Part shown: positions 1 to 64,000 of the stretch, one piece after another | Layout of the letters: the number at the start of each line of letters is the position of its first letter | How positions within the stretch are numbered: the first letter of the stretch is position 1 | Source of the DNA: an uncultured Pseudomonadota bacterium | Lineage (GTDB): Bacteria; Myxococcota_A; Polyangia; Fen-1088 | DNA length: 64,000 nt | Reading direction: 5' to 3' | Assembly (NCBI GenBank): GCA_963847705.1 | Contig: CAWKBC010000029.1 | Span: 192,001-256,000 of the forward strand | Made by a program: the position numbers and the translations under genes | Notes under the pieces: generated by a model | What the model saw: only the letters and a program-made list of their open reading frames with translations | What the model was told of the DNA's origin: nothing | Databases searched by the model: none

Positions 1-463
1 AGGTGTCCGAACCGCCCCGCCCCAGCGTGGTGATGTTGCCGCTCCGATCGACCCCCTGGAACCCGGCCACGACCGCGATCTTGCCGTCCTTGAGCGCGTC
101 GGTGATGGCGCGCGCGTCGATCTCCTGGATGCGCGCGCGGGCGAAGGCGCTGTCGGTGAGGATGCGGACCTGATGCCCGAGGAGCGAGACCGCCTTCCCC
201 CCTTCGGCCTGGATGGCCAGCGCGACCAGCCCGACGCTCACCTGCTCGCCGGTCGAGGCGATGACGTCCAGCTCCCGCTCGTCGGGGACCTCGGCCAGCT
301 GCTTGGCCAGGCCCAGCAGGCGGTTGGTCTCGCCCGACATCGCCGAGACGATCACCACCACGTCGTGTCCCTGGCGCTGCGTGGCCAGGCAACGGCGCGC
401 CACCGCGCGCATCCGGTCGATGGTGCCGACTGAGGTCCCGCCGTATTTCTGAACGATGAGCAA
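1..463 (-). CDS. lysC: Aspartate kinase (3'-truncated by window edge)
   Basis: Minus strand reads (TTG)[20 protein letters not shown]...[16 protein letters not shown]...VVAGFQG, the classic aspartokinase N-terminus; not in the ORF track because it runs off the window. Confidence 0.93.
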
Positions 464-471
464 GGCGCGAC

Positions 472-500
472 AATTTCCACTCCCCGGGCCGCCTCGTCAA
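472..500 (-). promoter_or_regulatory. Putative sigma70 promoter for lysC (likely leaderless)
   Basis: Minus strand TTGACG-17 nt-GAAATT, ending 8 nt before the TTG start; the -10 match is weak. Confidence 0.4.
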
Positions 501-505
501 GAGTT

Positions 506-588
506 GTGGGGACCCTGGGAGGTCCCCACGCCCCCCCGACGGACTCCGCGGGGCCCGGGGTCCCCGCGCAGGTCCGCCTCCCGGGGGG
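506..588. repeat. Two adjacent GC-rich stem-loops (REP-like palindromes) between divergent lysC and cutA
   Basis: gtggggacc/ggtccccac 9-bp inverted repeat, then nested ccccccg..cggac..cgcggg / cccgcg..gtccg..cgggggg. Confidence 0.55.
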
Positions 589-643
589 TGGATGGAAGCC
601 CGGCTCCGTCCACGCGATCGTGTCCTTATGGTAAACCTCGGCC

Positions 644-982
644 GTGGCTGAAGCGCTGGAGATTCACGTGACGATGCCGGACGTCGAACAGGCGCAGAAA
701 CTGGCGCGGGCGCTGGTCGACGAGGAGCTGGCCGCCTGCGTGAACATCGTGCCGGGCGTTCGGTCGATCTACCGCTTCGAGGACAAGGTCCACGAGGAGG
801 ACGAGGTGCTCTGTCTGATGAAGACGCACCCCGCGCTGTTCGAGCGGCTGCGCGATCGGATCCTGGAGTTGCACTCCTACGACGTCCCCGAGATCCTCGC
901 CTTCAAGGTCCACGACAGCAGCAAGGCCTACATCGACTGGCTGCACGGCTCGGTGGCCGTCACGGAAAGGGGCTCGGAATGA
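644..982 (+). CDS. cutA: Divalent-cation tolerance protein CutA
   Basis: LVDEELAACVNIVPGVRSIYRF...LHSYDVPEIL...YIDWL, CutA1 signature. Confidence 0.95.
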   Translation: MAEALEIHVTMPDVEQAQKLARALVDEELAACVNIVPGVRSIYRFEDKVHEEDEVLCLMKTHPALFERLRDRILELHSYDVPEILAFKVHDSSKAYIDWLHGSVAVTERGSE

Positions 983-2504
983 CCGCGCCCGTTCGATCGA
1001 CCGCGGGCAGCCCCAGCGCCGGGCGCGCCCACACCTCATAGGCGTCGTCCCGGTAGACGCGCCCGAGGCCCGACCCGCCCGGCAGCGCCCCGGCCAGCGG
1101 CTCGTTCCGCGCGACCAGCGCCGCGTCGGGTGCGTAGCGCGCCAGGATCCCGTCCCAGCCTGGGCGCGCGCGGTGGATCGTCTGGTCCTCCTCCAGCACC
1201 TCGGGCGCGTAGGCGACCTCGTACCGGCCGTCGAAGCTGACGCGCGCCGCCGGGTGGAGCTTCCAGATCACGAACCCGCCGTTCACGAACGACGTCACCA
1301 GCTTGCCGTGGAAGCCCGCCTCGGCGAGGTAGGCCACGGCGCCCGCGGGATAGACGACCGCTCCCGAGGCAAGGTCGCTCCCCTGGGCCGGGATTCGCAG
1401 GCGAAACGGATGCAGCGGCAGCGCCACGGCGAGGAGCGCCAGGCCGACCGCCGCGCAGACGACGATCAGCGTGTCGGCCACGCGCCGGCGGGCGACCGCC
1501 GACGCGAGCAGCTCGCCGAGCGGCGTGGCGGCCAGATAGCCGGGGACCGCGCAGAACCAGGCGAGGGCAAACAGGGCCACGTGCCGCTCGTGCCGCCAGG
1601 CCGCCCAGGCGGCGACCACCACGAACGCCAGGCCCGGCAATCGCCGGGGCCCGCGGCGCACGACGGCATAGACGACGAACAGAACCGCCAGACCGAACGC
1701 TGAGAGGCCGATGACGTAGGGGCTCCGGACGAGGGGCGCCCACTCGCCGATCCGATCGCGTGGGAAGGTGATGCTGCGCCACCAGCCGACGTAGTAGGCC
1801 CGCCCGTAGGGGGTGAGCGCCATCAGCCCGGGCGTCGCCGCGACGGCGGCGACGAGGTGCCAGGCCGGACGGCGGCGCAGCAGCTGCTCGAGCGCGTGGA
1901 GCGCCACCGCCGCCACGCCGACCACCCATCCGCCGTGCAGGTTGATCCAGAGCGCGACGACCGGCAGGGTGATCAGCAGGAATCGGCGCGGCCGCGGGTC
2001 GTCGCGATCGCGATCGATCTCCGCCAGCAGCACGGCCAGGAACAGCATCGTGTAGAGGCCCGCCCGGATGGTGGTGAACGCCACTTGCCCCAGCAGGATG
2101 GCGATGGGCGCGCAGAACGCGACGACCACGGCGGGGGCCCGGCGCCGGGCCGCGGCCGTCGCGACCCAGGCCACCGCGGCCGAGACCAGCCACCGAAACA
2201 GCATGATCCCGGGCGCGCCGAGCGTGGTCGCGATCCCGAAGAGGAGCGCCCCGGCGCCCCACTCGTGCTGCACCGCCGGCACGATGGTGTGGGTGAAGGC
2301 GAAAGTGTCGTGCAGCGGCAGCGTTCCCGTTCGCAGCCATTCGCGGAAGAGCGCCATCTGATGAAACCCGTCGGGATCGAAACCGGTCTGCTGGCTGAGA
2401 CGCTCCATGAACAGCGCGCCCAGCCCGAACGCCAGGGCCGCCGACAGCGCGCGCCGGCGCCGGACGGCGCCGGGCTCCGGGGAGGCCGGCGCGGCGCCGT
2501 TCAA
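960..2504 (-). CDS. Polytopic membrane protein, probable GT-C-like glycosyltransferase
   Basis: TTG start overlaps the upstream TGA (TTGA); many hydrophobic helices; DPDGFHQ, HEWG, WINLHGG, IGEW and FDGRYE motifs. Confidence 0.6.
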   Translation of the reverse strand: MNGAAPASPEPGAVRRRRALSAALAFGLGALFMERLSQQTGFDPDGFHQMALFREWLRTGTLPLHDTFAFTHTIVPAVQHEWGAGALLFGIATTLGAPGIMLFRWLVSAAVAWVATAAARRRAPAVVVAFCAPIAILLGQVAFTTIRAGLYTMLFLAVLLAEIDRDRDDPRPRRFLLITLPVVALWINLHGGWVVGVAAVALHALEQLLRRRPAWHLVAAVAATPGLMALTPYGRAYYVGWWRSITFPRDRIGEWAPLVRSPYVIGLSAFGLAVLFVVYAVVRRGPRRLPGLAFVVVAAWAAWRHERHVALFALAWFCAVPGYLAATPLGELLASAVARRRVADTLIVVCAAVGLALLAVALPLHPFRLRIPAQGSDLASGAVVYPAGAVAYLAEAGFHGKLVTSFVNGGFVIWKLHPAARVSFDGRYEVAYAPEVLEEDQTIHRARPGWDGILARYAPDAALVARNEPLAGALPGGSGLGRVYRDDAYEVWARPALGLPAVDRTGAVIPSPFP

Positions 2505-5287
2505 GGGCGGGCCTTCAAGCTCTCGGCCGCGGCACGCGACGCCGCGACCACCATCGGCTCGGTGTCGTGGCGGGCGGCCTCGGTGAGGACAGCGATGAGG
2601 TGGCGCCGGGCGACGCCGTCGCTTCTGCGGTTGCCGTTCCCGTCGCCGTGGCCGTTGCCGATCTGGGCCAACGCCGTGGCCGCCGCCGCCCGGACCGGCA
2701 CGTAGGCGTCGTGCTGCAGGCACTCGACGAGCGCCGGGACGGCGCCCGGATCGCCGAGCGCGCCGAGGGCTTCGACCATCTCGCGCCGGTTCTGCACCTC
2801 CGGAAGGTGCGCGAGCAGGACGGGGACGGCGCGCCGATCGCCGAGCTTTCCCAGCGTCACGATGATGAGTCGGCAAAGGAGGATGTCGTCGTGGCGCTCG
2901 AGGGCCTGAGCGAGGACGGGGATTCCACCGCCGTCGCCCGCGGTCGCCAGGGCCAGCGCCGCCCGCGTGCGAAGCTCGACGGCCGTCTTCGGGTCGCCGA
3001 CGAGGGCCGTCACCCGCGCGCGGTGGGTCGCGTCTCCCAGGCGGACCGACCCGACCGCGGCCCAGTCGGCGAGCACGCCGTCGGGATCCGCCGCCGCGCG
3101 CACGAGCGCCGCCGCCGTCGCCGGCTGCGGTGGGAGACCGACCAGAAGCTCGGCCGCCTCTCGCCTCTCCGCGACGGGGGCGGCGCCGTTGAGCAGCGCC
3201 GCCAGCTCGGGCGCGGCGGAGAGATCCCCGAGGCGCCCGCGCTCGATGGCCCTGGGCGCCCTCCGGTCGGGGGCGCCCCCGCCCGCCGCCCCGCTCCCGG
3301 CCGAGGTCTCGGGCGGTGCGGGCTCGAGCACCAGGTGGGCGTCCAGCCAGCCGTCGAGCAGGCCGTGCAGGTACGCGACCCGCTCGGGTCGCTCCTCGGC
3401 GAGGTTGTGGCGCTCGTGCGGATCGCTCGTCAGGTCGTAGTAGGCGCAGAAGCCGAGGCGCATCTCGCAGATCAGCTTCTCGCCCGCGACCGACACCATG
3501 CGCTTGTCCTCGAGCTCGGCGAAGGCCGGCGGCAGGCGCGCGGCCGGCGCCGGCGGCGTCGCCAGCCAGGGACCGAGGTCGGTCCCCCGCATCCGCACCG
3601 GAACCGAGATGTCGAGCAGGTTGAGCACCGTTGGCGTCACGTCGAACAGCTCCACCTGCCCGTCGACCACGTGCGGCGGCACGCCGGGGATCGAGATAAT
3701 GAGGGGAATCCGGAGCTGCTCTTCGTAGAGCGACGAGCCGTGGTAGCGCCCGCCGTGCTCGTCGAACTCCTCGCCGTGGTCGGCCGCCACGATCACGATC
3801 GTTCCCGGCCGCCGCGCCCGCACCTCCTTCACCAGCCGCCCGACGGCGGCGTCGGTGTAGGCGATCTCGCTGTCGTAGCGGTCGATGTCGCCCGACCCGA
3901 AGGGGAACCCTTCGTGCGCCACGTAGGGCTCGTGCGGCTCGAAGAAGTGGACCCAGACGAACGAGCGCTTCGGTTGGACCGTGTCGTAATAGGCGAGCAG
4001 CTGATCGACGCGGCGCTGGGCGTCGATGAACTCGAACTTGACGTACTCGAAGTCGAAGTTCGTCTCGGCGAAGGTCTTCAGCTTGTTCGACTCGATGTAG
4101 AAGACGGCCGGCGGATAGAAGGCCGCCGTCTTCCAGCCATAGTTGCGCAGCACCGCCGCGAGCGTGTCGTGCCGCTCCCCTGGCGCCAGGCGCGCCATCG
4201 TCGGGAAGTACTTCGAGGTCAGCAGCGAGGAGACGGAGAACGAGGTGTGCGGCGCCTGGGAATAGACGCGAGAAAAGCGGGTCCCTTCGGCGGCGAGCTG
4301 GTCGAGGTGGGGCGTCGTGTTGCGGGCGTACCCGTAGGCGCCGACGTGATCGTAGCGGAGCGCGTCGATGGTGATGAGCAGGACGTCCGCCTGCGGGCGG
4401 CGCGGCCCGGCCGGGAGCGGTGCAAGACTGGACGGATCGGCACCGTCTGCATGGGTCCCGCCCCCGGCGACGGGGTGCGCGCCGCGCGTGGCCGGCAACG
4501 CCCGCAGCGCCAGCCCGGCGAGCGCCGTCCGTTCGTAAGCGGCGTAGCGCAGCCCCTGGCTGCGGCCAAGGCCGAAGATCGAGGCAACGCAGGCGAGCGC
4601 TGTCGCCGCGGCGAGGAGCCCGACCCCGGCGAGGCGTCCGCCCCGCGCGAGCAACCGGATCGCCAGCACCAAGGCGAGCAGCGTCGCCGCCGCCAGGGTG
4701 AGGTGGAACCACGGGTAGAGCCGCGGCAACACCACCCGGTTGGCGATCTGGCAGCCGGCGCCGGCGGCGAACAGCGCCAGCGAGGCCGGCGCCCCCGCCA
4801 TCCAGGGGCGCGTCGTCGCGGCCTGCGCGCGCCCGAGCAGCCCGCGGTAGACCCGCGCGCCCCACCCGACGGCGCAAAGCGCGCCGAGCGCGAGGGCTGC
4901 CGAGATCAGGCCGTGGGCCGGCACCGAGGCGGCGTGATGGCCGGAGAAGAGGGCCAGGGCGTCGTAGACGACGAGCGGCGCGGCGCCCACCGCGGCGAGC
5001 GCGGCGGCGGTCCGCGCGGGCGCGCCGGTACGCCGGGCGATCCAACCGCCGGCGGCGATGAGCGCCCCGGCAACGGCGCCAGCCACCGCGAGCAGACTGG
5101 AGGCCAGCACGATCAGGCGTACGGCCTTGTCGGCCGAGAGCCCGCCGATCTTGCCGGCGATCGCCAGGGCGGCGTCGAGAGCACCCGCGAGGGCGCCGCC
5201 GACGAGCCCGCTCTTCACCCAGGCGCAGGTGAGGCTGGATGCCGCAACGGTCGCCTTGGTCCGGTCGGGCGGCGCTGGCGTGCTCAT
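2501..5287 (-). CDS. Membrane-anchored sulfatase-like (alkaline phosphatase superfamily) protein with C-terminal HEAT repeats
   Basis: ATG overlaps the recG stop (ATGA); N-terminal TM helices; LLITIDALRYD, SQAPHTSFS, FEPHEPY, ADHGEEF, YHGSSLY; HEAT-like repeats (LGKLGDRRAVPVL, ALGALGDPGAVPAL). Confidence 0.85.
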   Translation of the reverse strand: MSTPAPPDRTKATVAASSLTCAWVKSGLVGGALAGALDAALAIAGKIGGLSADKAVRLIVLASSLLAVAGAVAGALIAAGGWIARRTGAPARTAAALAAVGAAPLVVYDALALFSGHHAASVPAHGLISAALALGALCAVGWGARVYRGLLGRAQAATTRPWMAGAPASLALFAAGAGCQIANRVVLPRLYPWFHLTLAAATLLALVLAIRLLARGGRLAGVGLLAAATALACVASIFGLGRSQGLRYAAYERTALAGLALRALPATRGAHPVAGGGTHADGADPSSLAPLPAGPRRPQADVLLITIDALRYDHVGAYGYARNTTPHLDQLAAEGTRFSRVYSQAPHTSFSVSSLLTSKYFPTMARLAPGERHDTLAAVLRNYGWKTAAFYPPAVFYIESNKLKTFAETNFDFEYVKFEFIDAQRRVDQLLAYYDTVQPKRSFVWVHFFEPHEPYVAHEGFPFGSGDIDRYDSEIAYTDAAVGRLVKEVRARRPGTIVIVAADHGEEFDEHGGRYHGSSLYEEQLRIPLIISIPGVPPHVVDGQVELFDVTPTVLNLLDISVPVRMRGTDLGPWLATPPAPAARLPPAFAELEDKRMVSVAGEKLICEMRLGFCAYYDLTSDPHERHNLAEERPERVAYLHGLLDGWLDAHLVLEPAPPETSAGSGAAGGGAPDRRAPRAIERGRLGDLSAAPELAALLNGAAPVAERREAAELLVGLPPQPATAAALVRAAADPDGVLADWAAVGSVRLGDATHRARVTALVGDPKTAVELRTRAALALATAGDGGGIPVLAQALERHDDILLCRLIIVTLGKLGDRRAVPVLLAHLPEVQNRREMVEALGALGDPGAVPALVECLQHDAYVPVRAAAATALAQIGNGHGDGNGNRRSDGVARRHLIAVLTEAARHDTEPMVVAASRAAAESLKARP

Positions 5288-7566
5288 CCCGCCTCGCCGG
5301 CGAACAGCATCGCCGTTCGCGCCCGCGCCGCCTCGGCCAGGGGCGCGTGGGCGGGATCGACCAGCAGCGGATCGGTCGCCAGCAGCGCCTCCGCCTCGCG
5401 ACGGCCGAGCGCGGTCAGCTCGGCGAACTCCGCCAGACCGGCCGCGCCCAGCGCACCGTCCCCCTCCCCTTCGCCGGCCTGCGCGGTCCCCCACAGATCG
5501 CCGAAACCCCGCGCGGCCAGATCGGCCTCGGCCAGCCGGAACCCGTCGTCCAGCGACGCGCAGAGCGCCAGGCGCGCCCGCCCCGGCGCGTCCTGGGGCA
5601 GCCCCTCGGAGGCGAACAGGAAGCAGATCCCCGCGCGCGCGCCGCGCCCCACCCGCCCGCGCAGCTGGTGCAGCTGCGCCAGACCCAGGCGGTCGGCCTC
5701 CTCGACGATCATCACGGTCGCGTTCGGGACGTCGAGCCCCAGCTCGACCACGGTGGTCGCCACCAACACGTCGGTCCGTCCCTCGGCGAAGGCCCGCAGC
5801 GCCTTCTCCTTCGTCGTGGGAGCGAGCGCCCCGTGCAGGAGGTCCACGCGGGCTGGCGCCAGGGCCCGGCGAAGGCGCGCGTGCTGGGCCACCGCGGTCA
5901 CCGCGCCGGGACGCCGCGCCTCCTGCCGCACCGGACAGACGACGAAGGCCTGACTCCCCTCCCCGAGCGCGTCGCGAAGCCGCGCGTAGGCGGCCTGGCG
6001 TTCCTGGTCGGTGCCACAAACGATCGCCGTCGGCGGCGGCCGGCCACCCGGACGCTCGGTCAGGAACGAAGCGTCGAGATCGCCGTGCAGCGCCAGGGCC
6101 AGGCTGCGCGGAATCGGCGTCGCCGACATCGAGAGCAGGTGCGGTGACCCGCGCGAGAGTCCGAGCGCACCGCGCTGAGCGACGCCGAAGCGGTGCTGCT
6201 CGTCGACGATCACCAGACCGAGCCGCGGCAGCTCTGCCGCGACGCCGAGCAAGGCCTGCGTCCCGATCAGAAGCTGGACGCCTCCCCGCGCCCAGTCCTC
6301 GAGGAGGGCGGCGCGCGCGGCGGCCGGGGTCGCGCCGGTCAGCGCGGCGATCCCGAGCCCGAGGCGGGCGCCCAGCGGCCCGAGCGCGCGCAGCTGCTGC
6401 TCGGCCAGGACCTCGGTCGGCACCATCATCAGGGTCCCCGCACCGGTCGCTGCGACGAGCGCCGCTGCCCCGAACGCCACCGCGGTCTTCCCGGAGCCGA
6501 CGTCACCGACCAGCAGCCGCCGCATCGGGCGCGCCGCCGCCAGATCGGCCGCGATCTCGTCGAGGGCCCGCGCCTGGGTCGCCGTCAGCGCGAACCCCAG
6601 CGCCGCCTCGACCCGCACCCTCATGGCGGCGGCCAGGGCCGGCGGAACGGCGAACGCGCACGGGGCCGCGGCCGCCCGCCGCAGGAGAAACGCGAGCTGT
6701 GCCACCAAGGCGCCCTCGAAGGCCAGCCGGCGTCGCGCCGGCACCAGCTCCTCCAGCCGGGCTGCGTCCTCGTCGGCCGGGGCGTGGACCCGGATGAGCG
6801 CCTCCGCCAGCGTCGGAAGCGCGAGCCGCCGGCGGGTCGCCGCCGGCACCAGCTCGAAGCGGTCGTGCCCCTCGGCGTTGCCTCCGGGCCGGTCTTGGTT
6901 GGCCGCGCCGAGGCGGGCCAGCGCCCCGCCCCGCATCCGCTCGAGCACCCGCCCCTTGACCCCCTGCACGATGCCGTAGCGAGGCCGCAGGCCCAGCCCT
7001 CCGTCGCCGCGCGCCGCCAGCGCCGCCGTGACGACCGATGGCTGCACGAGCTCGCGGGTCCCGTCGGTGGCCGTCCGCAGCGCGCCCGCCAGCGCGACCT
7101 CGCTGCCCTTGGGAAAGGACTTGGCCATCGCCGACGGGACGCGGAACCAGCGCGCGCGCAGGACCCCGTCCCCGTCCTCCAGGAAGACGTCGAGGAGCCG
7201 GCGGGGAAAGACGTGCAGCCGGCGGACCCTCCCGCGCACCAGCACCACCGTCCCGTCGGCCACCTCGGGCAGCGAGGCGATGGACGTCGCCCGCCGCAGA
7301 TCGTCGTACGCCCGCGGCAGTCGCATCAAGAGATCGCGCACCGTTCGAACACCCAGCTCCCCCAGCCGAGCCGCGGTCACCGGTCCCGCGCCGGGCAAGG
7401 TCGAGATCGGAAGGTCCAGCTCCGAGCTCGGAGGCCGGCTTTGCCCGCCGGAGACAGCGTCCGTCGAGGAGATCCGGGATCGGCTCTCGTCGGAGATGGG
7501 AACCGTCGAAAGGTTCCCATGCCCTCCCGCGAAGGACTTCGCCGGGCGCAGCCCTGCTTCGTCCAC
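5284..7566 (-). CDS. recG: ATP-dependent DNA helicase RecG (start uncertain)
   Basis: MRRLLVGDVGSGKT, DEQHRFG, MSAT, VATTVVELGLDVPNA, QLHQLRGRVGRG, DGFRLAEADLAARG. Confidence 0.93.
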   Translation of the reverse strand: MDEAGLRPAKSFAGGHGNLSTVPISDESRSRISSTDAVSGGQSRPPSSELDLPISTLPGAGPVTAARLGELGVRTVRDLLMRLPRAYDDLRRATSIASLPEVADGTVVLVRGRVRRLHVFPRRLLDVFLEDGDGVLRARWFRVPSAMAKSFPKGSEVALAGALRTATDGTRELVQPSVVTAALAARGDGGLGLRPRYGIVQGVKGRVLERMRGGALARLGAANQDRPGGNAEGHDRFELVPAATRRRLALPTLAEALIRVHAPADEDAARLEELVPARRRLAFEGALVAQLAFLLRRAAAAPCAFAVPPALAAAMRVRVEAALGFALTATQARALDEIAADLAAARPMRRLLVGDVGSGKTAVAFGAAALVAATGAGTLMMVPTEVLAEQQLRALGPLGARLGLGIAALTGATPAAARAALLEDWARGGVQLLIGTQALLGVAAELPRLGLVIVDEQHRFGVAQRGALGLSRGSPHLLSMSATPIPRSLALALHGDLDASFLTERPGGRPPPTAIVCGTDQERQAAYARLRDALGEGSQAFVVCPVRQEARRPGAVTAVAQHARLRRALAPARVDLLHGALAPTTKEKALRAFAEGRTDVLVATTVVELGLDVPNATVMIVEEADRLGLAQLHQLRGRVGRGARAGICFLFASEGLPQDAPGRARLALCASLDDGFRLAEADLAARGFGDLWGTAQAGEGEGDGALGAAGLAEFAELTALGRREAEALLATDPLLVDPAHAPLAEAARARTAMLFAGEAG

Positions 7567-7615
7567 ACGGCGAGGGGTGGGCTCGTGGGAGGGGCGCAGC
7601 CCCACCGGCGCCTTC

Positions 7616-8353
7616 TTACCGCTTGAAGGTGAAGCGGAGCTCGTAGTCACAGAGGTGGAAGATGTCCCCCTCTTCGATGCGCTTGTTGTCGATGCGCATC
7701 CCCTTGAAGTCGATCCCGTTGGTCGATCCGAGGTCCTTGATGAAGTACGTCCCATTCCGTCGGATGACCGCCGCATGTTTGCGCGAGATGTTGCCGTCCT
7801 TGATCGGCAGGTCGGACGACTTGGTGCCGCGCCCAATGATGAACTGCTCCTTGTCGATCCGGTATTTTTGATTGTCGAACACGAGATAGACGGGGATCTG
7901 TGGCTGGACGGCGGGGGTCCCATCGAAACCGGCCGCGTGTCCCAGTCCCGCCCCTGCCCCCATCATCTGCGCCGCGCCGTGCGGATGGGGCGGCGGCGTC
8001 GCCGGCGCATCGAACATGGAGACGCCGCCCGGCTGCGGCATGCGCTGGGCGAACCGCGAGCGCCCGGCCGGAGGCGCCGGCGGAGGCGGCGGCAACGGTG
8101 GCGGCGGCGCGGCGGCCGCCGGCGCCGGGCGCTGGCGGTGCTGGGCGCTGGAGGGGGGCGGGGTCAGCTGGCTCTCGGACTCGAGCGCGTTGATGCCGGT
8201 CTGATAGCCGGAGAGCTGCGCGTAGGCCTCCATCGCATCGGCGATCATGTCGTCGACCTCTTTCTCCTGGTCCTCGGCCATGCGCCGAAAGGTGACCCAG
8301 AGCGTGTCGTTGCACTGAAACTGCCGCAGGCTCTTGCGTCCGGGGAGCGCCAT
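7616..8353 (-). CDS. FHA-domain protein with N-terminal ribbon-helix-helix-like region and Pro-rich linker
   Basis: C-terminal FIIGRG..SDL.I.DGNISRKHA..IKDLGSTNG FHA signature. Confidence 0.88.
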   Translation of the reverse strand: MALPGRKSLRQFQCNDTLWVTFRRMAEDQEKEVDDMIADAMEAYAQLSGYQTGINALESESQLTPPPSSAQHRQRPAPAAAAPPPPLPPPPPAPPAGRSRFAQRMPQPGGVSMFDAPATPPPHPHGAAQMMGAGAGLGHAAGFDGTPAVQPQIPVYLVFDNQKYRIDKEQFIIGRGTKSSDLPIKDGNISRKHAAVIRRNGTYFIKDLGSTNGIDFKGMRIDNKRIEEGDIFHLCDYELRFTFKR

Positions 8354-9678
8354 CAGGATCTCTTCTTCACCATGTCGGCCGCCTGCGCGGCCTCCTTGCC
8401 GACGGTATCACCGGCGGGGAAACCCTTCACCGGCGAGCTGTCCGTCGCCAGCTTCTCCAACGCCGGCGCGTCGGGGGCGCGTCCGATCTGCGCGAGCGCC
8501 ATGACCGAGGTCATCCGCGCCAGCGGCATCCGCGAGCCGAGCCCCTGCACCAGCGCCGGGCGGGCCGGCTGGCCGATCTTCTCGATCAACTTGACCAGCA
8601 GATCGTCGACGTCGACCTTCTTGTAGCTGGCGCTGGCGGGGAACGCCTCCAGCCCCGGAACGATCCCGTTGGCTTTTTGCGCCGCCAGCTCCGACTCGAA
8701 CGCGCGGTAACGCACGATCTCCTCTTTGTCCGACGAGATGATGCCGAGCAACCCCTTCTCGGCCTCCAGCCCCCCGATCCCTTCGATCACGCCGAACATC
8801 TCGTCGCGGACCGCCTTGTCGGCCCTGGGATCGGCGGCGACCTTCAGCGCGAACGGCAGGATCGCCGGGTCGCGCCGCTCTCCCAGCGCCCGCGTCGCCA
8901 GGAGCGCCCCCTCCGGCTTGCCGCCGGTCACTTCACCCTCGAGGTACTTCACGGCGACCGGACCGCCCAGCGTGCCGAGCGCCTTGTAGAGGAGCTCCGG
9001 GTGATCCTTGTCCTTGGCCTTGATCTGCGGCGCGCGGCCGATGAGGCCTCCGGCGCCGCGGTCGCGGGCCGTCTCGTCGCCCACCTTGGCCAGGAGGTCG
9101 GCGGCCTGCCCGTAGGGTTGATCGGGCGCGGCCAGCACCTCGATCAACATCGAGGACGAGTCGGGACCGATGGCGGTCAACATCTTTTCGAGCGAGTGCT
9201 CCCCTTGCCGCACCTTGCCCGCCTCGAGCTGCGCCTCCAGGACCGGCAGGATCGCCGCGTCGATCCGCTTCTGATCCTCGGGCAGCGCCACCAGGCGCAG
9301 CGAGAACAGCGCGTCCCGGTAGGCGAGCGCCTTCTCGGGCGCCGGATCCTTCATCGCCACCTCGTACGCCGGCTCCAGCGTCTTGGTGATCTCCGCGCGA
9401 TCGTCGGCGGAGGCGCCGCTCAGGATCGTGTCGACCTCGTTGGAGCGCCCGAGATCGACCAGGGCGACCGCCGCCTCGGCGCGCAGCTTCGGCGCCACCG
9501 AGTGATCGGCGAGCGCGTCGTGCAGCCGCTCCGGTCCCTTCTCGGTCGTCTTCCAGAGCGCGATGTTCTCCGACGACACGCGGCTCGAACAGCCGAGCAC
9601 GAGGACCGCGAGCGCCCACAGCGATTGGCAAGTGCGCGGGAGCGATCCGCGACCCTGCCGCGTCGGCGTACGGGCCAT
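8353..9678 (-). CDS. HEAT/ARM-repeat lipoprotein
   Basis: Lipobox-like LVLGC; repeated helical motifs (RAEAAVAL, ATRALG, RMTSVMALAQIG); TGATG coupling to the FHA gene. Confidence 0.7.
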   Translation of the reverse strand: MARTPTRQGRGSLPRTCQSLWALAVLVLGCSSRVSSENIALWKTTEKGPERLHDALADHSVAPKLRAEAAVALVDLGRSNEVDTILSGASADDRAEITKTLEPAYEVAMKDPAPEKALAYRDALFSLRLVALPEDQKRIDAAILPVLEAQLEAGKVRQGEHSLEKMLTAIGPDSSSMLIEVLAAPDQPYGQAADLLAKVGDETARDRGAGGLIGRAPQIKAKDKDHPELLYKALGTLGGPVAVKYLEGEVTGGKPEGALLATRALGERRDPAILPFALKVAADPRADKAVRDEMFGVIEGIGGLEAEKGLLGIISSDKEEIVRYRAFESELAAQKANGIVPGLEAFPASASYKKVDVDDLLVKLIEKIGQPARPALVQGLGSRMPLARMTSVMALAQIGRAPDAPALEKLATDSSPVKGFPAGDTVGKEAAQAADMVKKRS

Positions 9679-9781
9679 AGAGCGGATGTAACTACGGCCG
9701 GTTGTGACCGTCAAGGCATTGCCGGACGGTATCGTCGGGCATTGCCGCATCTGGGGCCTTCGGATAACGTCGCGTCACCTC

Positions 9782-11233
9782 ATGTGTTTCAGTGAGCGCC
9801 GGGGGCGTCGGGGGCGTCGGGACCCACGGGCGCTCGCCCTGCTGGCCGCCGCCTCGCTGATCCTCATCGCGGCCCGGGCCAACGCCTCGCCGATCGACGA
9901 TCCGTTCGTGACCGGCATGTCGTTCAGCGGACCGACCTCGGGCGATCTGGGGGCGATTTACTGGAATCCGGCAGCGCTCGGCCTGATGCGCGGGTTCCAG
10001 CTGATGGTGGCCGGAACGGCGCGCTGGTCGTCGGTCGGCGCGTCGCTCCCCGCCGGCTCGGCGACCGCCACCGACTTCCGTCAGCCATTTCAGTGGCCCC
10101 CCGGCCCGGGCGCCTACGTGGCGCTGGGGTACGGGAGCGATCGGTTCACGCTGGCCTTCGCGACCTACATGCCCTACCTCGAACAGATCCATTTTCCGAC
10201 CTCGGCGACGGGCAACGAGCCGACCCGCTACCAGGTGTTGAGCATGGACCTGCGCAACCTGGCGCTGGTGCCGGCGCTGGCAATCCGGTTCGGCAACGAC
10301 CTGCGGATCGGCCTGTCGTCGGGGTTCATGTTCTCGACCGGCAGCCTCAGCTTCGCCGAGGATCTGACCGGCGCGCAGACCCCGGCCACCGACGCCCGCT
10401 ACAACATCGACTCGGGCCAGGGGATCGGCGACGCGACGTTCTCGGTCACACTCGGCGGCGGACTCTACTGGCGCCACAAGAATCTGGAGCTCGGCCTCTC
10501 CTACCAGAGCCATCCACTCGGCGGCCAGGTGGCGGGCGTCGAGGTCGCCGGCGACGCGACCACCGTCACGCGGCCGCCCAGTCAGGGCGGCGGCCTGGCC
10601 ACCTGCGGGGGCGGCCAGTCGAGCCGCTGCGTCTTCGGCGACATCGCCTACCGCCTCCCGGATGTCTTCATCGGCGGGGTCACCTGGCACCTTCGACCGG
10701 GGCTGGAGCTCAACGTGATGGCCCGCTGGCTCTGGACCCACGAGCACGACCGGATCGACATCCGCCTGGTCGGTCCCACGCTGGAGGCCGACGGGCTCCC
10801 CCAGCACATCGTTCTTTACCAGGGATTTCACGACGTGGTCGACACCCGGGCGCGGATCGCCTACTGGTGGCGCGAGCGGCTGCGCATCGGCGCCGAGCTG
10901 CGGGTCGAAAACGGCGCGGTCGACAGCAGCGCGGTCAACGCCGCGGCCGTCGACGGATGGCAGCTCGAGCCGGTCATCCTGGCCGAGCTGCGGCTCAGCC
11001 GGAGATTCTGGCTCGGCGCCGGCTACGGCCTTACCATCATGCCCAACGTGACCGTGACCAACTCGATCTTCGACTCGACCGCGGCCGCCGCCTGCAAGGC
11101 CGACAGCTATGACCTCGCCAACCCCGACAACGCCTGCCAAAAGCGCACGAACGGCACCGCTCGCCCCAGCGCCGACGGGACCTACACCAGCCTCGTGCAA
11201 GACTTCGGCCTCACCATGACCTTTCGACTCTGA
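9782..11233 (+). CDS. Outer membrane protein of the FadL/OmpP1/TodX family
   Basis: Signal peptide followed by AIYWNPAALG (FadL NPA motif), amphipathic beta-strands and a C-terminal aromatic strand; start uncertain. Confidence 0.75.
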   Translation: MCFSERRGRRGRRDPRALALLAAASLILIAARANASPIDDPFVTGMSFSGPTSGDLGAIYWNPAALGLMRGFQLMVAGTARWSSVGASLPAGSATATDFRQPFQWPPGPGAYVALGYGSDRFTLAFATYMPYLEQIHFPTSATGNEPTRYQVLSMDLRNLALVPALAIRFGNDLRIGLSSGFMFSTGSLSFAEDLTGAQTPATDARYNIDSGQGIGDATFSVTLGGGLYWRHKNLELGLSYQSHPLGGQVAGVEVAGDATTVTRPPSQGGGLATCGGGQSSRCVFGDIAYRLPDVFIGGVTWHLRPGLELNVMARWLWTHEHDRIDIRLVGPTLEADGLPQHIVLYQGFHDVVDTRARIAYWWRERLRIGAELRVENGAVDSSAVNAAAVDGWQLEPVILAELRLSRRFWLGAGYGLTIMPNVTVTNSIFDSTAAAACKADSYDLANPDNACQKRTNGTARPSADGTYTSLVQDFGLTMTFRL

Positions 11234-12675
11234 TGCTGAGCCCAGGATCCACGGCGGCGATCTCCGCGCTGGCGCTGCTCGGATGCGCCGCGACCTCCGC
11301 CCGGCGCGGCTCGGCGGCGGCGCCGGGGGGCGGCCCGACCGGCACCGGCGCCGCGCCGCCCGCCGAGATCGCCCGCGCCTCGCTGGGGACGCTGACGGTC
11401 ACCAAGTGGCGGCTCGACAACGGGCTGGAGGTGGTGCTGCTGCCCGATCCGCGGGCCACCTCGGTCAGCTACACCACCTGGTTCCGCGTCGGCTCGCGCA
11501 ACGAGGAGGCGGCGGCCGGCGAGACGGGTCTGGCGCACCTGTTCGAGCACCTGATGTTCACCCAGACCAAGAACGCCGCCGCCGACGCCTTCGACAACAA
11601 GATGGACGCCGTCGGCGGCAGCACCAACGCGATGACCTATTACGACTTCACCGCCTACGTCGACGACATTCCAGCCACGGAGATGAGCACGGCCGTCACG
11701 CTGGAGGCCGATCGGATGGTCAACCTCGATCTGCGCAAGAAGCAGGTCGACATTGAGCGCGACGTGGTGGCCGAGGAGCGCCTCTCCTCGGTGGAAGACA
11801 ACGTCGACGGGATCCTCGACGAGCTGATGTACGGGCAGGCCTACAAGACGCACCCCTACCGCTGGCCGGTGATCGGCTCGATGAAGGACATCAAGGCGAT
11901 CACCCAGGCCAAGGCGGCCGCCTTCTACAAGAAGTTCTACGCGCCCAACAACGCGGTGCTGGTGATCGCCGGGAAGATCGACGAAGCGGCGACGCTGTCG
12001 GCCATCGTCGGCGCCTACGGCGCGATCCCGCCGTCGAAGAAGCTCCCCCAGGACGAGGCCAAGCCCGAGCGCGCGCCGCAGAGCGAGGTGCGCACGGTGA
12101 TCGCCCGCCCGGTGCCCGCCGATCGCCTGGTGATCGGTTTCCCCGCGCCGGCGCTGGGCGCCCCCGACCGCGCCGCCTACGAGGTGTTGAACGAGCTGCT
12201 CGCCGACGGTCCCTCGTCCCGCCTCAACCGCGCGCTCATCGTCGACAAGCCGTGGGCCTCGTCGGTGCACGGCGACATCGCGCCCACCCGCGATCCTGGC
12301 CTCTACGCCATCTGGATCCAGATGGTGAAGGGACACACCGCCGAGGAGGCCGAGCGGCTGGTCGTCGCCGCGGCGGCCGACCTGGCGGCGCGCCCGGTCG
12401 GCGCGGCGGAGCTGGGCAAGGCAGCCGCGCGGATGGAGACCCAGTTCTGGCAGGAGCTCGGGTCGAGCCACGGGCGCGCCGAGACGGTGGGGGCATTCGA
12501 GATCGCGGCCGGCGACTTCCGGGCGCTCTTGGCGCGCGGCGCCGAGTACGCGCGCGTGACCGCCGCCGACGTGCAGAAGGTGGCCGCCGACTACCTGGCC
12601 ACCGGGGCGCGCTCGGTGGTGATCGCGCGCCCCTCCGGTGAGCCGGTGGCGCCGCAGGGGACGGAGAAGCTTTGA
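11233..12675 (+). CDS. M16 family zinc metallopeptidase, catalytic subunit (lipoprotein)
   Basis: GLAHLFEHLMF (HXXEH), NAMT, LEADRM, HPYRWPVIG, FYAPNNAVLVIAG; LLGC lipobox. Confidence 0.93.
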   Translation: MLSPGSTAAISALALLGCAATSARRGSAAAPGGGPTGTGAAPPAEIARASLGTLTVTKWRLDNGLEVVLLPDPRATSVSYTTWFRVGSRNEEAAAGETGLAHLFEHLMFTQTKNAAADAFDNKMDAVGGSTNAMTYYDFTAYVDDIPATEMSTAVTLEADRMVNLDLRKKQVDIERDVVAEERLSSVEDNVDGILDELMYGQAYKTHPYRWPVIGSMKDIKAITQAKAAAFYKKFYAPNNAVLVIAGKIDEAATLSAIVGAYGAIPPSKKLPQDEAKPERAPQSEVRTVIARPVPADRLVIGFPAPALGAPDRAAYEVLNELLADGPSSRLNRALIVDKPWASSVHGDIAPTRDPGLYAIWIQMVKGHTAEEAERLVVAAAADLAARPVGAAELGKAAARMETQFWQELGSSHGRAETVGAFEIAAGDFRALLARGAEYARVTAADVQKVAADYLATGARSVVIARPSGEPVAPQGTEKL

Positions 12676-14072
12676 GCGGCGTGGGCGCCATCGTCTCCGC
12701 CGCGCTGATGGTCGGGGTGACGCCCCCCGCGGCAGACGGCGGCCCAGCACAAGGCGCGCTCCGGCGCCCCGGTCCGGCCGGCTCGCTGGTGATCGTCGAG
12801 GACGATCACAGCGTCCCGCTCGTGCACGTCATCATCGCCTCGCGCTCGGGCTCGGCGGCCGATCCGCGTCACCGGGAGGGGCTCACCAACCTCGGCGCCG
12901 AGTGGGCGCGGCACGGCGCCGGCGGCCGCTCGCGCGCGGCGCTCGACGAGGCGTTCGACGCGCTCGGCGGGACGCTGGAGGTGCGCGTCGAGCAGGACAT
13001 GACGCGCTTCGAGGGCGAGGTTTTGGCCCGCAACCTCGACGCCTACCTGGCGCTGGTCGCCGACATCTTGATCCGCCCCAGCTTCGACCCGGCCGAATTT
13101 GTCCGCACGCGCCAGGAGATCGAGGGGCAGATCGATGAGAACCGCAACGACGATCGCCAGCTGTGCGAGCGCTTCTTCCTGCGCAACGTCTACGGCGAGC
13201 ACCCCTACGGCCATCCGGTCGACGGCCTGCCGGCCTCGCTGAACGCCGCCGCCGCCGCCGAGACCGCGGCGCATTTTCGCCGCCACTTCGGCGGGCGGAA
13301 CCTGATCTTCGCCTTCACCGGCGACGTGGAGCCCGACGCGCTCTCCGCCACGCTGGCGAGGACGTTCCACGGTCTGTCGGCCGCCCCCGCGCCCCCGCCG
13401 AACGCGCTCGAGCTGCGCGCGCCGGTGCCGCTCAAGGGGTGGCGCATCGAGCTGGTCGACAAGCCCGACCGACAACAGACGCAGCTGATGTTCGGTCACG
13501 CCACCCTGCACGCCTCCGACAGCGACTTCGTCCCGCTGCAGATCGCCATGTCGGCCTTCGGCGGGCGGGCCATGAGCTCGACCTTGATGGACGAGGTGCG
13601 CCGCAAGCGCGGCCTGGCTTACGGCGCCTACCTGATCCTGGAAGAGCGCCGCGGCGCGGGCGCGGCCATGGGCTGGGTCTTCTCGGGGACCGACAAGACG
13701 GTCGCCATGCTGAAGCTGGTGCTGAACCTCTACGTGACGTTCATGGAGAAGGGTCTGTCGCCGACCGAGGTGGCGTTCTTCCAGCGCTTCCTCATCGGCT
13801 CGCAGGCCGCCGAGATGGACGTCCCGGAGCAGCGGCTGGCGGCGCGCGTGGCCGCCGAGGTCGCCGGGCTGCCGGGCGACTTCGTGGACAGCTACGGGGC
13901 GCGCGTCTCGGCCGTCTCGCCCGCCGAGGTCAACGCCGCGATCAAGCGCCACGTCCACGCCCGCGATCTGGCCATCACGATGGTCGCCTCCGCCCCGGTG
14001 ATGAAGAAGCTGCTCACCGCGGCCAAGATTCAGGAGAGCGCCATCGACGTCGTCCCCTACGACGGTTTTTGA
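12672..14072 (+). CDS. M16 family peptidase, non-catalytic partner subunit
   Basis: M16 fold motifs (HPYGHP, SSTLMDEVRRKRGLAYG) without HXXEH; overlaps the upstream stop. Confidence 0.88.
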   Translation: MSGVGAIVSAALMVGVTPPAADGGPAQGALRRPGPAGSLVIVEDDHSVPLVHVIIASRSGSAADPRHREGLTNLGAEWARHGAGGRSRAALDEAFDALGGTLEVRVEQDMTRFEGEVLARNLDAYLALVADILIRPSFDPAEFVRTRQEIEGQIDENRNDDRQLCERFFLRNVYGEHPYGHPVDGLPASLNAAAAAETAAHFRRHFGGRNLIFAFTGDVEPDALSATLARTFHGLSAAPAPPPNALELRAPVPLKGWRIELVDKPDRQQTQLMFGHATLHASDSDFVPLQIAMSAFGGRAMSSTLMDEVRRKRGLAYGAYLILEERRGAGAAMGWVFSGTDKTVAMLKLVLNLYVTFMEKGLSPTEVAFFQRFLIGSQAAEMDVPEQRLAARVAAEVAGLPGDFVDSYGARVSAVSPAEVNAAIKRHVHARDLAITMVASAPVMKKLLTAAKIQESAIDVVPYDGF

Positions 14073-14083
14073 GGCCCAGGCGG

Positions 14084-15841
14084 ATGCTCCGGCGCGCGCC
14101 GCTCGTCGCTGCCTGCGGCCTGGCGGCGTTGCTCGGCTGCCAGCAGCCGCCCGGCACTGAAAGGTTTCGTCCGGCTCCGCTCCCCGACGCGGGCGACGCC
14201 GTCGCCGGGCTGACGCCCCTCTTCGTCACCGCGCCGCGCCCCGCCTGCGAATTCTCCGGACCGCTGGCGATCACCTCGCAGGGGGAGCCCGAGATCCTCA
14301 TCGTCACCGCCGACGGCGTCTTCACGGCGCTCGACCCCGCGACCGGCGCGCAGCTCTGGCAGGTCGCGCTGGCGGCGGGCGACGGCCTTCTCGCCAACCT
14401 GGCCGCGCCGCCCGCCCTGGTCGGTCATCGCCTCGTCTTCGCCTGGCAAGAGGTGATGCCCGACTGGACCCGGGTCGCCCATCACGTCGGCGTCATCGAT
14501 CTCGACGCCCGCGCGCTCGACCCGCAGTTCCCGTCACTCACGCTCGCCGCCAGCGCGCCGGCCAGCGACGGGTCGGGGCCGATCGACTTTCTCCCGGCCC
14601 ACGCCTATTCGCGCGCGGCGGTCGTTCACGTCGAGGTGCCGGATCGGGTGCTCGGCCTGGCCTACGTCTCCTTCGGCAACGTCCGCGATCTGCAGCCCTG
14701 GCACGGCTGGCTGTTCGAGATCGATCTCGACGCCTGGCAGGCGAACGGCGAGGCGATCACCGGCACCCTGGTCACGACCTCCGCCCAGAGCGACTGCGGC
14801 GCCGAGAACAGCGACGGCTCTCGCCAGATGAGCTGCGGCGGCGGCGTCTGGGCACCGCTCGGGCCCGAGGTGATCGCGGACCCGGCCTCCCCGGACGGGT
14901 ACGCGCTCCTGGTGGCGACCGGCAACGGGTTGCTCGATCCCACGCGCGGCAGCTACGCGAACTCCGTGCTCCGCCTGGGGCGCGGCCTCTCCTTCGATCC
15001 AGGGTGCGACCCCACGCTCTGCGCGGGGTTCGAGCCGACGGCGCCGACCGACGCCTGCGTGGCCTCTTGTGATCGGCTGTTCATCCCGCGGCTTCCCGCG
15101 GGGGAGGCCGTCCCGCGCGGCGCCAACGACGGGTGCGTCGGCCGTACGCTGTTCGAGTGTTACGCCACCTTCGACTGGGATCTGGGCGCCGACGCCCCGA
15201 TCGCCGTCGCGCTGCCGGGCGGTCCCCAGGTGATCGTCCAGGCAGGGAAGGACGGTGCGGTCTATCTGGTCGACGCCGATCACCTGGGCACGCTCTACGA
15301 CCGCGCGCCGATCATGCCCGGCTGTGGCGAGGGGGGCGGGACCTGCACCGAGACCTGGGCGGGGACCATCGTCACCAAACCGGCCGTCACCACCGTCGGC
15401 GGCGCCACGCTGGTGCTGGTCCCGACCTTCGTCGCCGACGATCTCCACCCCGCCGGGCTGCAGGCGCTGCAGATCGACACCAGCGAGGGAACGCCTCGGT
15501 TCTTGCCGCGCTGGCAGGCGCCGGCCGCTGGCGATCCGGACGCGGTGGCTGGATTCCGCGCGCCGCCCAGCGGCGTCGTCACCGTCGAGGTGGGCGGGGA
15601 GACCTACGCGGCCCTGGCCGACGCCAGCCCGCCGGCCGGGACGCTCTACTGGGTTCGGGTGCGCGACGGCGCGGTCGTTCAGAAGCTGGCGCTGGCCGGA
15701 GGGGGCCAGCGCTTCGCCCAGCCGCTCGCCGCGAACGGCATCCTCTACGTCCCCTCGTGCCAGCGCACCGGCACGCCTTCCTTCGAGGAGGGCCCCTCGA
15801 CGCTGGAGGCGTTCAAAATCGATGCTACGCTCCCGCCGTGA
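14084..15841 (+). CDS. PQQ-like beta-propeller lipoprotein, Cys-rich
   Basis: LLGC lipobox; ALDPATGAQLW, WHGWLF, GGGVW, ATGNG, DWDLGA, AGKDGAVYL motifs. Confidence 0.7.
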   Translation: MLRRAPLVAACGLAALLGCQQPPGTERFRPAPLPDAGDAVAGLTPLFVTAPRPACEFSGPLAITSQGEPEILIVTADGVFTALDPATGAQLWQVALAAGDGLLANLAAPPALVGHRLVFAWQEVMPDWTRVAHHVGVIDLDARALDPQFPSLTLAASAPASDGSGPIDFLPAHAYSRAAVVHVEVPDRVLGLAYVSFGNVRDLQPWHGWLFEIDLDAWQANGEAITGTLVTTSAQSDCGAENSDGSRQMSCGGGVWAPLGPEVIADPASPDGYALLVATGNGLLDPTRGSYANSVLRLGRGLSFDPGCDPTLCAGFEPTAPTDACVASCDRLFIPRLPAGEAVPRGANDGCVGRTLFECYATFDWDLGADAPIAVALPGGPQVIVQAGKDGAVYLVDADHLGTLYDRAPIMPGCGEGGGTCTETWAGTIVTKPAVTTVGGATLVLVPTFVADDLHPAGLQALQIDTSEGTPRFLPRWQAPAAGDPDAVAGFRAPPSGVVTVEVGGETYAALADASPPAGTLYWVRVRDGAVVQKLALAGGGQRFAQPLAANGILYVPSCQRTGTPSFEEGPSTLEAFKIDATLPP

Positions 15842-16404
15842 ACGAGGGAGCCCCCAAACCGGCGAAAGAAGCGGGCGTGCGCGTCCTCGCGCGCGGGCGC
15901 TATCTGACGTTGCTGGACGACGACGGGTGGGAGTACGTCACCCGCCACAACATCAAGGGGATCGTCGTCATCGTGGCGATCACCGACGACCAAAAGCTGC
16001 TGCTGGTCGAGCAGCACCGCCCCGCCGTCGGGAACCGGGTGATCGAGCTGCCGGCCGGCCTGGTGGGGGACATCGACGCGGGTGAGAGCCTGATCGGGGC
16101 AGCCGAACGCGAGCTCATCGAGGAGACGGGCTTCGCGGCGGGCGAGATGGTCGCCCTGGCCGAGGGCCCCATCGCCGTCGGCGTCAGCGACGAGACGATC
16201 TCCTTCTTCCATGCCCGCGACCCGAGGCGCGTCGGGCCAGGCGGCGGCGACGCGAGCGAGCAGATCACCACCCACGAGGTGCCGCTGCCGGAGCTGCGCA
16301 GGTTCCTGGCCGGTCGCGCGGCAGCGGGTCTGGCCATCGATCCGAAGATCTATGCCGGGCTGTTTCTGGTCGGCGCGCAAGTCCCCGCCCAGAGCCCCGC
16401 GTGA
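15838..16404 (+). CDS. NUDIX hydrolase (ADP-ribose pyrophosphatase-like)
   Basis: ELPAGLVG...ESLIGAAERELIEETG Nudix box; GTGA overlap with the upstream gene. Confidence 0.92.
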   Translation: MNEGAPKPAKEAGVRVLARGRYLTLLDDDGWEYVTRHNIKGIVVIVAITDDQKLLLVEQHRPAVGNRVIELPAGLVGDIDAGESLIGAAERELIEETGFAAGEMVALAEGPIAVGVSDETISFFHARDPRRVGPGGGDASEQITTHEVPLPELRRFLAGRAAAGLAIDPKIYAGLFLVGAQVPAQSPA

Positions 16405-16823
16405 CGCCCCCCGTGACCACCCTCCCCGCCCCCGGAACCCCGGTCGGCCCGCTGGGGTTCGTCGAGCGCGCGTCGGCGCCCGGCACGGCGATCTGGGACT
16501 ACGACGTCAAGCCCGAGCACTTCAACCCGAACGGCGTCCTGCACGGCGGGGTGGTCATGGCGCTGCTCGACACCGCGATGGGACAGGCGGTGGCGGCGCT
16601 GGTGGCGCCCGAGGGGGCCTTCAACGCCTCCGCCCAGATGAACGTCCACTTTCTGGAGCCGATCCGCGGCGGGCGAATCACCGCGCGGGCCGAGGTGCGC
16701 AAGTGCGGCAAGCGGCTGGCGGTGGTCGAGGCCGAGGCGACCGACGAGCACGGCGCCGTGCTGGCCATCGCCACCGCCTCGCACGCGATCCTCAGGCGGA
16801 AGCCAGAGCCGTCCTCGTCTTAG
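16401..16823 (+). CDS. PaaI family hotdog-fold thioesterase
   Basis: NPNGVLHGGVVMALLDTAMG signature. Confidence 0.92.
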   Translation: MTPPVTTLPAPGTPVGPLGFVERASAPGTAIWDYDVKPEHFNPNGVLHGGVVMALLDTAMGQAVAALVAPEGAFNASAQMNVHFLEPIRGGRITARAEVRKCGKRLAVVEAEATDEHGAVLAIATASHAILRRKPEPSSS

Positions 16824-17538
16824 CCGGGTCGTTGGTGATGACGCCGTCGACCCCCATCCGGCGGCAGGCGGCGAGCGCCGCCGGATCGTCGACGGTCCAG
16901 ACGTTCACCATGTAGCCGCGCCGCTGCCAGGCGGCCACCCGCTCCGCGGTGCAGAGCACCAGCTCCGGATGCAGCGCGAACGGCCGCAGCCACGGCGCCA
17001 GCCAGGCGCGCCGCAGCGGCAACAGCGACTGGCGTTCGAACAGCAACGCCGCGCGGACGGCGGGCAGGCGACGCATCCAGAGGTGGACCGCCAACGGATT
17101 GAACGACGACACCAGCACGCGGTGGGCGCTGTCGGTCCGCGCGACGACCTCGGCCACCGCCTCCACCAGCGCGGCGATCGGGCCGACGCCGAGCACGTTG
17201 GCCTTGAGCTCGACGTTGACCAGGAGGTCTGGACCGCAGGCCTCCAGCGCCTCTTCCAGGGTGGGGATGGTCGTCCCGCCGGGGAGCTGGACGTCGCGCA
17301 GGGTCCGGTAGGGAAGCTCGGCAATGCGCTCCGGCCGCCCCGCCAGGCGCGCGAGATCGTCGTCGTGAAAGACCATCACCTCGCCGGTCGCCGACAGCAA
17401 GACGTCCAGCTCGACGCCGTCAGCACCGTCGCTGCGGGCGCGCCGAAATGCCGCGACCGTGTTCTCGGTCTCACGTGCGCTCGCCCCGCGATGTCCGAGG
17501 ACCAGCGGTCCCTCCCCGGGCCGGCGCGACTGCCACAC
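16792..17538 (-). CDS. Glycerophosphodiester phosphodiesterase
   Basis: GHRGAS..ENT, GVELDV, VFHD, NVELK, SSF, VWTVD, GVDGVITNDP. Confidence 0.93.
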   Translation of the reverse strand: MWQSRRPGEGPLVLGHRGASARETENTVAAFRRARSDGADGVELDVLLSATGEVMVFHDDDLARLAGRPERIAELPYRTLRDVQLPGGTTIPTLEEALEACGPDLLVNVELKANVLGVGPIAALVEAVAEVVARTDSAHRVLVSSFNPLAVHLWMRRLPAVRAALLFERQSLLPLRRAWLAPWLRPFALHPELVLCTAERVAAWQRRGYMVNVWTVDDPAALAACRRMGVDGVITNDPAKTRTALASA

Positions 17539-17583
17539 ACGAAAAGCGTACCACCGGCGAGGCGGCGCATTAAACTAGAGGCA

Positions 17584-20001
17584 ATGTCGCGACGTGCACC
17601 CTCGGCCGTGGTCGGGGCTCTCGCCTTGGGTTTGCTCGCAGGGTTGGCCACCGGCATCAGCGGAGGCTGTGCGCACACCAGCAAGCCGCCGCCGTCCGGG
17701 CCTGGCCAGGCGCTGGCCAGCGAGGCTTCGCGCATCGGCGCGATTGCCTACGAGGACGACTTCCTCGAAGCCCGGCTGGTCTTCCAGGCGTTGCCGATCG
17801 CGGCGCCCGAGCGGGTGGCGTTGCGCTCCAAGCTCCTCCACTACCTCCTCGATCCGGTGCTGGCGCTCAAGCTGGACGACATCCGGCGCGAGTCGCGCGA
17901 GCTCGAGAGTGACGACGTCTACGAGTCGGTCTTCTCGTCCTTCCGAGATGCGCTGGGGCTCTTCGATCCGAGCGAGCTGTGGGCGGCGCCGGCGCGCGTG
18001 ACGCCCGAGGAGGCGCGCCTCCTGCGGCCAGCGGCGGAGCTGGTCATCGCCCTTTATTCTCCCCGCGGCGGCGATCAGCAGGCGGTGCTGGCGCTGGCGG
18101 CGCTGGCCACGATCGCCCCCGCCGAGCACGAATGGCAGGAGCGGCTCGATCAGGTCGTCCACTGGAGCGAAGAGGAGAGCAACTTCGACGAAGGGGGCGG
18201 CATGCACCGGGGCAGCAGCGCCATCGACGCGCTCGAAAGCGCGCTCGGCGACTGGCCGGCCCCCGCGGTGGTCCTGCGCCTCGACCAGCTCTACGTCGCC
18301 CGGCAGAAGCGGTTCGCCTCGGCGCTCAGCCACCCGCCGTCGGGGGACGGCGCACGGCGGGCGCTCGGCGAGCTGTTGCTGGCGCACGGCGACGAGATGC
18401 AGCGGGCGGTCACCAGCCTGGCCGGCGCCTACCTGCGCGCCGGACGGATCGCCGATGCGGCCACCCGAACGGCGCAGATGACCGGCCAGCTGGCCGGCAA
18501 TGACGGCGACGACCCCGAGCTGCGCGCCCTGCTGGTCGCCGCGGCCAAGCCCAACGCCGCCGCAGCCGACTACCTGGCGCTCGCGCGCCGGTTCCTGCCC
18601 CGGGTCGACTTCCTGGGCGGGACCGCCACCGACGCCCCCGATCCGGTGGTGGCGTTCCGGGTTCTGGAGGCGGGCCTGGGCGCGCACCCCTCCGATGTGG
18701 ATCTCCTCATCCTCAACGGTCACGTCGCGCGTCTGCTGTCGTCTTACTTCCTGGCCATCCGGCGGCTCGAGGAGGCGGAGGCGGTGCTCGAGGCCAACCC
18801 GTCGGCACGAGACCTCGACGGCAAGATCTCGGCGGAGCTGATCGAGCTCTACTTCGTCCGCCTGCGGCTGCGCCTCGATCCCGAGCGCGACGCGCCGGCC
18901 TTTGCGGAGGCCGACGATCTCAAGCGGCGATTCGCCGACACCAAACGCCGGTTCGCCAGCACCGAGATGAAGGTCCGAGACGCCGACATCGACTTCGAGC
19001 TGGCCCGCAGCTACGTCAACGAGGGCCTCATCGACCGCGCCGAGCCGCTGTTTCTGCGGGCGCGTGAGGAGGGTGAACCGACCGCCGACGTGACGGTCGA
19101 GCTGGCCAACCTGGCGCTCAAGCGCGGCAATCCGGCGCGCGCCACCCGAATCGTCCGCGAGGGGCTGGAGGCCCTGCGCGCCAAGGGTGCGTCGCAAGAC
19201 ACCATCGGCTCCGTCGAGGGGCGGGCGCGGCTGGACCGCCTGCTGGGCGACACCTTCGATGCCGCCGGCGATCGCGACGCAGCGGCGACCGCCTGGCGAG
19301 GCTCGCTCATTGGCTGGGAGCGGTTGATGATCGAGCACATCCGCCGGAAGAACGTCGCCGAGTCGGCCGAGGCGAAGGTGGAGGTTGGCAAGCTGCTCTA
19401 CCTCTTGGGCCGTCACGCCGAGGCCTTGCAGCAGTTCGACGACGCCCTCGAGGCCGACGACGACCGCGACCAGTCGTACATCGACATCGTCGCCTTTCTC
19501 GTTCAAGCGGGCGAGACCGACGCCGCGCTCAGCGTCTACCACCGCGCCCTCTCCCGCCCCGGCCATTCCGTGTCGGAGTACGTGAAGGTCTACACCTCGC
19601 TCTGGATCCTCGACCTGACCCGCCGAACTAACAAGGTCGGCGATCCCAAGGCCGAGGCCTACCTGCGCACCCTCGATCAGCGCCACGGCGAGCTCCGCCC
19701 CCACCGCGGTGCCGCCTGGTCCCGCCTGCTGGGCCGCTACGCCGTCGGCAAGATCACCTACGAGCAGGCGCTGGCGGCGGCCGACACGCCCGGAAAACGC
19801 GCGGAGATCTACTTCTACGAGGCGATGCACCGCCTCGAAGAGGGGAAGTCGGACGACGCGCATCAGCTCTGGCAGAAGGTGGTCGAGACGCAGATGTTCT
19901 CGTTCTTCGAGTTCGACATGGCGTCCCACTACCTCCGCACGGGGGCGCCCACGTCTCCTGCCACGTCCGACAGCGCCGCCGCCGCCGCCGCCGCGATCTG
20001 A
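17584..20001 (+). CDS. Large TPR-repeat lipoprotein (NlpI-like C-terminus)
   Basis: Hydrophobic signal ending in Cys (SGGC); TPR-like helices; C-terminal AEIYFYEA..FSFFEFDMA. Confidence 0.7.
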   Translation: MSRRAPSAVVGALALGLLAGLATGISGGCAHTSKPPPSGPGQALASEASRIGAIAYEDDFLEARLVFQALPIAAPERVALRSKLLHYLLDPVLALKLDDIRRESRELESDDVYESVFSSFRDALGLFDPSELWAAPARVTPEEARLLRPAAELVIALYSPRGGDQQAVLALAALATIAPAEHEWQERLDQVVHWSEEESNFDEGGGMHRGSSAIDALESALGDWPAPAVVLRLDQLYVARQKRFASALSHPPSGDGARRALGELLLAHGDEMQRAVTSLAGAYLRAGRIADAATRTAQMTGQLAGNDGDDPELRALLVAAAKPNAAAADYLALARRFLPRVDFLGGTATDAPDPVVAFRVLEAGLGAHPSDVDLLILNGHVARLLSSYFLAIRRLEEAEAVLEANPSARDLDGKISAELIELYFVRLRLRLDPERDAPAFAEADDLKRRFADTKRRFASTEMKVRDADIDFELARSYVNEGLIDRAEPLFLRAREEGEPTADVTVELANLALKRGNPARATRIVREGLEALRAKGASQDTIGSVEGRARLDRLLGDTFDAAGDRDAAATAWRGSLIGWERLMIEHIRRKNVAESAEAKVEVGKLLYLLGRHAEALQQFDDALEADDDRDQSYIDIVAFLVQAGETDAALSVYHRALSRPGHSVSEYVKVYTSLWILDLTRRTNKVGDPKAEAYLRTLDQRHGELRPHRGAAWSRLLGRYAVGKITYEQALAAADTPGKRAEIYFYEAMHRLEEGKSDDAHQLWQKVVETQMFSFFEFDMASHYLRTGAPTSPATSDSAAAAAAAI

Positions 20002-20027
20002 TGTCGCGGCCCGGGCCCGGGCCCGGG

Positions 20028-20290
20028 CTCGCCTCGCTTCGCTCGCTCGCCCTACCGCCACCGCCCGGGCCCGGGCTCGCGCTCGCCTCGCTTCGCTCGC
20101 TCGCCCTATCGCCACCGGGCACGCGCTCGCGCTCGCCTCGCTTCGCTCGCTCGCCCTACCGCCACCGGGCACGCGCTCGCGCTCGCTTCGCTCGCTCGCC
20201 CTATCGCCACCGGGCACGCGCTCGCGCTCGCCTCGCTTCGCTCGCTCGCCCTATCGCCACCGGGCACGCGCTCGCCTCGCTTCGCTCGCC
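20028..20290. repeat. Tandem array A: 5 full plus 1 partial copies of a ~45-54 bp unit
   Basis: Core ctcgcctcgcttcgctcgctcgccctaYcgccacc at 20028, 20082, 20132, 20182 (5 nt shorter), 20227 and partial at 20271. Confidence 0.95.
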
Positions 20291-20350
20291 CGCCCACGCT
20301 TCCGGCTGCGTTCGCCGTCAACCCCGGCGTTTCGCGCCGGCGAGATCTCT

Positions 20351-20556
20351 TCGGCGCGCGTGAACCCTGTTTCGTGCGGCCTCGAACGCCGTCCGCTCGC
20401 GCCCGGGTCCAGGTCCGCACGAAGCTTTTTCCGGCGCGTGGGCTGCGCTCACGTTTTGAAATGGCAGCCCACGCGCCGGAAAAAGCCCGGTGCGGACCGG
20501 AGAGTGAGCGCGAGCGGGCGACGTTCGATCCCGCACCGCTCGGGGTTCACCGCCGA
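20351..20556. repeat. ~206-nt imperfect palindrome (rod-like hairpin)
   Basis: Perfect 23-bp arms at 20424-20446 and 20464-20486 around a 17-nt loop, extended outward by stems of 9, 10, 7, 6, 8 and 6 bp. Confidence 0.93.
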
Positions 20557-20557
20557 C

Positions 20558-20967
20558 GCGAGGCGAGCGAGGCGAAGCCGTCGCGAGCGAGCCCGTTAGC
20601 GAGGCGAGCGAGGCGAAGCCGTCGCGAGCGAGCCCGTCAGCGGGGCGAGCGACGCGAAGCCGTCGCGAGCGAGCCCGTCAGCGGGGCGAGCAAGGCGAAG
20701 CCGTCGCGAGCGAGCCCGTTAGCGAGGCGAGCGAGGCGAAGCCGATGCGAGCGAGCCCGTTAGCGAGGCGAGCGAGGCGAAGCCGATGCGAGCGAGCCCG
20801 TTAGCGAGGCGAGCGAGGCGAAGCCGTCGCGAGCGAGCCCGTTAGCGAGGCGAGCGAGGCGAAGCCGATGCGAGCGAGCCCGTTAGCGAGGCGAGCGAGG
20901 CGAAGCCGTCGCGAGCGAGCCCGTTAGCGAGGCGAGCGAGGCGAAGCCGATGCGAGCGAGCCCGTTA
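20558..20967. repeat. Tandem array B: 10 x 41 bp
   Basis: Unit gcgaggcgagcgaggcgaagccg(tc/at)gcgagcgagcccgtta with an exact 41-bp period and no spacers. Confidence 0.97.
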
Positions 20968-20973
20968 GCGTCC

Positions 20974-22341
20974 CTACGGGGCCTGTAGTTCCCAGCGGCG
21001 CACGAGCACGGACGGGGAGCCGCCCGCGGCCTGGAAGTCGTCCAGGAAATCGTCGGCGGGCGTCCGGCCGGCTTCGGCGTAGGCCAGCAGAGGTGCCAGG
21101 AGCAATGAGTCTTCGGATGTGGCCGGCAACCGTGCGAGACCGAGAGCCGCGATCTTGCAGAGCTCGACCGCCAGCTCGCGCACGGAGCGGCGGCCAAAAC
21201 GCGCCGCCAGCGCGGTCCGCGGCACCTCTCGACGCAGGGCCTCTCGCTCCTCGAACGCATGATCGGCCACCAGCGCGTAGGCGGCGCGGCGCGCCTCTGG
21301 ATCCTCCAGGATGCCGCGCCAGAGGGCACCGAGGCCGCGCGCCATCGGCATCGGCCCGGCGTCGGCGCCGCGCACCTCGATGTAGCGCTTGAGACGCACC
21401 TCGGGGAAGAGCGTCGAGAGGTGGACCTCCCAGTCGGCGATGGTCGCTCGCAGGCCTTGCCACCCTTCGGTCATGAAGCGACGGAAGGTCATCTTGTCGG
21501 CCGGCCGATAGACGCCGTCGCGAACGACGAAGAACATCGGCACGTCCAGCGCCCACTCGACGTAGTCGCGGAAACGGAAGTCGGGCTTGAAGACGAACGG
21601 GAGCAGCCCGCAACGATCGGCGTCGGTCTCCAGCCAGATCGCCGCCCGGTAGCTCTTGAAGCCGCTCGGACGTCCGAGGGCGATCGGCGAGGCGGCGAAG
21701 AGCGCAGTGACGATGGAGGTCACGCCGTAGGCGGTGCGGATCTTTTCGGCCGCGTCGTCCTCGCTGGCGAAGTCGAAGTTGGCCTGGACCGTGGCCGTCA
21801 TCTTCATCATCTGATGCGCGAGGCGGCTCTGGCGGCCGTAGCGGGGGAAATAGTCGCGCATCACCACGTAGCGGCGCTTGGGCAGCCAGGCGATGTCGTC
21901 CGGCGAACCGAAGGGTCGCGACCCCGTGCCGATGAAGCGAATCCCCAGCGGTCGGGCGGCTTCGGCCACTTCTCGCACGTGGGCATCGAGCGCTGCCGCG
22001 CAGTCCGCGGCGGTGAGGAGGGCGCCGCCCGACAGCTCGAGCTGGCCCCCCGGCTCCATGGTGATCCGGTCCCCTTTTCGCGCGAGCGCGATGGCGTGCC
22101 CGTCCTCCCGCGTGGCCTCGAATCCCCGCCCCTCGAGCCGCGCCAGCACCTCGGCCAGGCCGCCCTCACCCTCGTACGGGACCGGGCGGCCGTCGTCCCG
22201 GACGGCGATCTTTTCCTGCTCGATGCCGATCCTGAAGCTGGTCCGATCCTTGGCGCCCGATCGGAAGTACGCAACCAGATCCTCGATCGACAGGGGGGCC
22301 GCGGCCGAGGGGCCGGTCGGAGGAGACAGGGGGCTGGACAT
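20974..22341 (-). CDS. gshA: Glutamate--cysteine ligase (GCS2 family, plant/alphaproteobacterial type)
   Basis: IGIEQEK, ITMEPGGQLELSG, PKRRY, MMKMTATVQANFD, HLSTLFPEVRLKRYIEVRGAD. Confidence 0.93.
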   Translation of the reverse strand: MSSPLSPPTGPSAAAPLSIEDLVAYFRSGAKDRTSFRIGIEQEKIAVRDDGRPVPYEGEGGLAEVLARLEGRGFEATREDGHAIALARKGDRITMEPGGQLELSGGALLTAADCAAALDAHVREVAEAARPLGIRFIGTGSRPFGSPDDIAWLPKRRYVVMRDYFPRYGRQSRLAHQMMKMTATVQANFDFASEDDAAEKIRTAYGVTSIVTALFAASPIALGRPSGFKSYRAAIWLETDADRCGLLPFVFKPDFRFRDYVEWALDVPMFFVVRDGVYRPADKMTFRRFMTEGWQGLRATIADWEVHLSTLFPEVRLKRYIEVRGADAGPMPMARGLGALWRGILEDPEARRAAYALVADHAFEEREALRREVPRTALAARFGRRSVRELAVELCKIAALGLARLPATSEDSLLLAPLLAYAEAGRTPADDFLDDFQAAGGSPSVLVRRWELQAP

Positions 22342-22600
22342 CAGGTTGGGGGTTCTGCCGGACGGGGGCCGCCCGAGCGGCCAGGGGCGACTGAAGGGGC
22401 AGCGGAAGGGAGGCGAAGGCTAGCCACCACCCCCTCGATCGTCAATTCCGATTGCGTGACCTCTTCCACATGGCGGAAATGACTCGTGCCCGGGGTCGGC
22501 AACGGATAAAATTGACGGCGGTGGCCCATCGCAGGCACTTATTCGATGACCTAACCTTGTGCCGGGGTTCCTGATTTTGGGTGAGTTCACTCTCCCGCCG

Positions 22601-22606
22601 TATAAT
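22601..22606 (+). promoter_or_regulatory. Perfect -10 hexamer upstream of the DUF4388 gene
   Basis: TATAAT in an AT-richer intergenic region, 26 nt before the ATG at 22633. Confidence 0.45.
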
Positions 22607-22632
22607 GGGACGCCGCGCCCCGTCCAACTTCC

Positions 22633-24492
22633 ATGATTCAGCCGTCCAGCCTCTTCGTCGTCGACGCCGACGCGCGCAGCCTCGAGACTCTGACGTTCGG
22701 GTTCGAACGGGAGGGGTGCAAGGTCACTGGCACCTCCGATCTGAAGCGGGCGACCCTCCTGGTCCGCTCGGCCGGGGCGGAGGTGGCCGTCGTCTCGCTC
22801 CGGGAGCCAGAGCCGTCGTCGCTGGAGGTGGTGAGCTCCCTGCGCGAGATCGCCAAGGACCTTCCCATCGTGGTGCTCGGGCCGCAGGGGTCCAAGGCGG
22901 ACGCGCTGCGGGCCGGCGCGGCCGACTTTTTGACCCTTCCGACCTATCTGCGCGACGTGATCGGCGTGGGGAAGCTGAGCGCGCTCGGAAGCAAGGCGGG
23001 GCACGCGCCGGATGCCGAGGGCTCGAGCGAGCTGCAGACGCGCCTCTCGGAGCACTACGGCCTCTTCTATCTGCTGCGCGCCATGGCGTCGTCGGAGCGC
23101 TCGGGGATCCTCGCTCTGACCCGCGGGAACCGACGGGCGGAGCTGCGCATCCACGAAGGGACCGTCGTCTCGGCCAGCGTGGGGGCGATGCAGGGGCTCC
23201 CGGCGCTGCATCACCTCCTGCTGTGGGAAGAGGCGGCCCTCACCCTCACCCGTCGCGCCATCCCCAAGCGCAGCCAGCTGCATCTGTCGGCGCAGGAGAT
23301 CCTCGACGAATGCGAACGGTTCCTGCGCGACTTCGCCCACGCGGCCCGTGACCTTGGCTCGCCGCGCACGCTCTATGCGGCGGCCGGTGAACCCACGGCG
23401 GAGCTGCGGGGCTTGCAACCGAGCCAGGTGACCCCGCTCCTCCGTCTGTTCGACGGACGCCGGGTGCTGGCCGACGTCATCGAGGAGAGCCCGTTCCGCA
23501 TCTTCGACACCGTCCGCATGATCCGCCGGCTGCGCGACGGCGGCATGCTGGTCGTTCGGCCCGACGAGCCGAGCCCGGAGCGCAGGGACACGCGCACCGG
23601 CGCCGAATCGGGCGGCGCCCGCAAGAACGGAACGCCGAAGTCGATGCTGGCCGAGTGGGCGATGGTCCCCGATCAGCGCGGCGTGGTCGGCGACCGCCGG
23701 ACCACCAGCCGTCGGCTCCGGCCTCTGGAGGCCAAGGCGCCGGCGCCCACGCCGATCCCGCTCACGACCAAGAAGGGGGCGAGCGCCACCGGCGAGATCG
23801 CTGCCGCCAAGCGGAAGCCGACGCCCGCCACCGCATCGGCCAGCTTTCTGGCGGTGGCACCGACGGTCCAGGTGCAGCTCGACGCGAACGGCGTGCCCGT
23901 CGGTCAGCCGCTGGTGGCATCCAATCCCTCGTCCTTCCCCTCGGAGAGAACGCCGCCGCCGATCCGCGCCCGCGCTCCGAGCGGCCGGTTCGCCCAGGTC
24001 GAGGACGCGCCGCCGTCTCGCAGGAGCGAGCCAAGAAACGAGCCGACGCCGCTGCCCGCTCGCACCCGCAGCGGCCGGCTCCCTTCGCTCGAGGACGCGC
24101 TGCCGTTCCCCAATCCCGAGGCGAAGCCCCAGCCGAAGCTCGAGGCGAAGCTCGACCCCAAGGGCGAGCCGACCCTCCTGCCCGTTCGTGCCCGCAGTGG
24201 CAGCGGGCGCCTGCCCCCGCTCGAGGACGCGCCCCAACCCAGGAACGAGCGGACTTCCGAACGGACTTCCGACCGGACTTCCGAACGGACCTCCGACCGG
24301 ACTTCCGACCGGACGCCCCGCCCGCGCAGGATCAGCAGCGACGGAAAGACCATCGCGCCGGACGAGTTCGACGCCATCGAGTCCGACTTCTTCGCGCGCG
24401 AGGCGGATCTCTACAAGCGCGAGGCGCTGGAGACCTTCGACGATCTCGATCCCATCGCGGGCCTGCCAGGCCGCCGTCCCCCCAAGAAGTAG
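22633..24492 (+). CDS. Pseudo-receiver plus DUF4388 (PATAN-like) domain protein with a long disordered tail
   Basis: N-terminal REC-like fold (FVVDAD..AGAADFLTLP); ERSGILAL..AELRIHEGTVVSA..GLPALHHLLLW..QEILDE. Confidence 0.75.
   Translation: MIQPSSLFVVDADARSLETLTFGFEREGCKVTGTSDLKRATLLVRSAGAEVAVVSLREPEPSSLEVVSSLREIAKDLPIVVLGPQGSKADALRAGAADFLTLPTYLRDVIGVGKLSALGSKAGHAPDAEGSSELQTRLSEHYGLFYLLRAMASSERSGILALTRGNRRAELRIHEGTVVSASVGAMQGLPALHHLLLWEEAALTLTRRAIPKRSQLHLSAQEILDECERFLRDFAHAARDLGSPRTLYAAAGEPTAELRGLQPSQVTPLLRLFDGRRVLADVIEESPFRIFDTVRMIRRLRDGGMLVVRPDEPSPERRDTRTGAESGGARKNGTPKSMLAEWAMVPDQRGVVGDRRTTSRRLRPLEAKAPAPTPIPLTTKKGASATGEIAAAKRKPTPATASASFLAVAPTVQVQLDANGVPVGQPLVASNPSSFPSERTPPPIRARAPSGRFAQVEDAPPSRRSEPRNEPTPLPARTRSGRLPSLEDALPFPNPEAKPQPKLEAKLDPKGEPTLLPVRARSGSGRLPPLEDAPQPRNERTSERTSDRTSERTSDRTSDRTPRPRRISSDGKTIAPDEFDAIESDFFAREADLYKREALETFDDLDPIAGLPGRRPPKK
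24250..24309 (+). repeat. 5 x 12-bp coding repeat (RTSE/RTSD)
   Basis: cggacYtccgaM repeated five times. Confidence 0.9.
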
Positions 24493-24501
24493 GGCGCGCC
24501 G

Positions 24502-25164
24502 TCAGCTTTTCCAGATCAGATCGACGCGACCGATCGGGCTGGCGAACCTGAGCGTCAGCGAGCCAGACCTCACGCCCGCGAAGTCGCCGCCCGGCGCCGG
24601 CATGATGAAGCGGACGCTGTAGGTCTTGGTGAACGGCGTCTTGGCCGGAAAAAACTCGCGCTCGTAGGCGTCGGGGAGCTTCTCGATGCGCACCCGCTCC
24701 GAAGGGAGCTCGTGCCCGAGCGCGTCCAACAGAGTGACCCGCCAGGGGGTGCTGGCCTTCTCCAGATCGTTCCAGTCGTAGTTCGCGCTCTGGGCGGTGA
24801 CGTGAAACTCGAAGGCCTGGCGGTTGGCCTCCTGCTGGGCCTCGCGGAGCTCGACCCGCTTGGCGTCCGAGAGACTGTAGATCGAGGCGTACTTCTCGAT
24901 GTACGCCTCGCGAAAGTCCCAGCTCTTGAAGGTGGCCCAGACCTCCAGCGACTTGTCGACGATCTGCTCGGTGGCGTAGTCGTGGCGGGTCCAGCGCTCG
25001 TAGACCCCGTTGTAGTCGTTGGGAAGATAGTCACGGGGCGTCTCGGAAAAATCGACGCGCACCTGCTTCTGCGTCGCGCAGCTGGCGCCCAGCGCAAGAG
25101 TGACCGCGAGAGCGAGGAACCAGGTCCGCGCCCATCCGCCCACCCGCAACCCCACCCCCGTCAT
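24502..25164 (-). CDS. Hypothetical lipoprotein
   Basis: Signal ending LGASC; GC3-biased frame; ATGA overlap with pyrE. Confidence 0.7.
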   Translation of the reverse strand: MTGVGLRVGGWARTWFLALAVTLALGASCATQKQVRVDFSETPRDYLPNDYNGVYERWTRHDYATEQIVDKSLEVWATFKSWDFREAYIEKYASIYSLSDAKRVELREAQQEANRQAFEFHVTAQSANYDWNDLEKASTPWRVTLLDALGHELPSERVRIEKLPDAYEREFFPAKTPFTKTYSVRFIMPAPGGDFAGVRSGSLTLRFASPIGRVDLIWKS

Positions 25165-25733
25165 CGCAGGAAGTCTTGGCGGCGAAACAGAGTGACGAGC
25201 GGCGCTTCCTTCTCCAAGGTTTCCCGCCCCCCTTCGTCCCGATCGACCAACCCGAGGATGATCGCCACCTTGAGCCCATGCTCGCGCGCGCGGGCGATCG
25301 CCTTCAGCGCGGAGCCGCCGGTGGTGACGACGTCCTCGAGGATCGCCACCGGCATCCCGGGACGCAGCGACTTCGTCCCCTCGATCCAGGCCGCCGTGCC
25401 GTGCCCTTTGGCCTCCTTGCGCACGTAGAACGCCGGGAGCGGACGGCCGGCCACGTAGCTCAGCGTCGAGACCGCCGAGGCGAGCGGATCGGCCCCCATG
25501 GTGACGCCGCCGATCGCTTCGACCTCGGGCGCCTGGGTGGCCAGAATGCGCCCGAAGAGGCTGCCCACCAGGAAGTGTCCCTCGGCGGTCAGCACCGTCT
25601 GCTTGCAGTCGATGTAGAAGTTGCTCTTCGCCCCCGACGCCAGCGTGACCTCGCGCTCCTCGTACGAGAGCCGGGTCATGAGCGCGAGGAGCCGCTTTCG
25701 GTTCTCCTCGAAGAGCTCCGCGCCGATCGACAT
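25161..25733 (-). CDS. pyrE: Orotate phosphoribosyltransferase
   Basis: TLASGAKSNFYIDCK, VRKEAKGHGT, ILEDVVTTGGS PRPP-binding motif. Confidence 0.95.
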   Translation of the reverse strand: MSIGAELFEENRKRLLALMTRLSYEEREVTLASGAKSNFYIDCKQTVLTAEGHFLVGSLFGRILATQAPEVEAIGGVTMGADPLASAVSTLSYVAGRPLPAFYVRKEAKGHGTAAWIEGTKSLRPGMPVAILEDVVTTGGSALKAIARAREHGLKVAIILGLVDRDEGGRETLEKEAPLVTLFRRQDFLR

Positions 25734-25744
25734 CGCGGTGACTC

Positions 25745-26479
25745 CTAGAGCCCTTCGAGCGGATCGTTGCTGACGTCGCGCTTGCCGACGTTCTTGACCT
25801 TCGTCGTCGCCGTCGAGTCCGACTTCGAGCCGCTGTGCGACGGGCGGGAATGCGTCTGCGTTTGCGACTGCGCCTGGGCCCGCGCGGTGGCAGCGTCGGC
25901 CCGGATCTTCGCCCGCTCTTCCTCGCTCTTCGCGCTGGCGAGCTTGTCGTTCATGTCCTTCTGGATGGCCGCCATCTTGGACTCGAACTCGGCCTGCGCC
26001 CGCTTCGCCTCGGCGCGGGCGGCGTCCAGCTGCGCCTGCGCGACAGCCTGCTCGGCCTGGTGCTGGGTGTACATCTTGTAGCCGAGGCCACCGCCGACGG
26101 CGATCAGGATGACCGCCACCGTCACCACCGCCTTGACCGGCGAGCTGCGCGCCTTGGCGTGCACCTCGAGGCGCATCCGCTCCTCGTGGATGCGCATCTC
26201 ACCTTCGACCCGCGCCCGTCGCTCGGCCTCCTGCAGGCGCATCTGGTCCTCACGCACCCTCGCCTGTTGTTCCTCTTCGGCGCGGCGGATCCGTTCGGCC
26301 TCTTCGCGATGGCGGCGCTCCTCCGCCTCACGGGCGGCGCGCTCCGCCGCCTCCTTCGCGGCACGCTCCGACTCGCGGCGCGCGGCAAGCTCGTCCTGCT
26401 CCAGGCGGACGCGATCGTCCTCGATCCGACGCAGCTCCTTCAGCGAAAACAGAACCGAATTCTCACGTCGATCGGACAT
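25745..26479 (-). CDS. Single-pass membrane coiled-coil protein with N-terminal ENSVLFSL motif
   Basis: E/R-rich coiled coil, TM segment AVVTVAVILIAVGGGLG, second coiled coil. Confidence 0.75.
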   Translation of the reverse strand: MSDRRENSVLFSLKELRRIEDDRVRLEQDELAARRESERAAKEAAERAAREAEERRHREEAERIRRAEEEQQARVREDQMRLQEAERRARVEGEMRIHEERMRLEVHAKARSSPVKAVVTVAVILIAVGGGLGYKMYTQHQAEQAVAQAQLDAARAEAKRAQAEFESKMAAIQKDMNDKLASAKSEEERAKIRADAATARAQAQSQTQTHSRPSHSGSKSDSTATTKVKNVGKRDVSNDPLEGL

Positions 26480-26562
26480 GGGCCCTTTCCTGGTAACACG
26501 AATTGTCCGGCGCTTCAATCCACGCCACGCTGGCGCGCCGGCGTTCGGCAAGCACCGAGATC

Positions 26563-27090
26563 CTACTTGAACTGCGCCAGAAGCTTGTCGATGGCGGCGT
26601 TGTCGCGGCCGCCCTTGGCGGCCGACTTCTTGTCGTCGCCCGATCCCTTGGCAGCGACCGCGTCGCCGCCCTTGCCCTTCCCCTTCGCGCCCGCTTTGCC
26701 GCCGTGGTGGTGGTGATGACCGCTGGAGGCGTCGGCCACGGCCGTCTTCGAGCCATCCGCCGGATGAGCCTTGGCCGCCGCGGCGGCCAGCTTGGCCGCC
26801 TCGATCTTGGCCGCCGCGTCTGCCTTCGCGGCTGCCTCCTTGGCGGCCGCTTCGGCGACACGCGCCTTGGCGGCCTCGATGGCCGCGTTGGCCTCGGCGG
26901 TCCGGGCGGCGATGAGCGCGTCGCGCTGCTGTTCAGCCGCCAGCTGTGCGGCGTGCCGTTTCCACATCGCGCCGCAGAGGATCACCGTCGAGACCAACAG
27001 CAGGGCACCGACGATCGCGACCGCCTTGACGGCGGGGTGCGCGCTCTCCGACGGGATGTCGAATTTCGGAAGCACCACTTTCTCGCTCAT
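26563..27090 (-). CDS. Single-pass membrane Ala/Lys-rich protein with His run
   Basis: TM segment AVAIVGALLLVSTVILCG; AAK-rich helix; HHHHHGGK; ends IDKLLAQFK. Confidence 0.7.
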   Translation of the reverse strand: MSEKVVLPKFDIPSESAHPAVKAVAIVGALLLVSTVILCGAMWKRHAAQLAAEQQRDALIAARTAEANAAIEAAKARVAEAAAKEAAAKADAAAKIEAAKLAAAAAKAHPADGSKTAVADASSGHHHHHGGKAGAKGKGKGGDAVAAKGSGDDKKSAAKGGRDNAAIDKLLAQFK

Positions 27091-27411
27091 CGCAAATCCG
27101 CTCCTTTGAACTACTTCTGGACCGCGCGCAGCCGCGTTCCGGGGGAATTTCATTCTAAGTGGTGGAAAAATCACATGCAACCGATTACCGGCGGCTCAGC
27201 TTTCGGCAGATCCGGCCGGCGACCGCCCCTCCTTTTTTCCTCTGGGGCATCCGTTCGCGCACACCTTCGTTCACCCCTTCGGGTCCACCCACGTTGCCCG
27301 TCGGTCGTCGGAAAACGGCGGTCGTGACCCTCAGGACGCTTTGCGCGTCCGCGGCGGCGCGCTATGTTGGCCGCCGTCCAGACTAATTTCCGGTGCAGGA
27401 ACGCCGGCCTG

Positions 27412-28149
27412 ATGGCCCACTACGTCGATCTCCACGCCCACTATCTCCCCGCCCTCGACGACGGCGCGACCGACCGACAGATGTCGCTGCAGATGGTCCG
27501 GGCGGTCGCCGCGCTGGGGTTCTCCGACCTCTATGCCACGCCGCACCAACGGGCGGGGATGTTCATGCCGGCCCGGGCGGCGATCGACGCCGCCTTCACG
27601 ACCGCCAAGGAAGACGCGGCCACCGCCGGCGTAGGCGCGACGCTCGGCCTCGGCGCCGAGAACTTCTGGGACACGGTCCTGCACGATCGGCTGCGCCTGC
27701 GCGCCGTCCCGTCATACGGCGGGGGTGCCGCATTCCTGTTCGAGGTCGGAACGCAGATGATGCCGACGGGGATCGAAAACGAGCTGTTTCAACTGCGCGT
27801 CAATGGCTACCTGCCGGTGATGGCCCACCCCGAGCGCTACCTGCCGGTCCAGCGAGATCTGGCGCTGGCAGAACGCCTCGCGCGCCACGCGGCGCTGATG
27901 GTGGATCTCGGAGCGCTCGACGGCGCCCACGGCAAGCAGGAGATGAAGACGGCGCGCAAGCTGGTGCTGGAAGGGCTGGCGACTGCGGCCGCCTCCGACA
28001 TCCACCGGCCCGAGGACCAGACCTCGGTGGCGGCCGGGATGGCCTGGATCCGCAAGCAGCTGGGCGACGGCGCGCTCACCACGATGCTGGACGAGAACCC
28101 ACGCCGCATGCTGGCCGGCGAGCTGCCGGAAACCCCCAGGTCCCCATGA
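27412..28149 (+). CDS. CpsB/CapC/YwqE-type PHP protein-tyrosine phosphatase
   Basis: VDLHAHYLPALDDGA, ATPH, LGAE, MAHPERY, ASDIH. Confidence 0.92.
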   Translation: MAHYVDLHAHYLPALDDGATDRQMSLQMVRAVAALGFSDLYATPHQRAGMFMPARAAIDAAFTTAKEDAATAGVGATLGLGAENFWDTVLHDRLRLRAVPSYGGGAAFLFEVGTQMMPTGIENELFQLRVNGYLPVMAHPERYLPVQRDLALAERLARHAALMVDLGALDGAHGKQEMKTARKLVLEGLATAAASDIHRPEDQTSVAAGMAWIRKQLGDGALTTMLDENPRRMLAGELPETPRSP

Positions 28150-29201
28150 GCCGGCGTCTCTTCGTTCAGGGGTTTCTCTCGCTGGTGGTCGGCGGCGTGT
28201 GCGTCGTCTACGCCGTGCACGGAATGGACGGGCACGCGGTGCTCGGGGCGCTGCGCGCGCTGGCCCCCTCGGCGGTGGCGCTCTACCTCGGGACCATGGT
28301 GGTGACGCATCTGTTCCGCACACTGCGCTGGGAGTACCTCCTGCGCGCGCTCGGGACCTCGCTGCCGTTTCGCCGTCTCCTGCCGATCTCGTCGGTGGGC
28401 TTCATGGCGATCCTGGCGCTGCCGGTCCGCCTCGGCGAGTTCGTGCGCCCCTACCTGGTGGCGCGCGAGCGCCACGTCCGGATGAGCACCATGGTGGGCG
28501 CCGTGGCGGTCGAGCGGATCGTCGACGGCCTCCTGATCTCGATCCTCTTCTTCGGCGCTTACCTGGCCTCGGCGGGCGATCTGTTCTCCTCGCAGCTGCG
28601 CGCCGCGGCCTGGCTGTCGCTGATCGGCTTCGTCGGGCTGACGACGTTCCTGATCCTGGCGCAGCTCTGGACCGATCGCACGATCGCCATCGCGCTCCGG
28701 CTGACGCTGGTGCAGTGGCTGGCGCCGTCCCGCGCGCCCGCGATCGACGAGAAGCTGCGCGCCCTGATCTCGGGCTTTCGCGCCCTGGCCGATCGCCGGA
28801 ACTTCTCCATCTTCCTGGTCCAGTCGGTGATCTACTGGGCCTCGACCGGGGTCGGGATGTGGATCCTGGCGCGCCACATGAACCTGCCGATCTCGCTGGG
28901 CGCCGCCTTCGTCATCATGGCGTTCACCGGCGTGGTGCTCAGCTTGCCGAACGCGCCGGGCCTGGTTGGCCAGTTCCACGCCGCGATCAAGATGGGGCTC
29001 ACCGCCTACGTGCCGGCCGCCGTGGTCAACTCGAACGGGATGGCTTATGCCATCGTGCTTCACGGCCTCCAGACGCTCTGGTACATCAGCGCTGGGCTGC
29101 TCTCGCTGCCGGCCCTTTCGCGCGCGGGCGTTCACGTCTCGTTGCGGGACGCCGTCCGCGAATCGACCCACGCAGCCGAGGTCGAAGAGGGGTTGAGCTA
29201 G
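28146..29201 (+). CDS. Lysylphosphatidylglycerol synthase TM-region (flippase-like) protein
   Basis: RTLRW, LPVRLGEFVRP, VERIVDG, PNAPGLVG motifs; polytopic. Confidence 0.85.
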   Translation: MSRRLFVQGFLSLVVGGVCVVYAVHGMDGHAVLGALRALAPSAVALYLGTMVVTHLFRTLRWEYLLRALGTSLPFRRLLPISSVGFMAILALPVRLGEFVRPYLVARERHVRMSTMVGAVAVERIVDGLLISILFFGAYLASAGDLFSSQLRAAAWLSLIGFVGLTTFLILAQLWTDRTIAIALRLTLVQWLAPSRAPAIDEKLRALISGFRALADRRNFSIFLVQSVIYWASTGVGMWILARHMNLPISLGAAFVIMAFTGVVLSLPNAPGLVGQFHAAIKMGLTAYVPAAVVNSNGMAYAIVLHGLQTLWYISAGLLSLPALSRAGVHVSLRDAVRESTHAAEVEEGLS

Positions 29202-29207
29202 AGCGAG

Positions 29208-29429
29208 CTACACCGGCGTCAGCTCGAGGAGCGGCGCCCCCTCCTCGATCGACGCCCCCTCTTTCGCCAGGATCGCCGCCACCGTCCCGGCCGCCGGGGA
29301 TTCGACCGGCATCTCCATCTTCATCGACTCGAGGATGGCGACGGTCTCTCCCTCGGCGACGGCGTCGCCGACCTTCACGTTGATCTTCCAGACCGTCCCG
29401 GTGATGTGAGCGTTCACGCTGATCGCCAT
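29208..29429 (-). CDS. Stand-alone biotin/lipoyl carrier protein
   Basis: ILESMKMEMPV biotinylation motif, 73 aa. Confidence 0.92.
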   Translation of the reverse strand: MAISVNAHITGTVWKINVKVGDAVAEGETVAILESMKMEMPVESPAAGTVAAILAKEGASIEEGAPLLELTPV

Positions 29430-29437
29430 GTCCGAGC

Positions 29438-29466
29438 AGGGTAGGAACCAGCCGCCGCGCCGTCAA
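29438..29466 (-). promoter_or_regulatory. Sigma70 promoter for the biotin carrier gene (likely leaderless)
   Basis: TTGACG-17 nt-TACCCT, ending 8 nt before the ATG. Confidence 0.6.
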
Positions 29467-30158
29467 GCCACCGGCGGGGACACCGGAGTCGGGCTGGGCA
29501 TCGAGGCGCGCATGTGAAACGCCAGCTCCTGGTCTCGGTAGCGGTGCGCCGGGCCTCGCACGCAGGCGATTCGCGCCACGCACGACAGCCGGCAGGGCGC
29601 GGCGACCAGGCGGCGCGCGTGACAGGCGACGACGTCGAATCCCGCGCGCGCCACCGCGCCGGCCGGGCAAGCGGCGACGCAGGGAGCGTCGCACCCCGCG
29701 CATCCGTCGCCGGGCGGCGGCGCCGGCGGCAGCGCGCGATCGAGGACGACCAGCCCGCGGTAGGCCCACCAGGGCCCGAACGTGGGGTGAATCTGCAGCC
29801 CGAGCGGCCCCGGCCCGCCGAGACCGGCGGCGAGACCCAGGCGTTGAAACGGGATCAGCGGCCGCACGCCAAAGGGAAAGTGCACGACGTGGGCGGAGCC
29901 GCGCGGATCGAGCGCCTCGCGCGCGGCGCGGGTGACCACGCGCTCGGTGTAGCGGTCGAGCGGATGGGGCGCGCCGTCGCTGGCCTCGGGCCCACCCTCG
30001 AAGCGATCGAAGAACGTCGGCCCGCCCGAACCGACGATGAGCGCGCCGGCCGCGCCGGCCAGCAGCTCCTCGAGAGCGAGCGGCGCCGCGGCGACGTCGA
30101 ACGCCGCCCGCGTGAGCGGGAGAGAGATGTTCAGGCCCAGCTCGGCCAACGGACGCAC
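29463..30158 (-). CDS. MMACHC/QueG-like protein with ferredoxin-type Cys cluster (start uncertain)
   Basis: HPLDRYT, PFQRL, GLQIHPTFGPWWAYRG, CAGCDAPCVAACPAGA, further Cys. Confidence 0.65.
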   Translation of the reverse strand: MRPLAELGLNISLPLTRAAFDVAAAPLALEELLAGAAGALIVGSGGPTFFDRFEGGPEASDGAPHPLDRYTERVVTRAAREALDPRGSAHVVHFPFGVRPLIPFQRLGLAAGLGGPGPLGLQIHPTFGPWWAYRGLVVLDRALPPAPPPGDGCAGCDAPCVAACPAGAVARAGFDVVACHARRLVAAPCRLSCVARIACVRGPAHRYRDQELAFHMRASMPSPTPVSPPVA

Positions 30159-30220
30159 CAGCGCCGTCAGCAGATCGTCGGATGAACCGCTTTCCGACGT
30201 CTGCGACGTTTGACTCGCTC

Positions 30221-31924
<1,704 letters not shown>

Positions 31925-32083
31925 CAACGCCTCGATTCAGGGGGATCAGGCTGCAACGCTCCACGAAGAATTCCACGAAGCGATCACGCAGGGCGAAGGC
32001 CCCGCCGGGAACAATAGATGGGCCTGAGCAGGGCCCGAGATGGCCGGGAGAAAGGCAGGAGAAGGGCACTGGAAAAGGCCCCC

Positions 32084-32111
32084 ATTATATTGAGCTGGTG
32101 ACGGGGCGCAA
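32084..32111 (-). promoter_or_regulatory. Sigma70 promoter for the GltJ-like gene
   Basis: Minus strand TTGCGC-16 nt-TATAAT. Confidence 0.55.
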
Positions 32112-32168
32112 GCCAAGCCGCGCCTGTTTCCCAGCGAATTCCGAGCACTAACCGAGCTAAGCGACGAG

Positions 32169-33452
32169 CTAACTGGCGAAAGGATCTTTCGAGACCACCG
32201 TCTGCGAGCGCCCGGCGCCCCAGGAGGTGGCCCAGACCGGGATCCCGACCAGCTTGCTGACGCGCTCGACGAACGCGGCGGCGGCCGGAGGAACGGCGGT
32301 GCCGGACGCGCCGGAGGAGGTCTCCGGCCAGCCCTCGAGCTCCTCGAACACCGGCTCGGAGGCGGCGAGATCATCGAGGTCGACCGGCATCTCGTCCATC
32401 ATGTGTCCGTTCAGACGATAGCCGATGCAGAGCTTGACCCGGCCGAGCCCCGCCATGACGTCGAGCTTGGTCAGCGCCAGCGACTCGATGCCGGAGAGCC
32501 GCACGGCCAGCCGGACGGCCGGGATGTCGAGCCAACCGCACCGCCGCGGGCGCCCGGTCACCGAGCCGAACTCGTTCCCGCGCTTGCGGAGGAGATCGCC
32601 GATCTCCTCGTTGAGCTCGGTCGGGAACGGCCCGTCGCCGACGCGCGTGGTGTAGCCCTTGGCGACGCCGAGCACGGTGTCGATCTGGGTGGGACCGATG
32701 CCGAGCGCGGCGCAGGCCCCACCGGCGGTGGTCGAGGAGGAGGTAACGAAGGGATAGGTCCCATGGTCGAGGTCGAGCAGAACGCCCTGGGCCCCCTCGA
32801 AGAGGACGTGATCGCCGCGGACCACGGCGGCATGCACGGTGCGCGAAGCGTCGCCCACGAACGGTCGAATCTCCTCGGCCAGCTCCATGTACCTGGCGGT
32901 GATCTCCGCGGCGACCGGCAGCGCGCCGCCGAGCTGGCGGACATAGGGCCCGATGGCCGCGATGTGCCGGTCGAGCCGCGCGCGGAAGCGCTCCGGCCGG
33001 AACAGGTCGCCGATGCGCAGGCCGATGCGGGCCGCCTTGCTCTCGTAGGTCGGCCCGATCCCCTTCTTGGTGGTCCCGATGCTGCCCGGGCCCTCCTCAC
33101 GCAGCCGATCGATCTCCAGGTGGTGCGGCAACGTCAGGTGCGCGCGGGCGGCGACCACCAGATCCTTGTCGCTCTTGATGAAGCCATGCCCGCGGAAGGT
33201 CCGGATCTCGTCGACCAGCACGGCGGGATCGATCACCATCCCCTCGCCGAGGACGCAGGTGACGCCGTCCCGCAGGATCCCCGACGGGATCAGGCGGGTG
33301 ACGTACTTCGTTCCGTCGACCACCAGCGTGTGTCCGGCGTTGGCGCCGCCGGCCCAGCGGACCACGAAGCGCGCCTTCTCGGTCAGGAGGTCGACGATCT
33401 TCCCCTTGCCCTCGTCGCCCCACTGGACGCCGACGACGATTACGACTGCCAT
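32169..33452 (-). CDS. purA: Adenylosuccinate synthetase
   Basis: VGVQWGDEGKGK, GGANAGHT, IGTTKKGIGP, EGAQG, TGRPRRCGWLD. Confidence 0.98.
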   Translation of the reverse strand: MAVVIVVGVQWGDEGKGKIVDLLTEKARFVVRWAGGANAGHTLVVDGTKYVTRLIPSGILRDGVTCVLGEGMVIDPAVLVDEIRTFRGHGFIKSDKDLVVAARAHLTLPHHLEIDRLREEGPGSIGTTKKGIGPTYESKAARIGLRIGDLFRPERFRARLDRHIAAIGPYVRQLGGALPVAAEITARYMELAEEIRPFVGDASRTVHAAVVRGDHVLFEGAQGVLLDLDHGTYPFVTSSSTTAGGACAALGIGPTQIDTVLGVAKGYTTRVGDGPFPTELNEEIGDLLRKRGNEFGSVTGRPRRCGWLDIPAVRLAVRLSGIESLALTKLDVMAGLGRVKLCIGYRLNGHMMDEMPVDLDDLAASEPVFEELEGWPETSSGASGTAVPPAAAAFVERVSKLVGIPVWATSWGAGRSQTVVSKDPFAS

Positions 33453-34516
33453 GATTGTTTGGTCCTCTTTGAAGGTGAAACGCGGCTCTCCATCGCGACG
33501 GCGACCGCCTCGACGTCGACGGCGAAGCCAACCGCGGGGCTCGGCCGGCCGTAGCGGGCGAGCAGATCGTCGTAGCGTCCGCCGCGCAGGACGGCGTCGG
33601 GCGCTCCGTCGACGAACGCCTGAAACCGCACGCCGGTGTAGTAGTCGAACCCCCGCACCTCGCCGAGGTCGACATGCAGCCGCGCGTCGATCCCGCGCGC
33701 CTCGACCGCGCGCACGATCGCCGCCAGCTCCCCGAGCGCGTGCTTGATCCCGGCGGTCGGCGCTCGCTTGACGGCGGCCGCCAGCAGATCAGGCGAGCCG
33801 GACAGCGTGGGAAGACGACGGGCGAAGTCGACGGCGGGCCTGGCGCCACGGGCCGCGCGCAGCACCAGCTCCAGCCCGGCGCCATCGCGTTTGGCGATGC
33901 GCCGCCGCGCCTCCTCCAGCGCCGGCTCCGGAAGCGCCAGCGAGGCGAGCACCTCGCGCGCGAGCCCGAGATGGCCGAGATCGATCGTCGGACGCGGCAA
34001 ACCAACAGCCGCCAGCGCCTCGACCGCCAGCGCGATCAGCTCGGCGTCACCGTCGGGACCGGCCAGGCCGGCCAGCTCGACGCCCGCCTGAGACAGCTCG
34101 CGCTGGCCGCGGGCCGCGCGATCGAGCCGCACCACCGTTCCTTCGTAGCAGAGGCGCACGGGCCCCTTGTGATCTCGAAAGCGGGTGGCGATGAGACGGG
34201 CGATCTGCGGCGTGATGTCGGGTCGCAGCGCCACCACCTGCCCCGAGCTCGGCTCGACGAAGCGGACGGTCACCGCGCGGGCCGCGGCGCCGAGCCCGAG
34301 CGCCAGCACCTCTTCGTACTCGAAGGCCGGCGTGATGACCCGCTCGAAGCCGGCGCGATCGAACTCCGCCAGCAGCGTCTCGATGACCCGGAGGCGCGCC
34401 GCCGCCGCCACCGGCGCGTGGTCGCGCATCCCGGTGGGGAGCCTGAGGGTCGGCGGCTGCGCGGCGCGCGGCGCAGAGTCAGTCGCAAGGGCGCCGCGCG
34501 GCGCGCGCTTCACCAC
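33440..34516 (-). CDS. hisZ: ATP phosphoribosyltransferase regulatory subunit
   Basis: LPTGMRD, LRPDITPQIAR, QAGVEL, FDYYTG, GGRYD, PAVGF; adjacent to purA. Confidence 0.92.
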   Translation of the reverse strand: MVKRAPRGALATDSAPRAAQPPTLRLPTGMRDHAPVAAAARLRVIETLLAEFDRAGFERVITPAFEYEEVLALGLGAAARAVTVRFVEPSSGQVVALRPDITPQIARLIATRFRDHKGPVRLCYEGTVVRLDRAARGQRELSQAGVELAGLAGPDGDAELIALAVEALAAVGLPRPTIDLGHLGLAREVLASLALPEPALEEARRRIAKRDGAGLELVLRAARGARPAVDFARRLPTLSGSPDLLAAAVKRAPTAGIKHALGELAAIVRAVEARGIDARLHVDLGEVRGFDYYTGVRFQAFVDGAPDAVLRGGRYDDLLARYGRPSPAVGFAVDVEAVAVAMESRVSPSKRTKQSWQS

Positions 34517-34520
34517 GGAC

Positions 34521-35462
34521 TTACTTGACCGCGTTGCGGACGACGCCGTCCTTGAGGAAGCCGACGAACACCTCGGCCATCTCGATCGCCACCTTCTCCT
34601 GCGCCTCCTTGGTCGAGGCCCCCAGGTGCGGGACGGCGATCAGGTTCTCTTCGGCGAAGAGCGGTGACGGATCGGGCGGCTCCTTGGCGAACACGTCCAG
34701 CGCCGCGCCGCCCAGCTGGCCGGACTTGAGCGCCTCCAGCACCGCGTTCTCGTCGACGATGCCGCCGCGCGCGCAGTTGATGAGGCAGGCGCCCTTCTTC
34801 ATCTTGGCGATGGTGGCCGCGCTGAAGAGCCCCTTGGTCTCGGCCGTGGCCGGGACGTGCAGCGTGATGTAGTCCGACTGCGCGATGAGCTCGTCGAGCG
34901 TGACCTGCTTGACGCCGGCCGGGAGCTCCTTGGGAGGGAACGGGTCGTAGCCGATCACGTTCATCTTGAGGCCGACGGCGCGCTCGGCCGCCTGGCGCCC
35001 GATGTTGCCCAGGCCGATCACGCCCAGCGTCTTGCCGGCGATCTCGGTTCCCATGTACTTCTTCTTCTCCCAGATCCCCTGCTTCATGCTGGCCGCCGCC
35101 TGCGGGATCTTCCGCGCCAGCGCGAACATGAGGCCGATGGCCAGCTCGGCGGCCGCCGCCGCGTTCCCCTGCGGCGTGTTGATGACGAGGACGCCCTTCT
35201 CGGTGGCGGCCTTGACGTCGATGTTGTCGACGCCCACGCCGGCGCGGCCGATGATCTTGAGCTTGCCCGGGCTCGCCAGGGTGGCGGCCGTGATCTTGCT
35301 GGCCGAGCGGATACCGATGGCGTGGTACTCGCCGATCACCGCGGCCAGCTCCTCCGGCTTCATGCCGGTCTTGACCTCGACGGTGAACCCCGCCTTGTTG
35401 AGAACTTCGACCGCCTTTTTGGACATGTCGTCGGCGATGAGGACCTTGATTGGCTCGGCCAT
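34521..35462 (-). CDS. serA: D-3-phosphoglycerate dehydrogenase (short form, no ACT domain)
   Basis: GRAGVGVDNID, GLGNIG, INCARGG, PHLGASTKEAQ; 313 aa. Confidence 0.85.
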   Translation of the reverse strand: MAEPIKVLIADDMSKKAVEVLNKAGFTVEVKTGMKPEELAAVIGEYHAIGIRSASKITAATLASPGKLKIIGRAGVGVDNIDVKAATEKGVLVINTPQGNAAAAAELAIGLMFALARKIPQAAASMKQGIWEKKKYMGTEIAGKTLGVIGLGNIGRQAAERAVGLKMNVIGYDPFPPKELPAGVKQVTLDELIAQSDYITLHVPATAETKGLFSAATIAKMKKGACLINCARGGIVDENAVLEALKSGQLGGAALDVFAKEPPDPSPLFAEENLIAVPHLGASTKEAQEKVAIEMAEVFVGFLKDGVVRNAVK

Positions 35463-35505
35463 GACTGTTGCTCCTGTGTGGACGTGCGGGTGGGTGAGAT
35501 GAAAA

Positions 35506-36651
35506 TCAGTCGCGTCGGGTCTCGGCGAACGTCGCCTGCGCGGCGGCGACGCCCGCTCCCGGCCGAATGCCGAAGCCGAGATCGGAGAGCGTCATCTCGA
35601 GGCCCGAGATGGCGGTGATGATGTCGAACTGGCTGTAGAAGCCGACGTGCGCGATGCGCACGATCTTCCCCTTCAGGTGATCCTGCCCGCCGGCGATGGT
35701 GATCCCGTAGCGCGACCGCATCTGAATGATGATCGCCGTCCCGTCGATGCCTTGGGGGACGCGAAACGCGGTGACCGAGTTGACCGGTGACGAGGAGAAG
35801 AGATCCAGCCCCAGGCCGCCCGCCGCGGCGCGCGTCGCCTTGGCCAGCCGCTCGTGGCGGTTGAACACGCCGTCCAGCGTCTCTTCCTTCAACATCCGCA
35901 GCGACTCGCGCAGGCCGACGACCAGCGAGACGGCCGGCGTGAAGGCGGTCTCCCCCTTCTCCTGCGCTTTTCGCTCCCGCGCCAGGTCCAGGTAGAACCG
36001 CGGCAGCTTGGCGCGCTCGCTCGCCTTCCAGGCCTTGTCGGAGACGCTGATCCCTGCCAGCCCCGGCGGGAGCATCAGCCCCTTCTGCGAGCCCACCGAC
36101 ACCACGTCCAGCCCCCACTTGTCGACCGGGACGTCGTAGACGCCGATCGCGGTGATGGCGTCGACACACAAGATGATGTCGTCGTGCGCCCGCACCACCT
36201 TGGCGATCGCCTCGATGTCGTGCTTGGTGGCGGTCGAGGTCTCGCAGGCGGTGGCGTAGACCGCGCGCACGCCGGGGTTCTTGTCGATCGCCTCGGCCAC
36301 CGCCTTGGCCTCGACGCTCTTCCCCCACTCGACGTCGACGTAGACGCAGGTGATGCCGTAGGCCTCGCAGATCTTCCCCCAGCGCTCACCGAACTTGCCG
36401 CCCCGGATGACCACCGCCTTGTCGCCAGGGCTCAAGAAGTTGCAAACCGAGGCGTCCATGGCGATGGTGCCCGAGCCGCTGAGCAAGATCGGCAACTGCT
36501 TGGTCTGCATCAGCCACTTCAACCCCTCCTGCACCTCGCGCAGGCACTCGGTGAAGGCGGGCGCCCGGTGGTAGAGCATCGGCCGGGCCATGGCCAGGAG
36601 GACCCGCTCGGGAACGGGGGTCGGGCCGGCGGTGAGGAGATACTCCTTCAT
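35506..36651 (-). CDS. Class V PLP aminotransferase (alanine-glyoxylate/serine-pyruvate type; possibly phosphoserine aminotransferase role)
   Basis: TAGPTPVP, GKFGERW, ETST, VDAIT, GSQKGLMLPPG; directly upstream of serA. Confidence 0.9.
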   Translation of the reverse strand: MKEYLLTAGPTPVPERVLLAMARPMLYHRAPAFTECLREVQEGLKWLMQTKQLPILLSGSGTIAMDASVCNFLSPGDKAVVIRGGKFGERWGKICEAYGITCVYVDVEWGKSVEAKAVAEAIDKNPGVRAVYATACETSTATKHDIEAIAKVVRAHDDIILCVDAITAIGVYDVPVDKWGLDVVSVGSQKGLMLPPGLAGISVSDKAWKASERAKLPRFYLDLARERKAQEKGETAFTPAVSLVVGLRESLRMLKEETLDGVFNRHERLAKATRAAAGGLGLDLFSSSPVNSVTAFRVPQGIDGTAIIIQMRSRYGITIAGGQDHLKGKIVRIAHVGFYSQFDIITAISGLEMTLSDLGFGIRPGAGVAAAQATFAETRRD

Positions 36652-36734
36652 GGTGCTTCTATTGTGCCTTTTGGGCGCCTTTGGGGTGTGGCGGCGGCCC
36701 GAGTTCTAATACAACTTGACCAGCAGATCCACCG

Positions 36735-38694
36735 ATGTCCCTCGCCCAATTCGCTGACGCCAGCTTCGGTTATCCCGGCAACGACATCCTCGTCGGCGCC
36801 TCGCTGCTGATCCGTCCCGGCGATCGGCTGGCGCTCCTGGGACCGAATGGCACCGGCAAGTCGACGGCGCTGCGGCTCCTGGCCGGAGATCTCGGAGGCC
36901 GACAGCGGCGACGTGCGCGTGCTCGGCCGCACCTCGGTGGCCTACCTGCGCCAGTCGCAGGAGCTGGGGGGCGGCGGCACGCTGCTCGAGGCGCTGCTCG
37001 AGCCGTTCGCCGATCTGCAGAAGCTGCACGACGAGATGGCCGCCCTGGAGGCGCGCCTGGCCGACGGCAAGGCCGACGAGCTGGCCCGCTACGGCGAGCT
37101 GCAGGAGCGCTACCAGCGCGGCGGCGGCTACGAGCTCGAGGGGCGGGTGAAGCGGCTCACCGCCGACGTCGGGTTCACGGAGAGCGATCTGGCCCGGGCG
37201 GTCGACACGCTCTCGGGCGGCGAGCGCGGGCGGCTGGAGCTGGCCAAGGTGCTGGTGCGCCAGCCCGACCTGCTCTTGATGGACGAGCCGACCAACCACC
37301 TCGACCTCGCCGCCATCGAGCGGCTGGAGGCCTACCTCGCCGAGTACGAGGGGGCGTTCGTGCTGGTCTCACACGATCGGGCCTTCATCCGCGCGGTCTG
37401 CAACGAGATCGTCGAGCTGGAGAACGGCAAGCTGACGCGCTACCCCTACCGCTACGACAAGTACGTCGTCGAGCGCGCCGCCCGGATCGAGCGGGCCCAG
37501 GCCGAGTATGAACGGCAGAAGGAGCACGTCGACAAGACCGAGGACTTCATTCGCCGCAACCTGGCCGGGCAGAAGACCAAGCAGGCGCAGAGCCGCCGCA
37601 AGATGCTGGAGAAGCTGGAGCGCCTCGAGCGCCCCGACGACCAGTGGGAGCACGCCGGCAAGATCGGGCTCTCCTTCTCGACCGGCGGCGATCTCGGCGG
37701 CAAGGAGATCATCCGCGCACCCAACCTGACGGTCGGCTACCCGGGCGCGAAGATCCTCGACGGCGTGACGGTGAACGTCTACCGCGGCGACAAGTTGGGC
37801 GTCGTCGGTCCCAACGGCAGCGGCAAGTCGACGCTCTTGAAGACGCTGATCGGCGAGCTGGCGCCGCTCGACGGCAAGGTCGAGTTCGGCAGCGGGGTCC
37901 GCATCGGCTACTTCGATCAGAAGCTGGGGACGCTCGACGAGCAGCTGACGCTGACCGAGGAGATCCGCTCGGTGCGCGCCGATCTGTCGCCCGAGGCGGT
38001 CCGGCAGTACCTGGCCAAGTTTCGCTTCTTCGGCGACGACCCCTTCCGCCTGGTGCGCGGACTTTCAGGCGGCGAGCGCAGCCGGCTGGCGATGGCGAAG
38101 ATCATGCTCTTCCCGCGCAACGTGCTGGTGCTCGACGAGCCGACCAACCACCTCGACATCCCGGCGCGCGAAACGCTGGAAGACGCGCTCGGTGCCTACG
38201 AAGGAACCCTGATCACCGTCAGCCACGATCGCTACTTCCTCGACCGCATCTGCACCCGCCTCCTGGTCATCGAGGGGACGCACGTCGAAGCACATGTCGG
38301 CAACTACAGCGACTGGCGCGAACGGTCGTCCTCGGTGAACGTCAAGGCGGCCCCGGCCGTGGCGAAGCCCGAGCCGTCGAGACCGGCGCCCAAGCCGGCC
38401 GAAAAGCCGCTCTCGGCCGCCAACGCGACACGCGACGGCGACAAGCGGCGCGAACGCGAGCAGCGCCGGCTGGCGCGGCGCGTGGAGACACTGGAGGCGG
38501 ATGTGAGCAAGCTGGAAACAGAGCTGGCGGCCGTCCGCGCCGATCTGGTCGGCGATCACGCCGGCGACTGGCAAAAGTTGCACGCTCTGGCCGAGCGCGA
38601 GCGCGAGCTCGACACCCTGCTCGCCCGCCGGATCACCGAGTGGGAAGCCGCCAGCGCCGCCGCGCTCAATCCGGATCCGAATTCTTCCGATTGA
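36735..38694 (+). pseudogene. ABC-F family ribosome-associated ATPase (Uup/YheS-like) with a 1-nt insertion near 36893
   Basis: Walker A GPNGTGKS is in the frame starting at 36735; the rest (LSGGE, DEPTNHLD x2, second Walker A, C-terminal coiled coil) is in the +1 frame. Confidence 0.85.
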
Positions 38695-38826
38695 CGATCC
38701 GGAAACCTTCAGACGATTGCGAACCTGCAGTCGGACGCTGGTTTCATCACCGCAGCATTGCATCACTCTCCTTGGGTCCTACTTTGATCGTGTAAACTTG
38801 GGGGGTTCTCTCCGGGAGGTATCCGG

Positions 38827-39951
38827 ATGCGGTTCGTTGGTTTTGCTTTGTGCGTGTTCGCGGTCGCCACGGGCGGCTGCGCGACACATCCGGCGCCGCC
38901 CGTGAACGCTCCCGCCTTGGCGGCCAGCCAAACGACGGCGGCGGGTCCGGCCGGCCAGATCTCCGGCGTCTGGGACGCGCTCAGCCGGACGACGATCGGT
39001 CAAGGGATCGGCGCGGGTGACACCCGCATCGAAAAACAGGAGTGGCACCTCTCCCAGGCGGGGAGCGCGATCAGTGGCTACTACATCACGGCGCTGACCT
39101 TCGTATCGGGCGACGGCCGCCCTTACATGTGCAACCGGCTGCCGCAGTTTTCGGCGACCCAGCGGTTCAACGTCGCGGGCGAGGTGCGTGGCGGGCAGAT
39201 CGAGATCGAGGAGAAAGAGCAGCGGGCCACCGAGAAAGGAAACCGCTGCGACCCCGGCCAGAAGCGCCTGGCGCGCTACAGCGGCCGGCTGGAAGGCGAT
39301 GTGATGACATTGATGAGCGGCGCGCAGCGCCAGACTCTGTATCGAATCCACCATCCCGAAGAGAACGCAGAAGAGAACGCAGAAGAGAACGCCGGACGGA
39401 CCACCGAACCTGCGGGAGAGGCCGGACCACCGCTCGCCGAGGCCAGCGAGCCGGGCGCCGCGCCTGCGCCGGTGTCACAGGATCCGCGCTTTCCGGATCA
39501 CGCGGCCGCCCCTGCCTCGGCCATGAGCTCTCTTCCCCCTGCTGACGTGAGCGGCATGTGGGTCTGGGAGCACAGCGGCGTCGTCCCCGGCGGTGACCAG
39601 AAGCAGGAGCGCGAGGAGTGGCACGTCACCCAGGACGGGTCGAAGCTGACCGGCTACTACGATCGCGTCGTCCACCAGGTCTCCTCCGACGGGCAGGCCT
39701 ACCGCTGCAGCATGGCGCTCGATTTCCAGATCGTCACCCGCTACCAGTTTCGCGGCGAGGTGGAGGGGAGCAAGATCATGATCTACGAGAGCTCGTTCGA
39801 GGTGCTGAACCCCAACGCCTGCGACAACGGCAAGCGCCGCCTCGACGCCTACGAGGGACAGGCGGCCGCGGACGAGCTGCGTCTCGTCTGGGGCATCGGC
39901 GGCCAGGTTCTCCGGCGCCCCCGCCCCGACGTCCCGACTCAGAGATTCTGA
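38827..39951 (+). CDS. Lipoprotein with two tandem homologous beta-rich domains
   Basis: TGGC lipobox; SG.W..EWH..Q.GS...GYY....S.DG..Y.C....C D.G..RL..Y.G occurs twice; EENA x3 in the linker. Confidence 0.75.
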   Translation: MRFVGFALCVFAVATGGCATHPAPPVNAPALAASQTTAAGPAGQISGVWDALSRTTIGQGIGAGDTRIEKQEWHLSQAGSAISGYYITALTFVSGDGRPYMCNRLPQFSATQRFNVAGEVRGGQIEIEEKEQRATEKGNRCDPGQKRLARYSGRLEGDVMTLMSGAQRQTLYRIHHPEENAEENAEENAGRTTEPAGEAGPPLAEASEPGAAPAPVSQDPRFPDHAAAPASAMSSLPPADVSGMWVWEHSGVVPGGDQKQEREEWHVTQDGSKLTGYYDRVVHQVSSDGQAYRCSMALDFQIVTRYQFRGEVEGSKIMIYESSFEVLNPNACDNGKRRLDAYEGQAAADELRLVWGIGGQVLRRPRPDVPTQRF

Positions 39952-39966
39952 GCGGGGCCAGCCCGG

Positions 39967-41667
39967 CTAGCCCTTGCTGGCCTTCAGCTCTTTGTCGATG
40001 GCGGCCTTGAAGGACTCGAACGGCTGGGCGCCGACGAGGCGGGTGCCGTTGATGAAGAAGGTCGGCGTGCCGGTGACGCCGAAGGCGGCGCCTTCCTTGT
40101 CCTCGGCGTCGACCTTGTCCTTGAACTTGCCCGAGTCGAGCGCGGCCTTGAACTTGCCCATGTCGAGGCCGAGCTCTTCCGCGTACTTCTCCAGCGATGG
40201 CCGGTCGAGCGCCTGCTGGTTGGCGAAGAGCTTGTCGTGCATCTGCCAGAACTTCCCCTGCTCGTTGGCGGCCAGCGCCGCCTCGGCCGCCAGGTGGGCC
40301 TTGTCGTGGAACGGCAACGGGAACTGCTTGAAGGCGATGCGGATCTTTCCTTTGTAGGCGTCCTCGATCTGCCGCACCGTCGGGACCGCCCGGCTGCAGA
40401 ACGGGCACTGGAAGTCGCTCCAGGCCACCAGCGTGACGGGCGCCGAGGCGGGCCCTTTGACCGGAGCGTCTCCCACGTGGACGTCGAACTTCCCGCCCTG
40501 ATCGTCGGGCGCGCCGGCCGGCGACGGCGCGGGCGGTGCGGCCAGCGCCGCCGTCTCCATCCGCTTGGTGTAGACGTCCTTGAGCGGCGTCCCTTTCTTG
40601 ATGAGCACGTCCGCCTCCTTGATCTCGTCGTCGATGATCTTCTCGAAGGCATCGGCCGGCTGGGCGCCCACCAGCTGCCGCCCGTTGATGAAGAACGTGG
40701 GCGTCCCGTTGGCGCCGGCGGCGGTGCCGATCTTCATGTCCTCCGACACCTCGTCCTTGATCTTCGGATCGTCCCAGTCCTTCTTCCACCTGGCGACGTT
40801 GAGCCCCACGTCGCCCGCGTACTTCTCGATGTCGGCGCGGGTGAGCGCGGTGTTGTTCTCGTACATCTTGTCGTGAAGCTTCCAGGCCTTGTCGGCCCCC
40901 TGCCGCGCAGCCGCCTGGAACGCCGTGGCGGCGTCCATGGCGTGCTCGTGGAACGGCAGCGGCTGGTTCATCCAGACCAGCGCCAGATCCTTGCCGTACT
41001 TGTCGAGGACCGTCTTCACCGTCGGCTCGGCGCGCTTGCAGAACGGGCACTGGAAGTCGCTGAACTCGACCATCGTCACCTTGGTCGCCTTGGCGCCGCG
41101 CCGCTGATCGTGGGAGAAGGGAACGATCTTCTTCGAGCCGGTGTCAGGCGCCGCGCCACCGCTCGGCGCCGCGCCGCCCGTCGGCTTCTGCTTGTCGTCG
41201 ATGGCCGCCAGGATCGGGCCCAGCCCCTTGCCCTGCTTGGCCATGTCGATGGCCAGGCGGGCCAGGTTGGGGCTGCGCGGACAGTTGGGGTCCTTCTTCA
41301 AGCAGCCGGCGATCTTCCCCATCCCGCAGCCGCACTCACAGTCGCGCTCGTTGAGCGCCTGCAGCGCCGTCACCTTCTGCTGCGGCGTGAGCCCGTCGAA
41401 GCTGACGCCGGTCACCGAGGCCAGGTCGGCCGACTTGGTCCAACCGTCCGGGAACTCGCTCTCCGACTGATAAATCTTGGCGGGCATCTTGGTGCCCGCC
41501 GGAACCGTCTCGCTGGGCTTGTCGGATGCGGAGTCGGCCGACGCGCCGCCGCTCGCGCCGTGATTGCCCGTCTCGCGTCCGACCAAAAAGCCGACGGCCA
41601 GCCCCGTCACCAGGGGCCAGATGGCCGCGGTCCAGGCAGGCCGCGGCGAATTCGTTTCTTGCGCCAT
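39967..41667 (-). CDS. DsbA-family oxidoreductase with two thioredoxin domains
   Basis: Two SDFQCPFC...PLPFH...GTPTFFING units; N-terminal TM and CECGC..C..C cluster. Confidence 0.92.
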   Translation of the reverse strand: MAQETNSPRPAWTAAIWPLVTGLAVGFLVGRETGNHGASGGASADSASDKPSETVPAGTKMPAKIYQSESEFPDGWTKSADLASVTGVSFDGLTPQQKVTALQALNERDCECGCGMGKIAGCLKKDPNCPRSPNLARLAIDMAKQGKGLGPILAAIDDKQKPTGGAAPSGGAAPDTGSKKIVPFSHDQRRGAKATKVTMVEFSDFQCPFCKRAEPTVKTVLDKYGKDLALVWMNQPLPFHEHAMDAATAFQAAARQGADKAWKLHDKMYENNTALTRADIEKYAGDVGLNVARWKKDWDDPKIKDEVSEDMKIGTAAGANGTPTFFINGRQLVGAQPADAFEKIIDDEIKEADVLIKKGTPLKDVYTKRMETAALAAPPAPSPAGAPDDQGGKFDVHVGDAPVKGPASAPVTLVAWSDFQCPFCSRAVPTVRQIEDAYKGKIRIAFKQFPLPFHDKAHLAAEAALAANEQGKFWQMHDKLFANQQALDRPSLEKYAEELGLDMGKFKAALDSGKFKDKVDAEDKEGAAFGVTGTPTFFINGTRLVGAQPFESFKAAIDKELKASKG

Positions 41668-41690
41668 GGCGGCGCTTATAGCACGCGACC

Positions 41691-41870
41691 CTATTCGTCT
41701 TCGTCGTGGCGCGCGCCCGCGCGCTTGCCGCCGCCGTCGAAGTCGAGCTCGCTGGCGAACATGTCATCGATCATCGAGTCGACGGACTCGAAGTAACCGT
41801 CGCGGCGAAGCTCCTCGCGCTCGAACTCCTCGAAGGTCTGATAGGTCCTCTGGTCGACGAATCGGCTCAT
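41691..41870 (-). CDS. Small acidic hypothetical protein (59 aa)
   Basis: AAGGAG RBS upstream; GC3-biased codons; MSRFVDQRTYQTFEEFEREELRR. Confidence 0.7.
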   Translation of the reverse strand: MSRFVDQRTYQTFEEFEREELRRDGYFESVDSMIDDMFASELDFDGGGKRAGARHDEDE

Positions 41871-42035
41871 GGGCATTCTCCTTGATTGCGGCAAACCGGA
41901 CAGTCGGCTAATTACCGACATGTAGGTACATGGAATACCTACCCGTACACGACGTCAAATTTTCGCGCCAAATTTGCGGGCTTGGCCGATACGCCCCAGC
42001 GTGTTTATCTACGGGGGCGCCTGGATCGCATCATC

Positions 42036-42905
42036 ATGGGAAGGGTCATTGCGGTTGCGAACCAGAAGGGGGGCGTGGGGAAGACCACGACGGCAGTGAA
42101 CCTGGCGGCCTCCCTGGCGGCGGCCGAAAAGCGGGTGCTCCTGGTCGACGTCGACCCCCAGGGGAACGCCAGCTCCGGGCTCGGATACTCCCGCGACGAG
42201 GTGGGCAACCTTGGATTGCCGACCGGGGCGAGCGTCTACGACCTCCTGATCGGCCAGCCGCGCCTGGACGACGTGATCCGGAAGACCGACCTCGGGCACC
42301 TGGATCTCATTCCGGCCAACGGTGACCTGGCCGGTGCCGAGATCGAGCTGGTCCCGATGGCCGAACGCGAGCGACAGCTGCGCGGTCCGCTGCGCGCGGC
42401 GGCCGAACGCTATGACTATGTCCTCATCGACACGCCGCCGTCGCTGGGCCTGCTGACGTTGAACGCGCTCTGCGCCGCCGACAGCGTGCTGGTGCCGCTG
42501 CAGTGCGAGTACTACGCGCTCGAGGGGCTGTCGGCGCTGCAGCGGACCATCCGCCTGGTCGCCGACAACCTGAACCCGGGGCTCGACATCGAGGGGATCG
42601 TCCTCTGCATGGTCGACTCGCGGCAGAACCTGACCGAGCAGGTGGCCAACGAGGTCCGCACCCACTTCGAGGGGAAGGTCTTCACCACCACGATCCCCCG
42701 CAACGTCCGCCTCTCCGAGGCGCCCTCGTTCGGCAAGCCGATCCTGCTCTACGACATCGCCTCGAAGGGGGCGAAGAGCTACCTCGATCTGGCGCGCGAG
42801 CTGCTGGCGCGGCACGCCAGTGCCCGGCACCCCGGAGGGACCTCGACGGACGGCAAGCCCGGCGACGGCAAACCGACGGCGCTGGCGACGGCGGCCTCCC
42901 GATGA
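42036..42905 (+). CDS. parA: Chromosome partitioning ATPase ParA/Soj
   Basis: ANQKGGVGKTT, DPQGNA, DTPPSLG, QCEYYALEG, IPRNVRLSEAPSFG. Confidence 0.96.
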   Translation: MGRVIAVANQKGGVGKTTTAVNLAASLAAAEKRVLLVDVDPQGNASSGLGYSRDEVGNLGLPTGASVYDLLIGQPRLDDVIRKTDLGHLDLIPANGDLAGAEIELVPMAERERQLRGPLRAAAERYDYVLIDTPPSLGLLTLNALCAADSVLVPLQCEYYALEGLSALQRTIRLVADNLNPGLDIEGIVLCMVDSRQNLTEQVANEVRTHFEGKVFTTTIPRNVRLSEAPSFGKPILLYDIASKGAKSYLDLARELLARHASARHPGGTSTDGKPGDGKPTALATAASR

Positions 42906-43819
42906 GCGCCCCCAAGCGCAACGCTCTCGGACGCGGGCTGGCCGCGCTCATCCCGGGCGCACCGGGGCCGAGCGCCGCCTTGCCGACGACCGGGCTGGCC
43001 AGCCGCCGCCCGTCGGACGGCACCCGAACGATCGCCGTCGAGGAGATCCACCCCTCGCCCGGCCAGCCGCGGACGCGGTTCGACGACGCCCGACTCGACG
43101 AGCTGGCGGCGTCGATCAAGACGCAGGGGATCATCCAGCCGCTCATCGTCCGCACCCGTGCCGACGGCGGTTACGAGCTGATCGCGGGCGAGCGGCGCTG
43201 GCGGGCGGCGCAACGGGCGGGCCTCCACGAGCTCCCGGCCGTGGTGCGCGACGTCGCGCCGACGCAGGCGTTCGAGATGGCCATGGTCGAGAACCTCCAG
43301 CGGGAGGATCTCAACCCGCTGGAAGAGGCGGCCGGTTATCAGCGCCTCATCGAGGAGTTCGGCTACACGCAGGAGCAGCTCTCCGAGCGGGTCGGCAAGG
43401 ATCGCAGCACGGTGGCCAACGCGCTCCGGCTGCTCCGCCTGCCCGACAGCGTCCGGGGGTTGCTCGCCGAAGGGCGGCTCTCGATGGGGCACGCGCGGGC
43501 GCTCCTGGGGCTGGAAGCGGCGGCCGCGATGGAGAAGCTGGCCCGCAAGATCGTGGCCGGCGAGCTCTCGGTCCGGCGGGTGGAGGAGCTGGTCCGGCGC
43601 GCGCGCGACGGCAAGAGCCCGGAGCCGACCGCGCCTGCCCCGAGCCCCCCCTCGACCAGCGCGCGCGATCTGGCGATGCGCCTCACCCGGGCGCTCGGCA
43701 CGCGGGTCGAGGTCCTCGAGGTCAGCAAGGAGCCGGGCAAGGAGCGCGGCCAGATCGCGATCCACTACCATTCGCTCGATCAGCTCGACGCGCTCCTCGC
43801 AAGGCTGATGCACTCGTGA
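42902..43819 (+). CDS. parB: Chromosome partitioning protein ParB/Spo0J
   Basis: LGRGLAALI, QPR, IAGERRWRAA, ENLQREDL, HTH GKDRSTVANALRLL. Confidence 0.96.
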   Translation: MSAPKRNALGRGLAALIPGAPGPSAALPTTGLASRRPSDGTRTIAVEEIHPSPGQPRTRFDDARLDELAASIKTQGIIQPLIVRTRADGGYELIAGERRWRAAQRAGLHELPAVVRDVAPTQAFEMAMVENLQREDLNPLEEAAGYQRLIEEFGYTQEQLSERVGKDRSTVANALRLLRLPDSVRGLLAEGRLSMGHARALLGLEAAAAMEKLARKIVAGELSVRRVEELVRRARDGKSPEPTAPAPSPPSTSARDLAMRLTRALGTRVEVLEVSKEPGKERGQIAIHYHSLDQLDALLARLMHS

Positions 43820-44490
43820 GCGGGACGGCGTCGCTGGAGCTGGTCTACCGCTCGGACGCCGCCCTCCTCGTCGCCTACGCCACCCACCTCGCCCGCGGCC
43901 AGCTGCTGCTCGACACGACCGAGCGGCTGCAGAGCGGCGCCAACGTTCAGCTGCGGCTGGTCGCACCCTCGACGTCGATCGCGCTCCAGGGCGTGGTCGC
44001 CCGCCCGAACGGCGCGAGCGCGGCGCACCCCACCGAGGCGGGCCTGACCGTCACCTCGCGCGCCGAGACCTTCGGCGACGCCGTCGACAAGCTGGCCTTC
44101 GGCTTCAAGGGGCTGAAGGCGCTGGTGGCCGCCTCGCAGGCCGCGCCGCGGGCGCTGCTCATTCGTTACCTGCGCTCCATCGTCACCTGCGAGGTGATCG
44201 AGATTGACCAGCGGCGGCTGGCCGAGCCGGGGGCGATCTGCAACGTCGATCTCGGCGTCGTCGACCTCGATTCGACCGGCGCCGCCGGGTACGAGCTCTA
44301 CGCGCGCCTCCGCGAGCACCCGGAGGCCGGCTCGGCCCCGGTGCTGGCGGTCGCGCAGCTGGAACGCGACCGGGTCCGCGCCGCGTCGCTCGGGTTCGAC
44401 GAGGCGCTCTCCAACCCCCCGGCGTTCGCTGATTTGCAGAGCTCGGTGTTGCGCGCGCTCGGAAAGCCACTCACAGTTCGAGCGGTCTAG
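43816..44490 (+). CDS. PilZ-like plus degenerate receiver-domain protein
   Basis: GTGA overlap with parB; N-terminal beta-rich region; C-terminal VVDLD..GYEL..LREHPE...PVLAV..GFDEAL. Confidence 0.55.
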   Translation: MSGTASLELVYRSDAALLVAYATHLARGQLLLDTTERLQSGANVQLRLVAPSTSIALQGVVARPNGASAAHPTEAGLTVTSRAETFGDAVDKLAFGFKGLKALVAASQAAPRALLIRYLRSIVTCEVIEIDQRRLAEPGAICNVDLGVVDLDSTGAAGYELYARLREHPEAGSAPVLAVAQLERDRVRAASLGFDEALSNPPAFADLQSSVLRALGKPLTVRAV

Positions 44491-44507
44491 CCACGCCGGG
44501 TGCCGCG

Positions 44508-45287
44508 ATGCCGCGCCAAATACGCCTCCTTCCGCTCGTCTTTGTCCTGGCCCCACTCTGGGCCGCGGCCCTCCTGAGGCCGGCGACCGCGCTCGCCGCG
44601 CCCCCCGCCCTCTCCGAGACGCTGGCGCGCTTGGATGCGCTGCACGCCCGCCGCGACCAGCCGGCAGCGCTGGCCGAGGAGCGCCGGCTGGCCGACGCCG
44701 CCCTGGCGCAGGCGCCCGCGGACTACGGCGCGCTCTGGCGCGCGGCGCGCACGCTCTTCGACGAGAGCGACGCGCCCCAGCTGTCCGACGACGGGCGCTC
44801 GCGGCTCGGACAGCAGGCCTACGATCTCGCCCAGCGCGCCATCGCCCTCAATCCCAACGATGCCGCCGCGCAATACTGGGCCGCGCTCAGCATCGGGCGC
44901 TACGCCGAGAAGATGGGCGCCCTGAGCGCCCTCGCCAAGGGGATCGAGGGGAAGTTCAAGCGTCCCCTCGAGCGCGCGACGGCCCTGGACGTCAGCTACG
45001 ACAACGGAAGCATCCCCGTGGTCTGGGCCGCCTACTATCTCGAGCTGCCCTGGCCCAAGCGCGATCGCGACAAGGCGGGCAAGGAGCTGCAGCGTGCGCT
45101 GGCGATCAATCCGGCAAACCTGCGCGCGCGGCTGTACCAGGCGCGCATCGCCATCGATGAGGATCACCCCGACGTCGCCCGGGCTCTCCTGGCTGAGATC
45201 GCCGCCGCGCCCGTGGGCCGCTACGACGCCCCCGAGGAGCGCGCCGTGAAGAAGGAAGCGCTGGCGATGGCCGCCAAGCTGCACTGA
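44508..45287 (+). CDS. Secreted TPR-like protein (TatT-like)
   Basis: Signal peptide; ALWRAAR, AIALNPNDAAAQYW, YYLELPWP..D, ALAINP. Confidence 0.7.
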   Translation: MPRQIRLLPLVFVLAPLWAAALLRPATALAAPPALSETLARLDALHARRDQPAALAEERRLADAALAQAPADYGALWRAARTLFDESDAPQLSDDGRSRLGQQAYDLAQRAIALNPNDAAAQYWAALSIGRYAEKMGALSALAKGIEGKFKRPLERATALDVSYDNGSIPVVWAAYYLELPWPKRDRDKAGKELQRALAINPANLRARLYQARIAIDEDHPDVARALLAEIAAAPVGRYDAPEERAVKKEALAMAAKLH

Positions 45288-45324
45288 CCGACGCCCGTCG
45301 AGCGACGCTGTCGGCCGGGCGACG

Positions 45325-46185
45325 CTAACGCGAGGCGCGCCGCTTGGCGGAGGTGACCGTGTTCACCAGCAGCATCGCGATCGTCATCGGGCCGACGCCG
45401 CCCGGGACCGGCGTGATGGCAGAGGCCCGCGCGGCCGCCGGGGCGAACTCGACGTCGCCCAGCAGCTTGCCGTCCTCGCGCCGGTTGATGCCGACGTCGA
45501 TCACCACCGCGCCCGGCTTGATCCACTCGCCCCGGATCATCTCGGGGCGCCCCACCGCCGCCACCACCAGATCGGCCCGCCCGACGACCGCGGCCAGATC
45601 GCGGGTCTTCGAGTGGCAGACGGTCACCGTGGCGTCGGCGTTGGTGAGGAGCGCGGCCATCGGCTTGCCGACCATGCTCGACCGCCCGACCACCACGGCG
45701 TTCACGCCGGCCAAGGAAAGGCCGAGACCACTCTCCTCGATGAGCTTCATGACCCCGAACGGCGTGCAGGCCACGAAGCGCGGCTCACCCATCACCAGGT
45801 GGCCGAGGTTATCCGGGTGGATGCCGTCGACGTCCTTGCGCGGATCGACCGCGGGGAGGATCTCGCGCGCGTCGAGCCCACGCGGCAGCGGCAGCTGAAT
45901 CAGGATCCCGTCGATGGCGGGATCGGCGTTCAGCTTGGCGACCAGCGCCAGCAGCTCGGCCTGCGAGGTGGTGGCCGGCAAGCGGTGATCGAAGGTGCGG
46001 ATCCCGGCCTGCGCGCAGGAAGCGGTCTTGTTGCGGACGTAGATCTGCGATGCGGGATCTTCGCCGACCAACACCACCGCCAGTCCCGGTTCGACACCGC
46101 GGGCGCGAAGCTCGTCGACCTCCTTCGCCAGCTTCTCTTTGATCCGCGCGGCAAGGGCTTTCCCGTCCAGAATCTTGGCCGACAT
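45325..46185 (-). CDS. folD: Methylenetetrahydrofolate dehydrogenase/cyclohydrolase
   Basis: [44 protein letters not shown]. Confidence 0.97.
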
Positions 46186-46276
46186 CGCCGGTCGTATAGC
46201 ATGGCCCGAGGCCGGGACGGGCGTCGGTCGGAAGAGCGCGCAACCGCGGCCTGCTTTCGCGCGAAGACGTCCCTGC

Positions 46277-47764
46277 ATGGACGCTCCTTCATCTTCTCGC
46301 CATTGCCGCCGTTGTTTGGCCGCGGCAACCTTGGCCGCCGCAACGCTCGCCCCCTTCACCCCGAAGCGGGCCGCGGCGTTCGAGGCCCCGCAGGTGACGA
46401 CGGGCCATCCGCTCGAGCGGGTCGTCGCCGGCGCCCATCGCCTGTTCGCGCTCGGTGGCGCCGAGGTGCGAACGTTCGACGGCGAAGGGGAGATGCTCGG
46501 ACGCTGCGCGGGGTTCGCGTCGCCCCCCCAGAAGGAGAGCCGCCGCGCGCCCCTCGGCGGGTTGGACGCCGACGAAGCGCTGCGGGCTGCCGGTCTGCCG
46601 GACGACGACAGCACGCCCGAGGCCGAGGACGCGCTGGAGGACGAGGGGCTCGGACCGAAGCGCCGGACGCGCGCCCAGGACGAGGGCGGGATCCTGCCGC
46701 ACGCGCTGGCGACCAGTGAGACGTCCGACGTCGTCTGGATCGCCACGTCGTCCGGCGTCTTTCGCGGGGATGAGAACGGATGCCAACCGGCCGGGCTCGA
46801 CGGCCGAGACCTGCTGCTGGTCGCCGGGGCGGACGGCGCGGTGGTGGCGGCCACCGACGATCTTCTCTTCATGCGTCTGTCCGAGACCGACCAGGTCGCC
46901 AGCGACGGCGATCGCGGCAACGACGAGGCGACCTTCACCGTCATCGCCGGGCTGACCGAGCGGCCGCGTGCGCTGGCGCTCGGCGCCGACGGGGCGGCCA
47001 TCGTGGCTGACGACGACGGCGTCCTGGTGCTCGCAAGCGACGGAACGGCAGCGCGGATCCTCGATCGCCCGACCGATGCGGTGGCGGTCTGCGGCGGCGC
47101 TGCGGTCGCGCTCGCCGACGATGGCGTCTATCGCTGGACGCCGGGCGCCCTCCCCGTTCGGACCTCGGACCGGCCGCCGGTCCGGGGGATCGCCTGCGGT
47201 CCCCCGGGGGAGGCGCGCTGGATCGCGACCGGCCTCGGCGTCTGGACCTCGCCCGACGGAGCAACCTGGACGGAGCGGGCCGAAGCGCTGGGGCGAAGGG
47301 TCGCGGCGGCCGCGACCGTGGGCGAGCGCGTGTGGCTGGCGATCGACAGCGAGCTGGTGGCGTTCGACCCGACCGACGAGGAGCACGGCCTCGACCCCCG
47401 GTCGGCAGGGCGGGCGGTGGTGCCGGCCGAGGCCGCGGCTCGGTTTGTACCGATCCCGACCCGCCACCTCGTGGCCCCGACCCTCCCCTGGCCCGAGGTC
47501 ACCGCCCTCTTCGGGGCCGCGCGCACGCCCGATCGCCGCAGCTGGCAGGTGATGATGCTGTTGACGTTTCCGCTCGGCCGCGCTGCCGGACGGCACATCA
47601 ATCCGACGGCGGTGGCCGCCGAGAGCGCGCGCCGAGACGAAGCGCTCGCACACCAACAGGTCGACCTCGCCACCGAGGCCGGCACCGACGATGAGGAGGT
47701 CGATGAGGGCGAGCGCCAGGCCCGCCTCGAGTCCGTCCGTCAGGAAAGAGAGGCCCTGCGATGA
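46277..47764 (+). CDS. Secreted beta-propeller-like hypothetical protein
   Basis: Signal-like N-terminus; repeated WIATSSGVF / ALADDGVY / [17 protein letters not shown] blades; helical C-terminus. Confidence 0.6.
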
Positions 47765-48543
47765 CGCCCTTGCTGGGTGCGAGCTTTCTCGCGCTCTTGC
47801 TCGCCCAAGCTGTCCCCGCCCCCGACAGCCGCGCCCGGGACGCCGCCGAGGCCCCGCACCCCCGGCCGCTCCCCCTGCCCCTCCCGCCAATCGCAGAGAC
47901 GCGCCTTCCATTCGAGGAGCCGCCGCGGCGCCCGGAAGAGCCGCCGCGACGCCCCCGAAAGTCGCGCCCCTTCGATCCCGCAGTCTTGCGGGCGCTGGCC
48001 GCCGAGGATCCGCCCATCGAGGCGCTGCGCGCCGCCGCCACGGCGCTCGTGCTGGCCGAGCCGGGGCGCGCCCGGTCGCTGGTCGAGCGCGCCCGCTTCG
48101 CCGGTTGGCTCCCCGAGCTGCGGATCATGGTCGACCGCCGGTTTGCCAGGACGGAGTCGGTCGACCTGGGCACCACGAGCGACGGAGCGGCGCTGGCACC
48201 GGTCGGCATCGACAGCAACAACGACGTGCGTTACCAGGCCCGCGCGACCTGGGACCTGAGCAAGCTCATCTTCAACTCCGACGAGATCGGCGCTCAGTTC
48301 CAGGCCCTGCGGACCGCCGACACGCGCCGGGAGATCGAGTCGCTGGTCATCCGTCTCTACTTCGAGCGCCGGCGCCTCAAGGCCGAGTCAACCACAGCCG
48401 ATGACCTGGACATGCTTCCAGGTTCGAGGCGGGAGCTGCGCATCGCCGAGATCGAGGCCGAGCTCGACGCCTTGACCGGCGGCGTGTTCACCCGTCTTGC
48501 GCACCACCGCCCGATCGAGGGAGAGTCCCGGCCGGAGCCATGA
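47761..48543 (+). CDS. Secreted hypothetical protein, outer-membrane-efflux (half-TolC)-like
   Basis: Signal peptide; GWLPELRI..beta-hairpin..ATWDLSKL..VIRLYFERRRL..AELDALTGG pattern resembling one OEP repeat. Confidence 0.5.
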   Translation: MTPLLGASFLALLLAQAVPAPDSRARDAAEAPHPRPLPLPLPPIAETRLPFEEPPRRPEEPPRRPRKSRPFDPAVLRALAAEDPPIEALRAAATALVLAEPGRARSLVERARFAGWLPELRIMVDRRFARTESVDLGTTSDGAALAPVGIDSNNDVRYQARATWDLSKLIFNSDEIGAQFQALRTADTRREIESLVIRLYFERRRLKAESTTADDLDMLPGSRRELRIAEIEAELDALTGGVFTRLAHHRPIEGESRPEP

Positions 48544-48977
48544 CGGACGCCGCCCGCCCCTCCCGCCGTCAGCATCAACGCTACGACGTCGACGTGCAGG
48601 TCGCGGTCTCCGTGGCCAACGAAAAGCACGACGCGCGCACGCGGGACATGTCGCGGGCTGGGCTCTGCCTGGTGGCGACGCAACCGATCCCACGCGAGAC
48701 CGAGGTCTCGCTCGAGCTGGTGTTGACCTTCGGCGACGACGGCGTCTCCGAGCCGCTGCGGATCGAAGGACGGGTGGCCTGGTGCACCGCTCTTTTCGGG
48801 GCGTACCAGATCGGGGTCAAGTTCGTGAAGGTGGATGACGAGAGAGCCAGGTACCTGGACATGTTCGTCGGGTTCCTGGACGGAACGCTGGCGCCGGGCG
48901 GCCTGCTCGGCGAATCCGAGGAGATCGGTTATCCGCCGCCGCGCGCGATCGATCCCGACGATCCGTTCGCGTTCTAA
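48540..48977 (+). CDS. PilZ domain protein
   Basis: RRQHQR (RxxxR) and DMSRAG (DxSxxG). Confidence 0.88.
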   Translation: MTDAARPSRRQHQRYDVDVQVAVSVANEKHDARTRDMSRAGLCLVATQPIPRETEVSLELVLTFGDDGVSEPLRIEGRVAWCTALFGAYQIGVKFVKVDDERARYLDMFVGFLDGTLAPGGLLGESEEIGYPPPRAIDPDDPFAF

Positions 48978-48983
48978 AGATTC

Positions 48984-49355
48984 ATGCCACACGCACCACC
49001 AGCCCGAGCCCCGAGCCGCCGCCAACACCAACGCCTCGACCTTCGGATGTCGGCCGAGGTTCGCACCGCGCGGACCGTCTTCACCGCGACGACGCGCGAT
49101 CTCTCCGAAGGGGGAGCCGGCCTCAGCGCCGACCACCCGTTCGAGGAAGGGGAGGAGGTGGCGGTCGGCCTCTTCCTGGTCGTCGACGACGTCGAGAGCG
49201 ACACCCCACCGTTGTGGGTCAAGGCCCGCGTCGCCTGGAGCGCCGAGTCCGACGACAACCACTACAACGCCGGTGTCCGCTTCGAGGTCATCACCGACGA
49301 TCAGCGGGCCTGGCTCCGCCAGGTTTTGGCGGCCATCGGCCCGTCCGCCGTCTGA
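48984..49355 (+). CDS. PilZ domain protein
   Basis: RRQHQR and DLSEGG. Confidence 0.88.
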   Translation: MPHAPPARAPSRRQHQRLDLRMSAEVRTARTVFTATTRDLSEGGAGLSADHPFEEGEEVAVGLFLVVDDVESDTPPLWVKARVAWSAESDDNHYNAGVRFEVITDDQRAWLRQVLAAIGPSAV

Positions 49356-49383
49356 GCGCGCCCAGACACGGCGAGCCGCCGGA

Positions 49384-50931
49384 TCAACCGGCCAGAATTC
49401 GCTCGGCCACCCGCGCCCCGTCGAGCGCCGCGCTGACGATCCCGCCCGCGTACCCCGCCCCTTCTCCGCAGGGATAGAGGCCCTGGGCAGACGGTGAGAC
49501 GAGCGTCGCCGGATCGCGAAGGAACCGCACCGGGGCGCTGGTCCGCGTCTCGGCGGCGATGAGCAGCGCCTCGGGCAGCAGGAACGCCGGCAGCCGAGCG
49601 CCGATCTGGCGCAGCCCCGCGCGCAGCGCCTGCACGACGAAGGGGGGCAGGACGGCCCCGAGGTCGGCGGGGGTCAACCCCGGCCGATAGCTGGACGGGC
49701 CGAGCGTGTCGCTCACCCGACCGGCCAGAAAATCGCCCAGCCGCTGCGCCGGCGCGCGGAACCGCCCGCCCCCCGCCCGAAAGCTCGCGCGCTCGATCTC
49801 GCGCTGGAATTCGACGCCGGCCAGCGGGCCGCCACCAGCCGGACCGAAGTCGTCGGCCGCCACGGAGACGACCAGGCCGGAGTTGGCGAACGGCGAGTCG
49901 CGGCGCGACAGGCTCATGCCGTTGACCACCACCCCGTCGGGCTCGGTCGCCGCCGGCACAATCCAGCCGCCCGGGCACATGCAGAAGCTGTAGACGCCGC
50001 GCTCGGCGGCGCCGGCCGTCAGCTCGTAGAACGCGGGCGGCAGCTTGGGATGTCCGGCGGCGGCGCCGTACTGGATCTGATCGATGAGCGGCTGCGGGTG
50101 CTCGATCCGGACGCCCACGGCGATCGGCTTGCGTTCGAGCGCGAGGCCCGCATCGGCGGCCCAGCCATAGACCGCGCGCGCCGAGTGCCCCACCGCCAGC
50201 ACCACGACGTCGGCCGGGATCTCGCCGCCGTCGACACGCACCGCGCGGATTCGTCCCGCCTCGATGCGCAGACCGGTGGCCGCGGTCTCGAAGCGATGCG
50301 TGACCCCGAGACCGGCCAGATGCTCGCGCAACGCGCCCAGCACGCGGGGCAAGCGGTTCGAGCCGACGTGGGGGCGCGCCTCGGCCTCGATCTCGGCCGG
50401 CGCGCCGAAGCGGACCAGATCGGCGATCACCGCGGCGACGCCGGCGCGATCCTTGGCCCGCGCGTAGAGCTTGCCGTCAGAGTAAGTCCCCGCGCCCCCT
50501 TCGCCGAAGCAGTAGTTCGAACGCGGCACCAGCTCGCCGCGCGTGACCAGCGCCAGGTCGCGGCGGCGCGGCTGCACCGGCTTGCCCTGCTCGAGGATCG
50601 TCGCCGCGACGCCCGCCTCGGCCAGGCGCAGCGCCGCCCAGGTCCCGGCCGGTCCGGAGCCGACCACCACCACGCGCGGCGCCGGCCGTCCGGCCGGCCA
50701 GCGGCTCGGCGGCAGCGGCGGCGTGGGCGGGGCGAGCGTCTCCCCGCGCCGCGCCACCGCGATGCGCAGGCGTTCTCCCAGCGGTCGCCCCTTGCGCGCG
50801 TCGAGCGAGCGCCTCACCACCCGCAGCTCGCCGGCGCTCCCCGCGCTCCACCCGAGCGCGCGCTCGACCTGCGGCGCGAGCGGCTGATCGAGATCACCCA
50901 GCGGAACAAACAGATCGATCGTCTCGGCCAT
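49384..50931 (-). CDS. FAD-dependent oxidoreductase (uncharacterised dehydrogenase family)
   Basis: VVGSGPAG, FGEGGAGTYSDGKL, GVRIEHPQ, SFCMCPGG, ETRTSAP, GEGAGYAGGI. Confidence 0.92.
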   Translation of the reverse strand: MAETIDLFVPLGDLDQPLAPQVERALGWSAGSAGELRVVRRSLDARKGRPLGERLRIAVARRGETLAPPTPPLPPSRWPAGRPAPRVVVVGSGPAGTWAALRLAEAGVAATILEQGKPVQPRRRDLALVTRGELVPRSNYCFGEGGAGTYSDGKLYARAKDRAGVAAVIADLVRFGAPAEIEAEARPHVGSNRLPRVLGALREHLAGLGVTHRFETAATGLRIEAGRIRAVRVDGGEIPADVVVLAVGHSARAVYGWAADAGLALERKPIAVGVRIEHPQPLIDQIQYGAAAGHPKLPPAFYELTAGAAERGVYSFCMCPGGWIVPAATEPDGVVVNGMSLSRRDSPFANSGLVVSVAADDFGPAGGGPLAGVEFQREIERASFRAGGGRFRAPAQRLGDFLAGRVSDTLGPSSYRPGLTPADLGAVLPPFVVQALRAGLRQIGARLPAFLLPEALLIAAETRTSAPVRFLRDPATLVSPSAQGLYPCGEGAGYAGGIVSAALDGARVAERILAG

Positions 50932-50989
50932 CTTGCTGTCTATCGGGGGCTGTCTGGCGTTGCCGTCTGCCGTTCAATCTGGGGGAAGC

Positions 50990-52027
50990 CTAAGCCGCTT
51001 TCACGGAGAGCCCGACACGCCGGCGCGCCTCGAGGCAGTGCCGGCCGGCCGCCGCGAACTCGCGACAGGGGCTGGGCCGGTTCTCGTAGATGGTGCAAGC
51101 GTAGCGCGGCGTCGCGCCCGGTTCACCGACCTTCAGCGCCGCGCAACGCTCTCCCTCGCGGCGGATCTCGAAGCGGTGCCCCGCGCGCACGATGAGCGCG
51201 GGCTCCTTCCAGACGACCGGATCGCGCACCGAGACGGTGACGGAGTGATAGGCCTCGCGGCAGCAGGCCCCGCAGCGCTGGCAATCGACGGGCGGCTCCC
51301 AGCGCGCGCAGGCGCGGTGCCCCGGCTCGGTCCGCGCTCCGTCGCCCACCGTCGGCGCGGCTTGCCGACAGCGCGCCACCGGCGCGCCGCGCCCGCCGAC
51401 GTAAAGCCAGGCGCAACCGCCGCAGGTCTCGCTCGCCGCGCCCCAGGGGAAGCCCAGCGGATGACAGGCCCCGGCGAGGACCGCCGTGCGCGCGAGCGCC
51501 TCCTCGATCGGTGCGCGCCAGGTCGAAGCGTCGAACCGTTCGCGCGCCGCGCGCGCGATGGGCGTGGCCGGATCGCCGTCGGGCGCCAGCGGATCGGCGC
51601 CGAGCGCGTCGTAGTACGTTCTGTAATCGGTGGTGGGCGCCATCGCCGCCCGCAATCCGAAGCGCTCCGCCAGATGCGCGCCGAGGCGCAAACAGGCGTG
51701 CTCGCGCACCGCGTGCCCAGCGACGTTGTCGAGCCCCCAGTCCGGCGCCGCGACGGCGCCCTCTCCCTCGGTGATCGCGTGACAGAGCTCGTGAAAGACC
51801 AATTGCGCAAACGCGTCGTCGACGTCGAGCGTGTCGTCGGCGCCGATCGCGATCGTGCCCTGCCCGTCGCTGGTGGCATACGCCTCGCGCGTGCGAATGA
51901 TCGAAAATCCGAGCGCGCCGGCGACCGCCGACCAGATCGCGTCGATGGCAGGCGCGGCCAGCTTTGGCCCGTCCATCGCAGGCGCGGACGCCGAGCGCAG
52001 CGAAGACGGCGTGGGAGATCGGTACAT
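50990..52027 (-). CDS. HExxH-domain protein fused to a YkgJ-type cysteine-cluster domain
   Basis: LVFHELCH..DWG..REHAC; CGGC..C..C; CQRCGACC..C..CTIYENRPSPCREF. Confidence 0.75.
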   Translation of the reverse strand: MYRSPTPSSLRSASAPAMDGPKLAAPAIDAIWSAVAGALGFSIIRTREAYATSDGQGTIAIGADDTLDVDDAFAQLVFHELCHAITEGEGAVAAPDWGLDNVAGHAVREHACLRLGAHLAERFGLRAAMAPTTDYRTYYDALGADPLAPDGDPATPIARAARERFDASTWRAPIEEALARTAVLAGACHPLGFPWGAASETCGGCAWLYVGGRGAPVARCRQAAPTVGDGARTEPGHRACARWEPPVDCQRCGACCREAYHSVTVSVRDPVVWKEPALIVRAGHRFEIRREGERCAALKVGEPGATPRYACTIYENRPSPCREFAAAGRHCLEARRRVGLSVKAA

Positions 52028-52302
52028 GACCGTATTGTGAACTGCACCGCGCGGGCCCGCGAGCTGTACAACGCGAGAATTACTCGTGAGTCACAACTTC
52101 GGCGTCAATTTCGCGGCTACTATTTGTAATCTGCGTTTCGCTTTACGCCGCACGGCGACGACGATTTTTTTGATTCGCCTCTTGCCTTACCGATGGTCCG
52201 GATCAAACCTTTGCTCCCAACACGCGGGTAAGCCGCGACGGCCCCAGAACCCGGATCGTCGACCGAGAGTCGACACCGTTCTCAACGAAAGGGGGATTAG
52301 CC

Positions 52303-53183
52303 GTGTTCGCCGATTTGCGAAAGCTATCTTTGTCCTTTGGTACCGCAACAGCCTTGGCCAGCCTCGCACCATCGTTTGCGATGGCTGGGTCCCCCCGAGC
52401 GCCCCCGCGGCTTCAGTCCCCGACAGCGACGCCGGCGGTGAGGTCCACGCCGACACCTGCCTGGCGCGGACGGTCTGCTCGGTGAAAGAAAAAATTCGCT
52501 GGCAAACCCCTGCCTGGACACCCTCGCAATGCGGGCGGATCGCCGACGCCGTCGCCACCTCGGCGAAGCGCCACGATCTGAGCCCCACGCTGCTGTTGGC
52601 GATCATGGTCAACGAGAGCGACATGAACGAGAAAGCCGCGCGGATTTACACCCGTGACGGGAAGGTCTACGCCAAGGACGGCGGGTTGATGGCGATCCGT
52701 TGCCTGCTCGACGATCACGATCGCTGTACGAACGGGAACGTTCGCGGCGTCGCCTGGAAGGATCTCATGGATCCGGTGACCAACATCGAGCTCGGCGCCC
52801 GCGAGCTGGCGCATTGGCGCGATGGCGGCGGCGTGATGAGCAAGACCATCGTCAAGCTGGACGCCCAGGGTCACCGGCAACGCGTGACGAAAGACGTCCC
52901 CTGCGATCACAAGACCCACGGCTGGTGGGCGCACTACAACCACGGACCGCGCTACATCGACAAAGGGTACCCGCGGCACTATCCGCATCGGATTGCGGTG
53001 CTCGATCATGCGTTCGCGACGGTGATGAACACGCCCACGCCCGAGCTGACGGCGGGACGGATCACCATCCACGATCCGGGCAAGCGTGACCGCACGGTCG
53101 ATCGCCCGCTCGAACCACGTTACAAGAAGCTCTGCTCGCAGATCCTCTCCGGCGGGACCTGCGCGGCGATCGCGCTCAACTAG
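52303..53183 (+). pseudogene. Secreted lytic transglycosylase (SLT-like) with a frameshift in the C6 run at 52391-52396
   Basis: GGGGGA RBS and GTG give a signal peptide (..ALASLAPSFAMA); the -1 frame carries LAIMVNES, DGGLM, NIELGA, AHYNHG. Confidence 0.72.
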
Positions 53184-54451
53184 CGGCCGACCGTGGCGTG
53201 GAGCGGAGCCGCGATCGGCTCCCAGGCAGACGCGGTGCTGATCCGCAGGCCCAGCGCAGTCCCGAGGCCGAGCGCTGCCAGCGAGAGTCCGATCGCGGCG
53301 GCCAGGTGCGGCCCGACCGGACGGAACCTCCACATGCGCCGACGCAGAGAGTGATCCTTCACCGTCGGCTGTTCTGGCAGCTCTGGTGCGGCAGGCTGGC
53401 GATTGAGGTGCAGGGCGCTCTCGACCGACGCCGGTCGCGCCAGCGGTGAGATCGCCTCGATCTCGCGAACGAAGGTCGCCACCTCGTCGAGGTGTTGTTG
53501 TGAGCCGACCACGAAATCGTCGAGGGCGCGCGCCATCTCGGCCGCCGTCGAGAACCGATTTCGGCGATCGCGCTCGAGCGCGCGCATCACGATCCGCTCC
53601 AACTCCTCGGGGACGTCAGCCCGGTGGTCGGTGAGACCCGGAATCTTCATCTCCATGATCTTCTTGGCCGTGTGCAGATCGCTGTCGCCGGCGAAGAGGT
53701 GCTGCAAGGAGAGCATCTCGTGCATCACGATGCCGAGCGCGAAGAGATCGACGCGCCCGTCGATCGGTTTGCCCTCCAGTTGCTCGGGCGCGAGATAAGC
53801 AGGCTTTCCTTTCACCGTCCCGGCGCGCGTCGATCTGGCGGCGCTGGTGAACTTGGCCACCCCGAAGTCGAGCAGCTTCACCCCGCCCCACGGCGTCACG
53901 ATCATGTTGGACGGAGTGACGTCGCGATGAACCACCTCGAGCCGCACGCCGTTGTCGTCCTGCAGCCGGTGAACGCAGTCGAGCGCCCGGCAGATCTCGC
54001 GTCCGATGTACGCCGCGATCGCGGGCGGCATGCGCCGGTTGGCCGCGCGCAGGGCCCGCAGGATGCGCGACAGCGACGGTCCCTCGACGTACTCGAGGGC
54101 CAGGTAGAGGGTCCCCTCGTCCTCGCCGAACTCGAACGCCTGCACCACGTTGGGGTGGTGAATGAGGCCGAGGATCCGAGCTTCGTCGGAGAACATGCGG
54201 ACAAAGTCCTCGTCGCGTCCATAGGCCGGGAGGATCCGCTTGACCACCACGTCGCGCTCGAAGCCGGCCGGGCCGATGGCGCGGGCCTTGAACACCTCGG
54301 CCATCCCTCCGGTGCCGAGTGGGTGCAGGAGCTCGTAGTGACCGAGCCTCTGCGCCCCTTCAATCCGCCGCCGCGCGCGCGTCAACCACGGTGTCTTCCC
54401 GAACAGTCTTTCCAACAGCACGGCCGTGCCTCCAATCGCTCCCCCACGCAT
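53180..54451 (-). CDS. Hanks-type Ser/Thr protein kinase with C-terminal TM
   Basis: LGTGGMAEVF, VVKR, HRDVTPSN, DFG, YLAPE, DLFALG. Confidence 0.95.
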   Translation of the reverse strand: MRGGAIGGTAVLLERLFGKTPWLTRARRRIEGAQRLGHYELLHPLGTGGMAEVFKARAIGPAGFERDVVVKRILPAYGRDEDFVRMFSDEARILGLIHHPNVVQAFEFGEDEGTLYLALEYVEGPSLSRILRALRAANRRMPPAIAAYIGREICRALDCVHRLQDDNGVRLEVVHRDVTPSNMIVTPWGGVKLLDFGVAKFTSAARSTRAGTVKGKPAYLAPEQLEGKPIDGRVDLFALGIVMHEMLSLQHLFAGDSDLHTAKKIMEMKIPGLTDHRADVPEELERIVMRALERDRRNRFSTAAEMARALDDFVVGSQQHLDEVATFVREIEAISPLARPASVESALHLNRQPAAPELPEQPTVKDHSLRRRMWRFRPVGPHLAAAIGLSLAALGLGTALGLRISTASAWEPIAAPLHATVGR

Positions 54452-54666
54452 CTCCCCCGCGTCCCCAAGGTCTCCTGGAGGACATCTCGGCTAAAGAACA
54501 TCTCAAGAGTCGTGCCAACCGACCGACAGGTCGGGCCTCGGACTTCCTGCCTCTAGCAGCGCGGAAGAAGCCCGGACCGTAACGGCCAACCACCTGGAGT
54601 TACGGCGACGTGACGGGCGCCAATCAACCCTGCCGCGCGCGATCTGGGCCTTAGCTTCAAGAGCAA

Positions 54667-56688
54667 ATGGACGGCGAAAAGAAGAAGCTGAAGTTCTCCA
54701 TCGGCTACCTCATCATCGCGTTTTGGGCGGTCCTGCTGCTGCAGCAGGTGTTCGGCGCCTATCTCCAGCCGACCCGCACGTCTTACAGCGATTTCAAAGC
54801 GGCCGTCGCTGCGGGCCGGGTCACCGACGTCGCGATCGGGCATGCCGTCATCCGCGGACACATGAAGACCGATGCGACGACAGCGGCCGAGGGGAAGGGC
54901 TCCCAGGCCCAACAGGGTCAGGCGGCGCAGGAACCGGAGCAAGGAACGGCGACGCAAGAGCAGCAAAAGGAACAGCGAAACGGACCGCCCAAAGGGTCGC
55001 AGTCGCCGCAGCAGCTGCAGAAGGAAACGGCGCGCGCCAATTCATTCGAGACGGTGCGGGTCGACGACGCGGAGCTGATGCGCGATCTCTCCACCCACGG
55101 CGTGAAGGTGACCGGCGTCGTCGAGAGCAGCTTCTGGAAGGACGCGGCCGGGTGGCTGATTCCGCTCGTGGTCCTCGGCTTCATCTGGATGGTGGTGCTC
55201 CGGCGCGTCGGCCAGGTCGGACAGAACGGATTTCTCGCCGTCGGCCGCAGCAAGGCCAAGGTCTACATGGAGAAGGATGTTCACGTTCGCTTCTCCGACG
55301 TCGCCGGTGTCGACGAGGCCAAGGAGGAGCTCGCCGAGGTGATCGACTTTCTGAAGACGCCCGCGCGATTCGGACGCCTCGGCGCCAAGCTGCCCAAGGG
55401 CGTGCTGCTGGTCGGACCGCCCGGAACCGGAAAGACGCTGCTGGCCCGGGCGGTCGCGGGTGAGGCGGGCGTCCCCTTCTTTTCCATCAGCGGCTCCGAC
55501 TTCGTCGAGATGTTCGTGGGCGTCGGCGCCGCGCGGGTGCGCGATCTGTTCGAGCAGGCAAAGCAGAAGGCCCCCTGCATCATCTTCGTCGACGAGCTCG
55601 ACGCGCTCGGCAAGGCGCGAGGCATCGGCCCGGTGACACACGAGGAGCGGGAGCAGACCCTCAACCAGCTGCTCGTGGAGCTGGACGGGTTCGACACGCG
55701 CGTGGGCGTCATTCTGATGGCCGCCACCAACCGGCCGGAGATCCTCGACCCGGCGCTGCTGCGGGCCGGCCGGTTCGATCGCCACGTCCTCGTCGACAGG
55801 CCCGACCGCATCGCGCGCCTGGAGATCCTCAAGCTGCACGCCAGCAAGGTCCCCATCGAGTCGCCCCACGATCTGGAGGTGATCGCCGCCATGACCGCCG
55901 GCTTCGTGGGCGCCGATCTGGCCAACATCATCAACGAGGCGGCGCTGCTGGGGGTGCGGCGAGATCGCGATCGGGTCGGAATGTCCGAGCTGCAGGAGGC
56001 GGTCGAGCGGATCGTGGCCGGCTTGGAGAAAAAGAACCGCGTCCTCTCCCCCGCCGAGAAGAAGCGGGTCGCCCACCACGAGCTGGGACACGCGCTGGTG
56101 GCGCTCTCCTTCCCCAATGGCGAAGGCGTTCACAAGATCTCGATCATCCCCCGCGGCATCTCGGCGCTCGGCTACACGATGCAGGCCCCGACCGAGGATC
56201 GCTTTCTCATGACCGAGAGCGAGCTCAAGAGCAAGGTCGCGACCCTGCTGGGCGGCCGCGCCGCCGAAGAGCTCATCTACGACGAGGTCTCGACGGGCGC
56301 CCACGACGATCTCAGCAAGGCGACCGACATCGCGCGCAGCATGGTGAAGACCTTCGGGATGAGCCCGCGGGTCGGTCAGGTCAGCTTCGAGAAGGATCGC
56401 CGGTCGCTCATGCTGCAGGCCCCAGGTGAGCCCCAGCTCCGCGGCGACTACAGCGAACAGACGGCGCGCTCGATCGACGACGAGGTTCGCCGGATCATCG
56501 ACGAACAACACGAGCGGGCCACCGAGATCCTCTCCCAGCGCCACCAGGTGCTGCTGCGCGCCGCGCAGCTCCTGCTGACCAAGGAGACGATCACCGGGCA
56601 GGAGCTACGTGACCTGCTCGCGGCGAGTGAACCGTCGGAGCCTGCGACAGACGAACAGCCGCAGGCCTCCGACGTTCACGCCGTCTAG
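54667..56688 (+). CDS. ftsH: ATP-dependent zinc metalloprotease FtsH
   Basis: Two TMs, [26 protein letters not shown] zinc motif. Confidence 0.97.
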
Positions 56689-56689
56689 C

Positions 56690-56728
56690 TGAAAGTAAAA
56701 CGGCGGCAGCGATTGCTCGCCGCCGCCG
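56690..56728 (-). terminator. Intrinsic terminator downstream of the Cys-rich lipoprotein gene
   Basis: Minus strand cggcggcggcga-GCAA-tcgctgccgccg followed by ttttactttc. Confidence 0.8.
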
Positions 56729-56759
56729 TCGTTGTGGATTGGATTTCTAGCGCCGGCCG

Positions 56760-57854
56760 TTAGCCGCCCGCGCCACCGGCGCCACCGCACATGTATCGAT
56801 CACCGCCGCCGCCGCCAGCCATGCAGGTGCAGGTCGCGCCAGCCGTGTCCGTGCAGGTGGTCCCTGCGCCCGTGCACGCCGCGAAGGCCCGGCAAGCGTT
56901 GCCGCCGGCGCCCGCGGCGCCGTTCTCGCCGCCAGCGCCACCGCCGCAGGTGTAGCGGCGCGTGCCGCCGGGCCCCGCACCGCAGGTGCAGGTCGCTCCC
57001 GCCGTGTCCCGGCAGGTCTCCACGCCGGTGCAGGCCCCGTCGGCCACGCAGGCGCCGCCGCCAGCGCCCGCCGCGCCGTTCGCGCCGCCCGCGCCACCGC
57101 CGCAGGTGTACCGGCGCGTGCCGCCGGGTCCCGCGCCGCAGGTGCAGGTCGCTCCCGCCGTGTCCCGGCAGGTCTCCACGCCGGTGCAGGTCCCGTCGGC
57201 CACGCAGGCGCCGCCGCCAGCGCCCGCCGCGCCGTTCGCGCCGCCCGCGCCACCGCCGCAGGTGTAGCGGCGCGTGCCGCCGGGCCCCGCGCCGCAGGTG
57301 CAGGTCGCTCCCGCCGTGTCCCTACAGGTCTCCGTGCCCGTGCAGGTCCCGTCGGCGACGCAGGCTCCGCCGCCAGCGCCCGCCGCGCCGTTCGCGCCGC
57401 CCGCGCCACCGCCGCAGGTGTACCGGCGCGTGCCGCCGGCCCCCGCGCCGCAGGTGCAGGTCGCTCCCGCCGTGTCCTTACAGGTCTCCGTGCCCGTGCA
57501 GGTCCCGTCGGCGACGCAGGCTCCGCCGCCTGCACCGGCTCCGCCGGTCGTGCCGCCCGTCCCGGGCGTCCCGAAACCGCCGGTCCCGGTCGTCGTCGTG
57601 CCGCCCGTCCCGGGTGCCCCGAAACCGCCGGTCCCGGTCGTCGTCGTGCCGCCAGTTCCGGTCGTCGTCGTGCCGCCAGTTCCGGTCGTTCCGAAACCAC
57701 CGGTCCCGGTCGTCTCACCACCGGTCCCGGTGGTTCCGCCGGTCCCCTCTGTGCTGCTCGAGCCGCCGCAGCTTGGCGTAAAAACTGCCAAGGCGAGCAT
57801 TGCAAAGCCGCCGACGGCCAACAAAACCTTCTGGGACGTGATCAAGCGCTTCAT
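56760..57854 (-). CDS. Gly/Thr/Cys-rich repetitive lipoprotein
   Basis: Signal ending PSC; GTGG linker; five 6-Cys modules; GGGGGA RBS. Confidence 0.85.
   Translation of the reverse strand: MKRLITSQKVLLAVGGFAMLALAVFTPSCGGSSSTEGTGGTTGTGGETTGTGGFGTTGTGGTTTTGTGGTTTTGTGGFGAPGTGGTTTTGTGGFGTPGTGGTTGGAGAGGGACVADGTCTGTETCKDTAGATCTCGAGAGGTRRYTCGGGAGGANGAAGAGGGACVADGTCTGTETCRDTAGATCTCGAGPGGTRRYTCGGGAGGANGAAGAGGGACVADGTCTGVETCRDTAGATCTCGAGPGGTRRYTCGGGAGGANGAAGAGGGACVADGACTGVETCRDTAGATCTCGAGPGGTRRYTCGGGAGGENGAAGAGGNACRAFAACTGAGTTCTDTAGATCTCMAGGGGGDRYMCGGAGGAGG
56906..57529 (-). repeat. 4 x 156-bp coding tandem repeat (52-aa module with 6 Cys); a degenerate fifth module follows
   Basis: ACVADGTCTG.ETC.DTAGATCTCGAG.GGTRRYTCGGGAGG.NGAAGAGGG at a 156-bp period; boundaries approximate. 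Confidence 0.92.
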
Positions 57855-57927
57855 GAGGATCCCCCCGGGGATGATTGTTAACTGGTGGGATATGTGCGGC
57901 GCCCGGGGGGGCGTTATCAAAAAAAGA

Positions 57928-58137
57928 TCAGAGGTTCAACGGATTGTCTCCAGGTGACTTCTCTCCAGACGACGCGAACGAATGAACGGCCCTCGTCGAC
58001 TGCGCGTAGTGCGCCGCGTCGGAGACGAGCTGCGTCGTCTTCAGGCCTGCGGTCGCGGGGTGCCCCGGCGACAGGATCGCACCCCAGAGTGATCCAACGA
58101 TGACTGCCACACCCCAACGCAACAACAATGATCGCAT
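57928..58137 (-). CDS. Small putative secreted protein (69 aa)
   Basis: GGAGG-6 nt-ATG; MRSLLLRWGVAVIVGSLWGAILSPGHPATA signal-like N-terminus; directly downstream of a sigma54-like promoter. Confidence 0.5.
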   Translation of the reverse strand: MRSLLLRWGVAVIVGSLWGAILSPGHPATAGLKTTQLVSDAAHYAQSTRAVHSFASSGEKSPGDNPLNL

Positions 58138-58163
58138 CTTGGGCCTCCGCTCGCCGCCAACCA

Positions 58164-58181
58164 ATGCAGGCTCGACGCCAA
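58164..58181 (-). promoter_or_regulatory. Putative sigma54 (-24/-12) promoter
   Basis: Minus strand TTGGCGTCGAGCCTGCAT = GG-N10-GC; divergent from a bEBP gene. Confidence 0.6.
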
Positions 58182-58362
58182 AGTGCTCGTCCGACCTACA
58201 TTGCAGTTTCGGGACCTTACGAAAGCGACGACGGCCGTCTGTTCCGCTCCGGTGACGGCGTCGGCGGCGCGGTTACCGCTCCCGGACGGGGATGACAATG
58301 GGGAGTCGCCCGCTCTTGCCTCGTTCAGGCCTGAACTTAAAAGAAGTTTCTAAGGGGACGGC

Positions 58363-59775
58363 GTGAACGCAGACCTTTCTTTGAAGTCATCGGCGGTGCC
58401 TCTCGCGGTCGGCTCGGGTGCGCTCAATGTCCTGCTGGTGGATGACGAGCCGGACATCGGTCTCGCCGCCGGCGAGGCACTGCGTGACGCCGGACACAGG
58501 GTGAGCGTCGCGACCACCGGGGCCCAGGCGCTCGATCTGGTCGGTCGACAGCTCTATGACGTCATGATCTGCGACATCAGGCTTCCGGGAATCGACGGGC
58601 TGACGCTGTTTCGACGGACCCGGCAGGAGTCGCCCGAGACCACGGTGATCCTGATGACCGCCTTCGCCGCGGTTCAGGACGCAGTGGCCGCCGTCAAAGA
58701 AGGCGCGCACGACTACCTGACCAAACCGTTCGACATCGACGAGATCACCTTGAGGGTCCGCCGCATCGCGGAGCACCGGGCGCTCTTGCGCGAGCTCGAC
58801 GACGCGCGCGCACAGCTGGCCGAGCACAAGGCCGACGAGACGGTGATCGGTCGCTCGGCGCAGATGTTGAGGCTGATGGATCGGGTCAACACCATCGCCA
58901 CCAGCCACGCGCCGGTCCTGATCCGGGGGGAGAGCGGCACCGGGAAAGAGCTGGTCGCGCGGGCCCTGCACGAGCGCGGGCCCCGCCGGGGAAACGCCTT
59001 CGTCGCGGTCAACTGCGCGGCGTTCCCGGACACGCTGCTGGAGGCGGAGCTGTTCGGCCACGAGCGTGGCGCCTTCACCGGCGCGGTCCGGCGCCGCGAC
59101 GGGCGGTTTCGGGCGGCGCACGGTGGGACGCTGCTGCTCGACGAGGTGGCCGAGATGTCGCTCCCCGCGCAAGCCAAGCTGCTGCGCGTGCTGCAGGAAG
59201 GGACCGTCGAGCCGCTCGGCACCAACGAGTCGCTGCGGGTGGACGTGCGGGTCATCTCGGCGACCCACCGCGACCTCAAGGAGCGGATCGCCGACGGCAG
59301 GTTCCGGGAAGATCTCTACTACCGGCTCAACGTCCTGGACGTCGACATCCCGCCGCTGCGCGATCGCCGGGGCGACCTGCCGCTCCTGGTGCAGTACTTC
59401 CTGAAGAAGTTCACCCGGCCGGGGCGCGATCTTCCCAACGTCTCACCGGCGGCCTGGGGCGCGCTGTCGCAGTTCAGCTTCCCGGGAAACGTCCGCGAGC
59501 TGGGCCACGCCATCGAGCACGCAGCGGTGCTGGCGGACGGCGGCGACATCGACGTCCGCCACCTGCCGCGGGACATCGCCCAGGCGGGCGAGATCCCCGA
59601 GGGGCCTTCGGCGCCGCCCCGACCGCTCGGAACGGCGCTCAAGGAGTTCGAGCGCGAGTACCTGCAGCGGGCGCTGGCGCAGGCCGACGGCAAGCGCACG
59701 GTGGCCGCCGAGATCCTGGGTATCTCCCGCAAGAACCTCTGGGAGAAGCTCCGCATGCACGGCTTCAACGAGTGA
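58363..59775 (+). CDS. NtrC-family sigma54-dependent response regulator
   Basis: REC (LVDDE..CDI..KPF), GESGTGKE, GAFTGA, C-terminal Fis-type HTH. Confidence 0.97.
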   Translation: MNADLSLKSSAVPLAVGSGALNVLLVDDEPDIGLAAGEALRDAGHRVSVATTGAQALDLVGRQLYDVMICDIRLPGIDGLTLFRRTRQESPETTVILMTAFAAVQDAVAAVKEGAHDYLTKPFDIDEITLRVRRIAEHRALLRELDDARAQLAEHKADETVIGRSAQMLRLMDRVNTIATSHAPVLIRGESGTGKELVARALHERGPRRGNAFVAVNCAAFPDTLLEAELFGHERGAFTGAVRRRDGRFRAAHGGTLLLDEVAEMSLPAQAKLLRVLQEGTVEPLGTNESLRVDVRVISATHRDLKERIADGRFREDLYYRLNVLDVDIPPLRDRRGDLPLLVQYFLKKFTRPGRDLPNVSPAAWGALSQFSFPGNVRELGHAIEHAAVLADGGDIDVRHLPRDIAQAGEIPEGPSAPPRPLGTALKEFEREYLQRALAQADGKRTVAAEILGISRKNLWEKLRMHGFNE

Positions 59776-59851
59776 GTCCCACGACGGACTTGCTCGCCAA
59801 AGCCAGGCGATCGACCGCCTCCGCCCAAGCCGCGAAGCCGAGCCGCGAAGG

Positions 59852-60205
59852 CTACGGGGCCTGGAACTCGGAGGGCGGCGCGGCGCCCGGAAGCGACATC
59901 GGGTTGCGCGTCAGCAGATCGCCGAAGACGCCGGTCATCATGACCAGCGTGAAGACCAGCGAGACGGAGAAGACCAGCCTGTTGGCGCCCGGGGCCTCCG
60001 TCATGTGCATGAAGAAGAGCACGACCAAGGTCGCCTTGAAGATGGCGATGATCAGCGCGAGATAGATGTTCGGGTGGTAGTGCCCGGTGTAGACGGTGAG
60101 CCCCGTGCAGGCGAGCAGCACGATCCAGACGAGCCAGTAGCGTCCGGCTCCGTGTTCGTGGTGCTCGGCTTTTCCGGCTTCGGTCTGGGCTGGTTCGTGG
60201 GCCAC
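59852..60205 (-). CDS. Cytochrome c oxidase subunit IV family protein
   Basis: YWLVWIVLL..T..IAIFKATLVVLFFMH; GGAG RBS; position in operon. Confidence 0.88.
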   Translation of the reverse strand: MAHEPAQTEAGKAEHHEHGAGRYWLVWIVLLACTGLTVYTGHYHPNIYLALIIAIFKATLVVLFFMHMTEAPGANRLVFSVSLVFTLVMMTGVFGDLLTRNPMSLPGAAPPSEFQAP

Positions 60206-60224
60206 GATTTGAGTCTCCGTACGC

Positions 60225-60861
60225 TGAGATCAGATAGAGCAGCGGAAAAAGGAAGATCCAGACCAGGTCGACGAGGTGCCAGTAGAGCCCGCCCAGCTCC
60301 ACCGGAACGTAGTTCGTCGCCGAGAACTCCCCCTTGAGGACGCGCGCCAGGATCCAGATCAGGATCGACATGCCCACGATGACGTGGAAGGCGTGCAGGC
60401 CGGTGGAGAGGAAGTAGATGGTGTAGTAGAGGTTCGCCCCTGGCGCCGTCACTTCCGCGTAGTGATAGAAGGCCCCCGGCAGCGCCCCTTCCTGGAACTT
60501 GTGGTGGTACTCGATCGCCTTGATGCACAAGAAGGCGAAGGCGCAGAGGATGGTGAAGATCAGCAGCGCCGCGCACTGCTTCTTCTTGTTCAGCTTGATG
60601 GCGTGGTAGGCCAGCGCGACGCTCAAGCTGCTGGTGATGAGGACGATCGTGTTGGTCGTTCCCGCCCAGAGGTCGAGGTGGCGCGACGCCTCGTGAAACG
60701 CCTCGTAGTAGAAGTGGCGGTAGACGGTGTAGCCCAGGAAGAGCCCGGCGAAGAGCAGCACCTCGGTGCCGAGGAAGAGCCACATCCCGAGGCGGACGGC
60801 GTAGTCCTGCTTCTCGATCGTCTCGAAGTGGTGCGCCAGGTGCGGCTTGGTGAGGCCGTCC

Positions 60862-60875
<14 letters not shown>
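60225..60875 (-). CDS. coxC: Cytochrome c oxidase subunit III (expected stop reads TCA; the ORF as sequenced runs to 59319)
   Basis: LGMWLFLGTEVLLF, TGLHAFHV, GLYWHLVDLVWIFLFPLLYLI. Confidence 0.9.
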
Positions 60876-62488
<1,613 letters not shown>

Positions 62489-62517
<29 letters not shown>

Positions 62518-63556
62518 AAATCGCTTCCTTCGAGGGGACGGCCTCGAGACCCGGCGTTCGCAACGACTTGATGAACTCGACCAGCGCGGCGGCGTCTGGC
62601 GCTGCCAGCCGCCCCTTGTAGGTCGGCATCAGGGGCTTGAAGCCCTTGACGATCTTCCCGCGCGGGTCGATCATCGAATCGGTCAGGTAGGCCTCGTCGG
62701 CGATCACGGTCTCGCCGTTCTCCAGGACCTCTTTCTTGTTGTAGAGGTCGAGCCAGGTCGGACCGATGTGCGGCTCGCCGTCGAGGGAGTGGCACTTGAC
62801 GCATCCCTGGTTCATGGCGACCTGCTTTCCATACTCGACGATCGAGCCGTGGAAGCCCGGACCGTCGTCGCCGCCCGAGTCGACGCGCGCGGAGAGCGAC
62901 CCTTTGCGCTGCTCGAGCATCCACTGGTCGAACTCGGACCCCTCCATCACCACCACCTCGCCCCACATCTGCGAGTGCCAGGTGCCGCAATACTGCGAGC
63001 AGAGGATCTGATAGCGCCCGGGCTTGGTCGCCTCGAACCAGGTCTCGGTGTAACGGCCGGGGATGACGTCTTGCTTGATCCGGAAGTCGGGGACGAAGAA
63101 CGAGTGGATGACGTCGCGGCTGGTCATGAGCAGCCGGACCGGGCGGTTGGCGGGGACGTGCAGCGTCGCGATGGCGTTCGGCCCCTCGGCGCCGTAGGAG
63201 AACTTCCACATCCACTTCTTGGCCATCACGTACACGTCCATCGCGTTCTCGGGCGGCGTCGTGTACCAGACGTAGTCCTTGTAGCCCTGCACGAACCAGA
63301 GCAGGAAGAAGAAGAGCGGCACGCTGATGACCAGGATCTCGAACTTCACGCTGGGGATGACCAGCGGCGTCGACTGCCTGGGGCGTCGTTCGCGATACTT
63401 GAAGAAGAAGACGAACGCCAGGAGGCCGGTGATCGTCGAGGCGATCATCGTCACCGTGATGACGAAGAAGTGGAGCCGATCGACCGGGACCGCGAACGTC
63501 GAGGCCGGGTCCGGCAGAAAGAGCAGGTGACGCATCAGATCTTCGATGGCGGTCAT
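62489..63556 (-). CDS. coxB: Cytochrome c oxidase subunit II with fused cytochrome c (caa3 type)
   Basis: DVIHSF, CuA motif CSQYCGTWHSQM, heme motif CVKCH..MP. Confidence 0.95.
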
Positions 63557-64000
63557 ATTGTTCTCCCGCTGGTCGCGGCGACGCTCCGGCCGGTCGCAGC
63601 GGCGGCGACCTGGCGTTTTCTCATCGCGAACTCTTTCCGCCAGAGCACGGTCATGAGACCGGCCAGGGCGAGGAACACCAACCCGGCGCCGATCCGCATG
63701 AAGCCGAACACGAACGGTCCGTAGCGGCGGGTGACCGGGTCGTACCGGTAGCAGGAGAGGATCACCTTGTCGAGCGAGGTCCCCACCTTGCCGTCGCTGG
63801 CCTCGACCAGCGCCATCCGGAAGTCGCGGGCGGGATAGTCGACGCCGTAGAGGTACCGCGAGATCACGCCGTCGGGCGTCAGCACGAAGGCGACCGCCTC
63901 ATGGGCGAACTGCTTCGAGGTCGGGTCGTACTTGTAGCGAAACCCGACCGCGTCGGCGAGCGTGCGCGCCGCGGCGCCACCGTCGGCCGAGGAGAGCCAG
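63553..64000 (-). CDS. SCO-family protein (5'-truncated by window edge)
   Basis: VGFRYKYD..QFAH..VLTPDGVISRYLYG..LVEASDGKVG..CYRYDP; immediately upstream of coxB. Confidence 0.85.
   Translation of the reverse strand, partial: WLSSADGGAAARTLADAVGFRYKYDPTSKQFAHEAVAFVLTPDGVISRYLYGVDYPARDFRMALVEASDGKVGTSLDKVILSCYRYDPVTRRYGPFVFGFMRIGAGLVFLALAGLMTVLWRKEFAMRKRQVAAAATGRSVAATSGRTI

Follow-up and report, generated by a model that had tools for sequence, protein, structure and literature searches.

Introduction

REPINs are the best-known vertically persistent mobile DNA in bacteria, and both their origin and their maintenance are open questions in the field. Another class of dispersed repeats is formed by the IS630-type MITEs (the ERIC, RUP and Correia class), which are short, palindromic, intergenic and non-coding. 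Repeats have also been reported earlier from Myxococcus and Nannocystis. Our search of mainly open-access literature returned no description of this family.

The REPIN and BIME literature describes two inverted palindromic units that fold into a long hairpin (10.1101/2021.07.10.451892; PMC3116915), in elements which are extragenic, dispersed, situated behind gene ends and vertically persistent, with occasional tandems of the whole element and with filled and empty sites. A GTRG tag at the 5' side is given as a feature of REP membership in another source (PMC8266576). TIRtrons or TIRYT are likewise presented as RAYT-like genes bounded by inverted repeats, which may themselves give rise to dispersed families (PMC3733652), and the available part of a further source (10.1101/279083) does not mention myxobacteria.

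Here we describe an intergenic palindrome, referred to as the rod, found between a TPR-domain gene and gshA in a 64-kb stretch of DNA (the window, that is, the whole stretch analysed) from an uncultured soil myxobacterium. The rod shares with REPINs and BIMEs all the properties listed above, from the paired inverted palindromic units to the filled and empty sites. On the other hand, it is longer (~190 nt, against ~100 for a REPIN), its centre is the most conserved part whereas the REPIN spacer is variable, and it occurs in 1–25 copies per genome instead of hundreds. Unlike REPINs, its arms have 32–35-nt loops and no GTRG foot, the letters before the outer stems being variable and not GTAG or GTGG; no repeat-flanked single-copy RAYT was found in the incomplete genomes examined, the Y1 family present here being multi-copy; mostly unrelated tandem arrays stand beside nearly every rod; and a circularly permuted sister form exists. 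The TIRtrons, the closest reference for the putative cognate enzyme, find a parallel in a Y1 element of this genome bounded by terminal inverted repeats (TIRs), whose subterminal motif is common to some rod arms, but the rod ends lack the terminal repeats of the Y1 element, and the motif is clear in a minority of arms. Like IS630-type MITEs, rods are short, palindromic, intergenic and non-coding, and sister copies in one genome (G023) carry IS630-like ends; unlike them, rods have neither conserved termini nor evident target duplication. Our verdict is that the rod is best classed as a REPIN/BIME-like non-autonomous element with a new anatomy.

The TPR-gshA Intergenic Region

The gap of 972 nt separates two convergent genes, namely a TPR-domain protein gene on the + strand (16969..20001, longest ORF with an approximate start, stop at 20001) and a gshA-type glutamate-cysteine ligase (GCS2) gene on the - strand (20974..22341, stop at 20974), both directing their 3' ends toward the element. 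The initial annotation had divided this gap into three parts, a division borne out here: array A (20011..20293), with 5.7 copies of a ~50-nt unit that is C-rich on the + strand; a palindromic fold; and array B (20558..20970), with 10.1 copies of a 41-nt unit. The heptamers ascribed to each array were also found in place, GCTTCGC six times in array A and GCGAAGC ten times in array B. Both arrays are indeed opposed, as reported, but they are related to each other, being inverted versions of a single GCTCGC..GCTTCGC.TCGCTCGC unit, with stretches of 71–84% complementarity. A spacer with a small predicted hairpin, conserved only partly in relatives, lies between array A and the palindrome (20296..20359).

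The hairpin was initially measured at ~206 nt; the conserved rod comprises 191 nt (20360–20550). The palindrome folds as a rod with z-scores of about -9 to -12 against shuffled sequences, on both strands and with RNA or DNA parameters, and its plan in this copy consists of two different self-palindromic arms, inverted, at either side of a perfect 21-bp hairpin with an AT-rich TYGA loop. The left arm (20360..20425) starts with an outer GTGAACC, forms its own hairpin (20370–20379 paired with 20415–20425, with a ~33-nt loop) and ends at a T5 run; the central hairpin (20426..20484) is made of T5 plus 16 bp, a 17-nt loop (20447–20463), and the complementary 16 bp plus A5; the right arm (20485..20550) belongs to the other arm type, is inverted, and contains its own hairpin (20488–20495 paired with 20531–20538) before an outer GGTTCAC. 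The predicted RNA folding energy of the rod is -158 kcal/mol, versus -112 kcal/mol for three separate hairpins, and the arm hairpins would thus be relevant only transiently, e.g., during transcription or replication. Comparison with Rfam returned only chance miRNA-type matches for the region, and none at the gathering score for nine related loci.

An assembly artefact, a concern raised at the outset, is unlikely for the rod, since orthologous rods occupy the same junction in three relatives (G001, G021, and G014) and one run X1 contig extends from array A into the rod without any difference (20246–20389). The ten units of array B are a count from the present assembly alone, no listed contig spanning that array.

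Conserved Features of the Rod

In 121 of 127 distinct copies the central stem is perfect over 20 bp or more (T5 plus ~16 GC-rich pairs), and it comes in 38 sequence versions. The central loops are AT-rich and 12–18 nt long, and TYGA occurs in 73 of 83 distinct loops versus 13.9 in shuffles, within a quasi-palindromic pattern, TCRM-n2-3-TYGA. The spans from T5 to A5 cluster at 54–59 and 62–64 nt, and, with respect to the arms, the loop runs the other way round in three of the 15 copies that have one particular arm combination. Each arm consists of an 8–9-bp stem and a 32–35-nt loop, and ends at the T run; its variable positions covary with the partner within the same arm, and the two arms of a rod usually differ in type. 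The central hairpin has been deleted in two rods (L022 at C3:139.3 kb of G001, and L024 at C4:273.2 kb of G017).

Distribution and Genomic Placement

The genome under study (G000) contains 12 full rod copies, one of them inside the window, and no convincing case of a solo arm. A sequence model matched rods in 17 of the 26 genomes of the genus, with about 1–25 copies each, and gave no match in the other nine. Among 151 genomes of the class, in a survey that scored just 17 candidates per genome, strong matches appeared only in the genus and in one sister genus (G163), which holds many copies; three weak matches look like chance. A pattern scan of a species-level genome collection provided 96 stretches. 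The family model accepts 74 of them, titled Polyangia, Myxococcales or unclassified proteobacterium, and rejects all 20 titled records from other taxa. No full rod was found outside this Polyangia lineage in the genomes scanned, nor any rod match in viral contigs, phages or plasmids. Metagenomes gave 27 matches to a half-element pattern (20 whole rods, three cut by contig ends and four chance matches); an autonomous form was not found, with no gene in place of the loop among these 27 matches and no half-element by a gene in G000. Even if no enzyme can be tied to it, the rod represents a new and clearly delimited repeat family of uncultured soil myxobacteria, confined to one lineage.

Concerning the neighbouring genes of 103 copies, 60 pairs are convergent, 43 tandem and none divergent, counts that are non-independent, as many copies are orthologous, and that rely on genes called by a simple codon-bias rule. 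Irrespective of gene orientation, the left flank of a rod tends to be rich in C and the right flank in G, a skew whose symmetry around the element holds between tandem genes as well. Tandem copies of whole rods also occur.

Several other observations were made at related sites. The rplI-dnaB junction carries a rod in two distant genomes (L058 and L066, in G008 and G002), degenerate in G002, and is possibly among the oldest insertions. An ORF directly upstream of one rod of G000 (C18:6831-7877, L045) was judged by eye to resemble IS21-type transposases, with no Pfam match. A second palindrome family of ~115 nt also exists in this genome, often as inverted pairs enclosing tandem repeats (C27:441143-441616, C34:69179-69650, C14:55258-55609, C14:154855, C7:77884-78190, C8:36789, and C16:41119); at C27:441 kb, such a palindrome occupies a junction where G001 carries a rod instead (L017).

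Probable Insertion and Conservation

TPR-gshA synteny is kept in 18 of 23 gshA loci, with a rod in four, a remnant in one and none in 13, and at some of these rod-less junctions the two stop codons are only a few bases apart. The rod has thus likely been inserted. In the gshA tree, for which only midpoint rooting was applied, all ten genomes outside a well-supported eight-genome clade lack the rod, which favours an insertion followed by some losses. Empty orthologous sites in relatives (13/18) agree with the earlier proposal of a non-autonomous element of the REP/BIME/REPIN kind.

The orthologous rods of G001, G021, and G014 are 95, 92, and 85% identical to that of the window, versus 70%, 62–72%, and 51–63%, respectively, at four-fold sites of the flanking genes. 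The central 59 nt are identical (59/59) in G001 and G021, and the arms reach 85–92%. These figures strongly indicate that the rod has been constrained after insertion, more than silent codon sites. On a genome-wide basis, 14 of 15 G008 copies and 13 of 14 G163 copies find their closest match within their own genome, versus none of the 12 in G000, where the median identity among rods is 0.68. The family was therefore amplified in some lineages and looks old in G000, and so movement was not observed.

Tandem Arrays Beside Rods

A tandem array lies within 300 nt of all 12 rods of G000 (on both sides in six), versus 245 of 1550 control gaps, which include some glycine-rich coding repeats; the co-occurrence of hairpin and arrays that had been anticipated is therefore found elsewhere in the genome. 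The parts do not form a fixed tripartite composite, as initially suggested: orthologous sites have entirely different arrays in both unit and copy number, different rod sites within the genome mostly have unrelated units, and GCTTCGC-type arrays flank just two of the 12 rods. At the TPR-gshA junction, unit B is present ten times in G000, once in G001, as ~7 variant units in G021 and not at all in G014, and array A likewise differs in unit and copy number. Several arrays duplicate adjacent sequence, such as the start of an arm or pieces of loop and arm, and the array at C29:373k copies the last 17 nt of the upstream gene. This turnover, together with the copying of neighbouring sequence, makes the arrays best read as by-products at an unstable site; they are likely short-lived local duplications and not fixed parts of the element.

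Repeat families are abundant in G000, which contains many more intergenic arrays of 70–105-nt REP-like units (e.g., C23:2295, C21:355045, and C40:7848). The window itself has long coding-type tandem repeats at 56823–57746, with a period of 156 nt and then 24 nt, apparently in a Gly/Thr/Cys-rich protein.

A Circularly Permuted Sister Family

In G170 (C350:15487-15736, L250/L298), the 3' end of gshA is followed by a ~210-nt element with the rod arms placed inward and the perfect stem outside, i.e., a circular permutation of the rod. This sister family gave 80 BLAST matches in G023, where it has about 40 copies (L318, L323-L341), is present in several other genomes of the genus and is absent from G000. 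Its outer inverted repeats often run on into site-specific flanks. The permutation could have arisen from a circular intermediate, or by deletion out of a tandem dimer, tandem rods being known.

In 12 of 20 G023 loci the sister copies end in (C)TAG-N6-YTCASGTTGA, and the same 22-nt end also bounds a DDE_3 (IS630-type) gene elsewhere; this IS630-like wrapping occurs mainly in G023. An assignment of these ends to the Y1 element, considered on account of a 19-nt identity upstream of a Y1 gene of G010, was dropped when the end proved to be of IS630 type.

Search for a Cognate Enzyme

The initial annotation had pointed to RAYT/IS200-type, DUF559 or reverse transcriptase genes as possible partners. 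A Pfam search of G000 gave no match to DUF559 or to Y1_Tnp (PF01797); the latter miss is misleading, as three copies of a ~1.2-kb TIR-bounded element coding for a divergent 232-aa HUH/Y1 protein are present (C47:43534-44742, with the coding region at C47:43826-44524, C29:169383-170561, and C2:~31.3-32.5 kb; L343-L345). Y2_Tnp likewise gave no match in G000, a result without weight because the control genomes gave none either. The Y1 family is multi-copy, with up to 51 matches per genome (G020), and its protein weakly resembles REP_Tyr_transpos. The best fold matches of its structural model (pLDDT 48) are TnpA(REP) and IS200/IS605 TnpA, with E >0.001, and a PDB sequence search with the Y1 alignment gave no real match.

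Some rod arms contain, at a constant position, the subterminal repeat of the Y1 element, CATSCGCGGAATCAAG, a resemblance noticed post hoc, after several candidate families had been inspected. With a matrix built from the Y1-element repeats of other genomes, the 11 top sites of G000 correspond to eight Y1 elements, two rod arms and one apparent remnant of a Y1 end, so that rods hold two of the three best non-Y1 sites in 6.1 Mb. The 10-nt core GCGGAWTCRA is found at the homologous place in 30 of 248 arms; the full 16-nt motif fits 6–12 of 248 and is degenerate in the rod of the window. Rod loops received only modest scores from a matrix of the hairpin that lies at the start codon of the Y1 gene, mostly through the common TCRA.

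The co-occurrence of the Y1 element with rods is weak. A rod lies within 1.5 kb of one of 30 Y1 loci, and of none of 54 Y1_Tnp/DUF559 loci from incomplete genomes. The Y1 family and the rods correlate with rho 0.40; ten of 13 rod-rich genomes contain the Y1 family, as do seven of the 13 others (Fisher p 0.41); G015 has 20 Y1 matches and zero rods, and the Y1 gene was not found in G003, G018, G163, G016, or G023, which are fragmented assemblies rich in rods or sister elements. Ends of the Y1 type, TAG-N6-YTCAS, appear in 1–2 of 247 rod flanks, no more than in the control. We tentatively propose the RAYT-like, multi-copy Y1 transposon as a possible cognate enzyme of the rods, mainly on the recurrence of its motif in rod arms.

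The RAYT-like family gives a link that is suggestive but unproven; DUF559 and reverse transcriptase showed none. DUF559 was rejected on the Pfam result for G000 and on the 54 loci mentioned above; an origin from a retron msd was discarded because the single reverse transcriptase found has no rod-like flank, and a stand-alone GIY-YIG gene of G000 because its flanks are not rod-like. The palindromes of GxxExxY/IVP systems were also set aside, PF13366 being present in five and PF05635 in three of 30 genomes, all rod-less, with no model match at the 17 such loci checked. G150, from the same taxonomic family, has 24 matches to 23S_rRNA_IVP, a large expansion.

Proposed Mechanism and Alternative Explanations

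We regard it as probable that the rod is non-autonomous REPIN-like mobile DNA copied in trans by a HUH/Y1 transposase, beside which arrays grew afterwards as local duplications. In exposed single-stranded DNA, the element would fold into the rod or into three hairpins; a Y1 enzyme may then find its substrate through the arm motif and make its nick at, or close to, the conserved TYGA loop, after which the copy would enter the intergenic space at gene 3' ends, in this case behind both stop codons. Selection would likely preserve the copy once it is fixed, its most plausible role being that of a 3'-end element acting both ways, given that each entering transcript meets an arm hairpin and then U5. 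Polymerase slippage at the stable hairpin might duplicate short adjoining sequences and thereby generate the arrays.

The rod could instead be primarily a host RNA module of gene 3' ends, either a two-way terminator or an mRNA stabiliser, rarely spread and kept by RNA selection, which seems to us unlikely. A transcript would in that case meet the C-rich array (a possible Rho-loading stretch), the arm hairpin and the U5 run. The lack of copies between divergent genes (0/103) and a conservation above that of silent sites are consistent with such a role, as are arm stems that end directly at the T run and in which, on the entering strand, G-T pairs outnumber A-C pairs (120 vs 71, a figure that overstates the evidence because the copies are related). 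An E. coli REP array is reported to be a partly Rho-dependent terminator and a stabiliser (10.64898/2026.03.23.713779). One terminator-like site was predicted on the - strand, but a single site is within chance (0.4 ± 0.7 expected). A 277-nt contig in an RNA library matches the rod of a relative; however, contigs, the only form in which the RNA runs were available, cannot show transcription, X19 and X20 look like one data set, and at most 0.16 of the element's words occur in any run. Furthermore, the most conserved part, the central hairpin with its loop, lies beyond U5 on both strands, and termination alone is therefore insufficient to explain the conservation. The perfectly Watson-Crick stem and the loop flips point to events at the DNA level, the composition of the flanks is skewed symmetrically around the rod also where the neighbouring genes are in tandem, and the arm loops far exceed those of usual terminators.

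A more elaborate version of transposition, which we rate as rather improbable, would derive both the rod and its permuted sister from a single circle of single-stranded DNA, devoid of genes and opened in two ways, which the multi-copy TIR-bounded Y1 transposon of Polyangia would mobilise. The Y1 nick would prime repeated copying, so that each insertion would acquire polarised arrays at its sides (on each strand, C-rich 5' and G-rich 3'), and strong selection in the host would then preserve the hairpin.

We give little credence to the rod being a MITE with decayed ends, mobilised by a DDE transposase such as that of IS630. The G023 sister copies sharing their 22-nt end with a DDE_3 gene would agree with it, some rod loops resemble part of an IS630-type end, and CTAG is mildly enriched in rod flanks (62/247 vs 250/1440). 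Nonetheless, conservation in the rod is lowest at the ends and highest at the centre, which is the reverse of a MITE, such ends are found in just 1–2 of 247 rod flanks, no target duplication is evident in the flanks read by eye, and the IS630-like wrapping is mainly a feature of G023. It is equally hard to credit that the rod is a chromosomal DNA site for chromosome structure (a cruciform or a fixed-spacing protein-binding array, akin to the IHF/gyrase-binding BIME-1), since the fixed geometry of spans and arm loops, the conserved loop pattern, the low copy number and the long persistence at orthologous sites are set against genus genomes with no match (9/26), patchy site occupancy, no candidate binding protein and loops that fit the IHF consensus only loosely by eye.

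Biological Significance

Were the circle described above real, it would represent a REPIN-like system whose transposase is still active in transposition, and new tandem repeats would originate from it. If the link between rods and the Y1 element holds true, an active RAYT-like transposon tied to a REPIN-like family would be the intermediate predicted by models of REPIN origin. The permuted sister form may record a replication intermediate, and the rod is a hairpin consistently linked with newborn tandem arrays. The rod family offers an independent, low-copy example alongside REPINs, with datable filled and empty sites and with constraint measured against silent sites.
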